A stretch of DNA of 64,000 nucleotides, from IMG/VR virus record IMGVR_UViG_3300047369_000650, positions 1-64,000 of that record. The stretch is one strand, 5' to 3'. A program made the position numbers and the translations under genes. Origin of the DNA: a virus. The notes beneath the pieces were generated by a model. The model saw nothing but the letters and a program-made list of their open reading frames with translations. It searched no databases and was not told the origin of the DNA. This document shows positions 1-64,000 of this stretch, in pieces (position 1 is the first letter of the stretch; each line of letters opens with the position of its first letter).

Positions 1-2
1 AT

Positions 3-158
3 AGATCAATTGATAGTTCACTGACCAGAATTGGTAGCCAAGGGCCAAGTTATTTTCCAAGTTATATTCAGGGATATATACAAGATGTTAGGCTTACTAA
101 CGGTCTAGCTCGCTACACCGCAAACTTCACACCACCAACAGCACCATTAGAAGGTTAA
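3..158 (+). CDS. 3' end of a LamG/concanavalin-A-like virion protein (5' truncated by window)
   Basis: Frame 3 reads ...IQGYIQDVRLTNGLARYTANFTPPTAPLEG*, nearly identical to the C-terminus of 163..2658 (GLARYTANFTPPTAELEG*). Confidence 0.8.
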   Translation, partial: RSIDSSLTRIGSQGPSYFPSYIQGYIQDVRLTNGLARYTANFTPPTAPLEG

Positions 159-162
159 ATCA

Positions 163-2658
163 ATGCCAAGTAAAGCGTTTTCTCAAGCAAATCTCTTGGG
201 TACCGATAATACTCTTCAAGCCACAAGTTTATCAGCTGATATTCCTATCACAGAATTATATGCAAATATTGATGAACTACCCGCTTCTGGCACGTTAGGA
301 GAACAAGCTTTTGTCCAATCAACTAATCGTCTCTATATATGGAATGGATCGGGCTGGTATAATATTGCCTTAATTAATACTACACCTACATGGGACTCTG
401 GCGGACAGCCAGCAGCTTCATATGAACTAGATGCAGACAGCCCACAAAGTTCAGTTACTATTACTTTGTCGGCAAGTGATCCAGAAGGAATACCAATCAC
501 TTATAGTTATATTACTTCTGGTCAAATGGATTCAATGTCAACCATTTCTCAAGATTCAAGTATCTTTACTATCTCACCAAAGACAGTTACTGAAGTAGGA
601 GAAGGAGTTGAACTAACTGGTTCTATTACCTTTAGAGCAAGTGATGGTATTAATATTTTACCACAAGTTTCTAGTTTTACACTTAGTTTTATTAGTGTTA
701 TAGAAAATAGCCGATATACAACTTTATTAATGACAGTAACTGGTGCATCTGATAACAACAACATCACCGATAGTTCAACAAACAGTCACGCAATTACTGT
801 AAATGGAGATGCTCATGCTGGTACATTTAGCCCGTATCGGAGTGGAGGTTATTCTACTTACTTTGATGGAGCAGGAGATTATCTTAATGCGCCGGGCAAT
901 GCTGCATTTGAATTTGGTACAGGTGATTTTAGTATAGAACTGTTTTTTTATAGAACGGCGAGTGGTTCTGTCGATACACTGGTTCAGTATGGAAATGCTA
1001 GTGTTTCAGGTTATTCACAAATATCTTGGACTGTGTATATTTCAAGTAGTAATTATTTAGGCTTTGAAATAAGTGACGGTACTCCCGGCGGTGCAGGTAA
1101 ATTGTCACTTGTTTCTAGTGTTCTATTTCCTACTAACTCTTGGGTACATGTATCTGTAGTTAGAGATGGTAATAATTTTACTTTATATCAAAACGGTAAT
1201 TCTGTAGCTACCACAACAGATAACCGATCGGTTTATGTATCCCCATCTCCGTTATTATGGATTGCTAGAAATCATAACGCTGGCACCGGTGATACTGCGG
1301 GATTTTTCTCTAATGTACGAATAGTTAAAGGAACTGCTGTTTACACGGGTAACTTTACACCACCCGCTGAATCTTTGACCGCTATCGCAAACACAGAATT
1401 GCTTACTTGCCACCTGCCATACATTGCCGATGGATCGACTAACGATCATTCAATAACAGTAAATGGCGATGTTTCTATAGAACCATTCTCACCCTATGAT
1501 TACGACGAATACTCAGTAACTAATCACGGCGGGTCTGTTTTCTTTGACGGAGATCCCGACCACCTTCAAGGACCATCTGTCGATTTAATGGGAAGTGGTG
1601 CATTTACAGTAGAATGTTGGGCTTATATATTATCAACTATTACAAATTCTACCGATGCATTTTTAGCACAATATCAAACAAATAATAAATTTATTTTTGG
1701 GGTTAAAGCAGACGTTGTAAGAGTTTGGATGGCAGCCGTAGAAGTTCGTGTTGGTACAACTAATATTACTAATAACGGTTGGCATCATTTTGCTCTAGTT
1801 AGAGATGATAATAATTCTTGTCAATTGTATATTGACGGTAATGAAGAAGGTGCGGCATTTACTAATTCGACGGATTTTTCAACATCTTTAGAAAATTTTC
1901 AAATAGGTAGTTGGGATGGTGGAGTCAACTCAGACTTACATGGACACATAAGTGATTTAAGAGTTGTTAAGGGAACTTCTGTTTATACATCTGCATTTAC
2001 TCCTCCAACTGCGCCACTATCTACTATATCTGGCACAACACTCCACATTAAAGGTACGGATGCTTCTATCATAGATAAATCTCAAATCAACAACCTGAAA
2101 ATTCATGGTAATACTACTGGATCAACTACTCAGGTTAAGTTTGCTAATACTAAATCAGTGTATTTTGATGGATCTAGCGATTATATATCTGCTCCTACTA
2201 ATAAATTATTTGGTTTTAGTACAAATGACTTTACGGTTGAGTTTTGGGTATATTTTAATGATGTTAATAACCCAATAAGCATATACAGTAATTTAAGTTC
2301 AGTATCAGGATTACAACCACATCTTTATGTATATCAAGGCTCTATTAGATATTATACGGCAGTAGGTGATCGTATCGCAAGCTCTTCTGTTTCTACAGGT
2401 CAATGGTATCATGTTGCTTTATCAAGAAGTTCTTCGTCAACAAAACTTTTTATAAATGGTACTCAATCAGGCTCTACTTATTCAGATAGTAACGATTATG
2501 GCCTATCTCAACCTCTAGGAATTGGAACCTATTGGGACTCTGGTTCACCGGTTACCAGTCAAACTTTAAATGGGTACATGCAGGGCCTAAGAGTTACTAA
2601 AGGGCTAGCTCGTTACACCGCAAACTTTACACCTCCTACTGCAGAATTAGAAGGTTAA
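163..2658 (+). CDS. Modular virion adhesin: shared N-terminal module plus three LamG-like lectin domains
   Basis: Repeated YFDGxxDYL...DFT(I/V)E...W(V/H/Y)H(V/F)A(L/V)VR...LYxNG...G(F/H/Y)xxx(V/L)R(I/V)xKG.A.YTxNFTPP units. Confidence 0.85.
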   Translation: MPSKAFSQANLLGTDNTLQATSLSADIPITELYANIDELPASGTLGEQAFVQSTNRLYIWNGSGWYNIALINTTPTWDSGGQPAASYELDADSPQSSVTITLSASDPEGIPITYSYITSGQMDSMSTISQDSSIFTISPKTVTEVGEGVELTGSITFRASDGINILPQVSSFTLSFISVIENSRYTTLLMTVTGASDNNNITDSSTNSHAITVNGDAHAGTFSPYRSGGYSTYFDGAGDYLNAPGNAAFEFGTGDFSIELFFYRTASGSVDTLVQYGNASVSGYSQISWTVYISSSNYLGFEISDGTPGGAGKLSLVSSVLFPTNSWVHVSVVRDGNNFTLYQNGNSVATTTDNRSVYVSPSPLLWIARNHNAGTGDTAGFFSNVRIVKGTAVYTGNFTPPAESLTAIANTELLTCHLPYIADGSTNDHSITVNGDVSIEPFSPYDYDEYSVTNHGGSVFFDGDPDHLQGPSVDLMGSGAFTVECWAYILSTITNSTDAFLAQYQTNNKFIFGVKADVVRVWMAAVEVRVGTTNITNNGWHHFALVRDDNNSCQLYIDGNEEGAAFTNSTDFSTSLENFQIGSWDGGVNSDLHGHISDLRVVKGTSVYTSAFTPPTAPLSTISGTTLHIKGTDASIIDKSQINNLKIHGNTTGSTTQVKFANTKSVYFDGSSDYISAPTNKLFGFSTNDFTVEFWVYFNDVNNPISIYSNLSSVSGLQPHLYVYQGSIRYYTAVGDRIASSSVSTGQWYHVALSRSSSSTKLFINGTQSGSTYSDSNDYGLSQPLGIGTYWDSGSPVTSQTLNGYMQGLRVTKGLARYTANFTPPTAELEG

Positions 2659-2662
2659 TAGA

Positions 2663-4015
2663 ATGCCAACTAAAGCTTTTGCAAGAGCCAAATTATTAAA
2701 CAGAAATAATACTATTTCAATAAATAATTTATCAGATGATTTACCTATTACAGATGTTATAACTTCTGTAAATGATCTACCTGCTTCTGGTGCTTTAGGA
2801 GAACAAGCGTTTGTTGAAGGATCTAATAGATTATATATGTGGAACGGTACTGGCTGGTATAATGTGGCTCTTATAAATGAATCTCCGGCATGGGATTCTG
2901 GTGGTCAACCAAATGCTACTTATAATTTAAGTTCAGATAGCCCGCAGACTTCAACTACTGTTACTCTGGCAGCTTCTGATCCAGAAGGCCTTCCTATTTC
3001 TTATACTTATGTTACTGGTGGTTCTATGGATAGTATAGCAACAGTTTCACAAGATTCGTCCGTATTTACTATTACTCCTAAAACAGAAGCTCAGGCGCCT
3101 GATGGTGGTACAGGAACAATTACTTTTAGAGCAAGTGATGGTATAAACATTCTTCCATATCAGTCTACATTTACACTTACGTTTATTGTTGAAATGAATG
3201 ATATAGATAATTCTACTTTAACAAGAACAACTAATTTACAGGCTATGTCTGGAAGAACTATAGGTGGTCTATCTTTTAGTGCAGACGGAACTAAATTTAT
3301 TGCTGGTATGAAAACATCTGATCCTAGTAATCCTATGTGCTGGTACTATACATTAACAACGCCATGGGATCTTAGCACAGGAACAAGACAATCTACTACT
3401 TTTGGTGTAGATAGCTGGACATTACAAAATGTTGTTGGGGTTAATGTAAATAGCGGTCAATGGTTTACTGGCTGGCATATGACTAGTGATGGTGCTTATT
3501 TGTTTACAACAGAAGCACATTCTGCAGCAGTAAGAAGATGGGATTTTGGAACACCATATGATCCTACCACACTAACATATTCGGGATATACAGCTAACTT
3601 TGGATCTGGTGCAGCTAGAAACACTGGTGTATATTTAAGCCCAGATGGTCATAATCTTTTTATAAGCAATCATTATTATGATTATGTAGCTCATGTGTAC
3701 CTATCCACAGCCTTTAGACCAGATACTAGAGGATCTGCTACTATAGGATATATAAGTGATAATGTTATACAAGATGTTATTTTAAGTGACACAGGACTGA
3801 AACTATTTACTGTGTCTGAAACCAATAATGTAATTAGACAATGGAATTTATCTACTGCTTGGGATTTGCATTCCACTTCTTCAGGCACTGATCAACTAGG
3901 AACTGGAGATTATACACATAGTGTAGGAAGTCAACAGGCTGTTTGCTTAAATACTGCTGATGGTGATGAATTTTTTGTAGGCAACGGTTTAGCAGTAAAA
4001 ACATACACAACTTAA
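2663..4015 (+). CDS. Modular virion protein: shared N-terminal module plus putative beta-propeller head
   Basis: Same N-terminal module; C-terminus has repeats of FSADGTKF / MTSDGAYLF / LSPDGHNLF / LSDTGLKLF and LTTPWDLST / LSTAWDLHS. Confidence 0.75.
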   Translation: MPTKAFARAKLLNRNNTISINNLSDDLPITDVITSVNDLPASGALGEQAFVEGSNRLYMWNGTGWYNVALINESPAWDSGGQPNATYNLSSDSPQTSTTVTLAASDPEGLPISYTYVTGGSMDSIATVSQDSSVFTITPKTEAQAPDGGTGTITFRASDGINILPYQSTFTLTFIVEMNDIDNSTLTRTTNLQAMSGRTIGGLSFSADGTKFIAGMKTSDPSNPMCWYYTLTTPWDLSTGTRQSTTFGVDSWTLQNVVGVNVNSGQWFTGWHMTSDGAYLFTTEAHSAAVRRWDFGTPYDPTTLTYSGYTANFGSGAARNTGVYLSPDGHNLFISNHYYDYVAHVYLSTAFRPDTRGSATIGYISDNVIQDVILSDTGLKLFTVSETNNVIRQWNLSTAWDLHSTSSGTDQLGTGDYTHSVGSQQAVCLNTADGDEFFVGNGLAVKTYTT

Positions 4016-4024
4016 ATTATTATA

Positions 4025-4032
4025 TATAAATA
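4025..4032 (+). promoter_or_regulatory. T4-type late promoter TATAAATA
   Basis: Exact gp55 consensus 29 nt upstream of the 4061 ATG. Confidence 0.8.
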
Positions 4033-4060
4033 GTATTAATAAAACTTAACGGAGAATGAA

Positions 4061-4270
4061 ATGAATAATGAACTTACAATCCAAGACTTAGCTGTAATGA
4101 GATCAATTATTGATGCAGCAACTCGTGGTGGTGTATTTAAAGCACAAGACTTAAGTGCTGTTGGTGTAGTACATGATAAACTCAATAATATTGTTGAGGC
4201 ATTTATAGAAAAGAATAAAGAAGAATCGACTGAAAGTGAAGCAGTAGCTGAAGAAGCAACCGCTGAATAA
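4061..4270 (+). CDS. Small hypothetical protein (late)
   Basis: GGAG RBS, downstream of late promoter, acidic tail. Confidence 0.7.
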   Translation: MNNELTIQDLAVMRSIIDAATRGGVFKAQDLSAVGVVHDKLNNIVEAFIEKNKEESTESEAVAEEATAE

Positions 4271-4313
4271 AAAATGTTTTTTTGTTATGTCCTGCTAATA
4301 GAGAGGATTTAAC

Positions 4314-4661
4314 ATGGCAGCTAAGAAGTTACAAGCAGATTCCAAATGGAATGATTTAGACGCAGACGGTGATGGAATTATCACTGATGAAGAAATGGCT
4401 CGAGCAAAAGAAATAGCTCAGTTCGAACATGAACAAGCTAAGATGGAAAATGAAGATAAGAAAGAAGATCAGATTCGTGCCATGGCATGGTTTGCTCTTT
4501 GGGGTATGTTACTTTATCCAGTTCTCATTTTAGTTACATCTTTAATTGGTGTTGATAGTGCAGCAGATATTATTGGTAATATTGCACCAACATATTTTGT
4601 AGCTATTGCTGGTTTAGTTGCAGCATTCTTTGGCGCGCAGGCTTATACTAAAGGAAAATAA
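4314..4661 (+). CDS. EF-hand plus two-TM membrane protein (holin-like topology)
   Basis: Canonical 12-residue loop DADGDGIITDEE; hydrophobic segments AMAWFALWGMLLYPVLILV and YFVAIAGLVAAFFGA. Confidence 0.7.
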   Translation: MAAKKLQADSKWNDLDADGDGIITDEEMARAKEIAQFEHEQAKMENEDKKEDQIRAMAWFALWGMLLYPVLILVTSLIGVDSAADIIGNIAPTYFVAIAGLVAAFFGAQAYTKGK

Positions 4662-4663
4662 AT

Positions 4664-6457
4664 ATGCCTTCAAGAGGTCAACAGTTAGGTAAACTACTTA
4701 ATCCTACAGGTGATATAGTAGAAACATCATTACCACCTAAAATTGAAACATTTTCTCAATCGGTATCTAATACGGGTAAAGTTGAGAAGGCTGCTTTAGG
4801 TAATGATGTTTCTACAATTGAACAAGTTTCTGATATAAGTTTATTGACTGCATCAGGGAACTCTGTAGGCGACCAAAGAGTTGTAGAAAATAATCTTTAT
4901 ATCTGGAATGGATCAGGCTGGTTTAGAATTGCTTTAATAAATGAAACTCCTACGTGGGATTCTGGTGGTCAACCAAACGCTACTTATGATTTAAGCTCAG
5001 ATAGCCCACAAACAGCTACAACAATTACTCTTGCTGCTACAGATCCAGACGGGTTGGCCATAAACTATTCGTATGTAACAAGCGGTCAAATGGATAGTAT
5101 TGCTACTATATCTCAAGATTCATCAGTATTCACAATTACTCCAAAAACAGAAGCTCAAGCTCCGGATGGTGGTACTGGAACTATTACTTTTAGAGCATCA
5201 GATGGTGTTAATATTCTACCACAGGTTTCTAGCTTTAGTCTTTCCTTTGGTTATTCCTTTGAAGCAAATTTAACAGCATCAGATGGTGGTTATCAAGATA
5301 ACTTTGGTGGGGCTGTAGCCATATCAAATGATGGAAATACAATGGCTGTTGGAGCTAGAAGCTGGGATGGGAGTTACACGAATGAAGGAGCTGTTTATGT
5401 ATTTACAAGATCTGGAACTACATGGACAGAACAGACAAAGTTATATCCTACTCAAGAAGTGCCAAATGCTGGAGGAAGTAATCCTTACTTTGGTTCCTCT
5501 GTATCTATTTCTAATGATGGCAATTCTTTATTAGTTGGAATGCAAAATGAAAGTAATACCATGGGTAACAATACTGGAGCTGCATTATTTTATACTAGAT
5601 CGGGATCATCATGGACAAGACAACAAATTATTGTTCCCCCAAGTTATATTAGCGGCGAGGAACAATTTGGTAAGTCTTCTCATATTTCAGGTGATGGTAA
5701 CACTATAGTAATTGGGTCTTATCTGCGTGATAATCCAAATTTAAATTCTGGATCTGTTTTTGTTTATAATAGATCTGGAAATACGTTTTCTTTAGATACT
5801 GACATAGTAGGTCTTTCACAAACTAATGTTTATTGGGCTGAAGATTTGTGTATATCAGATGATGGATTAACATTTATAGGTAATGCTAGGGGTGTAAAGA
5901 AATCTTTTATTGTTGAAAAAACTGGCGGATCTTGGCCAAGCAGTTTGACTGGAACTGGTGTTACAGACTTTTTCCTAAGTGGTGGTAACGGATATGTAAC
6001 CAATGTTACAATATCAGGAGATGGATTAACAGCAGCAGCAGGTGCAGTTGGTAGTGATATGAATGGGCTTACTAATAACGGAAGAGTCGCTATATATAGA
6101 AAATCGGGAGGGACATGGAGTTTAGAGCATTCTATTATCGGCACTCAAGATAGCGGATTTTTCGGTAGTTCTCTTTCTTTAAGCACTGATGGAAATAAAC
6201 TTATTATTGGAGAAGACGGAAAAACTGTGGACACAGAGGTACGGGCGGGCAATGTTTATGTATATACAAGATCAGGATCAACTTGGAGTTTAGATTCGGT
6301 TATAAATGATCCTGATCCTCAAGAATATACATATTTTGGCGATAGAGTTGATATATCAGGAAACGGTCATTACTTGGTTATAGGTGCGGATGGGGATGAC
6401 GGTACTAGTGTATCTACAACATGGAATACTGGGTCGGTGTTTATTTTCAAGTCTTAA
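4664..6457 (+). CDS. Modular virion protein: shared N-terminal module plus FG-GAP (integrin-alpha-like) beta-propeller
   Basis: Repeats FGGAVAISNDGNTMAVGA...GAVYVF, FGSSVSISNDG, FGKSSHISGDG, FGSSLSLSTDG, FGDRVDISGNG. Confidence 0.85.
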   Translation: MPSRGQQLGKLLNPTGDIVETSLPPKIETFSQSVSNTGKVEKAALGNDVSTIEQVSDISLLTASGNSVGDQRVVENNLYIWNGSGWFRIALINETPTWDSGGQPNATYDLSSDSPQTATTITLAATDPDGLAINYSYVTSGQMDSIATISQDSSVFTITPKTEAQAPDGGTGTITFRASDGVNILPQVSSFSLSFGYSFEANLTASDGGYQDNFGGAVAISNDGNTMAVGARSWDGSYTNEGAVYVFTRSGTTWTEQTKLYPTQEVPNAGGSNPYFGSSVSISNDGNSLLVGMQNESNTMGNNTGAALFYTRSGSSWTRQQIIVPPSYISGEEQFGKSSHISGDGNTIVIGSYLRDNPNLNSGSVFVYNRSGNTFSLDTDIVGLSQTNVYWAEDLCISDDGLTFIGNARGVKKSFIVEKTGGSWPSSLTGTGVTDFFLSGGNGYVTNVTISGDGLTAAAGAVGSDMNGLTNNGRVAIYRKSGGTWSLEHSIIGTQDSGFFGSSLSLSTDGNKLIIGEDGKTVDTEVRAGNVYVYTRSGSTWSLDSVINDPDPQEYTYFGDRVDISGNGHYLVIGADGDDGTSVSTTWNTGSVFIFKS

Positions 6458-6534
6458 TATATTAGACTAATGTCTTTATTTACAAGTTAACGATAGAAGG
6501 CTAGTATTCCCTATCCTCAACTGATTACTCTTTT

Positions 6535-6563
6535 ATTATAACATTTTTTTAAACCGCTGTAAA
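6535..6563 (-). promoter_or_regulatory. Leftward sigma70-like promoter TTTACA-N17-TATAAT with no downstream ORF
   Basis: Plus strand tgtaaa 6558-6563 and attata 6535-6540, 17 nt apart; same architecture as the rightward early promoters. Confidence 0.7.
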
Positions 6564-6571
6564 CAAAAAAA

Positions 6572-6617
6572 TAACAACATCTGGTACTTTTTTTTAAAAA
6601 AATAGCTCATATAGCTA
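6572..6617. promoter_or_regulatory. Possible NrdR-box pair upstream of nrdB
   Basis: taaCAACATCTGGtac matches the conserved positions of acaCwAtATaTwGtgt; second site atagctcATATAGcta matches only the right half, ~30 bp away, abutting the -35. Confidence 0.35.
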
Positions 6618-6646
6618 TTTACAAAAACCTAATTATACTATATAAT
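6618..6646 (+). promoter_or_regulatory. Early sigma70-like promoter of the nrdBA operon
   Basis: TTTACA(6618-23)-N17-TATAAT(6641-46). Confidence 0.8.
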
Positions 6647-6728
6647 AGTACCAACAAATAAAAAAATACATAAAACCGCACTTCATTACAATACCATAAT
6701 TTTAGTTAGTTATGGTATAGTATTTTTT

Positions 6729-7724
6729 GTGCTCCGAGAAAGAAAGATGCCCATGTTATTTCAAGAACAGATAGCCAGAAAACCAGACTTATATCCTTGG
6801 ACAAAAGATTTTATTGAAGCAATTTGGAAAGGGTTTTGGACCCCAGAAGAATTTAACTTTAGATCAGATTACTCACAATTTAAAACAGATTTAACACCAC
6901 AGGAACAGGAAATAGTTGTTAGAACTATGTCGGCTATTGGACAAATTGAAATAGCAGTTAAATCGTTTTGGGCTGAAGTTGGTAATAATTTACCACACCC
7001 ATCTATCAAAGACTTAGGTTTTGCTATGGCAAATTCTGAAGTGATTCATAATATGGCTTATGAAAAGATTCTTGATGTATTACATCTAACTCATGTATTT
7101 GAAGAAAACTTAAATGTAGAAGTTATTAAACGTAGAGTAGATTATCTCCGTAAGTATAATAACAAAGTTTATGCAGATGATAAGAAGCAATACATTTATT
7201 CAATTATGCTCTTTACATTATTTGTGGAAAATGTGAGTCTGTTTAGTCAGTTCTATATAATTATGCACATGAATAGAAATAAAGCAGTAATGAAAGATTG
7301 TGCACAACAAGTACAATATACACGTAATGAAGAAATGCTACACGCTCAAGTAGGAATTAAACTAATTAATACTTTGCGTGAAGAATATCCAGACTTGTTT
7401 GATGAAGAATTAGAAGCGAGAGTGAAAGAGGAGTGTATTGATGCACTAAAAGCAGAAAGTAAAGTTATTGATTGGATTATGGGAGATTATGAAGTAAAAG
7501 GGTTGAGTGCGGATATTCTTAAATCATTTATTGCAAAAAGAATGGCGGACTCTTTAGATCAAATTGGATTTGATAGTAGTGAGATTGTATATGATCAGAG
7601 TCATGTAGATGAGACTTTTTGGTTTGATGAAGAATTATACGGAGCAAATATGACTGATTTCTTTCAGAAAAGACCTGTTGAATATGCAAAGGGTCAGGGT
7701 ATATCTGCGGATGATTTATTTTAA
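6729..7724 (+). CDS. nrdB: Ribonucleotide reductase class I beta subunit with class Id-type signature (true start probably ATG 6747 or 6753)
   Basis: FWTPEEF; ligands E74, E104, H107, E167, E202, H205; Y111; K78 at first ligand+4; C-terminal DFFQKRPVEY. Confidence 0.95.
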   Translation: MLRERKMPMLFQEQIARKPDLYPWTKDFIEAIWKGFWTPEEFNFRSDYSQFKTDLTPQEQEIVVRTMSAIGQIEIAVKSFWAEVGNNLPHPSIKDLGFAMANSEVIHNMAYEKILDVLHLTHVFEENLNVEVIKRRVDYLRKYNNKVYADDKKQYIYSIMLFTLFVENVSLFSQFYIIMHMNRNKAVMKDCAQQVQYTRNEEMLHAQVGIKLINTLREEYPDLFDEELEARVKEECIDALKAESKVIDWIMGDYEVKGLSADILKSFIAKRMADSLDQIGFDSSEIVYDQSHVDETFWFDEELYGANMTDFFQKRPVEYAKGQGISADDLF

Positions 7725-9379
7725 TGGAGAATATTATGGGGTTTGAGTGGGCAAATGAGGACTCTCGTACTTTTTTAAGTAGAGGGTATATAGATGGAAA
7801 TATGACTGTCGAAGAACGTGTAAGGATTATTGCATGGACAGCAGAGAAAATTTTAGATAAAGAAGGTTTTGCTGATAAGTTTTATGATTATATGAGTAGA
7901 GGATTTTATTCTTTATCTTCACCAGTATGGTCTAACTTTGGAACTAAAAAAGGTTTACCTATTTCTTGTAATGGTGTTTTTATTAATGATAATATGGAAT
8001 CTATCTTAAAGAAAACAGCAGAAGTTGGTATGCAAACCAAAATGGGAGCAGGTACTTCTGGTTATTATGGGGCACTCAGAGCAAGAGGCGAACCAATTAA
8101 GAGTGGTGGAACAGCAGATGGTCCAGTACACTTTATGAATCTAACAGAAACCACAGTAGATGTTGTAGCACAAGGTAATGTCCGTAGAGGATCCTTTGCT
8201 GCATATCTTGATATATCATCACCTGATATTATGGAGTTTCTTGACGCTCGTGAAGAAGGCTCATCTATTATTAATATGTCACTTGGTGTGTGTATTGGCG
8301 ATGACTGGATGCAAGAAATGATTGATGGCGATCCGGATAAGAGAACCGTATGGGCTCGTGTTCTCCGTAAGCGCCGTGAGTCTGGTTATCCATATCTGTT
8401 CTTCAAAGATACAGTAAACAAAAATAAACCACGTGTTCTCAGACAAAAAGATATTTCTATTTGGGCATCTAATCTTTGTTCCGAAATCTGTTTACCATCA
8501 TCAGAAGATGAATCTTTTGTATGTAACTTAGCATCTATGAATATATTAAAAGCAGACGAGTGGATGGAGACAGATGCAGTAGAAACAATGATTTGGTTTC
8601 TTGATGCTGTGATGGAAGAATACATTGAGAAAACCGCTGATATACAATTTATGCAATCTGCAAATAATTTTGCAAAACGTTGGAGAGCACTGGGGCTAGG
8701 TCAGCTAGGTTGGCATTCATATCTACAATCTAAAATGATTGCATTTGAATCATTTGATGCACATCTATTATCAGCAAAGATTAGTAAGTTTATTGACGAT
8801 CGTTCTCTTGAAGCTTCAAAAGAATTAGCTATTGAGTATGGTGAACCAGAAGGTATGTTAGAAACAGGCGAACGGAATCTAACAAGAACTGCTGTTGCTC
8901 CAACTACATCATCATCTTTTATTCTTGGTCAAGTATCTCCGTCTATTGAACCTTTAGCATCTAATTACTTTACAAAAGATTTAGCAAAGGGTAAATTTAC
9001 ATATCGTAATCCATACCTAAAAGATTGTTTAACTGAGCACAATAAAGATAATGAAGAAACTTGGGTTGATATTCTAAAGCATGGTGGATCAGTACAGCAC
9101 CTAGATTTTTTAACACAAAATGAAAAAGATGTATTTAAAACATTTAGTGAAATTACTCCACTATCTATTGTCCAACAAGCAGGTGCAAGACAAAAATATA
9201 TAGATCAGTCACAAAGTTTAAATATTCTAATTCATCCAGATGTACCAGCTAAAGATGTAAATGCTTTACTTATTGAAGGTTGGAAGCTAGGTGTTAAAAC
9301 TTTCTACTATCAACGTAGTGCTAATCCAGCTCAAGAACTGGTACGTGACATTATGAACTGTGATGCTTGTGAAGGATAA
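7724..9379 (+). CDS. nrdA: Ribonucleotide reductase class I alpha subunit, short, no ATP cone
   Basis: PISC, SNLCSEI, CNLAS, APTTSSS, KTFYY, C-terminal CDAC. Confidence 0.95.
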   Translation: MENIMGFEWANEDSRTFLSRGYIDGNMTVEERVRIIAWTAEKILDKEGFADKFYDYMSRGFYSLSSPVWSNFGTKKGLPISCNGVFINDNMESILKKTAEVGMQTKMGAGTSGYYGALRARGEPIKSGGTADGPVHFMNLTETTVDVVAQGNVRRGSFAAYLDISSPDIMEFLDAREEGSSIINMSLGVCIGDDWMQEMIDGDPDKRTVWARVLRKRRESGYPYLFFKDTVNKNKPRVLRQKDISIWASNLCSEICLPSSEDESFVCNLASMNILKADEWMETDAVETMIWFLDAVMEEYIEKTADIQFMQSANNFAKRWRALGLGQLGWHSYLQSKMIAFESFDAHLLSAKISKFIDDRSLEASKELAIEYGEPEGMLETGERNLTRTAVAPTTSSSFILGQVSPSIEPLASNYFTKDLAKGKFTYRNPYLKDCLTEHNKDNEETWVDILKHGGSVQHLDFLTQNEKDVFKTFSEITPLSIVQQAGARQKYIDQSQSLNILIHPDVPAKDVNALLIEGWKLGVKTFYYQRSANPAQELVRDIMNCDACEG

Positions 9380-9385
9380 CAATAA

Positions 9386-9532
9386 ATGAAATATTATTAC
9401 ATTGAGTGCGAAATTTGTGACGAGCAGTCTCAAATAACGGTAGAAAATTCTTCTCCAGAGCCAGAGTTTTGTCCTATGTGTGGTAACATTGCTATTCCAA
9501 ACTTCTTAGATGAAGAGGAAGATTTAGATTAA
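9386..9532 (+). CDS. 48 aa zinc-ribbon protein (not in ORF track)
   Basis: Manual translation MKYYYIECEICDEQ...FCPMCGNIAIPNFLDEEEDLD*; CxxC...CPxC. Confidence 0.75.
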   Translation: MKYYYIECEICDEQSQITVENSSPEPEFCPMCGNIAIPNFLDEEEDLD

Positions 9533-9576
9533 ATTTTACTAAATAGTATTACTTACAACTAGGGTTAAGTAATATT

Positions 9577-9999
9577 ATGTGGATTTTAAATGGTAACGAA
9601 TTTGACCCAACCGAGTTTGATTTTGATAACTTGGTTGGGTTTGTTTATTGTATAACAGATTTAAGCAACAATAAAAAATATATAGGTAAAAAAGGTTTTT
9701 GGTCAAGAAGAAAACTAAAACCACTAAAAGGTAAAACCAGAAATAGAATTGTTAAGAAAGAATCCGATTGGAGAGATTACCACGGATCTAATGAGGAAGT
9801 TAAACTTCTTGTTGAGACTCATGGATCAGAAAGATTTAAAAGAGAAATACTCCGACTCTGCAGAAGTAAAGGCGAGATGTCTTACTTTGAAATGAAAGAG
9901 CAGATTGACCGTGAAGTGCTATTTAGCGACGAATATTATAATGAGTTTATAGGAGGAAAAATTCATTCTAAACACGTTAAAGGAATAGCAAATGTATGA
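9577..9999 (+). CDS. GIY-YIG (Seg-like) endonuclease
   Basis: GFVYCITDLSNNKKYIGKK motif; late-promoter variant ACTAAATA at 9538-9545. Confidence 0.8.
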   Translation: MWILNGNEFDPTEFDFDNLVGFVYCITDLSNNKKYIGKKGFWSRRKLKPLKGKTRNRIVKKESDWRDYHGSNEEVKLLVETHGSERFKREILRLCRSKGEMSYFEMKEQIDREVLFSDEYYNEFIGGKIHSKHVKGIANV

Positions 10000-10441
10000 A
10001 TATAAATGTAAAGTATTAAGAGTAGTCGATGGCGATACAGTAGATGTTGATATTGATCTAGGTTTTGGAATAGTATTATCAGATGAAAGAGTTCGTATCA
10101 TGGGAATTGATACACCAGAATCACGCACTAGAGATAAAGTAGAAAAGCTTTTCGGCAAAGCAAGTAAGTATAGACTTGAATCATTACTGGGTGAAATTGC
10201 TATATTAAAAACACAAATTAATAAAGACGGCGAAGACATGAAAGGCAAGTTTGGTAGAGTTCTTGGAGACTTTGTAACAGAAGACGGAAGAATGGCTACT
10301 GAAGTAATGATCGATGAAGGACATTGTGTTCCATATTTTGGAGGATCAAAGGAAGAGGTCCAAGCGCAACATATGAAAAATAGAGAACGTCTTATATCAG
10401 AAGGTATTGTAACACAGGAACAAATAGACGAAGTTTCATAA
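9992..10441 (+). CDS. Thermonuclease (SNase-like)
   Basis: RVVDGDTVD, RVRIMGIDTPES, GKFGRVLG. Confidence 0.9.
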   Translation: MYEYKCKVLRVVDGDTVDVDIDLGFGIVLSDERVRIMGIDTPESRTRDKVEKLFGKASKYRLESLLGEIAILKTQINKDGEDMKGKFGRVLGDFVTEDGRMATEVMIDEGHCVPYFGGSKEEVQAQHMKNRERLISEGIVTQEQIDEVS

Positions 10442-10443
10442 AT

Positions 10444-10782
10444 ATGCTTGATTATTTAACATTAAGTTTGGCTTTATCGTTACACCTTGGTATGGATGGA
10501 GAGTATAACGAATTACATCCTCATATTCGATATCAAGATAATAAGTTTATATCTGGAGCATATTATAACAGCTTAAATAAAATATCATTATATGCGGGAA
10601 TTCGACACGAAATAAATAATTTTGGAATTGAATTTACTACTACTACTGGTTATGATAATATTTTTTCGCCGTATATTCGTGCTACACAAGACGTTAGTGA
10701 GCATACTAGATTTTTTATAACTGGCGCGGCAGAGAATAAAAGCATAGGGACAATTATTGGTGTTGAATTATCAATAAACTAA
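10444..10782 (+). CDS. Secreted small beta-strand-rich protein, possible outer-membrane barrel
   Basis: Hydrophobic N-terminus; alternating beta-strands; NELHP...GAYYNS...SLYAG...TTGY. Confidence 0.5.
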   Translation: MLDYLTLSLALSLHLGMDGEYNELHPHIRYQDNKFISGAYYNSLNKISLYAGIRHEINNFGIEFTTTTGYDNIFSPYIRATQDVSEHTRFFITGAAENKSIGTIIGVELSIN

Positions 10783-10795
10783 TAGGAGACTAATT

Positions 10796-11266
10796 ATGAA
10801 CGCTAAATTCGGAATAGGTGTCATTATAGCAATTGTACTACAAGTAAGTGCATTTGTTTGGTGGACGGCACAACAAGCACAAACTATTGAAACACTTAAA
10901 GGTGAGGTTGCAGAACTTACCGCCAAGAGTGAAATTGAAAAAGAAGTTACATTAATTAATGATGTAAAACAACTACAGAAAGATATTATCGAGCTAAATG
11001 ATAAAACACTGAAAGCAATACTTGAAACACATGATCGTATTGATGGTTTAGGGCAACATGTAAGTAAACAAGATGAACTAATTAATAGCACCTTTACAAA
11101 CCAAATGGCAGAGTTTGAAGAAAAGGTACAGAATAGTTTTAATGTAGTTGAGGGTTGGGTAGATGAGTTAGATGTTTCTGTTGAAGATTTATATTTACAC
11201 ATAGATGTGACTAGTCAAGGTCTTGATAAAAAATTAAGTGATAGAATTAAAGATCATAAACATTAG
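10796..11266 (+). CDS. N-terminally membrane-anchored coiled-coil protein
   Basis: FGIGVIIAIVLQVSAFVWW followed by heptad-rich sequence; GGAG RBS. Confidence 0.65.
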   Translation: MNAKFGIGVIIAIVLQVSAFVWWTAQQAQTIETLKGEVAELTAKSEIEKEVTLINDVKQLQKDIIELNDKTLKAILETHDRIDGLGQHVSKQDELINSTFTNQMAEFEEKVQNSFNVVEGWVDELDVSVEDLYLHIDVTSQGLDKKLSDRIKDHKH

Positions 11267-11269
11267 GGG

Positions 11270-11298
11270 TTTACATTTAATTCAAAATAGTATATAAT
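11270..11298 (+). promoter_or_regulatory. Early promoter
   Basis: GGGG-TTTACA-N17-TATAAT. Confidence 0.8.
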
Positions 11299-11325
11299 GG
11301 TTTTAGTTATAAAGAGGAATATATT

Positions 11326-12177
11326 ATGATTATTATTGATTACTCTGGTGTTTCTATTGCTCCTATTGCAATGGGTCATGCTGGTGTAGATGAAAACTTA
11401 ATTCGCCATATGATTCTAAATTCTATTAGAATGTATAGAAATAAATTTAAAGATAAGTATGGCGAAATAGTTATTGTCGCAGACGGCGGTGGTAACTGGC
11501 GTAAGAAAGTATATCCTGAATATAAAGGCAATCGTTCTAAGAATCGTGAAGAATCTAAGATTAACTGGGAAGAAGCCTTCCGTGTTATTGGTATGGTTCG
11601 TGATGAACTTAGAGATAATTTTCCTTATAAAGTTATTCACCAGTGGGGCTGTGAAGCAGACGATACTATTGCCGAACTTGTAAAGTGGACACAAGAATTT
11701 GGTAATCATGAAGAAGTCATGATTGTATCAGCAGATAAAGATTTTAAACAGCTTCAAAAATATAATAATGTAAGACAGTATTCTAATATTACAAAGAAAT
11801 TTGTAGACGAGCCTAATCCCAGACTTTATCTTGCAGAACATATCTTAAAAGGTGATGGTGGTGATGGAGTACCTAATGTATTATCTGATGATAAGTGTTT
11901 AGTTGAAGGTCGCCGACAGAATGTTCTATCAAAGAAAAAGAAAGAGGCTTTACTAGAAGACCCTAAAGCTTTAGGCGAAGACGTTTATAGAAACTATTTG
12001 CGTAATAAAAAAATGATTGATTTAACAGAAAGTTCAGAATGTCCTGAAAGTATAAAACAAGAGATTATAAATACTTTTATAGAGCAAGATCAATATAAAA
12101 ACAAAGGTAAAGTTTTTCCCTTTCTTGTTCAAAAAAGATGTAAATTATTGCTAGAGAATGTACAGGAGTTTATTTAG
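11326..12177 (+). CDS. rnh: T4-type RNase H / 5'-3' exonuclease
   Basis: IIDYSG, WRKKVYPEYKGNR, CEADD, IVSADKDFKQL, KGDGGDGVPNVLS. Confidence 0.92.
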   Translation: MIIIDYSGVSIAPIAMGHAGVDENLIRHMILNSIRMYRNKFKDKYGEIVIVADGGGNWRKKVYPEYKGNRSKNREESKINWEEAFRVIGMVRDELRDNFPYKVIHQWGCEADDTIAELVKWTQEFGNHEEVMIVSADKDFKQLQKYNNVRQYSNITKKFVDEPNPRLYLAEHILKGDGGDGVPNVLSDDKCLVEGRRQNVLSKKKKEALLEDPKALGEDVYRNYLRNKKMIDLTESSECPESIKQEIINTFIEQDQYKNKGKVFPFLVQKRCKLLLENVQEFI

Positions 12178-12178
12178 A

Positions 12179-12598
12179 ATGGCGAAACTAATTTATGAAG
12201 TAATTGTGGAAGCCGGCAAGAAAAGATCCAAGGCTGAGAAAGTTGAATGTTTAAAACAGAATGAATCTTGGGCTTTAAAAGATATTCTTAGAGGTACGTA
12301 TGATGATGCTGTTCAATGGTTAGTTCCAGAAGGAGCGCCGCCATATACTCCCAATAAAGAAGAAAGCACACCATCTAATCTTATTAGACAAAATACTCAG
12401 TTTAGGTATCTGGTAGATTCGCCGGATGCTAGAAATGTGCTTAAAGCCAAACGTGAAAATATTTACATCAGATTACTAGAATCTATTCACCCATTAGATG
12501 CAGAGATTGTAATAAACATGGTTAGTAAAAAATCTATTAAAGGCATATCAAAATCAGTAGTGCAGGAGGCTTACCCAGGTTTAATACAAAAAGGTTGA
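12179..12598 (+). CDS. Conserved T4-like hypothetical protein following rnh (start re-called to ATG 12179)
   Basis: CAGGAG RBS before 12179; PEGAPPYTPN, LLESIHPLDAE. Confidence 0.7.
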   Translation: MAKLIYEVIVEAGKKRSKAEKVECLKQNESWALKDILRGTYDDAVQWLVPEGAPPYTPNKEESTPSNLIRQNTQFRYLVDSPDARNVLKAKRENIYIRLLESIHPLDAEIVINMVSKKSIKGISKSVVQEAYPGLIQKG

Positions 12599-12630
12599 TA
12601 ATGAATACCAATAAATCTAAAAACTTTGTG

Positions 12631-12669
12631 GCTGGTCTCCCTTTTAAGGGTTGGCCAGCTTTTACTTTT
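12631..12669 (+). terminator. Rho-independent terminator
   Basis: GCTGGTC-t-CCCT-ttta-AGGG-tt-GGCCAGC followed by TTTTACTTTT. Confidence 0.6.
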
Positions 12670-12684
12670 CTAAAGGAGATAATA

Positions 12685-12849
12685 ATGTCTGAACATCAAT
12701 TACAGAGATTGCTTAAAGATTCCGAAGCACTAAACACATTTGCTGGAATGCTACTCGAAGAAGGAGAGACAGAACTCGTGAAAAAAATAGAAGCAAAGAA
12801 AAAGTTTTTAGACAATCACATATCGACGGTCATGGAGGTGGCCGCCTAA
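12685..12849 (+). CDS. 54 aa hypothetical protein (start re-called)
   Basis: AAGGAG RBS before ATG 12685; the longer track ORF runs through the terminator. Confidence 0.65.
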   Translation: MSEHQLQRLLKDSEALNTFAGMLLEEGETELVKKIEAKKKFLDNHISTVMEVAA

Positions 12850-12872
12850 TTTTAAATTTGTAAACTTAACTG

Positions 12873-12901
12873 TTTACAAGTCATTCAAAATATAGTATTA
12901 T
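12873..12901 (+). promoter_or_regulatory. Early promoter
   Basis: TTTACA-N17-TATTAT. Confidence 0.75.
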
Positions 12902-12929
12902 AATTATATAATCTTATTTGGAGTTACCA

Positions 12930-13499
12930 ATGAATATTTTTGTACTTGATAGTGATCCTATCAAATCAGCTCAACTGCAATGTGATAAGCACGTTGTTAA
13001 AATGATAGTTGAATCTGCTCAGATGCTATCTACTACTCATAGAATGTTGGATGGTTATGTAGAGAAACGTCTTTCGAAATCTGGTAAACGGATGATAAAT
13101 TACTGGGTCCATCCAGATACGCATATGGAAAATACTTTATATAAAGCTGTTCATCATGGTCATCCATGTACAGTATGGACCATGCAATCAATAGCAAACT
13201 ATGCGTGGCATTACGATCATTTCCATGCTCTTTGTATTGAATACCAATATCGCTATAATAGAATACATAGTACTCAAACTAAGCTTGAAGAAATCTTATC
13301 GGTTCCACCCAAAAACTTAAATTACCATAAAGGTCTTACACCCTTTGCCTTGGCTATGCAACACGAACCACAATGTATTCATAAAGACGAACCGGTTCGA
13401 TCATATCAAGAATATTACCAAACTAAACAAGACAGATTTAAAATGGTTTGGTCAAAACGTGATGTTCCAGAATGGTTTAATTATAATGTTGCAGCATGA
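12930..13499 (+). CDS. Pyrimidine-dimer DNA glycosylase (DenV/endonuclease V)-like protein
   Basis: MNIFVLD..P..SAQ..CDKHVVKMIVESAQML, HPCTVW, YQEYY; GGAG RBS before 12930. Confidence 0.8.
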   Translation: MNIFVLDSDPIKSAQLQCDKHVVKMIVESAQMLSTTHRMLDGYVEKRLSKSGKRMINYWVHPDTHMENTLYKAVHHGHPCTVWTMQSIANYAWHYDHFHALCIEYQYRYNRIHSTQTKLEEILSVPPKNLNYHKGLTPFALAMQHEPQCIHKDEPVRSYQEYYQTKQDRFKMVWSKRDVPEWFNYNVAA

Positions 13500-13689
13500 T
13501 TTAAAATGCATTGAAGAAGTATCCTGGGGTAAAGGTATGAAACTAAGACTAATGGAATCCCCGAAAGGAAATAAACAAGTACACCGATGGTCTGATATGT
13601 CAAAGAGGTGGTGTTTAATGTATAGATATAATGTTGAAGAAAATTGGGAATGGTGGAAAAATTATGCCAACTTACGTTCTAAAAAATAA
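13486..13689 (+). CDS. Trp-rich small hypothetical protein
   Basis: In-frame ATG overlapping the upstream stop region; part of track ORF 13345..13689. Confidence 0.55.
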   Translation: MLQHDLKCIEEVSWGKGMKLRLMESPKGNKQVHRWSDMSKRWCLMYRYNVEENWEWWKNYANLRSKK

Positions 13690-13897
13690 AGAAACAGAAG
13701 AACAGTTTGAAGTATTTTGTCAATGGACCGATCTACAGAAAATGTTAGAAGATGATAAAAATCTTACTCAAGTTATAACAGCACCTAAGATAGTATCTGG
13801 CATTGGCAATTTACATAGTAAAGTTCCAGATGGTTTTAAAGATGTTCTTAGTAGAGTGAAAAAAGGATCATCTAAAGGCAACACTATCAGAAAATGA
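13664..13897 (+). CDS. Small hypothetical protein (FmdB-like N-terminus MPTY, no Cys)
   Basis: MPTYVLKNKETEEQFE...PKIVSG...VPDGFKDVL. Confidence 0.65.
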   Translation: MPTYVLKNKETEEQFEVFCQWTDLQKMLEDDKNLTQVITAPKIVSGIGNLHSKVPDGFKDVLSRVKKGSSKGNTIRK

Positions 13898-14580
13898 AAA
13901 AGAATAATTCGTTAACCGTCTCATTTGATGAGCTTGAAAAAATTGAACCTATTACCGATAATCAAAAGAAAGCATTTGATTCTTGGGATAAAGGATATAA
14001 CTTAATACTAACTGGTAGTGCAGGTACTGGTAAAACATTTATTGCACTATATAATGCTTTTAGGGAGATGTTAGATAAGCCAGAATTATACCGTCGCATT
14101 ATGATTATGAGGTCAATGGTTCCTACTCGAGATGCTGGTCACCTACCTGGAACTAAGGAAGAAAAAGAAGATCCATATAAAGTTCCATATAAAAATATCT
14201 GTGATGAAATATTTGGCTATAAAGGTGCTTATGGTAAACTAACTACTGCAAATAAATTAACATTTGAAACAACTTCATATATTCGTGGTGCTACATTTGA
14301 TCAGACCATTATAGTAGTAGATGAAATGCAAAATTTAAACTTTCACGAACTCGATTCTGTAATTACTCGTGTAGGAAACGATTGTAAAATTATCTTTTGT
14401 GGAGATTATCTACAATCAGATTTTAAATATAAAGACGATAAAGATGGTATTATAAAGTTTATAAGTATTGTAGAACAGATGAGATTCTTTAGAGTTATTA
14501 ACTTTGGTTGGGAAGACATTGTAAGGTCGGATCTTGTTAGAGATTATATAATGACTAAAGAGATGATGAATATCGGATAA
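13894..14580 (+). CDS. phoH: PhoH-family ATPase
   Basis: GSAGTGKT, GHLPG, YIRGATF, VDEMQN, GDYLQSD, IVRS. Confidence 0.95.
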   Translation: MKKNNSLTVSFDELEKIEPITDNQKKAFDSWDKGYNLILTGSAGTGKTFIALYNAFREMLDKPELYRRIMIMRSMVPTRDAGHLPGTKEEKEDPYKVPYKNICDEIFGYKGAYGKLTTANKLTFETTSYIRGATFDQTIIVVDEMQNLNFHELDSVITRVGNDCKIIFCGDYLQSDFKYKDDKDGIIKFISIVEQMRFFRVINFGWEDIVRSDLVRDYIMTKEMMNIG

Positions 14581-14583
14581 ATT

Positions 14584-14802
14584 ATGCCTGATGAAAAGAA
14601 TAAAGAAGCTTGGCGATTGTTCTATATGGTAAAAGGACATTTTAGATCAAACGAGTCTTCTGTTCTTTCTGCAGCTGATGGATATTTTAGAAGGTTATTT
14701 CGTGATGGAGCAGATGGGGCTCCACTTTATGATTATGATGAAGAATTTGAAATTGAATGGAAAAAATTAATGGAGAAACAGAAAAATGACGAACTGGATT
14801 AA
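14584..14802 (+). CDS. Hypothetical protein
   Basis: ORF in operon context. Confidence 0.6.
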   Translation: MPDEKNKEAWRLFYMVKGHFRSNESSVLSAADGYFRRLFRDGADGAPLYDYDEEFEIEWKKLMEKQKNDELD

Positions 14803-14947
14803 AAATAGATTAGCCGAAAGAACAAGCTGGAATGGTATTGCTCTTGTTGCTCTAGGTCTTCTTGTCTTGTTCTTGGCTCCTCTTGCAAAAATTGCTGCTG
14901 GATTAGCAATTGCATATGGAGCTTGGACAATATGGAAAGAGGAGTAA
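14786..14947 (+). CDS. 53 aa two-TM membrane protein, candidate holin (not in ORF track)
   Basis: Manual translation MTNWIKNRLAERTSWNGIALVALGLLVLFLAPLAKIAAGLAIAYGAWTIWKEE*. Confidence 0.65.
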   Translation: MTNWIKNRLAERTSWNGIALVALGLLVLFLAPLAKIAAGLAIAYGAWTIWKEE

Positions 14948-14952
14948 AAGCT

Positions 14953-15204
14953 ATGGTAATCATATATGGTAAAAGCAATTGTGCTTTTTGTGAAAAAGCA
15001 AAGCAGCTCTGTATTGATTACAAATTAGAATATGAATATAAAAATGTGTCACAGATTGAATATTTGGAAGAATTTGTAGAAAAATTCCCAGGAGCAAAAA
15101 CTGTGCCACAAATAGTTTGGTATGATAAAGTGATTGGAACTTACGAAAACTTTGCAACAGAAATAGAAAATACCATAGGAGGTTATGGAGAAAATGTCAT
15201 TTGA
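14953..15204 (+). CDS. Glutaredoxin (CAFC)
   Basis: IYGKSNCAFCEKAK, TVPQI; GGAG RBS before 14953. Confidence 0.9.
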   Translation: MVIIYGKSNCAFCEKAKQLCIDYKLEYEYKNVSQIEYLEEFVEKFPGAKTVPQIVWYDKVIGTYENFATEIENTIGGYGENVI

Positions 15205-16078
15205 TTTTGACTTTACGGAAGACCATCTTGCCAAGATTATTCCTGGCAATAGTGATGTAAGCAGTTGGTATGAAGCCCTATGCGGTATTCTACCTAAGTA
15301 TGGTATCACTAACGAACGAAGAGTTGCACACTTCTTAAGTCAGTGTGCACATGAGAGCGGAAACTTTAAACGACTCGAAGAAAACTTAAACTATTCTGCA
15401 AAAGCTTTGAGGGCAGTATTTGGTCGTTACTTTGGTGACTCACCTAAAAGAGATGCAGATGAATATCATCGTCAGCCAGAGATGATTGCTAATTATGTTT
15501 ATATGGATGAGTTCCGTAAATATAAGATGGGTAATACTGAAGACGGCGATGGCTGGCTATTTAGAGGTCGTGGTCTTAAACAACTTACTGGTCGTGAGAA
15601 TTATACACGATTTGGTAAGAGTGTTGATATGTCGGCAGAAGAAGCAGCAGAATATGTATCTACTCCACAAGGTGCCGTTGAATCTGCGTGTTGGTTCTGG
15701 GATGCTAATAATCTAAACGATATTGCCGATACTGATAATGTAGTTAAAATGACCAAGAAAATTAATGGTGGTAAAATCGGACTTGAAGATAGACAAGAAC
15801 GATATACAAATGCCATGGAAGTTTTGGGTATGTCTGCTGAAATGGTAGCAGATGACGACGATGATGACATTGAAGAAATCATTGATGATATTGGTGTATT
15901 GCGTAAGGGGTCTCGTGGAGAGGGTGTTAAGATTATGCAAGAAGCACTTGGTATCGGAGCTGATGGTGTATTCGGTCCAGGGACTGAAAGAGCGCTAAAA
16001 GAGTGGCAAGCAGCTAACGGTTTAACAGCCGATGGTGTAGCAGGTCCAGCAACATTTGGAAAACTATTAGAGGACTAA
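15185..16078 (+). CDS. GH19 (chitinase-fold) endolysin with C-terminal peptidoglycan-binding domain
   Basis: FLSQCAHES, ENLNYS, RGRGLKQLTG, KKINGG; acidic linker; LRKGSRGEGVKIMQEALG..ADGVFGPGT..ADGVAGPAT. Confidence 0.9.
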   Translation: MEKMSFDFDFTEDHLAKIIPGNSDVSSWYEALCGILPKYGITNERRVAHFLSQCAHESGNFKRLEENLNYSAKALRAVFGRYFGDSPKRDADEYHRQPEMIANYVYMDEFRKYKMGNTEDGDGWLFRGRGLKQLTGRENYTRFGKSVDMSAEEAAEYVSTPQGAVESACWFWDANNLNDIADTDNVVKMTKKINGGKIGLEDRQERYTNAMEVLGMSAEMVADDDDDDIEEIIDDIGVLRKGSRGEGVKIMQEALGIGADGVFGPGTERALKEWQAANGLTADGVAGPATFGKLLED

Positions 16079-16079
16079 A

Positions 16080-16244
16080 ATGGCCAAATTTAGTAGGTTT
16101 GACCCTAAGAATAAAAAGAAAGATCGCAATAAAAAACTATCAATTAATAGAGACAGTAAGATTAAATCTGTTGAAAAAGATAGGCGAATACAGGGGAAAA
16201 CAATTGAATATGTTATACAAGATCAACACGATGATCTAAAATAA
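16080..16244 (+). CDS. 54 aa basic hypothetical protein (not in ORF track)
   Basis: MAKFSRFDPKNKKKDRNKK...; GAGG RBS. Confidence 0.6.
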   Translation: MAKFSRFDPKNKKKDRNKKLSINRDSKIKSVEKDRRIQGKTIEYVIQDQHDDLK

Positions 16245-16248
16245 TATT

Positions 16249-16277
16249 AGAGGTCACTTCGGTGGCCTCTTTTTTTT
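16249..16277 (+). terminator. Rho-independent terminator with C(UUCG)G loop
   Basis: AGAGGTCAC-TTCG-GTGGCCTCT then T-run. Confidence 0.9.
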
Positions 16278-16283
16278 ACATAA

Positions 16284-16350
16284 AATGCATTTTAGGGGTT
16301 TACATTTCATTTAAAATATACTATATTAGTAGTATAAAGAGAATCGGAAG
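16284..16350 (+). promoter_or_regulatory. Early promoter with downstream GANTC element (copy 1)
   Basis: AATGCATTTTAGGGGTTTACA-N17-TATATT-N13-GAATCGGAAG. Confidence 0.8.
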
Positions 16351-16358
16351 GAACTAGA

Positions 16359-16514
16359 ATGAATGATCTTTTTGAAATTATTGAAGACCTTGAAATGATC
16401 GAAACTTTTGGTACAGACAGCCCGGGTTTTGAAGAAATCATTAACAAGTGGACAGAGCGCAAAGCAGAAGCTGAAGCATTCATGGAACGTCAGTATAAAA
16501 TGGAGTTAGTGTAA
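16359..16514 (+). CDS. 51 aa acidic early protein (not in ORF track)
   Basis: MNDLFEIIEDLEMIETFG...; directly behind promoter; stop overlaps next ATG. Confidence 0.65.
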   Translation: MNDLFEIIEDLEMIETFGTDSPGFEEIINKWTERKAEAEAFMERQYKMELV

Positions 16515-16747
16515 TGGAAAAGTACGATTTAGATGTAATTGTAAAAGGCAATAAACTTCCTCGTCATGGTTCACCTCAAGATCGTGGTGGTGCTGATGCT
16601 TACTACCATCGCCCTTATGATCCTCATTATTATGTCGGCGCTTCTATTACTTCAGAAAGAGTAGAAAAAGACAACATGACCGTTGGTGAGATTGAAGCTT
16701 ATAAGTATGGCTATGAAAATGAAGATGATAGAAAAGATTGGGGTTAA
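16514..16747 (+). CDS. Early hypothetical protein
   Basis: RHGSPQDRGGADAYY...RKDWG. Confidence 0.7.
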   Translation: MEKYDLDVIVKGNKLPRHGSPQDRGGADAYYHRPYDPHYYVGASITSERVEKDNMTVGEIEAYKYGYENEDDRKDWG

Positions 16748-16812
16748 TGCATTTTAGGGGTTTACAAGCTATTAAAAATATGCTATGTTAGTAATGTAAA
16801 AAGAATCGGAAA
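16746..16812 (+). promoter_or_regulatory. Early promoter with downstream GANTC element (copy 2)
   Basis: Same 21-mer AATGCATTTTAGGGGTTTACA-N17-TATGTT-N13-GAATCGGAAA. Confidence 0.8.
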
Positions 16813-16821
16813 GAATATAAA

Positions 16822-17124
16822 ATGACTATTGCTAAAACACAGAATGACCGTCTTGCTCTTATCAAAGAAATCGCAGAGCGTCGTAAAGCAGAAAAGAAAG
16901 CTGAACGTGCTCGTCAGATTAAAATGTATGAAATTAAAGAGAAAGCCAAAAAAGCTCGGTTTGCAATGTTACAAGCACGTAAGAAACGCGAAGACCCTCT
17001 TGCAACACTAAATGTAAAAGAAGGTGAAAATATTAATCAATATACCGATCAATCAAAGTATGCTAAAAAATATTATGGAGAAACTCTATATGAAACAACA
17101 AGATATGATAACGAATGGGATTAA
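16822..17124 (+). CDS. Basic helical early protein
   Basis: ORF behind promoter; Lys/Arg/Glu-rich. Confidence 0.7.
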   Translation: MTIAKTQNDRLALIKEIAERRKAEKKAERARQIKMYEIKEKAKKARFAMLQARKKREDPLATLNVKEGENINQYTDQSKYAKKYYGETLYETTRYDNEWD

Positions 17125-17129
17125 TAATT

Positions 17130-17326
17130 AAGAGTCTAAGACTCTTTTACTCAACGTCCGTGCAGAGAGAACCGGGCTTGAAAGCAACGTCTCACGAGAA
17201 TAATTCGCCTGTGAAATATCAGTGTCGTGAAAACGTGGAGATGCTAGTTTCAGTCAAATTAGAGCGGCAATGTCAATAAGGCCGTGCAAGGAGACTGGAG
17301 ATACTAGGGGTGTTGAGTAAAGGAGT
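17130..17326 (+). ncRNA. Structured cis-regulatory RNA candidate upstream of mazG
   Basis: 17141-17159 pairs without interruption with 17308-17326 (19 bp, 3 G-U); several internal helices; more GC-rich than flanks; no ORF. Confidence 0.7.
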
Positions 17327-17332
17327 TTTAAT

Positions 17333-17617
17333 ATGAAAGATAGTCCAATTAATAAACTTCAGCAGCTAATGATTATTACTGCAGAAGAATGTGGAGAACT
17401 TACTCAGAGATGTAGTAAGATTATTCGTAAATATAAAAAGTTTTCTGAAATAGAAGACGATCAAAAAAACAAACTTCTTGAAGAAGTTGGTGATGTTTAT
17501 TGTATGATTGATTTAATGTGTGAGCATAATGTATTAGATTGGAAACATATCTATGCTAGAAGCTCTGCTAAAAAAGAAAAACTTAAAAAGTGGAGTACTT
17601 TAATAGATGGTAAATGA
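17333..17617 (+). CDS. mazG: MazG-like nucleotide pyrophosphohydrolase
   Basis: ITAEECGEL...LLEEVGDV. Confidence 0.85.
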   Translation: MKDSPINKLQQLMIITAEECGELTQRCSKIIRKYKKFSEIEDDQKNKLLEEVGDVYCMIDLMCEHNVLDWKHIYARSSAKKEKLKKWSTLIDGK

Positions 17618-26854: not shown

Positions 26855-27349
26855 TTATAATGATTTTTTAATTTTTTTCATCTTCGGAAGACTCTTCATT
26901 TTAGACTGCTTTGGCATTATACCCATACTTTGTAATGTTTTTTCTGTCCAAATCTGAAACTCCCAGTTTCTGTCATCTGCAAAGTTTTTTGCGGCTTTCC
27001 ACTTATTCATATTTTTAACATATGTCATACCTTCATTAATGTATCTTTTAGTTTTTCTTCCTGGAAACTTTGGAGGGACCGTTTGACTATCTGGTTTAAT
27101 TTCCACAATAATAGTCTTACCATCTTTAAATGTTATCTTTAGATCAACAAAGTATCTATGATATTTTTTATCAACTTCATAGAAGTATGGGACTACAACT
27201 TCTTCCGATGCCCAAGTTTTTATTGAGGGGTTGTTATCGCACCATTTAAAACAATGTCTTTCCCACATTGATCTATAAATTATATTATCTGGATCACCAC
27301 GATATTTTGACCGGTGTTTTACTTTGTATTTTCCTTGGTATGTTTTCAT
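26855..27349 (-). CDS. gp4: Head completion nuclease
   Basis: YRSMWER, WASEE, HRYFVD, VEIKP, NMNKWKAA. Confidence 0.92.
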   Translation of the reverse strand: MKTYQGKYKVKHRSKYRGDPDNIIYRSMWERHCFKWCDNNPSIKTWASEEVVVPYFYEVDKKYHRYFVDLKITFKDGKTIIVEIKPDSQTVPPKFPGRKTKRYINEGMTYVKNMNKWKAAKNFADDRNWEFQIWTEKTLQSMGIMPKQSKMKSLPKMKKIKKSL

Positions 27350-27368
27350 AATACTTTCATTTTAATTA

Positions 27369-27399
27369 TATAAATAAGAATAAGATAATTCTATTTATT
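27369..27399. promoter_or_regulatory. Divergent late promoters between gp4 and gp48
   Basis: TATAAATA (+) at 27369-27376; AATAAATA (-) at 27392-27399. Confidence 0.7.
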
Positions 27400-27412
27400 A
27401 GGAATAATTTGG

Positions 27413-28486
27413 ATGGTTACTAACGCACGTGGAACATATATGTTCCCTATTGAAAATAGAGATAAGTATAAGGCATATATTAAATTTACGCCGATTATTA
27501 AAAACGGACCTACTTATCAGAATAGAGTAAATATAGCTCAGACAGAAGCGCAATCTTCTAGCGATAATAATAGTAGTTCTCCTTCTATAGCCAGAGAAGG
27601 TTTTATAGAAAGAACCGCTAAGAGTATTTTAGAAAATTCATTAACTCAATTCGGAAACTCAGCAATTTCTGCTTCTACCGAAAGGAGAGGTGATACGTCT
27701 GTTGCTTTATATATGCCCACACCAGTTACTATTCAGGATGGAGTTAGTATAGAAGCAGCAAGTCTGGGCATTTTAGGAGAGGGTGCTTCAAGGTCAATGG
27801 ATGCTGGAAGCGGGATTGGTACAGCTGTAGGTGCAGCCCTTCAAGATGGTATGGGAAGTTTAATTGAAACACTAAAAGGAAATGTATCCGGCGATGCTGC
27901 ATCTCTTGGTGCTAGTAGATTAGCTGCGGGATTACCAGGCCCGGGTACCGATGCGGTTAGAGGATCATTAAGAGTAACACCTAATCCGAATACTAGAATG
28001 ATGTTTAGATCCGTAAATATACGAGAGTTTTCTTTTGACTTTAAGATGGTCCCAACAAGTAAAAGAGAACAACATGAAATTAAAAATATTGTTACATTTT
28101 TTAGATCAAATCTTTATCCAGAAGTTATTAAACTAGAGGGCACTGGTGGTAATAGTATAGATGCTGGTTATAAGTTTCCTAATTTATTTGAAATTAAACT
28201 AATGTATGATGGAAAAGATTTATCTAAAGATAATCCCAATTTAAGTTTTAAGCATATGTATCTTAAAGCGTTTACTGCATCATATAATTCCACTGGTGGT
28301 TTTTATAAAGATGGAGAATTTAATGAAGTTTCAATACAAGTATCACTTGCTGAAGAATTTACTTTAAATAAATCAGATGCCTTAGTCGGTAATTCTCATA
28401 AAACTAGTAAAAGTGCTAATGAGGCCATAGATCAACATTATATGAAGAATGATTTTATAGCAAGAGCTAATGATGGAGTAACTTAA
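27413..28486 (+). CDS. gp48: Baseplate tail-tube cap
   Basis: VALYMP, NPNTRMMFRSVNIREFSFDFKMVP, KEQHEIKNIVTFFR. Confidence 0.85.
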   Translation: MVTNARGTYMFPIENRDKYKAYIKFTPIIKNGPTYQNRVNIAQTEAQSSSDNNSSSPSIAREGFIERTAKSILENSLTQFGNSAISASTERRGDTSVALYMPTPVTIQDGVSIEAASLGILGEGASRSMDAGSGIGTAVGAALQDGMGSLIETLKGNVSGDAASLGASRLAAGLPGPGTDAVRGSLRVTPNPNTRMMFRSVNIREFSFDFKMVPTSKREQHEIKNIVTFFRSNLYPEVIKLEGTGGNSIDAGYKFPNLFEIKLMYDGKDLSKDNPNLSFKHMYLKAFTASYNSTGGFYKDGEFNEVSIQVSLAEEFTLNKSDALVGNSHKTSKSANEAIDQHYMKNDFIARANDGVT

Positions 28487-28488
28487 AT

Positions 28489-29211
28489 ATGACATTTTTT
28501 GCAGGATTCCCAGAAGTTATATACAAATATGGTAATGAGAAAGAATTTAATCTTGCTCAAAATCTTTCCGTATATGTTGATATAATTGATAGATTTAAAG
28601 ATAACTCATCAATGTACACTTTTTATAATCTATATGATGGAGAAAGACCAGATCAAGTTTCTCAAATGTTATACGGTACTACAGATTATTATTGGACATT
28701 CTTTTTACTTAATGATAATTTAAAGACAAAAGGTTGGCCACTATCAAGTAAAAGTTTAGAACAATATGTTAAAAACAAATATAACAACACTACTCTTACG
28801 ACTCGTGATTATTTTTATGATAAATTTAAAGTAGGAGATTCTATTACTGGGCAAGACTCTGCTGCAGTTGGTAAGGTGATATCAACTAATTCAAATCTAG
28901 GAACTATTACAGTTCAATCAACTCCAACTTTTATTTTAGGTGAAACTATACAATTAGTAGGAGATCCTAATAAAACTGTTACACTACACTCAACTAGTGC
29001 AGAATATAACGCAGCAAGATATTATAAATCTGGTAATGATATCGTTGATATAGATCCTACAGTAGGTCCTGGTGCGTCTTTAGTTGAAGTGACAAACCTT
29101 GAATATTATCAAGAACAAAATAATGAAAATCTTACTATAAAAATATTTAAACCAGAAACAGTTTCTAGTGTCTTTGCTGCATATAAGAGTGCTCTCCGAG
29201 AGAATATCTGA
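28489..29211 (+). CDS. gp53: Baseplate wedge protein
   Basis: FFAGFP, DGERPDQVSQMLYGTTDYYWTFFLLN, WPLS. Confidence 0.9.
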   Translation: MTFFAGFPEVIYKYGNEKEFNLAQNLSVYVDIIDRFKDNSSMYTFYNLYDGERPDQVSQMLYGTTDYYWTFFLLNDNLKTKGWPLSSKSLEQYVKNKYNNTTLTTRDYFYDKFKVGDSITGQDSAAVGKVISTNSNLGTITVQSTPTFILGETIQLVGDPNKTVTLHSTSAEYNAARYYKSGNDIVDIDPTVGPGASLVEVTNLEYYQEQNNENLTIKIFKPETVSSVFAAYKSALRENI

Positions 29212-30563
29212 TGGTCGAACAATCAAATCAAGAGATTAATGCTGAATTTCTTATTAGAAAAATTATAATTGAAAAGCAATCTTTAAATACAGAATTTAAT
29301 ATAACTTCTGTTATTAATGAAGTTAACATATATGAGCATGTTGATAAGCCATATTTAACTGGACAAGTTGTATTTGCTGATACAAATAGAATTTTAGAAA
29401 CAGCAGAAATCAGTGGAACCGAATTAGTTACTATAGAAATATCAAGTACGCTAGATGATTCTGAATTTACTATCATGAAAAAATTTATTATAAGTGAAAT
29501 AGTACAAAGCGTGAAATCAAATGATAATACTGAATTAGTTGGTATTAGTTTAATAGAGGATATAGGATATTACTCAAGGTTGATGCGTGTTCAAAAACCC
29601 TATAGTGGTGTACCAAGCTCTATTATTAATAATATATTAGGTGAATACTTAGGAAGATCAGTTGCTCAGATTGGCGGAAGTGAACACACTGATGGTAATA
29701 TGAAAGTATTAATTCCAAATATGGAACCAATTCAAGCAGCTAATTGGATAAAAGATAGAGCATCTTCGGCAACTGGTCTCCCATATTTTTTATTCTCTAC
29801 AATATGTGATGATCAATTAAGATTTTTAGATTTAGAAAAAATATTAAATTTAACACCACTTAATCAAAGCACATACGACTATACTTTTTCACAATCAATT
29901 GGTTCTGGATTTGAGACTCAAGATCCTAGACAGTTCTATTCAATAAGAAATTTTAAATATACAAATATTGAAGATCAATTAATGATGGCAAGAAAAGGTT
30001 TTACTGGATCAACTTATAATTTTATTGACACAATAAAAAATAAATCTTATACTTCAAGAATTAATGCTCAAGAAGTATTTGGTGGTATTCCATATCCACC
30101 TAGACAAAATCTTCCAATTTATGATGGAATAACAGCATTTCCTGGAGGTGCTATGCATAATTATGATACAAGTGAAATTAGTCAGATGGCTCCATCAAAA
30201 ACTTTTGAGGACGGTTCTTTTAATTATTATGAAGCCTCTGGAACGTCATCACACATGTTTAAAGCAAAGTCAAAATCTCTTAGACATTTCTTACATAAAT
30301 CTTCAATAGATATATCAGTACCAGGTAAAAACTTCTTACATAGAGGCATAAATAAATCTGTAGGCAATTTAATTAATATATCATTTAATTCTAATATAGC
30401 AGATACTTCAAATTCTAGCCCAGATAATAATTTGGATAAGAAAAAAAGTGGAGCATATATGATATATGCTACAAGACATGTATTTCAAGAAAACATTTAT
30501 AATGCTGTAATCTCTTGTGCTAAATTAGGATATAAACCTAGATCAGCTGGAGGGTTTACGTGA
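29211..30563 (+). CDS. Baseplate hub protein (gp27-like)
   Basis: Between gp53 and gp5; VNIYEHVDKPYLTG, SGAYMIYATRHVF. Confidence 0.65.
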   Translation: MVEQSNQEINAEFLIRKIIIEKQSLNTEFNITSVINEVNIYEHVDKPYLTGQVVFADTNRILETAEISGTELVTIEISSTLDDSEFTIMKKFIISEIVQSVKSNDNTELVGISLIEDIGYYSRLMRVQKPYSGVPSSIINNILGEYLGRSVAQIGGSEHTDGNMKVLIPNMEPIQAANWIKDRASSATGLPYFLFSTICDDQLRFLDLEKILNLTPLNQSTYDYTFSQSIGSGFETQDPRQFYSIRNFKYTNIEDQLMMARKGFTGSTYNFIDTIKNKSYTSRINAQEVFGGIPYPPRQNLPIYDGITAFPGGAMHNYDTSEISQMAPSKTFEDGSFNYYEASGTSSHMFKAKSKSLRHFLHKSSIDISVPGKNFLHRGINKSVGNLINISFNSNIADTSNSSPDNNLDKKKSGAYMIYATRHVFQENIYNAVISCAKLGYKPRSAGGFT

Positions 30564-31432
30564 GAAATAATAATTTAAAAACTTTACAGGGTGATTATTA
30601 TGGTGACTATTTTAGATGGTTTATAGGCATAGTTGTCAATAATAAAGATCCCCTTAAACTTGGTAGAGTAAAAGTACGAATAAGAGGTATTCATTCTCCT
30701 AGTGTTGCACAAACTTCGACAAATGATTTACCTTGGGCTCAAGTTATAGTTCCATCAACTGAAGGAGGTATATCAGGAATAGGGAAAATGCCTCAGCTTC
30801 AACAGGGTTCTCAAGTAATTGGTTTTTTTATAGATGGTTCTAGTTCTCAGCTACCAATGGTTATGGGATCTGTACACCACTTTGAAAGAAAGAAAAATGC
30901 CACGGGCAATAATAAAGAAGAAACTCCTTTAGACGGAGAAGAACCTAGTGATGTTCAAGATGGTGAGGGCAACGATGGCCGTAAGATTGATTCTCAAGAT
31001 TTACCAGGTGGCTCAAATGGTGAGAAAATATTTAACTATTTAAAGAAACAAGGATTGACTGACGAACAAGCTGCTGGTGTTATAGGCAATTTAACAGCGG
31101 AATCAAATTTAGATCCTAATGCACTTAATCCGAACGATGTTGGTAAACCAGCTTTCGGGCTTGCACAATGGAGAGGTTCGAGATATGAGGATCTTATAGA
31201 ATTTTCTAATAGTAATGGTTTAGATCATACAACTCTTGAAGCACAGCTACCTTTCATGATGCACGAATTAGAATCACAGTCTTGGTTAGGTTACGGTGCA
31301 TTACAAAATGCAACAACAGTTTCTGATGCAACAAGAGTATTTGAAACAAAGTTTGAAAGACCTAGACCTGGAACATTTGGCAAAAGATATAACTTTGCTC
31401 AAATAGCATACGATTTATACAGTAGTTCTTGA
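30560..31432 (+). CDS. gp5: gp5 N-terminal OB-fold fused to phage-tail lysozyme domain
   Basis: WFIGIV.NNKDPLKLGRVKVRI.GIH, LPWAQV; AAGVIGNLTAES, GLAQW.G.R. Confidence 0.85.
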   Translation: MRNNNLKTLQGDYYGDYFRWFIGIVVNNKDPLKLGRVKVRIRGIHSPSVAQTSTNDLPWAQVIVPSTEGGISGIGKMPQLQQGSQVIGFFIDGSSSQLPMVMGSVHHFERKKNATGNNKEETPLDGEEPSDVQDGEGNDGRKIDSQDLPGGSNGEKIFNYLKKQGLTDEQAAGVIGNLTAESNLDPNALNPNDVGKPAFGLAQWRGSRYEDLIEFSNSNGLDHTTLEAQLPFMMHELESQSWLGYGALQNATTVSDATRVFETKFERPRPGTFGKRYNFAQIAYDLYSSS

Positions 31433-31445
31433 TGGAGTTTATTTT

Positions 31446-32975
31446 ATGTCTTTATTAAAAAATTCAATTAGCCCAGACGGTTTTAGTTCCATTTTAGGTG
31501 GAGTAAAAGAACAGACAAACATTTCTGAAGTTTCTGAAACTATTTCCAACTTAGGTGTTTCTAATCAATCTACATTAAGTAGTGTAGTAGCCAAAAATGC
31601 AAATACTACAGTTGCTAATATTGAATCCTTAACTTCTTTAAGTGATACATCTGACCTTAATTCAATACCAGATATTGGTCCAGTAAGATTAAAAAATCCT
31701 ATTGAGGGATTTTTCTCGGCATTTACTAGCACACCAACAAATAGTAGAGCCCTGCAAGCTATAACTGGTAAAGCTCCAGTATTAGGAAATTTAAAATCTC
31801 ACGTAATTGCATCATCGCCATTTTCTATTTTTAGTACAATAGGTAATATTAGTGGTGTTGATCCAAATGATTCATTAATAGGTCAACTTACAACCGCAGC
31901 TGCAGATACGGTTATTTCAAATATTAAAGATACAACAAGAGAAAGTTCATTTGCAAATTCTCTTGCTTCCGCAACTATATCCAGACTTAGCTCTACTAAT
32001 AATTTCGAAGGCGGTATATTAACCAATTTACTCTTATTGGGAACCGATGTTTTAAGAAATGAGCTTGTGTCGAGTACTGATGGTTTATTAAAAGACTCCG
32101 TTTTAAATCAAGCTATGCAAGAAATAGTTTTAGGTAGAAAAGAAAATGCTGTTAATATTATACAAAGAGGATTAGAAAGTTTACCTAATCAGCCTTCTAA
32201 TATAGATAATATTCTTAAGAGTGTTTATAGCATAAATCCTTCAATATCTAATGTTGTAGCTAGTAGAGGTTCTGAATTTACTCAATTAAAACCAGCAACT
32301 ACTAAAGTAGAAAGATTAAATTCAAACGAACAGAATTTTCCAATTTCTTCTACAGTAGATAAAGGTGTTCCAAGTTCTTATAATTTTAAGTTTGTTGATA
32401 GCTTAGAGGAACTTATTGCTGATTTTAGAGGAACCAATAGAGAAATTACCGAAACTGTTGTACACTGGACCGCACATTATATGGACCAAGGTCATGTTGG
32501 TTCGGAAGAATTGCATAACATAGCAATAAATAGAGGATTTTCAGGATGCTCATACCATTATATTATTAAAAGAGATGGGTCACTTCAAAGAGGAAGACCG
32601 TTGAACCGGATCGGGGCACACGCAAAAGCTAATGGTCATAATAAGTATAGTATAGGTGTTTCAATGGTAGGTGGATATAATTGTAATAGTGGTAATCCAC
32701 GCTATAATAAATTTATTAGTGCCGAGTCTATCACATCAGAACAATGGAATACTTTAGATCAATTTCTTAAAGCTTTTTATGTTGTATGGCCTGGTGGACA
32801 AGTTTGGGGTCATAACGATACTGATCCAGAGTCAAAGGTTGATCCTGGAATTGATATGCAAGAATATGTGCAAAATAAATTTAAGAAGAAAAATAAATCC
32901 GCATCGGGGACTCTTCCACCCTTGTCTCCTTCCGAACTTGTAGGCGCAAGTAATACTAATGCAAAACCTTCGTAG
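31446..32975 (+). CDS. Long Ser/Thr-rich N-terminus plus Zn-dependent N-acetylmuramoyl-L-alanine amidase
   Basis: VVHWT, YHYIIKRDG..QRGRP....GAH, SIGVSMVGG, GHND...KVDPG. Confidence 0.85.
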   Translation: MSLLKNSISPDGFSSILGGVKEQTNISEVSETISNLGVSNQSTLSSVVAKNANTTVANIESLTSLSDTSDLNSIPDIGPVRLKNPIEGFFSAFTSTPTNSRALQAITGKAPVLGNLKSHVIASSPFSIFSTIGNISGVDPNDSLIGQLTTAAADTVISNIKDTTRESSFANSLASATISRLSSTNNFEGGILTNLLLLGTDVLRNELVSSTDGLLKDSVLNQAMQEIVLGRKENAVNIIQRGLESLPNQPSNIDNILKSVYSINPSISNVVASRGSEFTQLKPATTKVERLNSNEQNFPISSTVDKGVPSSYNFKFVDSLEELIADFRGTNREITETVVHWTAHYMDQGHVGSEELHNIAINRGFSGCSYHYIIKRDGSLQRGRPLNRIGAHAKANGHNKYSIGVSMVGGYNCNSGNPRYNKFISAESITSEQWNTLDQFLKAFYVVWPGGQVWGHNDTDPESKVDPGIDMQEYVQNKFKKKNKSASGTLPPLSPSELVGASNTNAKPS

Positions 32976-32985
32976 AGGATAAATC

Positions 32986-35025
32986 ATGGTTACCGAAAAT
33001 GATAATATAGAAGAAAGAATTGCAACCGACGGGAAAGCTCAGGTTAATAATGAAGGTGTGCCTACAGACGGATTTGTTGACCCAGACGGAAAATATCCTA
33101 AAGATGAATATGTTGGTGAACCATCAGTTAATAAGGGATCACGTGGAACAAAAGTTCATAATTTAAAAATTAAAAATGGTTCCATAGGCTGTGAGACAAC
33201 TTTAGTAAAACAACCAAAAGCAATATACCCTTTAAATCAAGTGAACGAGTCAACATCTGGTCATATAATTGAAATTAATGATACTCCTGGCGGAGAAAGA
33301 ATACTTATTAAACATAAAGATGGTGCAGGTGTTGAAATAAAACCCGATGGTACTATTATTGTCAATAGTTTAGGTAATAGAGTTGATTTAGTATCTGAAA
33401 ATCATACTATGGCTGTAGAAGGTAATGGTTGTATCACATATTACGGCAATTTAAATCTTACTGTTCAGGGTGATTATAATTTAGATGTGAAGGGTGATTA
33501 TAATGTAAAAGTTGGCGGGAATAATATATTAAATGTTATAGGCAATTATCGTAAAAATATTGTCGGACTGTTTAATGAAGTAATACAGAAAACAAAAACA
33601 TCTACTGTACTACAAAAAGTTGCTAATACATATTTAAGTGGATTTGGTACTTACACAAAAGGCACATTTAATAATGAAGTAGATGGTACTGCAGAATATT
33701 CACATAGTGGTAATACATATATAACTTCTGAATCTGAAATCAGTATGTCTTCACCAAATGTAAATATTGCCGCTTCAGACATTTCAGTATTCGGAGATGA
33801 TGGAACTATTGGTGGCGACAATGTAACAATGTTTTCACAAAATAGTTATGTAGATAGAACTTTGCATGCAAGTGAAGTCGAAGCAAAGAAAACTATGAAA
33901 GCAAAAGTATTTCACGGTAGTTTAAACGGTACAGCAAAAGGTGCACTGAAAGCTGGTACTGCTGCCCTAGGAGCGTCACACAGTGGATCTGTAGATACTA
34001 CTGCACATATTAAAGAAGATCCTGTAGCACAAGGTAAAAAATTTAAACCAACTTCAACCATTGTCAATGCATTTCTATTCAATGAAGATAGAGGTGTAAG
34101 AGAAATCAGAATTGACAGAGATGGTGGAATATTAGATGGCATTAATCAAACTAAAAATTCTGGTGGTATAACAGATAAAAAATTAGATACTGGAGAAGTA
34201 AGATCAAAGTTGAAAGAAACTTCTAATCTAAAAAATAATAAATTTTTGGAAAGCCAGGTTGCAAATGAATCACTTAATTCTGAATTTGCTTCTGTGGCAC
34301 CAGAAAAAATTGGCAGAATAAAAGGTATAAATCAAACAGCAAGAACTGGCTATACACCAATAGGTTCAAGAAGGGAAGAAGCCCTAAGTAAAAAATATAC
34401 ACTTAGAGAGTCTTCATCTCGTGGAGTAGAAAGAACTATACCCGTTGATTCTAAGTATGATCCTAATAAACAAAGTGATATTACTATGGGAACTAATCTT
34501 GGAAGTGGTATTCCTATTTCTAAGTTTATAGCTGGAGCTAAAGACCCCATAAATTTAAATCATACAACTAGCGCAGAACAGAGAAAAAATATAGCAAGGA
34601 ATTTATATCCTCAGTCTGAGATAATTAATTTATTTTATCAGCTTGATCAATTTCAAGGGTATAATTTAGTAGTTGTTGAAGGCTTATATAAACCCGGACC
34701 TGAAGAAACTTTGACTCCCGGAGGTATTAAAGAATCCGCTAAAGATGGCAAGTTTGTTGTATATGAAGTCTATGACTCATTTACTGGTCAAATTTCTAAT
34801 AGTAAATCTTTTGATTTTGCTGTATATTTAAAAGATAATACTAATTATGAAAATTTAATTATGTACTACGATAATTATAACACTGATGGATCTTTACACT
34901 CTCAGGTAGGTGTTGGTATGCCGACCATACCAGAAAATTATACTGCATTTTTTAATAAAAATATTAAAACAGTTTATAACGGTACATTACAGACAACAAC
35001 AGACTTAATCGAAGTATTACCTTAA
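32986..35025 (+). CDS. gp5 C-terminal part (beta-helix needle) with extra C-terminal domain
   Basis: YPLNQVNESTSGHIIEINDTPGGERI..KH..G; V.G.YNL.V.G beta-helix repeats. Confidence 0.8.
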   Translation: MVTENDNIEERIATDGKAQVNNEGVPTDGFVDPDGKYPKDEYVGEPSVNKGSRGTKVHNLKIKNGSIGCETTLVKQPKAIYPLNQVNESTSGHIIEINDTPGGERILIKHKDGAGVEIKPDGTIIVNSLGNRVDLVSENHTMAVEGNGCITYYGNLNLTVQGDYNLDVKGDYNVKVGGNNILNVIGNYRKNIVGLFNEVIQKTKTSTVLQKVANTYLSGFGTYTKGTFNNEVDGTAEYSHSGNTYITSESEISMSSPNVNIAASDISVFGDDGTIGGDNVTMFSQNSYVDRTLHASEVEAKKTMKAKVFHGSLNGTAKGALKAGTAALGASHSGSVDTTAHIKEDPVAQGKKFKPTSTIVNAFLFNEDRGVREIRIDRDGGILDGINQTKNSGGITDKKLDTGEVRSKLKETSNLKNNKFLESQVANESLNSEFASVAPEKIGRIKGINQTARTGYTPIGSRREEALSKKYTLRESSSRGVERTIPVDSKYDPNKQSDITMGTNLGSGIPISKFIAGAKDPINLNHTTSAEQRKNIARNLYPQSEIINLFYQLDQFQGYNLVVVEGLYKPGPEETLTPGGIKESAKDGKFVVYEVYDSFTGQISNSKSFDFAVYLKDNTNYENLIMYYDNYNTDGSLHSQVGVGMPTIPENYTAFFNKNIKTVYNGTLQTTTDLIEVLP

Positions 35026-35031
35026 AAACAT

Positions 35032-35039
35032 TATAAATA
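35032..35039 (+). promoter_or_regulatory. Late promoter TATAAATA
   Basis: Exact consensus upstream of gp25. Confidence 0.85.
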
Positions 35040-35062
35040 ATACAATAAAATAAGAGAAAAAT

Positions 35063-35509
35063 ATGCCATCAAGATCATTATCAATTGAAGATAGAAAATT
35101 AGATGCTGGAGTAAAGATAGTTGCTTCAAGCAGTAGGATATATTCGGATATTGATTTAGCATTTAAAAAGAAAAAGAATGGTGATATATTTAAAAAGACT
35201 GACGCTAATGCGGTAAAACAAGCTGTTAAGAATTTAATTCTTACAAATCACTATGAAAAACCTTTTGTACCTTTCTTTGGTGGAAGTATTAGAGATATGC
35301 TGTTTGAACTTGGTGATCAGTTTTTAGATTTTGAAGTAGAGCAAAGAATAAAATTAGCAATAGAAAATTATGAACCAAGAGCTGAAGTAATAGACGTATC
35401 CACTTCATATAGAGACTATGCAAATTCTCTTGACGTATCAATAACTTTTGTTATATTAAGTACAAATGAAACAATTACACTAGAAACAGAAATTTCGAGG
35501 TTGAGATAA
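35063..35509 (+). CDS. gp25: Baseplate wedge subunit
   Basis: YSDIDL, AVKQAVKNLILT..YEKPF.P.FG, IENYEPR. Confidence 0.92.
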   Translation: MPSRSLSIEDRKLDAGVKIVASSSRIYSDIDLAFKKKKNGDIFKKTDANAVKQAVKNLILTNHYEKPFVPFFGGSIRDMLFELGDQFLDFEVEQRIKLAIENYEPRAEVIDVSTSYRDYANSLDVSITFVILSTNETITLETEISRLR

Positions 35510-37350
35510 TGGCCACAAATATTACATCAACAGCTTTAGATTTTGATGCTATAAGAAATAGTTTAAAAACTTATTTTGCACAGCAACCAGAATTTTCTGA
35601 CTATAACTTTGAAGCATCTGGCTTATCTAATGTATTAGATGTTTTAGCTTACAATACACACTTTAATGGGCTTACCGCAAACTTTGCAACTAATGAAGCA
35701 TTTTTAAATACTGCGCAATTAAGATCATCAGTTGTATCACATGCCGAAGCTCTTGGTTATAGACCAAGATCAAGAACCCCATCATCTTCTTCACTCACGC
35801 TATATGTTAATCTTTCCGGCGTTGCAAATCGGCCATCTTCAATAACTCTAACTTCTGAGTGGGTATTTAATGCATCTAATGAGTCTGAAACTTTTCAATT
35901 TATAACAGATAAAAATTATAGTGCACAAGATGATGGAAATGGATTATATAGATTTTATGATGCAAATGGGAATTCGGATATTAAAGTTTTTCAAGGCGAG
36001 TTTAAAACAAAAACTTTTATTGTTGATGATACAGCAGAAAATCAAATATACGTTATACCAGATGAATCTCTTGATACCGGAAAAATAACAGTAAATGTTT
36101 ATGATACACCAACATCTACAAAATTTACTTCATATTATTTCTTAGATACTGCACTTACTGTGGACTCAACTACTGCATTCTTTGATATAAAAGAATCGCC
36201 AAACGGATACTATGAGATTAATTTTGGTGATGGTAAGAGTTTCGGTAAATCTCCTGCAGTTGGCAGTAAAGTTGTAGTCAGATATTTTTCTTCAAGAGGA
36301 ACTGATGCAAATGGATGTACTGGTTTTAAAAGCGCAAATAGTTTTGTTTTAAATGATGTAAACTATCCTGTTAATATTCAAATACAAAAATCTTCTACAG
36401 AAGGTTATGAAAAAGAAACAATAGAATCAATCCGTAAATTAGCACCACTTCAATTTGCAGCTCAGAAAAGATTAGTAACATCTGCAGATTACAGAGCAAT
36501 GATTTTATCTAACTTCCCTGTTATAAAAGATGTTGCAGTATGGGGCGGAGAAGATAATGTCCCTATTGATTATGGTAAGGTGTATATTAGTCTTCAATAT
36601 CAAGATGGAACATCAGATGCAGTAAAAACTGCAACACAAAATAGCATTGAAACTAACTTTACTAATCAACTTTCTGTTATGTCAATTTCAAATAAATATG
36701 TAACTCCTGAAGAAACATATTTAGAAATAACGGGTAATTTTAATTATGATCCTAGTTTAACTAATGATACAGGTTCTGCTATCCAAACAACTATTACAAA
36801 TTTTCTACAAGAATATTTTACAAATACTTTAAATAGTTTTAATTCATCTTTTAGTAGATCAGAAGTATTAACCGAAGTAAGTGATTTAAATAGAGCCATA
36901 CTTTCGGCAAAGATGGACCTTAAGGTTCAGCAAAGAGTAGATATAACTGTTGGTTCTCCTAAAAATTATAATATATATTTTCCAGTAATGTTAATTCCTG
37001 CTGAAGCGCAAGACTATAGTATTGAATCTTCAATGTTTACTTATGGTGATGATGCAGTTCGTTGTACGGTTAAAAATAAATTAAACTCAAATATATTACA
37101 GGTTGTATCAACTACGGGATCTATAATTGTAGAAGATATTGGAAGTTATAATTATCAAAAAGGTAGTGTAAATCTTAACGGTTTTGCTCCAGTCTCAATA
37201 TCGACTGGAACTACATATATCACATTTAGTTCAACTCCTCTCGATCAGAGTATGATTTCTCCTCTTAGAAATTATGTACTAAGATTGGATACTGCAAAAT
37301 TAAGAATGCAACCACTAAAGAATGAACAAGATACAAAGGTAGCGTTGTAA
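35509..37350 (+). CDS. gp6: Baseplate wedge subunit
   Basis: LDFDAIRNSLK, DYNFEASGL..LDVLAYNTH, AQLRSSVVSHA, QKRLVTSADY, WGGEDN. Confidence 0.95.
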   Translation: MATNITSTALDFDAIRNSLKTYFAQQPEFSDYNFEASGLSNVLDVLAYNTHFNGLTANFATNEAFLNTAQLRSSVVSHAEALGYRPRSRTPSSSSLTLYVNLSGVANRPSSITLTSEWVFNASNESETFQFITDKNYSAQDDGNGLYRFYDANGNSDIKVFQGEFKTKTFIVDDTAENQIYVIPDESLDTGKITVNVYDTPTSTKFTSYYFLDTALTVDSTTAFFDIKESPNGYYEINFGDGKSFGKSPAVGSKVVVRYFSSRGTDANGCTGFKSANSFVLNDVNYPVNIQIQKSSTEGYEKETIESIRKLAPLQFAAQKRLVTSADYRAMILSNFPVIKDVAVWGGEDNVPIDYGKVYISLQYQDGTSDAVKTATQNSIETNFTNQLSVMSISNKYVTPEETYLEITGNFNYDPSLTNDTGSAIQTTITNFLQEYFTNTLNSFNSSFSRSEVLTEVSDLNRAILSAKMDLKVQQRVDITVGSPKNYNIYFPVMLIPAEAQDYSIESSMFTYGDDAVRCTVKNKLNSNILQVVSTTGSIIVEDIGSYNYQKGSVNLNGFAPVSISTGTTYITFSSTPLDQSMISPLRNYVLRLDTAKLRMQPLKNEQDTKVAL

Positions 37351-37354
37351 TACA

Positions 37355-38902
37355 ATGTCTGAAGATAGAAATAATTTATCACTTAGAGCAGACTATGTAA
37401 GGGATATTCTCCCGGAGTATTTTACTGCAGATTATCCTAATCTTATTCAGTTTTTAGAAACTTACTATGATGCTTTAGATAGTGATGGAAATTTCGGTAA
37501 TACTATAAAAGACTTATATGAAATAAGAGATATAGGAAAAACAGATTTAAAATATCTTGATAATTTATTTGGCGAAATAGGTCTCAGTTTATCTTCGGAG
37601 TTTGTTTCTAATCCAAGAGAAATATTAAAAAATTTAGCCAAGTTTTTTAGAGTAAAAGGTTCTCTTTATTCTGCTGAAGGTTTCTTTAGAGGATTTTTTG
37701 ATGCATCAGCAGAAGTTGAATACCCAAAAGATAAAATTTTTACTTTAGATGATCCATTATCAATACTTGGACCTAAATCATCTAAGAAGATGCAAGATGG
37801 AAGATTACATCAGGTATTATCTCATCTTATAAAGACTACAGTACCATTAAAAGACTGGGAACAATTATATAAAAAGTTTGTACATCCTGCTGGATTTTAT
37901 TTACATGCTGAAGCACAGCTTTATACTAATCCAATATATAAGCCTGTTGGTATTCTTTCAGATGCAACTCCACTAAATTTAAGAATTGAAACTGATAGTG
38001 CTTTACCGAAGTTGGCTATAGATACTCGTATTATTAGTAAAACTGATATGGGAAATAGTGACATTCTTATTATGGATGGCCATAAAGAATATGTTTGTGG
38101 ATCAAATACTAGAAGATTTCAATATGCAAATATACTAGACTATGCTGATAGTGAAGGGTGGTTTATTGAAGATAGTTATGGTAGAGCATTAGAAGGTCCG
38201 GGTCTTTCTGTTAAAAATTCTGTAGATGCTGGATTGTATAGTAATAAAGAAATACATGTTGCTGCTATTGATTTATCACCAACACTTAAAAGTGAAGATA
38301 TTAATTATCAACCAAGCCTTACGGAAGTACCAGGGGAGCCATATACTATATTTGAAGCTTCTCCGGCAACAATTAAAACATTAAATACACAAACACCAAG
38401 TACATCATCAACTTTAATTCAAATAAATATTCCTTCAGAATTAAATAAAACTCTTGCTCAAATTACAAGAGGCGATAGTAAAACATATATTTCAAGAATG
38501 TATTTAACGGGCAATTATTCGTCTACAAAGCTTGATATAGCTTTGCCTGGTTTAGGGGATTCTTTTGGTGGAGATTATTTCTGTATTGGTGGAGGCACAG
38601 ATGCTGCTAATCATTCTACTGCAGTTGTATCAGCCTCAGCTCCAGTATTAAGAGTTGATGATATTCTTGATTCATATGGTATATTAAATATAAACATTAA
38701 AAAGACCGGATCTGGTTCTATTGGTGTAAAATTTAACCTTTCGCATAAATTTAACAGTATATATGAGTGGATTAAGTATGATTCTAATGCAGTTTTTGAT
38801 ATAAATAGTTTTAATTATGGTGACAACCAAAGTATGAGAAATGTGACTATTCAAGAATTAAGAAACAAGAATATGTTATATTTAAAAGATGCAATAATTT
38901 AA
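37355..38902 (+). CDS. gp7: Baseplate wedge initiator (gp7-like, short)
   Basis: LPEYF..DYP.LIQFLE.YY, FFRVKGS, KKFVHPAG; between gp6 and gp8. Confidence 0.7.
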   Translation: MSEDRNNLSLRADYVRDILPEYFTADYPNLIQFLETYYDALDSDGNFGNTIKDLYEIRDIGKTDLKYLDNLFGEIGLSLSSEFVSNPREILKNLAKFFRVKGSLYSAEGFFRGFFDASAEVEYPKDKIFTLDDPLSILGPKSSKKMQDGRLHQVLSHLIKTTVPLKDWEQLYKKFVHPAGFYLHAEAQLYTNPIYKPVGILSDATPLNLRIETDSALPKLAIDTRIISKTDMGNSDILIMDGHKEYVCGSNTRRFQYANILDYADSEGWFIEDSYGRALEGPGLSVKNSVDAGLYSNKEIHVAAIDLSPTLKSEDINYQPSLTEVPGEPYTIFEASPATIKTLNTQTPSTSSTLIQINIPSELNKTLAQITRGDSKTYISRMYLTGNYSSTKLDIALPGLGDSFGGDYFCIGGGTDAANHSTAVVSASAPVLRVDDILDSYGILNINIKKTGSGSIGVKFNLSHKFNSIYEWIKYDSNAVFDINSFNYGDNQSMRNVTIQELRNKNMLYLKDAII

Positions 38903-38912
38903 TAGGTAGAGC

Positions 38913-40280
38913 ATGTCGACAATTGTAACACAAAACTTTAAAAAGGAACTCATGATTGGGACCATTCGTAGTATTAATAACACTACGGAGAACTATTATA
39001 TTGGCGTGTCTCGGTCTAATTCATGGAATGCTGCAGATTCAGCACCAGCAGCTAAAGACAATGTTAGGATTCAAAATGAATTCCGAAACGGTCTTCAATC
39101 TATTCATAGAGTTGCAGCTGCTGCATTAGTTGTTCCTCGTAAATCTTGGACTACTGGATCCACGTATGTTGCATATGATGATAAAAAAGATTTAACCGAC
39201 TATGGTTCAGACTTTTTCTATGTTGCAAATAATAATCATGATGTTTATATTTGTTTAAGACAGGGAACAGATGCAACTGGCTCAGCGGTAGCTTCGACGG
39301 TTCAACCTACAGGTTCTAATAATGATCCATTTGAAACATCTGATGGATATGTTTGGAAATTTCTTTATACTATTAGTGCATTAGATGCTACTTTATTCAT
39401 GACTAACGATCATATGCCTATTGATCGTATTTTAGCCACAGATTCAAATTCTACTGGTAATGAAATAAAACAGTATGAAGTTCAGAGTGCTGCAAAGCCC
39501 GGGATGATCACATCATTTGAAGTAACAGCAGGTGGTTCTGGTTATACCAATCCATCAGTTAATATTAATGGTGTTAATTATCCAACACTTGTTGATTTTA
39601 CTTTAGATTCTCCTTCAGGAACAATTGTAAAAGCAGAATATAATCCTGATTCCTCAGGCACTACTTTAAATTATGTTCACGGATTAAGAGGAGCACAAAT
39701 CACTCTTACTGATTCTAATGGAACAAATGGCGAAGTGAGAGCTGTTATGTCCAGTGGATTAGGTATTGGTGGAGATGCATCTTCTGATCTTAAGTGTGGT
39801 TCTATGATGATTGGTGTAAGAGTTGATGGTAATACATCTGACTGGCTACTTAATCAAGATTATAGACAAATCGGTATTATTAGAGGAATTAAAGATTCTG
39901 CTCAAGGTACTCAGTGGAATAATCTTACTGGGGGTGCTTTACAATCTATGACTCTTGCGACACAAACAGTTGCATTTACAACAGATGAAGTTATTGTTGG
40001 TGCTACAAGTGGTGCAAAAGCATACGTTGATCAAACTAATGGTAATACAATTCTATTCCATCAAAATGATTCAACTGGTTATGTTGGATTTGTAGCAAGC
40101 GAAACTTTAACAGAAATGAGTGGACCAGGACAGGGTACTGTAGGCAATCCACTTATAGCATCAGAAGTTGACCCATTTACAGGTGAAATATTGTATATAG
40201 ATAATAGGTCTGCAGTAACTAGAGTTGCTAATCAGACAGAAGATATTAAAATAGTTATTCAATTGGATGAGTGTTCATGA
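38913..40280 (+). CDS. gp8: Baseplate wedge protein
   Basis: YIGVSR, VYICL, DGYVWKFLYTI, GEILYIDNR...QTEDIKIVI. Confidence 0.9.
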   Translation: MSTIVTQNFKKELMIGTIRSINNTTENYYIGVSRSNSWNAADSAPAAKDNVRIQNEFRNGLQSIHRVAAAALVVPRKSWTTGSTYVAYDDKKDLTDYGSDFFYVANNNHDVYICLRQGTDATGSAVASTVQPTGSNNDPFETSDGYVWKFLYTISALDATLFMTNDHMPIDRILATDSNSTGNEIKQYEVQSAAKPGMITSFEVTAGGSGYTNPSVNINGVNYPTLVDFTLDSPSGTIVKAEYNPDSSGTTLNYVHGLRGAQITLTDSNGTNGEVRAVMSSGLGIGGDASSDLKCGSMMIGVRVDGNTSDWLLNQDYRQIGIIRGIKDSAQGTQWNNLTGGALQSMTLATQTVAFTTDEVIVGATSGAKAYVDQTNGNTILFHQNDSTGYVGFVASETLTEMSGPGQGTVGNPLIASEVDPFTGEILYIDNRSAVTRVANQTEDIKIVIQLDECS

Positions 40281-43200
40281 CCGTAAACTATACTAAAAAT
40301 TTAGAAACCCAAGTTTATAAAGACGACTTTGATCCCGATAAAGGGTTCCATAAAGTATTATTTAAAAGCGGTAAAGCACTTCAAAGTAGAGAATTGAATC
40401 AACTTCAATCTATTATACAAGAAGAAATTAAAAGACTTGGTACTAATCTTTTTAAAGAAGGTGCTTCACTTGAGTCTGCTGCTCTTACCTTTAATAATCG
40501 TTATAGGTATATTAAACTTAATACTGACCCAACTGATGCTACAACTCCTGGTGTTTCTTTACCTACAAATGTTTCTAATTTTAAAGATAAAGTTTTTATT
40601 GGACAACTTTCTGGAATTTCTGTAAAAGTTATTGAAATAGTAGAAGCTGATGGATCAGATCCAGCAACAATTTATGTTCAATATCTTGATACTCTAAATG
40701 GAACATCTGGAACAGAACCTGCTTCTGTATCCCCAGGCGAAGAATTACTTGAAAAAGACGGTTCTGTGGTATTGGTTGTTCAAACAACTAACACTACTGC
40801 AGATCCAGCAACTGGTTATGGTTTTAGAATTTCTGCTGGTCCAGCTTCATTCTTTGCTGAAGGCCATTTTGTCCATGCACCAAAACAAAGTCTTATTGTT
40901 GCAAAGTATTTTTCAAATCCAACTGCTACTATCGGGTTTAAACTTACACAGGTAGTTACTACAGCAGATGATGACGAATCGTTATATGATAATCAAGGAG
41001 ATTTGCCGAACTATACGGCTCCTGGTGCGGATAGATATACAATTAATTTAGAATTAGTAAATAAGAATACTATTCAAGCTGATGAGACATTTATCTATTA
41101 CGCTAAAATTGAACACGGGTTCCTTGTTGAAGCAGTTACTGGATACGAGCAATATAATAAAATTAATGATATTATGGCCGTACGAACGAAAGAAGAGTCT
41201 GGTAATTATACTGTAAAACCATTTAGACTTTCTTGGGATGAACATTCATCAGATAACACAAAACTATCTTTAGGTGTAAGTAGCGGTACAGCGTATGTAA
41301 ATGGTTATAGAGTAAGTAAAGCATCTGCTAGTACTTTAGATATACCAAGATCAACTACTACTATAACACAAGAAAATAAAGGCATCTCTGGAACATATGG
41401 TAATTATATACTAGTTGAAGCTGGTTTCTTCGGCGTTCCTGATGTAAATATTTTTGAACGAGTAGATATCAGTGACGATACTACAGGAACTGCCCCTTTT
41501 GGTGTTAACGATAAAATTGGTTCTTTAAGAATTAGAGGTATAGATCCTGGAGAGCCAGGATCAAATACATTTAAGGTATATGTGTTTGATATTGAAATGA
41601 ACGCCGGTAAAATATTTAATAGAGATGCTAGGGCAATCGGTTTAGATAGTGGAGCTTGTAGTTGTGAAAGACAAGAAATGAGACTTGTCAGATCAAATAA
41701 TAAAGTTATAATATATGAAACTCAAGCAAATGAGCTGTTCTTTAAAATACCAGGCAATAGACCAAGCGCAGTTTCAGATGTTTCTATGACTCTTGCAAAA
41801 AGATATAGAGGTACTGCTGCAGCAAATGGCTCGATGACAATAACTGCTTCAGCAGGAGAAGTATTTACAGATACCGCTAATTGGATTATTTCAGACCCAG
41901 GCGGAGCAACAGCAGGACAATCTCCTACATATGCTGGAGTTGGTACATCAAGTGTTACTATTACGGGTTTAGTTAGTTCTAAAAATGGAGGTACAATTGC
42001 TACAGGCTTTGATCAATTTGAAGTATATGCTTATACATTTAAAGGAGCTTGTAATGTTGCCTCTAAAACAAAAGTAACAACTACAGCACTTGCTACTTTT
42101 AACCCAAGTACGGGTGTCGCACAGCTACCCTATACTGATGTAATAGGCGTAGAAGAAATTAGAATATTGGCTTCTAACGGAAATCTTGTTACAGATAAGT
42201 TTGAAGTAGATGGCGGTCAAAGAGATAATTCATACCAGAAAGGTTCTATTACCATTAAACCTGGTAGAACAGTTACTGGTAATTTCCAGAATACAACTCT
42301 TCAGCTATTTGTTAAATTCTCTTATTTTGCTCATGGTTCTGGTGACTTTTTTGGACCTAGTTCTTACTCAACAATTGATTATCAAGATATTCCTAATTAT
42401 CAATTAGCAAACGGCCGCTATGTGGATTTAAAAAATTATCTTGATTTTAGATCATCAAAAGGAAGTAGTGGTACATATTCGACCACTGATGCCGAAATAT
42501 TTATTTTACCAAGACAAGGCTCAACTATTGTAGCTGATGTTTCATATTATCAGCCAAGATATGATAAGTTAGTTTTAACACAACAGGGCGAATTTAAATA
42601 TATTAAAGGAACCCCATCTTTAAATCCTAAGTTTCCTTCAATTCCTGATGGTGCTATGGAACTTCATAGAATTAGATTAAATGCTGGAACATTTGGTCCT
42701 GATGATTTAACATTCTCAATGCTTGATAACAAACGCTATACAATGAGAGATATTGGAAAGCTAGAGAAAAAGATTGATGATCTTGCAGAAGTAACATCTC
42801 TTACACTATTAGAAATGGATACTGCAAATATTGATGTATTAGACGAAGATAATAGGAATAGAACAAAATCAGGATTTATGGCGGACAATTTTGAGAATCA
42901 ATATTTCTCAGATATTACACATCCAGGGTATTCAGCAGCTATTGATCCAAGAAATAAACTTATAAGACCAAGAGCAATTACAAATAACATTGGTCTTTAT
43001 TATGACTCAAATGCATCCACAAATACTATTATGAAAGGTGATAATGTATATACAACTTATAATACAACACCTTACATTGTTCAAGATATTGCATCATCGT
43101 CCATAAATGTCAATCCATATTTGAATTTATTTTACAATGGTGCTATGTCACTTTCCCCAGCATCTGATGACTGGTATGAAACTGATTATATCCCAGATAA

Positions 43201-45805
43201 AATTATTCCAGGTGGATCATTACTTAATACAGACTTGGCTCTTCAATGGGGTGATCATGAATGGAATTGGGGTGGCACTGATATTAATAATCTTAATGTT
43301 GGTGATGAACAATCTATTACTTCAGAGATTGCTAGAAATAATTGGAAAGAAAGAGTCGGATATCTTTGGAACAGAAAAACTACAACCGGAACAGATGTTA
43401 CAAGTGAAACCGTTGTTAATAGAGTTGTTGCTTCAGAAACAGTCAGAGAAGTTATTGATGATAGAGTTGTAGATGTTGCATTTATTCCGTTTATGAGGTC
43501 AAAGTTAGTGACTTTCCAAGCTGAAGGTCTTGCTCCTAATACTCAAGTATTTGCTTATTTTGATGGTAGGTCAGTTGCTAAATGGGTCAGACAAGAAGTA
43601 TTTAGTGGAGTTAATGTAACAAAGCAAACTGATGTAAGTAATCTTTATAAAGCTGCAACCGAATATCCTTTAACTGGTGGTAAGACAAAATTATATACTG
43701 ATGGCCAAGGTAAAATTCAAGGTGCATTCTTTATACCATCTTCTAATACAAGAACAGCAGGAACAACAAACTTTAGAACAGGTGATATTGAATTTACTTT
43801 ATTAGATATTACTGAGTTTAATAAAAAGAATGCAAGCTGTGCCGCTTCAGCAATCTTTAGTTCTACTGGTACTCTTACTACAAGACAGGAAGATGTTTTA
43901 TCTACACGTCTTCTTCACATTGTTGGAACAAGTACCACATCAACAGAAACAATTAATGTATCATCATCTGGCGGAGGCGGCGGAATAGATATTCTTGGTG
44001 CAGTTAATACTGTGGCTGGAGGTATTGCAACAGGAATCGGAGAGGTTCTTCAAGGAGATTTAATTGGCGGTGTTTCATCCGCTGTAGGTGGTGTGGCAAA
44101 TGCTGCTGGAGATTTAATTAGTGATACTGTAGATGTTGTTGGGGATGTATTTAACTTTGTAAAAGATATTTGTTTCTTTGATCCTATTGCACAGTCTTTC
44201 CTAGTCACAGAAGCAAATGGAGTATTCTTAACAGAAGTTGGTTTATTCTTCGCTAAGAAAGACACAAGTGAGCAACCGTTTCCAGTAACTATACAAATCA
44301 GACCTACCGTAAACGGACATCCATCTTCTGATCTTTCGCTTCCCGGATCTATTGTTACTATTCCAGCAAGTGATGTTGTTGTTTCAACAGATGCTTCAGC
44401 AGAAACAAAAGCAGTATTTAAAGAGCCAGTATATTTAAAACCATTTACCGAATATGCGATTGTAGTGATTTCTAATAGTGATGCATATGAAGCATATATT
44501 TCAAAAATGGGTGAGTTTAAATTAGGTTCTACAACCGAAAAAATTAATACTCAGCCATATCTTGGTTCGTTCTTTAAATCTCAAAACAATAGAACATGGG
44601 AACCAGATCAAATGTCTGATCTTAAGTTCACATTATATAAAGCTGAGTTTAATGCAAATCTTACAACTAAGGCAATATTTAAAAATGTTGCAGTTCCAAG
44701 AAAGATTCTTCAGAGTGATCCAGTAGAATTATTCTTTAAAGATAGTTCAGATTTCTCTGATGTATATATTAGAAGCCCTCTTCATGGTTTATATGCTGGA
44801 GACACTGTTAATTTAAATGGTATTATTGGAACACCAGTAGATAGTGATTTAAATAATAATCCATATACTGTTACTGAAGTTGATCCTACAGGATTTGTAA
44901 TTACAGTTCCAACTCTTACTTCGCCAGCTCCATATTATAATTCTGTAACTGGTGGTAATGCCGTAACTGTCGAACAAGCTTATAATTATAGTACAATTTG
45001 GCCATCTGTGCAATCAATCGAGCCGCCATCAACTAGATTAGATTATAATATTAAAATGGCAGCAGGTAAATCATATGCCGATAATAGTTCTAATGCTATT
45101 AATAATGCAGATATTTTAGATACCGTAGCTACAGTAGTTGCACCTAATCAAGATAATGAGCTTGGTATTATGAAAAGAGTATCACCTCCATCCAAGCTTG
45201 CAACATCTATGGTACTAGAAGCGGAAATGAAATCAAGTAATGTTTATGTAACACCAGTTATTGATCTTCAAAGAACATCAGCAACTCTTATTACAAATCT
45301 TATTGATAATCCAAGTAATGTTCAGAGTACAACACAGAATAGACCCATTGAATGGTCTCACGCTTTAGATAGTGATACCGTAAATGATATTATGGGCACG
45401 ACTAATTATACAGCTTACTACGATCCTCTATTTGGTGAAACAAGAGAGAATGGCCCTGCTTCTGCAAAACATATTACTAAGCCTGTGCGTCTAGCAGCTT
45501 CTGCTGTAGGACTAAAAATTATTATGGGTGCTAATAGACCATCTGATACATTTATTGATATGTATTATAGAGCATCAAAAGCTGATACACTTGTTGGAAC
45601 AACTTGGACAAGAATTGACTCAGAAAAACCAGTTCAAACCGATGACGATACAAGTATCTTTAGAGAGTATCGCTATTTAGTTGGCTCTGTTGATGGAACT
45701 AGTGATGAATTTACACAGTTTCAATTAAAAATTGTTCTAAGGTCTACTAACCAAATTAAAGTGCCTAAATTAAATGATTTAAGAGTGATTGCACTAGGAG
45801 ACTAG
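40277..45805 (+). CDS. Large virion structural protein (DUF4815/VrlC-like)
   Basis: YKDDFDPDKGFHKVLFK.G.ALQSRELNQLQ, GFMADNF, DPIAQSF. Confidence 0.85.
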   Translation: MTVNYTKNLETQVYKDDFDPDKGFHKVLFKSGKALQSRELNQLQSIIQEEIKRLGTNLFKEGASLESAALTFNNRYRYIKLNTDPTDATTPGVSLPTNVSNFKDKVFIGQLSGISVKVIEIVEADGSDPATIYVQYLDTLNGTSGTEPASVSPGEELLEKDGSVVLVVQTTNTTADPATGYGFRISAGPASFFAEGHFVHAPKQSLIVAKYFSNPTATIGFKLTQVVTTADDDESLYDNQGDLPNYTAPGADRYTINLELVNKNTIQADETFIYYAKIEHGFLVEAVTGYEQYNKINDIMAVRTKEESGNYTVKPFRLSWDEHSSDNTKLSLGVSSGTAYVNGYRVSKASASTLDIPRSTTTITQENKGISGTYGNYILVEAGFFGVPDVNIFERVDISDDTTGTAPFGVNDKIGSLRIRGIDPGEPGSNTFKVYVFDIEMNAGKIFNRDARAIGLDSGACSCERQEMRLVRSNNKVIIYETQANELFFKIPGNRPSAVSDVSMTLAKRYRGTAAANGSMTITASAGEVFTDTANWIISDPGGATAGQSPTYAGVGTSSVTITGLVSSKNGGTIATGFDQFEVYAYTFKGACNVASKTKVTTTALATFNPSTGVAQLPYTDVIGVEEIRILASNGNLVTDKFEVDGGQRDNSYQKGSITIKPGRTVTGNFQNTTLQLFVKFSYFAHGSGDFFGPSSYSTIDYQDIPNYQLANGRYVDLKNYLDFRSSKGSSGTYSTTDAEIFILPRQGSTIVADVSYYQPRYDKLVLTQQGEFKYIKGTPSLNPKFPSIPDGAMELHRIRLNAGTFGPDDLTFSMLDNKRYTMRDIGKLEKKIDDLAEVTSLTLLEMDTANIDVLDEDNRNRTKSGFMADNFENQYFSDITHPGYSAAIDPRNKLIRPRAITNNIGLYYDSNASTNTIMKGDNVYTTYNTTPYIVQDIASSSINVNPYLNLFYNGAMSLSPASDDWYETDYIPDKIIPGGSLLNTDLALQWGDHEWNWGGTDINNLNVGDEQSITSEIARNNWKERVGYLWNRKTTTGTDVTSETVVNRVVASETVREVIDDRVVDVAFIPFMRSKLVTFQAEGLAPNTQVFAYFDGRSVAKWVRQEVFSGVNVTKQTDVSNLYKAATEYPLTGGKTKLYTDGQGKIQGAFFIPSSNTRTAGTTNFRTGDIEFTLLDITEFNKKNASCAASAIFSSTGTLTTRQEDVLSTRLLHIVGTSTTSTETINVSSSGGGGGIDILGAVNTVAGGIATGIGEVLQGDLIGGVSSAVGGVANAAGDLISDTVDVVGDVFNFVKDICFFDPIAQSFLVTEANGVFLTEVGLFFAKKDTSEQPFPVTIQIRPTVNGHPSSDLSLPGSIVTIPASDVVVSTDASAETKAVFKEPVYLKPFTEYAIVVISNSDAYEAYISKMGEFKLGSTTEKINTQPYLGSFFKSQNNRTWEPDQMSDLKFTLYKAEFNANLTTKAIFKNVAVPRKILQSDPVELFFKDSSDFSDVYIRSPLHGLYAGDTVNLNGIIGTPVDSDLNNNPYTVTEVDPTGFVITVPTLTSPAPYYNSVTGGNAVTVEQAYNYSTIWPSVQSIEPPSTRLDYNIKMAAGKSYADNSSNAINNADILDTVATVVAPNQDNELGIMKRVSPPSKLATSMVLEAEMKSSNVYVTPVIDLQRTSATLITNLIDNPSNVQSTTQNRPIEWSHALDSDTVNDIMGTTNYTAYYDPLFGETRENGPASAKHITKPVRLAASAVGLKIIMGANRPSDTFIDMYYRASKADTLVGTTWTRIDSEKPVQTDDDTSIFREYRYLVGSVDGTSDEFTQFQLKIVLRSTNQIKVPKLNDLRVIALGD

Positions 45806-45806
45806 A

Positions 45807-46025
45807 TTGGAAGATTATAGATATGCTAAAGTGGAAAACTATCCCGGCTATAAAAGAGATTTAGAAACTGGAGCAATAGTAAATACAGATGAAGAAGCCT
45901 TAATTAGATCAAGGCAAATATTGAAAAAGAAAAGAAAAGAAAAACAGGAATTAGCAAAATTAAAAGATGATGTTGCAGAAATTAAAGAACTGCTTTCAAC
46001 ACTTTTAAATAAAATAGGTGATTAA
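45807..46025 (+). CDS. Small coiled-coil protein
   Basis: RDLETGAIVN...LKDDVAEIKELL. Confidence 0.7.
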   Translation: MEDYRYAKVENYPGYKRDLETGAIVNTDEEALIRSRQILKKKRKEKQELAKLKDDVAEIKELLSTLLNKIGD

Positions 46026-47173
46026 TGGCAAGGCAAATATATGTAGACCTAAGTAACTCCATTGAAGCATGGAGACAGAAGACCAACTTGATGGGAGACT
46101 ACATCGGCGATTTAGATAATCTTGCCGCACCAGCACCCTATGATTCAAGTATTGTTTCAGCATTTAATTATTTAGATGCTACTGTATTAGATTCATCTGA
46201 GACAAGAAATCTTATTTCACTTGTAACATCTGGACCTAATGCTCTTGCTTCTTTATCATATAATAATGCTAACGGAGAATTTACTTTTATTACAAACCCT
46301 CTTACACCTAGTTTAGTGCCAGCTCTTCCTGCGGGTAAAATAACATCAGGTTCTTTTAATCCAGCAAGAATTCCTAATTTATCTGCAACTAAAATTACTT
46401 CAGATAAATTGGGACTGGCTCATGTTCCGGATTTACCTGCAAGTATTATCACATCAGGAATTTTAGATTCTAATAGAATACCTAACACTCGTGGCTCAAA
46501 GATTATAAGCGAATTACCTTTAGAGCATATTCCACCACTACCTATTGATGCTATGCCTCTTGAACTTGATTCTTTAGGTTTTGGATTTCCAACTGATCTT
46601 TATGGTTCTAATCCAGATGGTCCAGTTCTTCTTACTAATTTACAAACAATAAGTGGCAATAAAACATTTACTGGTGGCATAACAATGTCATCTAATCTTA
46701 CAATTAACGACCATGTTTTATCCGCAAGTAATAATAGTTTTAACATTGGCGAAAATACTAATAGATTTGCTACCATGTATGCTACAACCTTTAATGGTGT
46801 TGCAACTTCTTCACTATATGCTGACCTTGCGGAAAAATATACAACTCGTGAAGAATTAATTCCAGGTACCGCTGTTGCTGTTTCAAACAGCGAAGAATAT
46901 GAAGTTAGAGAAGCAACTATGTCAGATTATTGTATTGGTGTAATCTCTACCGAGCCAGCACTTATGATGAATAGTGAAGCCGAAGGTCAATATGTTGGTC
47001 TAAAAGGTCGTGTTCCAGTAAGAGTAAAAGGTCCCGTTAATAAAGGTCAAGCCGTTCATGCACTAGAAGACGGTGTAAGTACAACTCTTAAAACGACTGC
47101 TTTGGTTGGTATTGCTCTTGAAACAAATTTAGCTCAAGAAGAAAAGCTAGTTGAATGTGTTCTTAAAGTGTAA
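46025..47173 (+). CDS. Fibre protein with C-terminal Peptidase_G2-like intramolecular chaperone
   Basis: WRQKTN N-terminus; YADLAEKY...IGVIST.P...VGLKGRVPVRV.G.V.KG. Confidence 0.75.
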   Translation: MARQIYVDLSNSIEAWRQKTNLMGDYIGDLDNLAAPAPYDSSIVSAFNYLDATVLDSSETRNLISLVTSGPNALASLSYNNANGEFTFITNPLTPSLVPALPAGKITSGSFNPARIPNLSATKITSDKLGLAHVPDLPASIITSGILDSNRIPNTRGSKIISELPLEHIPPLPIDAMPLELDSLGFGFPTDLYGSNPDGPVLLTNLQTISGNKTFTGGITMSSNLTINDHVLSASNNSFNIGENTNRFATMYATTFNGVATSSLYADLAEKYTTREELIPGTAVAVSNSEEYEVREATMSDYCIGVISTEPALMMNSEAEGQYVGLKGRVPVRVKGPVNKGQAVHALEDGVSTTLKTTALVGIALETNLAQEEKLVECVLKV

Positions 47174-47182
47174 GGATGTAAT

Positions 47183-49093
47183 ATGGTTGCTGGAAATGTA
47201 ATAGGAGCTTCAGGAGATTTAGTAGATGAACTTCCTATAATTACAAAATTTAAAGAACTATTTCACGATAAAGTTGTTTCGGAAATAGTTTGGTCTGGAG
47301 AAAATGGCCCTGATGTTCAGAGTGATCCTAATGTTGCAGCCGCTTTTGGTGCACCTCTTGAACTTACAGGACCAAAAGTTCTTAATTTAGGTACTAGAAG
47401 TAATGTAGAATTTATAGCTGTGGCAGGCGGCGGCGGAGGCGGTGCAGGTAGAGATAATGGCGGCCCGCATGCCGGGCCCAATGGTGAAGTATCTGGAAAA
47501 AATGGAACCAATACTAAATTTGAATTTAGGGCTGGATCAGCTGATGGAACTCTTATATCATCATATAACTTGGCTGGTGGTGAAGGCGGCACAAGTTGTA
47601 ATATTAGTTGGAGTCGAAAACCAAGACGAAAAGATTTACAAAATGCTTTAGATATTGTATCTTCAGATACAAATTATAATATTATAGGTGAAGGTGGTTT
47701 TACTGCTGAAAGAAGACGTGGAACTGATGCTACTGGCTTTGGTGCTGGTGGCGGAGGTGGAGGCGGCGATCAGCCATCACCTGCAATCAAAATAGGTTTT
47801 ATCACTATAGGTTTTGATGAATCTGGTAATGGCGGTAGCCGCGGTGTGGGTGGTGAATTTAAAGAAAAAAAAGAAGACTTTTCTGCATATGCAGGACAAA
47901 ATATATATTTGGTGATTACTCAAGTGGGCGCGGCTGGTGTAGGAGCTGATGGACAAAATGATGGGGGTAATGGTGCCCCAGGTGTTGTAATAATAAAAGA
48001 AGCAAAACCTACTTTAATACCCGAAAGCGGGCCTGTGTTTGACGAACAAGGATTAATCCAATCTTTACGGGGCGATGATCATCTCGGTTTAGGTTATAAA
48101 ATTGACGGAAATAAAATATTTGATGTATTTTTAAATGAAGCAAATAAATATACTGCTATTAGAAAATTAAAAGTTATAACTGCACGTGATGATGGTTCTG
48201 TATACAATGAAACACAGGTGGCTTATTTAGGTTCACAATTTATAACTAATATAGATATTACAACTTCAGCTTTAGTTGCAGATGAGAATAATTTAGATCC
48301 TTCTGAACTAAACGAAGACGAAAATATTATACAATATTTTAATAATTTATATTATGGTTGGACTCTTATAAGAAATGATCCTATTATAAATGGCATATTA
48401 GGGTTAGGATCAGACCCTCTACCAACATTTGATTCCAATACTGGATTATTTTCAACATCACCTACATCAGTAAAATTATATACAACAAGCCAATCTTGGA
48501 GACCAACAACTTTACAGAATGTTGCTCTTGTTACCGTAGGCGCAGGAGGTTCAGGCGGGCTCGGATCCCAAAGCTATGGTGGCGGCGGCGGCGGTGTTGC
48601 TATAAGAATACTTCAAGTTACACCTGGAGAAATCTATAATTTCAACATAGGTTCTGGAGGTGCAGCAGTAAATGGTGGAAGTAATGGTGTAAATGGTGGA
48701 AATACATCTATATCAGGAGGTGCCTTAAGTTCCACAGTGTTTGCCGGCGGCGGCCAAAGAGGTGAAGCAACAGGCGATGCCCCTACTAATGGTGGAACAT
48801 CTTCAGGTGGAGATTATAATATAGATGGTGGTAATGCCGCAGGGGCAGCCTCTGGAGAACAAACATCCGGCGGACCGGCTGGTGGTCCAGATGCTTCGAT
48901 ATCAGAAGTAAATGTTGTTCCTTCAATATTCACATCATCTTCAGATTTAACAAAACCTAATGGTGTTGCAATATGCGGAAGCGGTAAAGGCACATCCTCT
49001 TCCGGTGGTAACTTTGGTGGTGGCGGCGGAGCTGCTGCTAGTGGCTATACTGGTGCCGGATCTCAAGGTGTTATTGCAGTATTCTTTTTCTAG
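47183..49093 (+). CDS. Glycine-rich fibre/virion protein
   Basis: Two VAGGGGGG / VGAGGSGG...GGGGG domains. Confidence 0.7.
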   Translation: MVAGNVIGASGDLVDELPIITKFKELFHDKVVSEIVWSGENGPDVQSDPNVAAAFGAPLELTGPKVLNLGTRSNVEFIAVAGGGGGGAGRDNGGPHAGPNGEVSGKNGTNTKFEFRAGSADGTLISSYNLAGGEGGTSCNISWSRKPRRKDLQNALDIVSSDTNYNIIGEGGFTAERRRGTDATGFGAGGGGGGGDQPSPAIKIGFITIGFDESGNGGSRGVGGEFKEKKEDFSAYAGQNIYLVITQVGAAGVGADGQNDGGNGAPGVVIIKEAKPTLIPESGPVFDEQGLIQSLRGDDHLGLGYKIDGNKIFDVFLNEANKYTAIRKLKVITARDDGSVYNETQVAYLGSQFITNIDITTSALVADENNLDPSELNEDENIIQYFNNLYYGWTLIRNDPIINGILGLGSDPLPTFDSNTGLFSTSPTSVKLYTTSQSWRPTTLQNVALVTVGAGGSGGLGSQSYGGGGGGVAIRILQVTPGEIYNFNIGSGGAAVNGGSNGVNGGNTSISGGALSSTVFAGGGQRGEATGDAPTNGGTSSGGDYNIDGGNAAGAASGEQTSGGPAGGPDASISEVNVVPSIFTSSSDLTKPNGVAICGSGKGTSSSGGNFGGGGGAAASGYTGAGSQGVIAVFFF

Positions 49094-49107
49094 TGTCTGA
49101 TAATTTG

Positions 49108-49115
49108 TATAAATA
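49108..49115 (+). promoter_or_regulatory. Late promoter TATAAATA
   Basis: Exact consensus. Confidence 0.85.
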
Positions 49116-49147
49116 GTATTAATTAAAAATTTAGAGATGGTATAAAA

Positions 49148-50353
49148 ATGGCCAGAAAACCTACAGTTAATTTAACAGATACATTTGAGACTTGGAGACA
49201 AAAAACAAATCTCATCTCAAGTAATGTTGGAGATCCGGATAACTTGACAACTCCGGTGACTACTGATCTTGTTCAGGCTTTAAATGAAATTAATGGTAGA
49301 ACAACTCAAGCATATATTCGTAATAGCGTTTCATTAAATGCAAGTAATAATGCACTACACGCATCCATGTCATATAATGCAGCAACTGGAGTGTTTTCTT
49401 TTCAGTCTAATACAATTACAGATTCCGATATTCCTACATTAGATGCAAGTAAAACTGGTACTGGAATATTTGATGCCCAGCGTATTCCTGGATTAGATGC
49501 CTGTAAGATTATTACGGGTGTTCTTGATTCTGCTAGAATGCCAGTTGGCTATTTTGATAAAGAATTTCTAAACAATACAACAGATGATCTTCAAGAAGGT
49601 GCAACAAATCTTTATTATACAGATCAAAGAGTGCACGCTGCTGTAGGAATATATCCTAATGATAGTACACTTGATTACAATACCGGCACAGGTCAATTTA
49701 GAGTTAATGTTTCAGGATTACTTAGCCAGCTTCCCAATATACTTGATTCCGGGGAAATTGGCGCCATTGCACAAGATGAAATTGATTCTGCATACGTTGC
49801 AGCTAGGGTGCCACCTTCTGGTATAGCCTTAACTGATTTGTCTGTAACAACTGGAACTGCTTCAGGCGGAGGTTCTTTAGCATATAATAATGGAAATGGG
49901 GCATTTACATTTAGACCAGCAGATATGAGTAATGGAGGTACTAGAGTTTATAAACAGACTATTACTATAGCTGGAGGTGTTAATGGTGCATCATATCAGT
50001 GGCCAGCCAGTAGTTTTCCTAGTGGAATATCTCGTAAACCAGATGTTATTAGTACAAAATTTATTTGTGTTCAACCCGCTGGAGGGTTTTCTGTTGGAGA
50101 TGAAATATATTTACCTCCACATTTTAATGAACCTGCTGGAGATCAGCAAGGTTATAATATATCATGGGATAATAGCGCGTCTAAACTTATATCAACTTTA
50201 GGTGACGATGGATTATCTCTTATTCAAAACAGAACGGGTGGAAAATGGTTTTATGCTTATGTAACACATTGGAATGTTGTTCATAATTTAGTTTGGTATG
50301 GAACCGATGCGGATGAAGATATAGACACAATTAGTAGCATGAGCGCTCTTTAA
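49148..50353 (+). CDS. Fibre protein, N-terminally paralogous to 46025
   Basis: VNLTDTFETWRQKTN; IP.LDA.K repeats; TTDDLQEGATNLYYT. Confidence 0.75.
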   Translation: MARKPTVNLTDTFETWRQKTNLISSNVGDPDNLTTPVTTDLVQALNEINGRTTQAYIRNSVSLNASNNALHASMSYNAATGVFSFQSNTITDSDIPTLDASKTGTGIFDAQRIPGLDACKIITGVLDSARMPVGYFDKEFLNNTTDDLQEGATNLYYTDQRVHAAVGIYPNDSTLDYNTGTGQFRVNVSGLLSQLPNILDSGEIGAIAQDEIDSAYVAARVPPSGIALTDLSVTTGTASGGGSLAYNNGNGAFTFRPADMSNGGTRVYKQTITIAGGVNGASYQWPASSFPSGISRKPDVISTKFICVQPAGGFSVGDEIYLPPHFNEPAGDQQGYNISWDNSASKLISTLGDDGLSLIQNRTGGKWFYAYVTHWNVVHNLVWYGTDADEDIDTISSMSAL

Positions 50354-50365
50354 GGAAGAAAAGCA

Positions 50366-51394
50366 ATGGTAAGAATATTAGATTTAACCGCAATACAACA
50401 AGCTGATATAGATTCAAATGACCATCTTGTTATTTCTAATATCGGTGGGTCACCGATGGCTTCTTCAAGAGTTAGGGTAGAAGACTTTGTTCAATATACT
50501 CTTGCCGGCGGCTCTTTAGGTTTTGCTACAAAATCCGAAGTTGATAGTGCAATTGATGCTAATAATACCTTACATTTTCCTTTTACTATAAATGCTGGCT
50601 TGGGTCTTGATAGTTTATCAAATGGAATTTTAGATAGTGCCAATGATACAATTACAATTAATCATACCGCTAGTTCTGCCACATCAATTACTAGTGCTGG
50701 TACGTCAAATATTATTCGTAATATTACCTTAGATGGTGCTGGACATATTTTATCTATAGATGAATCAAATGGTGGTACTATATTCTTAGAGTCTGCTGGC
50801 GTGTTTGCAGGCACAGGTTTATCTGGTGGTGGTCAAATTACTCCAGGTAGCGGACCTGTTTATATTTCTCATCCAACTGCCGGTGGCTTATCTAATTCAA
50901 CAAATACAGGCACTAATGTTCTACAGAGTATTACATTTGATACATATGGTCACGGTGCATCAGTAACACCAGTTGATTTAACAACTGTTATTGATTCTTC
51001 TTATGTCTCAGCAAGAGTCCCTGATTTTGTAAGTGCTACTTCAGGTGATTCAATGGTTGGGGACTATTACATTACTGGCGAATTATTTGTATCTGGTAAT
51101 ATTACAGGTTTTGCAAACTTCTCGGATATAACATTAAAAGAAAATCTTGAAATTATTAATAATCCAGTAGATAAAGTAATGAATCTTAATGGCTATACTT
51201 TTAACTATATTGGTAGTGATATTCGTATGCCAGGTTTAGTTGCTCAAGAAGTTGAAGAAGTTTTACCAGAAGCGGTATATGAAACACCTCAAGGTAAAAA
51301 AGCACTACACTATGCAAACATGGTAGGACTACTCGTAGAAGCCGTAAAAGAGCTGAAAGCTGAGGTAGAAGAACTGAAAACAAAGATAGGGTAA
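50366..51394 (+). CDS. Fibre protein with C-terminal Peptidase_S74 chaperone
   Basis: SDITLKENL...GYTFNY...GLVAQEVEEVLPEAV...YANMVGLLVEAVKEL. Confidence 0.85.
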   Translation: MVRILDLTAIQQADIDSNDHLVISNIGGSPMASSRVRVEDFVQYTLAGGSLGFATKSEVDSAIDANNTLHFPFTINAGLGLDSLSNGILDSANDTITINHTASSATSITSAGTSNIIRNITLDGAGHILSIDESNGGTIFLESAGVFAGTGLSGGGQITPGSGPVYISHPTAGGLSNSTNTGTNVLQSITFDTYGHGASVTPVDLTTVIDSSYVSARVPDFVSATSGDSMVGDYYITGELFVSGNITGFANFSDITLKENLEIINNPVDKVMNLNGYTFNYIGSDIRMPGLVAQEVEEVLPEAVYETPQGKKALHYANMVGLLVEAVKELKAEVEELKTKIG

Positions 51395-51395
51395 C

Positions 51396-52733
51396 ATGCC
51401 AGATTACAGTCTCTTCCCAGCAACAAAAGGAAATCAGTTTTCATTCGATGATTTTAGAACTGCATTAGATGTGGGTAATAATCAGCCTATTTCTTTTGCT
51501 GATTTATATCCTGGTGGAGTGTATATACCAGATGATAATAATTTCTTTACTTTTTTATTATCGGTTCCAGATACTGGTGAAGTTGCTATAAATGATTTTC
51601 AGAAAAACGGTACTTCATTAGCAGATTTTACCATTAGCACACCTGATGCTAATAATCATGTTGAAGATCAGACAACTAGAAATCTTGCAACAATATCATT
51701 AAATAATGGAACATTTACCGAAGGTCAAAGAATATATTATGAATTAGAACCGTCAACTGGAGTTGCTGATCCAGATTTTACTGGTGATGACGTGACATTC
51801 ATGACTGGAAGAATAGGAACTACTTTATCCGGCATTGCTACTCCAACTCCAGGTACTAATAGTATAACACTTTCCGCTGCATTTAAAACAGATACGACAA
51901 CGGAAGGTAATATTGTATTAAGATTAAAAATTCCTGGTTTAGATAATAGCACTCCTGTAGGAACTAATGACTGGACACCTACAGTTGTTTCGCCTCTAAC
52001 TGATACTAGTACAAATTTTATTAATCTTGATTTTGCAGACACAACAGTTCTATCTAGTAATTCTAGTATCACGGAAATAAATGGGTGGACAATTCAAAAA
52101 CAGAATTTAAGACTTGGCAATAACCAAAACGGACCATATGGGCTTTGGAGCGGTTCCGGTATTACTTTTCACAATGCTGGCGTGAATAGTACAATTGCTG
52201 CACCAGTTGATCCTACACCATTCCCCACTGGTTCATTCGGGAACAGCAACGGTGATAAATTTGGATTTACGGGAACACCAACACTCGACTATGAATTTAA
52301 AGACCCTACCGATCTTGTGCATAATGGCAATACACAATTAGGCTACTCGTGCATAAGACTATATAGCTCTGGCAGTAGTGCCGGCGGTGATGTTGCACAC
52401 GGACCTCTAATTAAAGGAAAGGTATGGCTTCCTCTTACGACAAGTGATTCAGTTAGGTTTAAGTGGAGAGCCGTTGGTGGAGGTGACGCTTATGATATAT
52501 TTGCATGGCTGCAAGAATGGTATGATCCGAATAATCCAAGTTCATTCAGGCAGCAAATTATTTTAAATCAAACTCAAGGTTCCGCAAGTGGAGACAGTGG
52601 TTGGCAAACCGTTACTGCTCAAGTTGCTTATAGTGGTTTATATACGTTTGCATTTATGTCTGGAACATTTGATTATACTGGTGGTACAGCTTTAGGGGCA
52701 AATTTATATATTACAGATATTGAAGTTATTTAA
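51396..52733 (+). CDS. Virion structural protein of unknown function
   Basis: Beta-rich Thr/Gly/Ser composition in fibre cluster. Confidence 0.6.
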   Translation: MPDYSLFPATKGNQFSFDDFRTALDVGNNQPISFADLYPGGVYIPDDNNFFTFLLSVPDTGEVAINDFQKNGTSLADFTISTPDANNHVEDQTTRNLATISLNNGTFTEGQRIYYELEPSTGVADPDFTGDDVTFMTGRIGTTLSGIATPTPGTNSITLSAAFKTDTTTEGNIVLRLKIPGLDNSTPVGTNDWTPTVVSPLTDTSTNFINLDFADTTVLSSNSSITEINGWTIQKQNLRLGNNQNGPYGLWSGSGITFHNAGVNSTIAAPVDPTPFPTGSFGNSNGDKFGFTGTPTLDYEFKDPTDLVHNGNTQLGYSCIRLYSSGSSAGGDVAHGPLIKGKVWLPLTTSDSVRFKWRAVGGGDAYDIFAWLQEWYDPNNPSSFRQQIILNQTQGSASGDSGWQTVTAQVAYSGLYTFAFMSGTFDYTGGTALGANLYITDIEVI

Positions 52734-52745
52734 TAGGAAAAGAAA

Positions 52746-53132
52746 ATGGCACAGTACGAAGATATAACAATTGATAAAGGATCCGATGTAACTATTCGTC
52801 TGGATTTATATAATACTGATGGGTCTCCTAAACAAATGAATACGCAAGACGAAAATGCTAATTTTGTACCTCTTTATAATATAAATGCAAAGATGAAAAA
52901 AACTTATAATACAAAAGATTCTGATGCTACAGCGTTCTTTGCAACAACTGTTGATCCAGATAATTTAGATTATGTAATTCATCTATCTTTAACAAATACT
53001 CAGACTGATGCACTTAAGCCTGGTAGATATGTTTATGATGTAGAAATTTCAAGATTTGATTCAGCTGAAGGTGCTACAATAGTAGAAAGAATATTGGAAG
53101 GTAATATACAAGTTACCCCATCAGTAACGTAG
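52746..53132 (+). CDS. BppU-like / fibre adaptor protein
   Basis: ITIDKGSD, LSLTNTQT.ALKPGRYVYDVEI, RILEGNIQVTPSVT. Confidence 0.65.
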   Translation: MAQYEDITIDKGSDVTIRLDLYNTDGSPKQMNTQDENANFVPLYNINAKMKKTYNTKDSDATAFFATTVDPDNLDYVIHLSLTNTQTDALKPGRYVYDVEISRFDSAEGATIVERILEGNIQVTPSVT

Positions 53133-53142
53133 AGGTGTAAAA

Positions 53143-53388
53143 ATGTCTGGTATAAAACTAGTATCAAACCGAACAATTATAAAAAAGATTACTGTAGGAA
53201 CTCCGATTTTTACAACCAAGCGTGTTCAACTTCGTGCTAGTTTAGGTGATATTACTGATGTGGATGTTTCAGAAACAGATACAGATGATCCTAATCTTTT
53301 AGGTTTAGCAAATGGGCATGTTTTAGTTTTTAATTCTATTACAGAAAAATATGAAAGTCAAGAACTAGATGGAGGGGATACCTTCTAA
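53143..53388 (+). CDS. Small fibre-associated protein
   Basis: LGDITDVD...NGHVLVFN...LDGGDTF. Confidence 0.6.
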   Translation: MSGIKLVSNRTIIKKITVGTPIFTTKRVQLRASLGDITDVDVSETDTDDPNLLGLANGHVLVFNSITEKYESQELDGGDTF

Positions 53389-53394
53389 AAAGTA

Positions 53395-53402
53395 TATAAA
53401 TA
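53395..53402 (+). promoter_or_regulatory. Late promoter TATAAATA
   Basis: Exact consensus. Confidence 0.85.
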
Positions 53403-53437
53403 CTATTAATTCAGAATTTATCAAGGTTTGATCTAGT

Positions 53438-56400
53438 ATGGCAACTTTCAGCACCATTAGAATAAAAAGATCTGCTACACAGGCAGCGCCAAGTACACTT
53501 AAAACCGGCGAATTAGCATATTCTTCATTAGACTCTTCAAGAGCACTTTTTATTGGTGTTGGCAATCCTATTGATTCATCAGGAACTGCTCCACGCATTG
53601 CAAAAATAGGTGGTGAGTATTTAACAGCACTTCAGCCAGATTCTACTGGTGTTAATCAATCTTTAAGATTCTTAATAGCAGGTGATAGTCGTGATCTTGA
53701 TTATCTAAGACTTAATAATGAATTTATAGTTCCTACTGGTACTACTGCTGAAAGACCAGCTGATGTAACTGGGTCAATTAGATTTAATACTCAAGATACC
53801 ACATTTGAAGGATATGATGGTAATGTATGGAGTGGTCTTGGCGGAGTAAAAGATGTTGATCAAGATACATATATTATTGCAGAACTAACTCCGGGTAGTG
53901 ATGAAGATACATTACAATTCTATACTGCTGGAGAAAAAAGATTTTCAATTACAGACTCTGGGCAATTAGTTGCTGCTTCTGGATATTCTCCAGATAGCTC
54001 TCAGTCTCTTGTTACAAAAATTTATACTGATAACGTAAAAGCTGGTACTCCATTAGATGGTGCTTGGGATGATGGTGCATACAAATTCTTTAACGATGAT
54101 GATAGAGTAACCGATGTTCTTGATGGATTAAATGAAGCAATTAACAATGTAAGAAATAATGCCTTTTGTAGAGACCTTACTTTTGTTGCTTCTCCAACTG
54201 CAGCTGGTGCAGGATTTACCGCAACAATGACAGTAACAAATGATGGTACACCAAATAGATATGATATTGATTGGGGTGACGGCACTATTGATTCAGCAGT
54301 AACTGCAACAAATCCAACTCATCAATATATAGATCCTTTATCAAGCCCTGCTACAGTTACTGTAAGAGCATGGCATACAGATGGTGTTGGAACCGGTAGT
54401 GAAGCAACAAGAACAAATACAGATTATATTACAATATACACTCCAGATCCTGATGCACAGTTTACTCTTCATAGGCAAGAACCAGCAAACTCCTTTGCAT
54501 TAACAGGAAATGATTTATATGCTATTGAGGGTCAAGATTTATGGTTAAATAATTTAACGACAAATACAAACGTATCTGATAAAAATGGACCAGCAACAGT
54601 TGCTTATACTATGGATTGGGGTGATGGATCAGCCATAGAAAATATCACTGATAATTCTGGTGCTGGTGGCGCATTAGGATCAAGATTATCACATACGTGG
54701 CCCGCGGGCAGTGCTACAGGTACCGGTAAAGATACCTTGACATTTTCCTTAGTAACTCATACTACAGCAGATCCTACTTTAATACCAGAAACCGCAACCA
54801 CTCAATTAAAAGTTTATGATCCAAATATTGCCGCACCTCAAGGCTTAAATACAAAGACTATTTCATTTACAGGTAGTGTTGGAGATAGCCCTAGACTTGC
54901 AGTAGGATTTACAGACAATAGTTCGGGTGGCGGTCCAGTAGCAGGTCAAAGTGTTGATCGTGTAACACAGTCTTCAGGCAATGTTGCAACAACTATAACA
55001 TCTTCAGGCATTGCTCACAGCGGAAATTCTGGAGTATTAACTTCTGTGATTAATAATTCTATTGATGGTTCTGTTACCTTTACTACCGATAATCAAAACG
55101 GAACATATAATAGTTTAGTTGTATCGGATAATGTTGATTATAATTTATTTAATGCCGCAGGACAACCCACATCATTTAATACTAGCATCTACCATCCAGA
55201 ACTATATCAAGGATTTAAAGCAAAAATTACTAAAAATGCCACATTGTTACCTACTGGTTTAAATAGTTATGTTATTACTCACTCTCAGACTGGTTCAACC
55301 AATGAATTATTTTTTGCTAAAGACGATAATACAAATACTCCTACATTAACAGGCGGCACTCTTACTGAAAATGCAGCTGGAACATATAAGTACATAAGTG
55401 GCATTCCGCATTATACAACTGGTTCATCTTTAAATTTATCCGGATTAAATATAGCAGACTTTATTGGTCAAACTTATCAACAAACAAATAGCCCCTTTCA
55501 GGTTTCTTCTGGAACTACAGTTTTTGGAAGTGGTAATGCTATTAGTGACCAATATTATAGATATGATCAAATAGATGGAACATCATCATTTTTATCTTCA
55601 GGAACTCCTACTATTAATGTTGGCACTTCATCACCATATGCACTGGGTAGTGTTTCCGTTTCTATAACAAGCGGAAGTTCAACTCGTTCTATGCAAAAGA
55701 TTAAAGCCAGATCAAGAAATCCAAACGGGTGGGGTTCTTATAGAGAAATGCCAGAAAATATTTTAGTTCATACTGCATCACAACAAGGGATTAGTGAAAT
55801 AGCAATTAATGTGGATAATAATTTAGGATTTGGATTTGATGACGACGGCATTCGCATTTTTGACTTCAGTTCTGAAGTTATAAATACTCCTAGTTATACA
55901 AGTTCAACTAATTTTTATACTAATAATGTTTATAGTGAATCAGCTGATCCAGGAGTCCAAGGTACACAAGAAGCCACTTTAAGTTTTGGTGTTATACAAC
56001 ACGATTTAACTGATTATAGTGGTGGTTATTTACCTGCAGGACCTAACAGATCTGGAGATACTGGAACACAATATTTTACATTTGCGTTTAGAAGAACGGT
56101 TGTGCCAAACTTTAATATTAATATAACCAGTACAACAGGAGTTGAAGGTATTTTTATAGCAGCACCAGGAACAGCAATAGATAATTATAGCACATTAAAC
56201 GGTTGGTTAGATTGTTCTATCCAAGCAAATGATGGTGGTGTGCCTGGAGCAAATTTAGGAGCTGGCGGTAACGGAAGCAACGGTTGTGCTAAAACTGGTA
56301 GTGATAGAATAATTGCAAATACCGCTTTAAGCGGATCTTACTTAATGACACTCGGTGAAGAAAATTTAACAAATGCTACAGGGAATGTAGGATTAGTTAG

Positions 56401-56449
56401 AATTGCATTATCTGCTAATCAAAAAATAACATCTTTGAGTATTTCATAA
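53438..56449 (+). CDS. Fibre/adhesin with Mtd-like N-terminus and two PKD domains
   Basis: IRIKRS..AAPSTLKTGELAYS; PTGTTAERP...RFNT...FEGYDG; YDIDWGDG, YTMDWGDG. Confidence 0.75.
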   Translation: MATFSTIRIKRSATQAAPSTLKTGELAYSSLDSSRALFIGVGNPIDSSGTAPRIAKIGGEYLTALQPDSTGVNQSLRFLIAGDSRDLDYLRLNNEFIVPTGTTAERPADVTGSIRFNTQDTTFEGYDGNVWSGLGGVKDVDQDTYIIAELTPGSDEDTLQFYTAGEKRFSITDSGQLVAASGYSPDSSQSLVTKIYTDNVKAGTPLDGAWDDGAYKFFNDDDRVTDVLDGLNEAINNVRNNAFCRDLTFVASPTAAGAGFTATMTVTNDGTPNRYDIDWGDGTIDSAVTATNPTHQYIDPLSSPATVTVRAWHTDGVGTGSEATRTNTDYITIYTPDPDAQFTLHRQEPANSFALTGNDLYAIEGQDLWLNNLTTNTNVSDKNGPATVAYTMDWGDGSAIENITDNSGAGGALGSRLSHTWPAGSATGTGKDTLTFSLVTHTTADPTLIPETATTQLKVYDPNIAAPQGLNTKTISFTGSVGDSPRLAVGFTDNSSGGGPVAGQSVDRVTQSSGNVATTITSSGIAHSGNSGVLTSVINNSIDGSVTFTTDNQNGTYNSLVVSDNVDYNLFNAAGQPTSFNTSIYHPELYQGFKAKITKNATLLPTGLNSYVITHSQTGSTNELFFAKDDNTNTPTLTGGTLTENAAGTYKYISGIPHYTTGSSLNLSGLNIADFIGQTYQQTNSPFQVSSGTTVFGSGNAISDQYYRYDQIDGTSSFLSSGTPTINVGTSSPYALGSVSVSITSGSSTRSMQKIKARSRNPNGWGSYREMPENILVHTASQQGISEIAINVDNNLGFGFDDDGIRIFDFSSEVINTPSYTSSTNFYTNNVYSESADPGVQGTQEATLSFGVIQHDLTDYSGGYLPAGPNRSGDTGTQYFTFAFRRTVVPNFNINITSTTGVEGIFIAAPGTAIDNYSTLNGWLDCSIQANDGGVPGANLGAGGNGSNGCAKTGSDRIIANTALSGSYLMTLGEENLTNATGNVGLVRIALSANQKITSLSIS

Positions 56450-56458
56450 GGATCGAAT

Positions 56459-59400
56459 ATGTCAATAAGTGACAATCAAAAGTTAGACTTTCTGTGGAAA
56501 AAGCTCGGTTACGGAGCAACTAAGACAGACGTTAATTCCGTTAAGACCGCTACAAACGAGTCTATTCCAAGCCCGCTTCTTTTAAGCGGAACAGGTCTTT
56601 GGACAGATGCATATCAAATTCCAACTCTAATACCAAGCGCAAGTAGCCATATTGTTGAAATTTATGATGATACTGGTAATGGCTCCACTACTGTAGAAAC
56701 AGTAGAAGATACAACAGCAACACCAAATAGAACATGGAAAACAGGTTTAACCAATTGGATTCCACCACAGTTTGGATCTACTTATGCAATAAAAGTTTAT
56801 ATTGCTCCTACAGGTACTGCGGATCCTCAGACTTCAGGAACAAGAATTTTTGCTGCAGGTTCTGGTAATAACGATGAATTTTTCTTTGATTATCAGTCTG
56901 GTGTTCTTAATTTTATTGGTACAAATCTTCCATCTGGTATAGACGGTAATGAAATATTTATTGTTGGTGGTAGATATATCGGTAAAACTGGTAATAGATT
57001 TACTGCTCTTTATGCAGATTCAGCTGATATTGGTCATGCATTTATTGATTCAGCCGATATTGATATGGCTGACATTATTACTGCCTATATTGATAGTGCA
57101 GATATTTTACATGCGATTATTGATTCAGCGGATATTACTCTTGCTAAAATTACAAATGCAACTATTGACTCTGCTTATATAAAATATGCCGATATAGATC
57201 ATACAGATATTGATTCTGCTGATATCACTTTAGCCGATATTATAACTGCAAATATTACAACTGCTAACATAAACTATGCAGATATTGATTCCGCTGACAT
57301 AGATTTAGCTAAGATTATAACTGCAAATATTGATTCCGCTGATATAGGGCACGCTTATATTGATAGTGCTGAAATTGGTGTTTTAAATATTACTGGACAA
57401 ATAAATGGTCCACAAGATTTTATTATTGATCCTGCTGCTGTTGGTGATAACACTGGTAGAGTTATTATTAAAGGTGATCTACAAGTAGATGGTACTGAAA
57501 CAATTGTTAATTCTACTACTGTTACTATTAATGATAAAAACATTGTTCTTGCAGATTCAGCTCAAGATTCAAGTCAAGCCGATGGGGCTGGTATTACAGT
57601 ATTTGCAGCTAATGCCAAAATAACATATGAAGCAGCTCAAGATCGTTGGGTATTTAATAAAGATATTGATGCTCCAGCAATATATGCTGATAGTGGTATT
57701 ATAACATATCTCACGTCAACGTATGGAACAATTCAATATTTAACAAGCGATAGTGCTACTATAGGCAATATTACTTCAACAAACATTGATACTGTTAATC
57801 TTGATGCTGATAGTGGTACAGTCACTAACTTATATTCATCAACAGGAGTAATAGTTAATCTTACTTCATCTAATGGCGTTATAACTGTTCTTGCCTCAAA
57901 TTATGCAGATATTGATTCAGCTGATATAGATCAAGCAAGAATTTTAAAAGCAACCATTGATTCGGCTGGAATAGAATATGCTGATGTCGACAGTGCCGAT
58001 ATTGATGTACTTCGTGTTAAAGAGTTAACAGTAGATAGATTATATGCAGGATATGCAGATATTGATTCTGCTGACATAGATGTTCTTAGATCACTACAGA
58101 TTTCTGTAGATAGTGCAGGTATTAAATATGCAGATATTGATTCTGCTGATATTGAATTGGCTAAAATTGTTGGTCTTAATGCAGATAGTGCTAATATCAC
58201 AAACCTTACAGCTTTTGATGCAGATGTAACAGATTTATTTGCTAATCAAGGTGTTATAACAACACTTATATCACATTTTGCAGATATTGATTCGGCTGAA
58301 ATTGAGATTGCTAAAATTACAGGATTAACTGCTGATAGCGCCCATGTAACAGGTAATCTAACAGTTGGTGGTGATCTTACTGTAGCAGGTAATGCCACCA
58401 TTAGATCCGATGTTGGTGGAAATATTTATCTTGGTGATAGTAATGAAGATAATATTGTATTTAGCGGCGACATTAATTCTCATCTAATACCTAATACAAC
58501 TGAAACATTTAATCTTGGTAGTTTAGATAAAAGATGGAGAGACTTATATCTCTCTGGTCAGTCGATTTATTTAGGTGGGTTAATACTAAAAGAGTCAGAC
58601 GGTAAATTTGTAATTTATGATTCCGCTGGTAATCTTACTGACATTTTAGCTAAAGATATAACTGCTCAAACTTTAAATATTTCAGACAGTGCTTTTATCC
58701 AAAGATTTAGTGCCGATAGCGCAGTTATTCAATATCTAAAAGTTGGTCAAAGCTTAACTGTTACTGGCGATGGACTACAGTCAAATCAAATTACAACAGA
58801 TAGACTAAATGCGGGATTTGCTGATATAGATTCGGCAGAGATTGATGTTTTAAGAACTGGTAATCTAACAATAAGCGGAGACGGTATTACAACTCCATAT
58901 ATTAGTGCAGACTCTGCTGATATTGGTGTTTTAAGAATTGACTCTGGTAATTTTGAACATGTTATTATTGACTCAGCCGATATTAATGGAGCTTATATTG
59001 ATTCGGCAACAATAAGAAATTTATATATTAGTGGATCACTTTCTGGCGTAGGATTATCTGGGTTCATTCCTACCGCTGTTGGTGTAATGGATGCAAACGG
59101 TAGTTTAACTTCAGATTCGGGTTTAACATATAATGTAGATACAAATGATCTTACCGTACAAAATAATGTAATTGCAAAAGATGTAAAAATAACATCACTT
59201 TATCCGGGTTATATTTTAACTTCAGGTGCTAATGATTCAGTTGGTTTTACTGAAGGTCTTAAGTATGGTAATCATACTAGTGATATTATATCAAACGATG
59301 GTTTTGCTACATCTTTCCAAAAACTATATGATTCAGGATATTATAGATTTAATATCGATGATAATACTGGTAAACTTATTAATACGGGTGATGTACAACT

Positions 59401-62400
59401 TGGAAGATTTACAGATGCCGAGTTTGGAACATATTATGCACCATCATCTTGGACACTGCCAACCAATATTTCCGCACCAAGAGATTTTTATGGTTTAGAA
59501 ATATTTACTGATTCGGCTAAACTTGTATCAACTGCTCATACTAATATTTTTAAATCATCATTAAATAAAGATGGTATTGGTGCAGATTCAAATATAATTG
59601 AAGTATTAAGTCGTGAAGATAGTACACTCTTTGAAGTAAGAAAAGACGGATCTATAAACTTTACCGGAGATATCTATAAAAATGGCGACGTGTTTACTGG
59701 TGGTGGCATCTTTATTAAAGATGAGCCAAGTGGAGATGCAGCATATAATGTAGATCCTAGCAATGTAACTGATACAGTAGCTTTAGCACTTAAACTAACC
59801 GATGGTGTTACACCGTATGCTTATGGTAGAGTTGCTATAGGCACAGACACTCCAAAATATAAACTAGATGTTGTTGGTGATATATCTGTTAGAGGTCAAA
59901 TTGATTCTAACGTAAACTGGGCCGTATTAAAAGCTGGAGCAATTGCTCCGACATTTGATGAGTTTGTGGATGAAAGTGATGGTTCCAGATTTAGTTATAT
60001 AACACCGATTGGTGCAACTAGAGGTGGTTATTTTAGAGGTGGCTTAAATGGAGACTATCATTCTAATAATATAGGTCTATTCTCTACAGCATTCGGCGAG
60101 GCAACTAGAGCTGCTGGAATTGCATCATTTGCTGTTGGTTCTTTAACAGAAGCTGGTGGTAATTATTCAATAGCATTAGGTAAAAATGCTAGAACAAATG
60201 GTGCAAATACTGGTGCTATTCTTATAGGTACTGATGCTACTGTTGATTCTTCTACTGCGGCAGGGTCTTCTAATTATTCAATTGGTATAGGTTATGATGT
60301 TACCGTATTTGGTACTAATGCATTAGCCATAGGTGCTGAAAATTCAACAAATGGTAATCAGTCAGGTACATTTGGTTATAATAATAATATAGGCACTTCT
60401 TCAAGTAGAACTGCAACTGCTGGTTCATATGCAATAGGTACAGGAAATACGGTAGAAGCTGCTGGTTCATATACAATAGGTAGTAACAATACTCTAAAAG
60501 GTAATCCATCATTTGCCTTTGGTGGAGCCAATGTTGTTGAAGGCGCCAATGCATTCTCGATAGGTATACAAAATTCAGTATATGGACCTAGTGGTATTGC
60601 TATAGGTACTGATATTAGAATCGATTCAAGTGCATCAAATGCTATCGGCATCAACTTAAATGCCTCAAACTCTATGAATGTTGCTGATCCAAGAATTTTA
60701 AGTATTCAAAATGGTAACGTAATTATTGGAGACTCCGCTCAAAAATTTAGTAATGATGATGGTAATCTTTATGTTAAAGGTGATATTATTCTTGCCGGTG
60801 AAGTTCTTCAAGAAGGAGCTCCAGGTGTTTTCCAAAGTACAACACCATTTGTTGATGGCGGCACTGAAGTAACCTATCAAGTTTTAGATCCTGAAGGAGT
60901 ACCAAAGCCATTAGGTATTAACAAAGAGCCATCTTTCTCTTTGGATGTTGCAGCACAAGATGGTTTTGCAGTGTCTGGTATTACAGATGGTGCATTTACT
61001 ATAGCAGATAGCGCTCTAATTGATTCAGCACCATTTGTTGGTGGCGCCGATCAAAACTTCTTAGTATATCTTCCAGCACTAGAAGCCTTTAGAGTTGGTA
61101 AATTTACAGACTATGAAGAACAGCTTGCAAATGATAAAATAGGTCTAGGTTCTATTGCACTAGGGAAAGATAATTCAGTATCTGGTCTCTATAGTACTGC
61201 ATTAGGTAATAATAATACAATACCTAGAGGTGGAGATGCTTCACTCACTAGCACTAAGGGTAGTTATATAACATTCTTAGGCAATAATAATATATTTGAT
61301 AGTGAAGCTATTGGATCTAATAATTATGTTTTAGGTGAAGATAATATTATAAAAGGCACTACCACAGACACAGTCTTAATCGGTAGAAATATTACGGCTA
61401 CTGATCTTACTCGCCAAATTATAATGAAAACAGCAAATGCGGGCGATAGTGCACTTGATAATACTAAAGTTGCAATCGGTAAAGATTCCGCTACATATGC
61501 ACTTGATGTTCGTGGTACAATTAGAGTTGATAGTGGTGCTACAATGTACTTCGGCTCTAAAACAATTCAAGATTATCTTGGGTTTGGTGTTCCGCAACCA
61601 GTAGGAGCAGGTTTTGGCTCGGGCACTGCGATCGCAAATGGAATTGATTCCATACAGTTTGATCATACTATTGATGCCATTAATAATGTAGCAAGAGTTA
61701 AAGTACCATATGATCATCAGTTATATATTGATCCAACTATGGCACCAGACTTAACGAAAGCCATACAACTTGATAACATTCTTCTAACTGAACTAACTAC
61801 AAAATCTGGTAACGATTTAGATACAATTTTCTATTTTGCCGATCCTATTGACTCATTCCAGTTTGCATTACGCAGGGATTCACATGAGGGCCCACCAGTT
61901 ATATCTACTGGTACAATAGATAGTAATATTTCTATTGTTGATGGATTTGATTTCGGAGATAGTGGCGACTTAATTATTGTTCCATATACTGCTCCTAGAA
62001 TTATTAGCCCAGATTTAAATGTTGCTGGTAATCTTGTTGTTGGTGGAGACGGAACAAATCTTAGAGTTGATTCGAATGGTGTCTCATTTAATAATGATCT
62101 AGCATTTACAAGTAAAAAAGGTGGTACATCATTTAGATTTGATTCTGCTGGTATTACGGTTGGCGGTAGTTTTGCTCTAGGCGGTAATAGTGTTACTATT
62201 GGAGGTTTATCTTTTGATAGCCATGTTATTAGACCTGGTAACTTACTAACCAATTTTATAGATACAGACTATGTTCAAGAAAGACTCTCCGTTGATGCAA
62301 ATTGGGTTGTTAAATCCGATGCCTTAGTTTATAATCCGTCAGGTATTAAGAAAATAATATTAGGTGGTCTTGGTGTAGGAGATTTAACATCTACTCAACT

Positions 62401-64000
62401 TCTTGAGCATAGCTTTGCAACTGATGTAAGAGGTAACGGTAAAGCACCATTAGTATTTAAAGAAACTACTGGTAAAGCTATTGATGATGCTTTAGGTCAA
62501 AGCCCGATTAATATTATTAATAGTGCGGGTGTTGCAAGAGCTTGGCCAAATGCAGATTATCTTTCAAATATTATTGATCCAACATATATCAACAGTAGAG
62601 TCGTAATTGATGGTAATACGATTGCTAACTTTATAGATGATACCTATGTTAAAAGTATTGTTGATAGTGCATATATTCTTTCTGCAGCAAATGATAGTTC
62701 AGAGTGGCAAAGAACTAGTGATACACTATTCTTCGGTACTTATCCAAATGTACAAAATGTTAAAGTCGGTATTGGAACAGATAATCCACAAACTAAATTT
62801 CATGTTACAGGTGTCGGTAGATTTGATAGTGGATTAACAGTAACTGGTGGACCAGTTAATATATCTGGAACACAAATTACTGTTGATAGTGATTATTTCT
62901 ATCAGATTACTCCATCAATTCTTACAGATAATATTGTAACAATTAATAATGGTACACTACTTACATTCTTGAATAATGATACGGATTCACAGTTTGTTAC
63001 TTATACTATGGGCGGCGAAGATGAAAGATTTATTGATGTATATAGAACAGATAGTTTAGGTGCAACTCAAGCAGTATCGCCTTTAGACTATGAAATTATA
63101 GGTTCTTCCTTTATTATTAATAGATCAGCAGTTGATTCGGCTGATAGTGATCTTAATTTAAACTTTAGAACATTACCATCAAATATAGTATTCTCTGGAG
63201 CTGATCTTAACGGCGATACTCTTAATATTAATACAACATACAGTAGTGGTGTTCTTTTAGATTCACAACAGAATCCGAAAGCTGGTTATGGCGGAACATT
63301 TACTGCAGTTAATTCTGGACAAGTAAGTTTTACTGATCATAGTTCATTACAATTAGGTGATGTATTTAGAGTTGATGATAAATCTCCTAAGATTACAACA
63401 TCACTATCTCTAACTGGTCCTACATCATTAACTGGCAATCTAACAGTTAATAATGGTTATGCAACAACTCTTGATACTTTAATTGCTAATTCTATCACAT
63501 CGTCTTTAACTACATTTACGGGTCCTGTGGTTGTAGATAGTTCTACAGTATCATTTACCTTTGACTCAAATGTCACAATGTACTATGGCCCTGGTAGTTT
63601 ATCATTTGATTCAAATATTGAAAGAATTGTTGATTCAAATTATATCGGTAATAGACTTCAGGGAATCTGGAGTTTTAATAATGATGCTTATGGTAATCAG
63701 CAGATTTATTATGATGATGGTGGTGCAGTTGTTATCGGCGAACCAGAAGATATGGTTGCTGGAGACAGTGATACTAAGCTATTTGTAAAAAGTGGCAATG
63801 TTATCTTTAGACATGGTGATTGGGATAGCGCAAATGTTGCGGTAACAACTCCTGGAGTGATTCCTGATTTTAGTACAAATACAAGATACGGCGATAATGC
63901 TGGTGCTAGACTTATGTGGATTCCACAACGTGGAGCATTTAGAGTTGGCGCAGTAGACGGTGTTGATGTAGATTGGGGCGATGAAGAAGTAGGAAGAGCA
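56459..64000 (+). CDS. Giant fibre/adhesin, at least 2514 aa, open to the window end (absent from ORF track)
   Basis: ATG 56459 (MSISDNQKLDFLWKKLGYG); spot translations at 57-59, 62.2-62.7, 63.6 kb and the last codons are in the same frame; no same-frame stop-terminated ORF is listed. Confidence 0.85.
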   Translation, partial: MSISDNQKLDFLWKKLGYGATKTDVNSVKTATNESIPSPLLLSGTGLWTDAYQIPTLIPSASSHIVEIYDDTGNGSTTVETVEDTTATPNRTWKTGLTNWIPPQFGSTYAIKVYIAPTGTADPQTSGTRIFAAGSGNNDEFFFDYQSGVLNFIGTNLPSGIDGNEIFIVGGRYIGKTGNRFTALYADSADIGHAFIDSADIDMADIITAYIDSADILHAIIDSADITLAKITNATIDSAYIKYADIDHTDIDSADITLADIITANITTANINYADIDSADIDLAKIITANIDSADIGHAYIDSAEIGVLNITGQINGPQDFIIDPAAVGDNTGRVIIKGDLQVDGTETIVNSTTVTINDKNIVLADSAQDSSQADGAGITVFAANAKITYEAAQDRWVFNKDIDAPAIYADSGIITYLTSTYGTIQYLTSDSATIGNITSTNIDTVNLDADSGTVTNLYSSTGVIVNLTSSNGVITVLASNYADIDSADIDQARILKATIDSAGIEYADVDSADIDVLRVKELTVDRLYAGYADIDSADIDVLRSLQISVDSAGIKYADIDSADIELAKIVGLNADSANITNLTAFDADVTDLFANQGVITTLISHFADIDSAEIEIAKITGLTADSAHVTGNLTVGGDLTVAGNATIRSDVGGNIYLGDSNEDNIVFSGDINSHLIPNTTETFNLGSLDKRWRDLYLSGQSIYLGGLILKESDGKFVIYDSAGNLTDILAKDITAQTLNISDSAFIQRFSADSAVIQYLKVGQSLTVTGDGLQSNQITTDRLNAGFADIDSAEIDVLRTGNLTISGDGITTPYISADSADIGVLRIDSGNFEHVIIDSADINGAYIDSATIRNLYISGSLSGVGLSGFIPTAVGVMDANGSLTSDSGLTYNVDTNDLTVQNNVIAKDVKITSLYPGYILTSGANDSVGFTEGLKYGNHTSDIISNDGFATSFQKLYDSGYYRFNIDDNTGKLINTGDVQLGRFTDAEFGTYYAPSSWTLPTNISAPRDFYGLEIFTDSAKLVSTAHTNIFKSSLNKDGIGADSNIIEVLSREDSTLFEVRKDGSINFTGDIYKNGDVFTGGGIFIKDEPSGDAAYNVDPSNVTDTVALALKLTDGVTPYAYGRVAIGTDTPKYKLDVVGDISVRGQIDSNVNWAVLKAGAIAPTFDEFVDESDGSRFSYITPIGATRGGYFRGGLNGDYHSNNIGLFSTAFGEATRAAGIASFAVGSLTEAGGNYSIALGKNARTNGANTGAILIGTDATVDSSTAAGSSNYSIGIGYDVTVFGTNALAIGAENSTNGNQSGTFGYNNNIGTSSSRTATAGSYAIGTGNTVEAAGSYTIGSNNTLKGNPSFAFGGANVVEGANAFSIGIQNSVYGPSGIAIGTDIRIDSSASNAIGINLNASNSMNVADPRILSIQNGNVIIGDSAQKFSNDDGNLYVKGDIILAGEVLQEGAPGVFQSTTPFVDGGTEVTYQVLDPEGVPKPLGINKEPSFSLDVAAQDGFAVSGITDGAFTIADSALIDSAPFVGGADQNFLVYLPALEAFRVGKFTDYEEQLANDKIGLGSIALGKDNSVSGLYSTALGNNNTIPRGGDASLTSTKGSYITFLGNNNIFDSEAIGSNNYVLGEDNIIKGTTTDTVLIGRNITATDLTRQIIMKTANAGDSALDNTKVAIGKDSATYALDVRGTIRVDSGATMYFGSKTIQDYLGFGVPQPVGAGFGSGTAIANGIDSIQFDHTIDAINNVARVKVPYDHQLYIDPTMAPDLTKAIQLDNILLTELTTKSGNDLDTIFYFADPIDSFQFALRRDSHEGPPVISTGTIDSNISIVDGFDFGDSGDLIIVPYTAPRIISPDLNVAGNLVVGGDGTNLRVDSNGVSFNNDLAFTSKKGGTSFRFDSAGITVGGSFALGGNSVTIGGLSFDSHVIRPGNLLTNFIDTDYVQERLSVDANWVVKSDALVYNPSGIKKIILGGLGVGDLTSTQLLEHSFATDVRGNGKAPLVFKETTGKAIDDALGQSPINIINSAGVARAWPNADYLSNIIDPTYINSRVVIDGNTIANFIDDTYVKSIVDSAYILSAANDSSEWQRTSDTLFFGTYPNVQNVKVGIGTDNPQTKFHVTGVGRFDSGLTVTGGPVNISGTQITVDSDYFYQITPSILTDNIVTINNGTLLTFLNNDTDSQFVTYTMGGEDERFIDVYRTDSLGATQAVSPLDYEIIGSSFIINRSAVDSADSDLNLNFRTLPSNIVFSGADLNGDTLNINTTYSSGVLLDSQQNPKAGYGGTFTAVNSGQVSFTDHSSLQLGDVFRVDDKSPKITTSLSLTGPTSLTGNLTVNNGYATTLDTLIANSITSSLTTFTGPVVVDSSTVSFTFDSNVTMYYGPGSLSFDSNIERIVDSNYIGNRLQGIWSFNNDAYGNQQIYYDDGGAVVIGEPEDMVAGDSDTKLFVKSGNVIFRHGDWDSANVAVTTPGVIPDFSTNTRYGDNAGARLMWIPQRGAFRVGAVDGVDVDWGDEEVGRA
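57005..59010 (+). repeat. Imperfect (A/Y)xIDSA(D/E)I pentapeptide-period repeats in the giant ORF
   Basis: e.g. YADSADIGHAFIDSADIDMADIITAYIDSADI; recurrent gattc(a/g/t)gc codons. Confidence 0.75.

What the first reader, a model, noticed from the sequence alone, without database searches (positions are those of the whole stretch)
17130..17335. ~190 nt structured RNA that sequesters the mazG Shine-Dalgarno through mutually exclusive helices
Seen: ACTCTTTTACTCAACGTCC (17141-59) forms an unbroken 19 bp helix (3 G-U) with GGGTGTTGAGTAAAGGAGT (17308-26), which contains the mazG SD (AAGGAG 17320-25). A competing hairpin AAGAGTC-TAA-GACTCTT (17130-46), just after the upstream stop, uses exactly the bases that pair with the SD. 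The 148 nt interior has further helices (CTAGT-TTCAGTC/GACTGGA-gat-ACTAG; GCGGC/GCCGT; ACGT..TCACGA/TCGTGA..ACGT) and a repeated CCGTGCA...GAGA. Known: MazG proteins hydrolyse nucleotides and are linked to (p)ppGpp and antiviral-signal control; phage-associated orphan motifs such as manA RNA are of similar size. Inference: a riboswitch-like or translation-coupled switch for a nucleotide-hydrolysing gene, or a processed ncRNA.
Basis: partly seen in the sequence, partly recalled or inferred. Interest (0 to 1): 0.85.

Follow-up and report, generated by a model that had tools for sequence, protein, structure and literature searches.

The report
Self-pairing modular RNA of marine phages
This is a gene for a folded non-coding RNA from an uncatalogued family in marine phages: two copies probably dock through a self-complementary loop, and its overlap with the next gene's ribosome site is eased by a small early-forming hairpin, not by sensing a nucleotide.

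Summary
The helices are real (closing helix 23 bp, 17137-159/17308-330). The element belongs to a structured ncRNA family of uncultured marine T4-like phages (142 matches, about 100 distinct; no Rfam match; none in cultured phages or, by exact pattern, in GTDB). Covariation is strong. The constant core is the closing helix plus a small hairpin whose loop carries a self-complementary 4-mer in one register (CCGG here; GGCC, GATC, GTAC, GCGC, and wobble GGCT, TCGG elsewhere), the signature of an intermolecular kissing loop as in OLE RNA. Two other arms are optional and swappable. It is not a mazG riboswitch: mazG follows directly in 6 of 105 contexts; others precede tRNAs, other genes or no gene start. 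The competing hairpin is selected: present in 18/25 distinct flanks where the helix covers a Shine-Dalgarno, against 1/56 otherwise (swap control 7/56). It forms first in folding calculations but loses by 7.7 kcal/mol at equilibrium, which fits an MS2-like kinetic window for ribosome loading. Expression and dimerisation are untested. The scan found this family, and the kissing-loop reading, before on other genomes.

The parts
16761..16789 (+). Sigma-70-type early promoter candidate (GTTTACA ... TATGTT), a motif repeated genome-wide; likely drives ORF-RNA-mazG as one transcript
   Evidence: no + strand terminator between it and mazG; function inferred
16822..17124 (+). Upstream 100-aa hypothetical ORF, the commonest upstream neighbour of the RNA
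17130..17146 (+). P0: competing 7-bp hairpin that captures the anti-SD strand
17137..17159 (+). P1 5' strand (closing helix; ACU at the base and CGUC at the top nearly invariant, middle covaries)
17160..17188 (+). P2 hairpin, constant core of the family; self-complementary CCGG at 17172-75 (predicted kissing loop)
17189..17242 (+). P3 optional arm with T-loop-like words AGAAUA (17197-202), UGAAAUAU (17212-19), UGAAA (17228-32); also found outside this RNA
17244..17307 (+). P4 optional arm with near-invariant 12-nt loop AAYGUCAAUAAG (17269-80)
17308..17330 (+). P1 3' strand; contains the Shine-Dalgarno AAGGAG (17320-25) of the next gene
17333..17617 (+). 94-aa MazG-like NTP pyrophosphohydrolase; a local neighbour, not a family-wide partner
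   Evidence: PHROG 4856 E 2e-17; Pfam MazG below cut-off

Best explanation
A stand-alone structured non-coding RNA of about 190 nt, co-transcribed in an early operon. Its fixed core is a 19-24 bp closing helix and a hairpin that pairs with the same hairpin of a second copy through a palindromic loop, giving a homodimer or higher oligomer that displays exchangeable arms (a T-loop-rich arm and an arm with a conserved 12-nt loop), most likely as a scaffold or decoy for host RNA-binding factors. Where the RNA's 3' end overlaps the next gene's ribosome binding site, as here, a short 5' hairpin folds first and holds the anti-SD strand, so ribosomes can load on mazG during a co-transcriptional window before the full helix zips. 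Shown: structure, covariation, modularity, palindrome switching, hairpin-SD association, folding energies. Inferred: expression, processing, dimerisation, the kinetic window. Speculative: the scaffold or decoy role.
For: 97% of cells paired, 17 pairs changed on both sides, 0/500 shuffles, slid controls about 40%. G-U pairs in P1 point to the transcribed strand (351 G-U against 12 A-C, partly by construction). All 20 loop types seen hold a self-complementary 4-mer in one register: five Watson-Crick palindromes and two wobble ones; neighbouring registers give 0-2. The same signature (GGCC/GAUC/AGCU) marks the cryo-EM-resolved intermolecular kissing loop of OLE (PMC12286853). The two tandem pairs carry incompatible palindromes (L087 GGCC+CCGG; L123 GATC+CCGG). 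P3 and P4 can each or both be missing, down to 91 nt. Contexts of 105: tRNA 10, SD inside P1 37, SD outside 24, other 34. Hairpin in 18/25 against 1/56 flanks, swap control 7/56; for one and the same downstream gene 16/17 with SD inside P1, 3/15 with SD outside. Hairpin probability about 1 until nt 17320, 0.03 at 17326; cost of opening the SD falls from 10.9 to 7.3 kcal/mol.
Against: The kiss is only 4-6 bp, and P2 hairpins move as whole cassettes, so independent origins number about 5-7, not dozens. The 5' search pattern required P2, although the P3- and P4-based patterns also returned only P2-bearing full RNAs. Many hairpin flanks share ancestry (about 5-6 independent contexts), and several SD-covering copies have no hairpin. 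Folding was computed at equilibrium on prefixes, not simulated kinetically. No partner was identified.
Confidence: 0.66

Rival explanations
1. Ligand-sensing riboswitch for mazG (NTP, ppGpp, cyclic nucleotides).
For: SD is inside P1 and an alternative hairpin exists; multi-arm interior with conserved loops.
Against: mazG next in 6/105 contexts; absent from RNA-bearing records of 86-91% completeness; copies abut tRNAs; arms are dispensable; a 7.7 kcal/mol gap and a 23-bp helix are large for a ligand switch; no Rfam riboswitch match.
Confidence: 0.04
2. General cis-acting translation or processing cassette: P1 is an RNase III substrate or a timer that tunes whichever gene follows, and the interior is secondary.
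For: P1 length (19-24 bp) and its terminal bases are conserved; 61/105 copies precede an ORF; the hairpin association is strong.
Against: Does not explain palindrome switching or the conserved P4 loop; the commonest downstream gene occurs with SD inside or outside P1; 44/105 have no adjacent gene start. No RNase III match in this record, though a host enzyme would do.
Confidence: 0.14
3. Selfish mobile element (retro-mobilised RNA or MITE-like DNA), with the kissing loop acting like a retroviral dimerisation signal.
For: Variable neighbours, long terminal inverted repeat, two tandem pairs.
Against: One locus per record in 28 records; no reverse transcriptase in 30 records; neighbours come from one shared pool of small early genes.
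Confidence: 0.07
4. Translation-coupled switch set by ribosomes terminating on the upstream ORF.
For: An upstream stop lies within 20 nt of P1 in most SD-covering copies.
Against: Offsets run from -19 to -1, so a terminating ribosome would melt only P0's left arm in some copies and cover the P1 strand in others; the spacing is not conserved.
Confidence: 0.09

Closest known systems
OLE RNA L9.3 kissing loop; GOLLD and ROOL nanocage RNAs (PMC12286853)
   Same: Orphan structured ncRNA; palindromic loop tetranucleotide that switches between palindromes; GOLLD and ROOL are phage-borne and often near tRNAs.
   Different: 90-260 nt rather than several hundred; no Rfam match; one evident symmetric loop; optional, swappable arms.
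manA RNA motif (RF01745; oligomers in bioRxiv 10.64898/2026.07.01.735769)
   Same: About 190 nt, in marine phages, function unknown, self-assembles through kissing loops.
   Different: No match to the manA model; manA uses loop-loop contacts between different loops (L5-L7', L8-L9'), not one self-complementary loop.
MS2/Levivirus maturation-gene 5' UTR (PMC4615214)
   Same: Long-range helix closes a cloverleaf over the SD; a metastable 5' hairpin holds the anti-SD strand and allows transient translation.
   Different: DNA phage transcript; the enclosed RNA is conserved independently of any downstream gene; the hairpin arose in several unrelated flanks.
[quoted passage not shown]
   Same: P3 arm has AGAAUA/UGAAUA and UGAAAUAY words like E. 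coli L1-stalk AGGAUA and UGAAAUAC; one variant has a hairpin inserted between them.
   Different: Three candidate T-loops, different stem topology, first base not fixed; arm not enriched next to tRNAs (3/10).
Phage T4 rnaC and rnaD stable RNAs
   Same: Small RNAs of unknown function in a T4-like tRNA cluster.
   Different: No homology (best 2.2 bits); rnaC is tRNA-like and neither has a long closing helix.
PeSL regulatory cassettes of T4-type phages (from memory, not tested)
   Same: Stem-loop plus ribosome binding site in shuffled early regions.
   Different: PeSLs are multi-copy and contain a promoter; this is single-copy with RNA-level covariation.

Membership tests
Any Rfam 15 family (manA, GOLLD, ROOL, OLE, 6S, RNase P, Y RNA, riboswitches) | Covariance-model score at the gathering threshold | tested here: not met
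   No hit in the window, nothing credible to E 10, none in homologous loci
Riboswitch | Consistent position 5' of functionally related genes | tested here: not met
   mazG next in 6/105; tRNA, other genes or no gene start elsewhere
Riboswitch | Alternative pairing of the SD | tested here: met
   In about a third of copies only
Riboswitch | Ligand binding | not testable with these tools
   Needs in-line probing
Self-assembling orphan ncRNAs (OLE/ROOL/GOLLD/manA kind) | Covarying self-complementary loop | tested here: met
   Five Watson-Crick and two wobble palindromes in one register
Self-assembling orphan ncRNAs (OLE/ROOL/GOLLD/manA kind) | Protein-free oligomer in vitro; abundant transcript | not testable with these tools
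MS2-type kinetic translational control | Metastable 5' hairpin exclusive with an SD-covering long-range helix | tested here: met
MS2-type kinetic translational control | Translation depends on folding delay | not testable with these tools
   Needs coupled versus pre-folded reporter assays
Double T-loop tRNA-elbow module | AG..A and UG..A T-loops placed to interlock | tested here: inconclusive
   Words present and conserved, geometry unproven
Bacterial Y RNA | YrlA model match and linked Ro60/TROVE gene | tested here: not met
   (record 86% complete)
T4 rnaC/rnaD | Sequence or structure homology | tested here: not met
Retro-mobile element | Dispersed copies and a reverse transcriptase | tested here: not met
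   most records are fragments

The most novel reading that the evidence does not exclude
These phages keep an RNA construction kit: a self-dimerising chassis with orthogonal palindromic addresses, onto which functional arms (a tRNA-elbow-binding T-loop arm, a conserved 12-nt bait loop) are swapped by recombination and also used in other phage RNAs, acting as multivalent RNA decoys against host RNA-binding or tRNA-targeting defences.
Probability: 0.2. Interest if true: 0.9.

Novelty: new variant of a known kind. Interest (0 to 1): 0.68.

Why it matters
Natural RNA-only oligomers are known from a handful of families, mostly large and none with a settled function. This family is small, comes with natural deletion and arm-swap variants and with several mutually incompatible palindromes, so dimerisation and its specificity can be tested directly with short transcripts. 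It also shows a repeated evolutionary fix, an MS2-like early hairpin, for packing a stable RNA against a ribosome binding site. It warns against calling riboswitches from an SD-covering helix in one genome.

Tried and rejected
Rfam at gathering and E-value thresholds on the window and 16+7 loci: nothing. Cultured phage records: no match for the long or short form. GTDB exact patterns for the P4 loop and P3 arm: none; divergent cellular homologues are not excluded. Literature search for the sequence words: irrelevant hits only. T4 rnaC/rnaD homology rejected. TROVE, RT and RNase III not found in the phage record. The commonest downstream protein (68 aa, MRTVHYVG) has no Pfam, PHROG or Atlas assignment and is absent from this record, so it is not an obligate partner. 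Restriction or methylation sites as the reason for the palindromes: wobble variants and switching at one position argue against. The P4 loop reads TTGACA/G on the minus strand but has no -10 box at 16-18 nt, so an antisense promoter was rejected by inspection. The RNA tree was too poorly resolved to count switches. The loose hairpin criterion was partly tautological (swap and shuffle controls about 30%), so the strict one is quoted.

Full report
Setting. The window is the first 64 kb of a 177.5-kb virus record, 86% complete. It is T4-like (gp32 58% identical to the nearest cultured phage) and carries five tRNAs and a permuted tmRNA with tag ANDNFAPSGYALAA; relatives' tmRNAs match Rfam alpha_tmRNA, so an alphaproteobacterial host is inferred. 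The element lies between a 100-aa ORF (16822-17124) and a 94-aa MazG-like ORF (17333-17617; PHROG 4856), downstream of an early-promoter motif at 16761-89.

Observation. The closing helix is as described and runs to 23 bp; the competing hairpin 17130-46 uses the anti-SD bases. Fold z is -3.0. Rfam has no match.

Family. Of 80 loci fetched through the MazG protein only 10 showed the RNA upstream, four of them with two other genes in between. DNA patterns on separate parts of the RNA gave many more; a covariance model gave 142 matches, about 100 distinct. None was found in cultured phages or by exact pattern in GTDB. On 43 sequences 97.1% of cells pair, 17 of 56 pairs change on both sides, no shuffle reaches this, and slid structures give about 40%; RNAalifold finds nearly the same structure. 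The structure was drawn from these sequences, so the control values lean high, but P1 shows several pair types per position. Each record has one locus, apart from two tandem pairs.

Anatomy. P1 is 19-24 bp with fixed ends and a freely covarying middle. P2 follows in every member. P3 is a T-loop-rich arm in 36 of 105, otherwise a short hairpin, another insert or nothing. P4 with the loop AAYGUCAAUAAG is present in 83 of 105 and keeps this loop on different stems. The smallest member is P1 plus P2, 91 nt. The P3 arm also occurs alone before a terminator and inside other unannotated phage RNAs, so the arms are exchangeable modules.

The key signal. The P2 loop varies, but the four bases in one register are always self-complementary: GGCC, GATC, CCGG, GTAC, GCGC, and the G-U-compatible GGCT and TCGG (in one search the ACCG/ATCG rows are CCGG/TCGG shifted by the regular expression, and two rows are probably non-members that I did not check). 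Neighbouring registers give 0-2 palindromes. Adjacent bases cannot pair within one loop, so this points to pairing between two molecules. Kretsch et al. used the same argument for OLE L9.3, where GGCC switches to GAUC or AGCU and cryo-EM shows the intermolecular kiss (PMC12286853). Both tandem pairs carry incompatible palindromes, as expected if paralogues avoid mixed dimers, but n = 2. P2 hairpins travel as cassettes, so the independent events are the 5-7 distinct words.

The mazG question. In 105 distinct contexts the RNA is 3-7 nt before a tRNA in 10, covers an SD in 37, precedes a gene whose SD lies outside P1 in 24, and has no adjacent gene start in 34. mazG is next in 6; the usual neighbour is a 68-aa unknown, absent from this record. 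RNA-bearing records of 86-91% completeness have no match to this mazG, and in a complete one it is 16 kb away. The link to mazG is therefore most simply a product of small-gene loss in a shuffled early region (inference from gene order).

The competing hairpin is nonetheless selected. By a strict criterion it occurs in 18 of 25 distinct flanks when P1 covers an SD with a start codon, in 1 of 56 otherwise, and in 7 of 56 when those flanks are joined to an anti-SD strand. Its left arm comes from at least five different upstream sequences, with compensated forms (GAGUC/GACUC, GAGUU/AACUC, AGUAG/CUACU). With the same downstream gene it is present in 16 of 17 copies with the SD inside P1 and 3 of 15 with it outside. 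In the window the full helix wins by 7.7 kcal/mol, but the hairpin dominates every prefix up to the SD and lowers the cost of opening the SD from 10.9 to 7.3 kcal/mol (family median 11.7 to 8.5). This is the arrangement of the MS2 maturation leader, where a metastable hairpin delays an SD-covering helix (PMC4615214). I read it as a rescue of translation forced by the overlap, not as a sensor. Upstream stops sit at -19 to -1, too variable for a conserved coupling switch.

Mechanism, graded. Shown by sequence comparison: fold, core, modularity, palindrome switching, hairpin-SD association. Inferred: transcription from the early promoter, release of the RNA (RNase P at a following tRNA; RNase III or E elsewhere), homodimer formation (about 0.75), kinetic window (about 0.65). 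Speculative: that the arms are baits. P3 has AGAAUA/UGAAUA and UGAAAUAY, like the E. coli L1-stalk T-loops (PMC3664808), but geometry is unproven and the arm is not enriched beside tRNAs. The P4 loop is unexplained.

Known systems and novelty. It works like the self-assembling orphan RNAs (OLE, GOLLD, ROOL, manA) and, locally, like the MS2 leader, but is a member of none by model score. T4 rnaC/rnaD share only location. It could be an unnamed entry in the catalogue of PMC10690425, which I could not search. Two earlier follow-ups of this scan reached the same family and kissing-loop reading on other genomes; my reading was noted before that look-up, and their agreement is not independent evidence. 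Expression could not be checked.

Verdict. Real, uncatalogued, phage-restricted structured RNA family with a strong and cheaply testable dimerisation signature; the mazG riboswitch reading is not supported; the alternative hairpin is real and selected. Interest 0.68.

Noticed in passing
G000:C1 about 96200-96380 (outside the window, after tRNA-Met): A second unannotated structured RNA candidate before a terminator; it resembles the 3' part of the larger RNAs in L083, L095 and L112 (shared GGGGAAAGCC and GTACCC words).
   Followed up: no
L112:300-1400 (-), L093:14230-14590, L083, L095, L340: 350-400 nt non-coding stretches right after sigma-70 promoters, built from shared structured modules in different orders, including the P3 arm; no Rfam match.
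   Followed up: partly
L117:3537-3582: The P3 arm alone, directly before an intrinsic terminator, near a tmRNA gene.
   Followed up: no
G000:C1 160143-160639: Permuted (two-piece) tmRNA of alphaproteobacterial type; an AT-rich stretch that looks like a short ORF lies inside it.
   Followed up: partly
window 16298-16350, 16760-16810, 18797-18850 and about ten other sites: Early promoters share TTTTAGGGGTTTAC and a downstream AGAATCGG word.
   Followed up: no
L088:3083-3286 and 43 other loci: A 68-aa unknown protein family (MRTVHYVG / MLHFVGF) is the commonest gene after the RNA; no Pfam, PHROG or Atlas assignment; one weak match in a Pseudanabaena phage.
   Followed up: partly
window 17269-17280: The conserved P4 loop holds (U/C)GUCAA, which resembles a tRNA-Asp anticodon loop and is the reverse complement of a -35 box; neither reading was supported.
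   Followed up: partly
G000:C1 about 140420-140585: A 25-bp unbroken helix (G-U allowed) and a long inner hairpin, apparently in coding sequence.
   Followed up: no
L120:13447-13677: A GC-rich hairpin with a GGCC loop is inserted into the P3 arm, a possible second kissing site.
   Followed up: no
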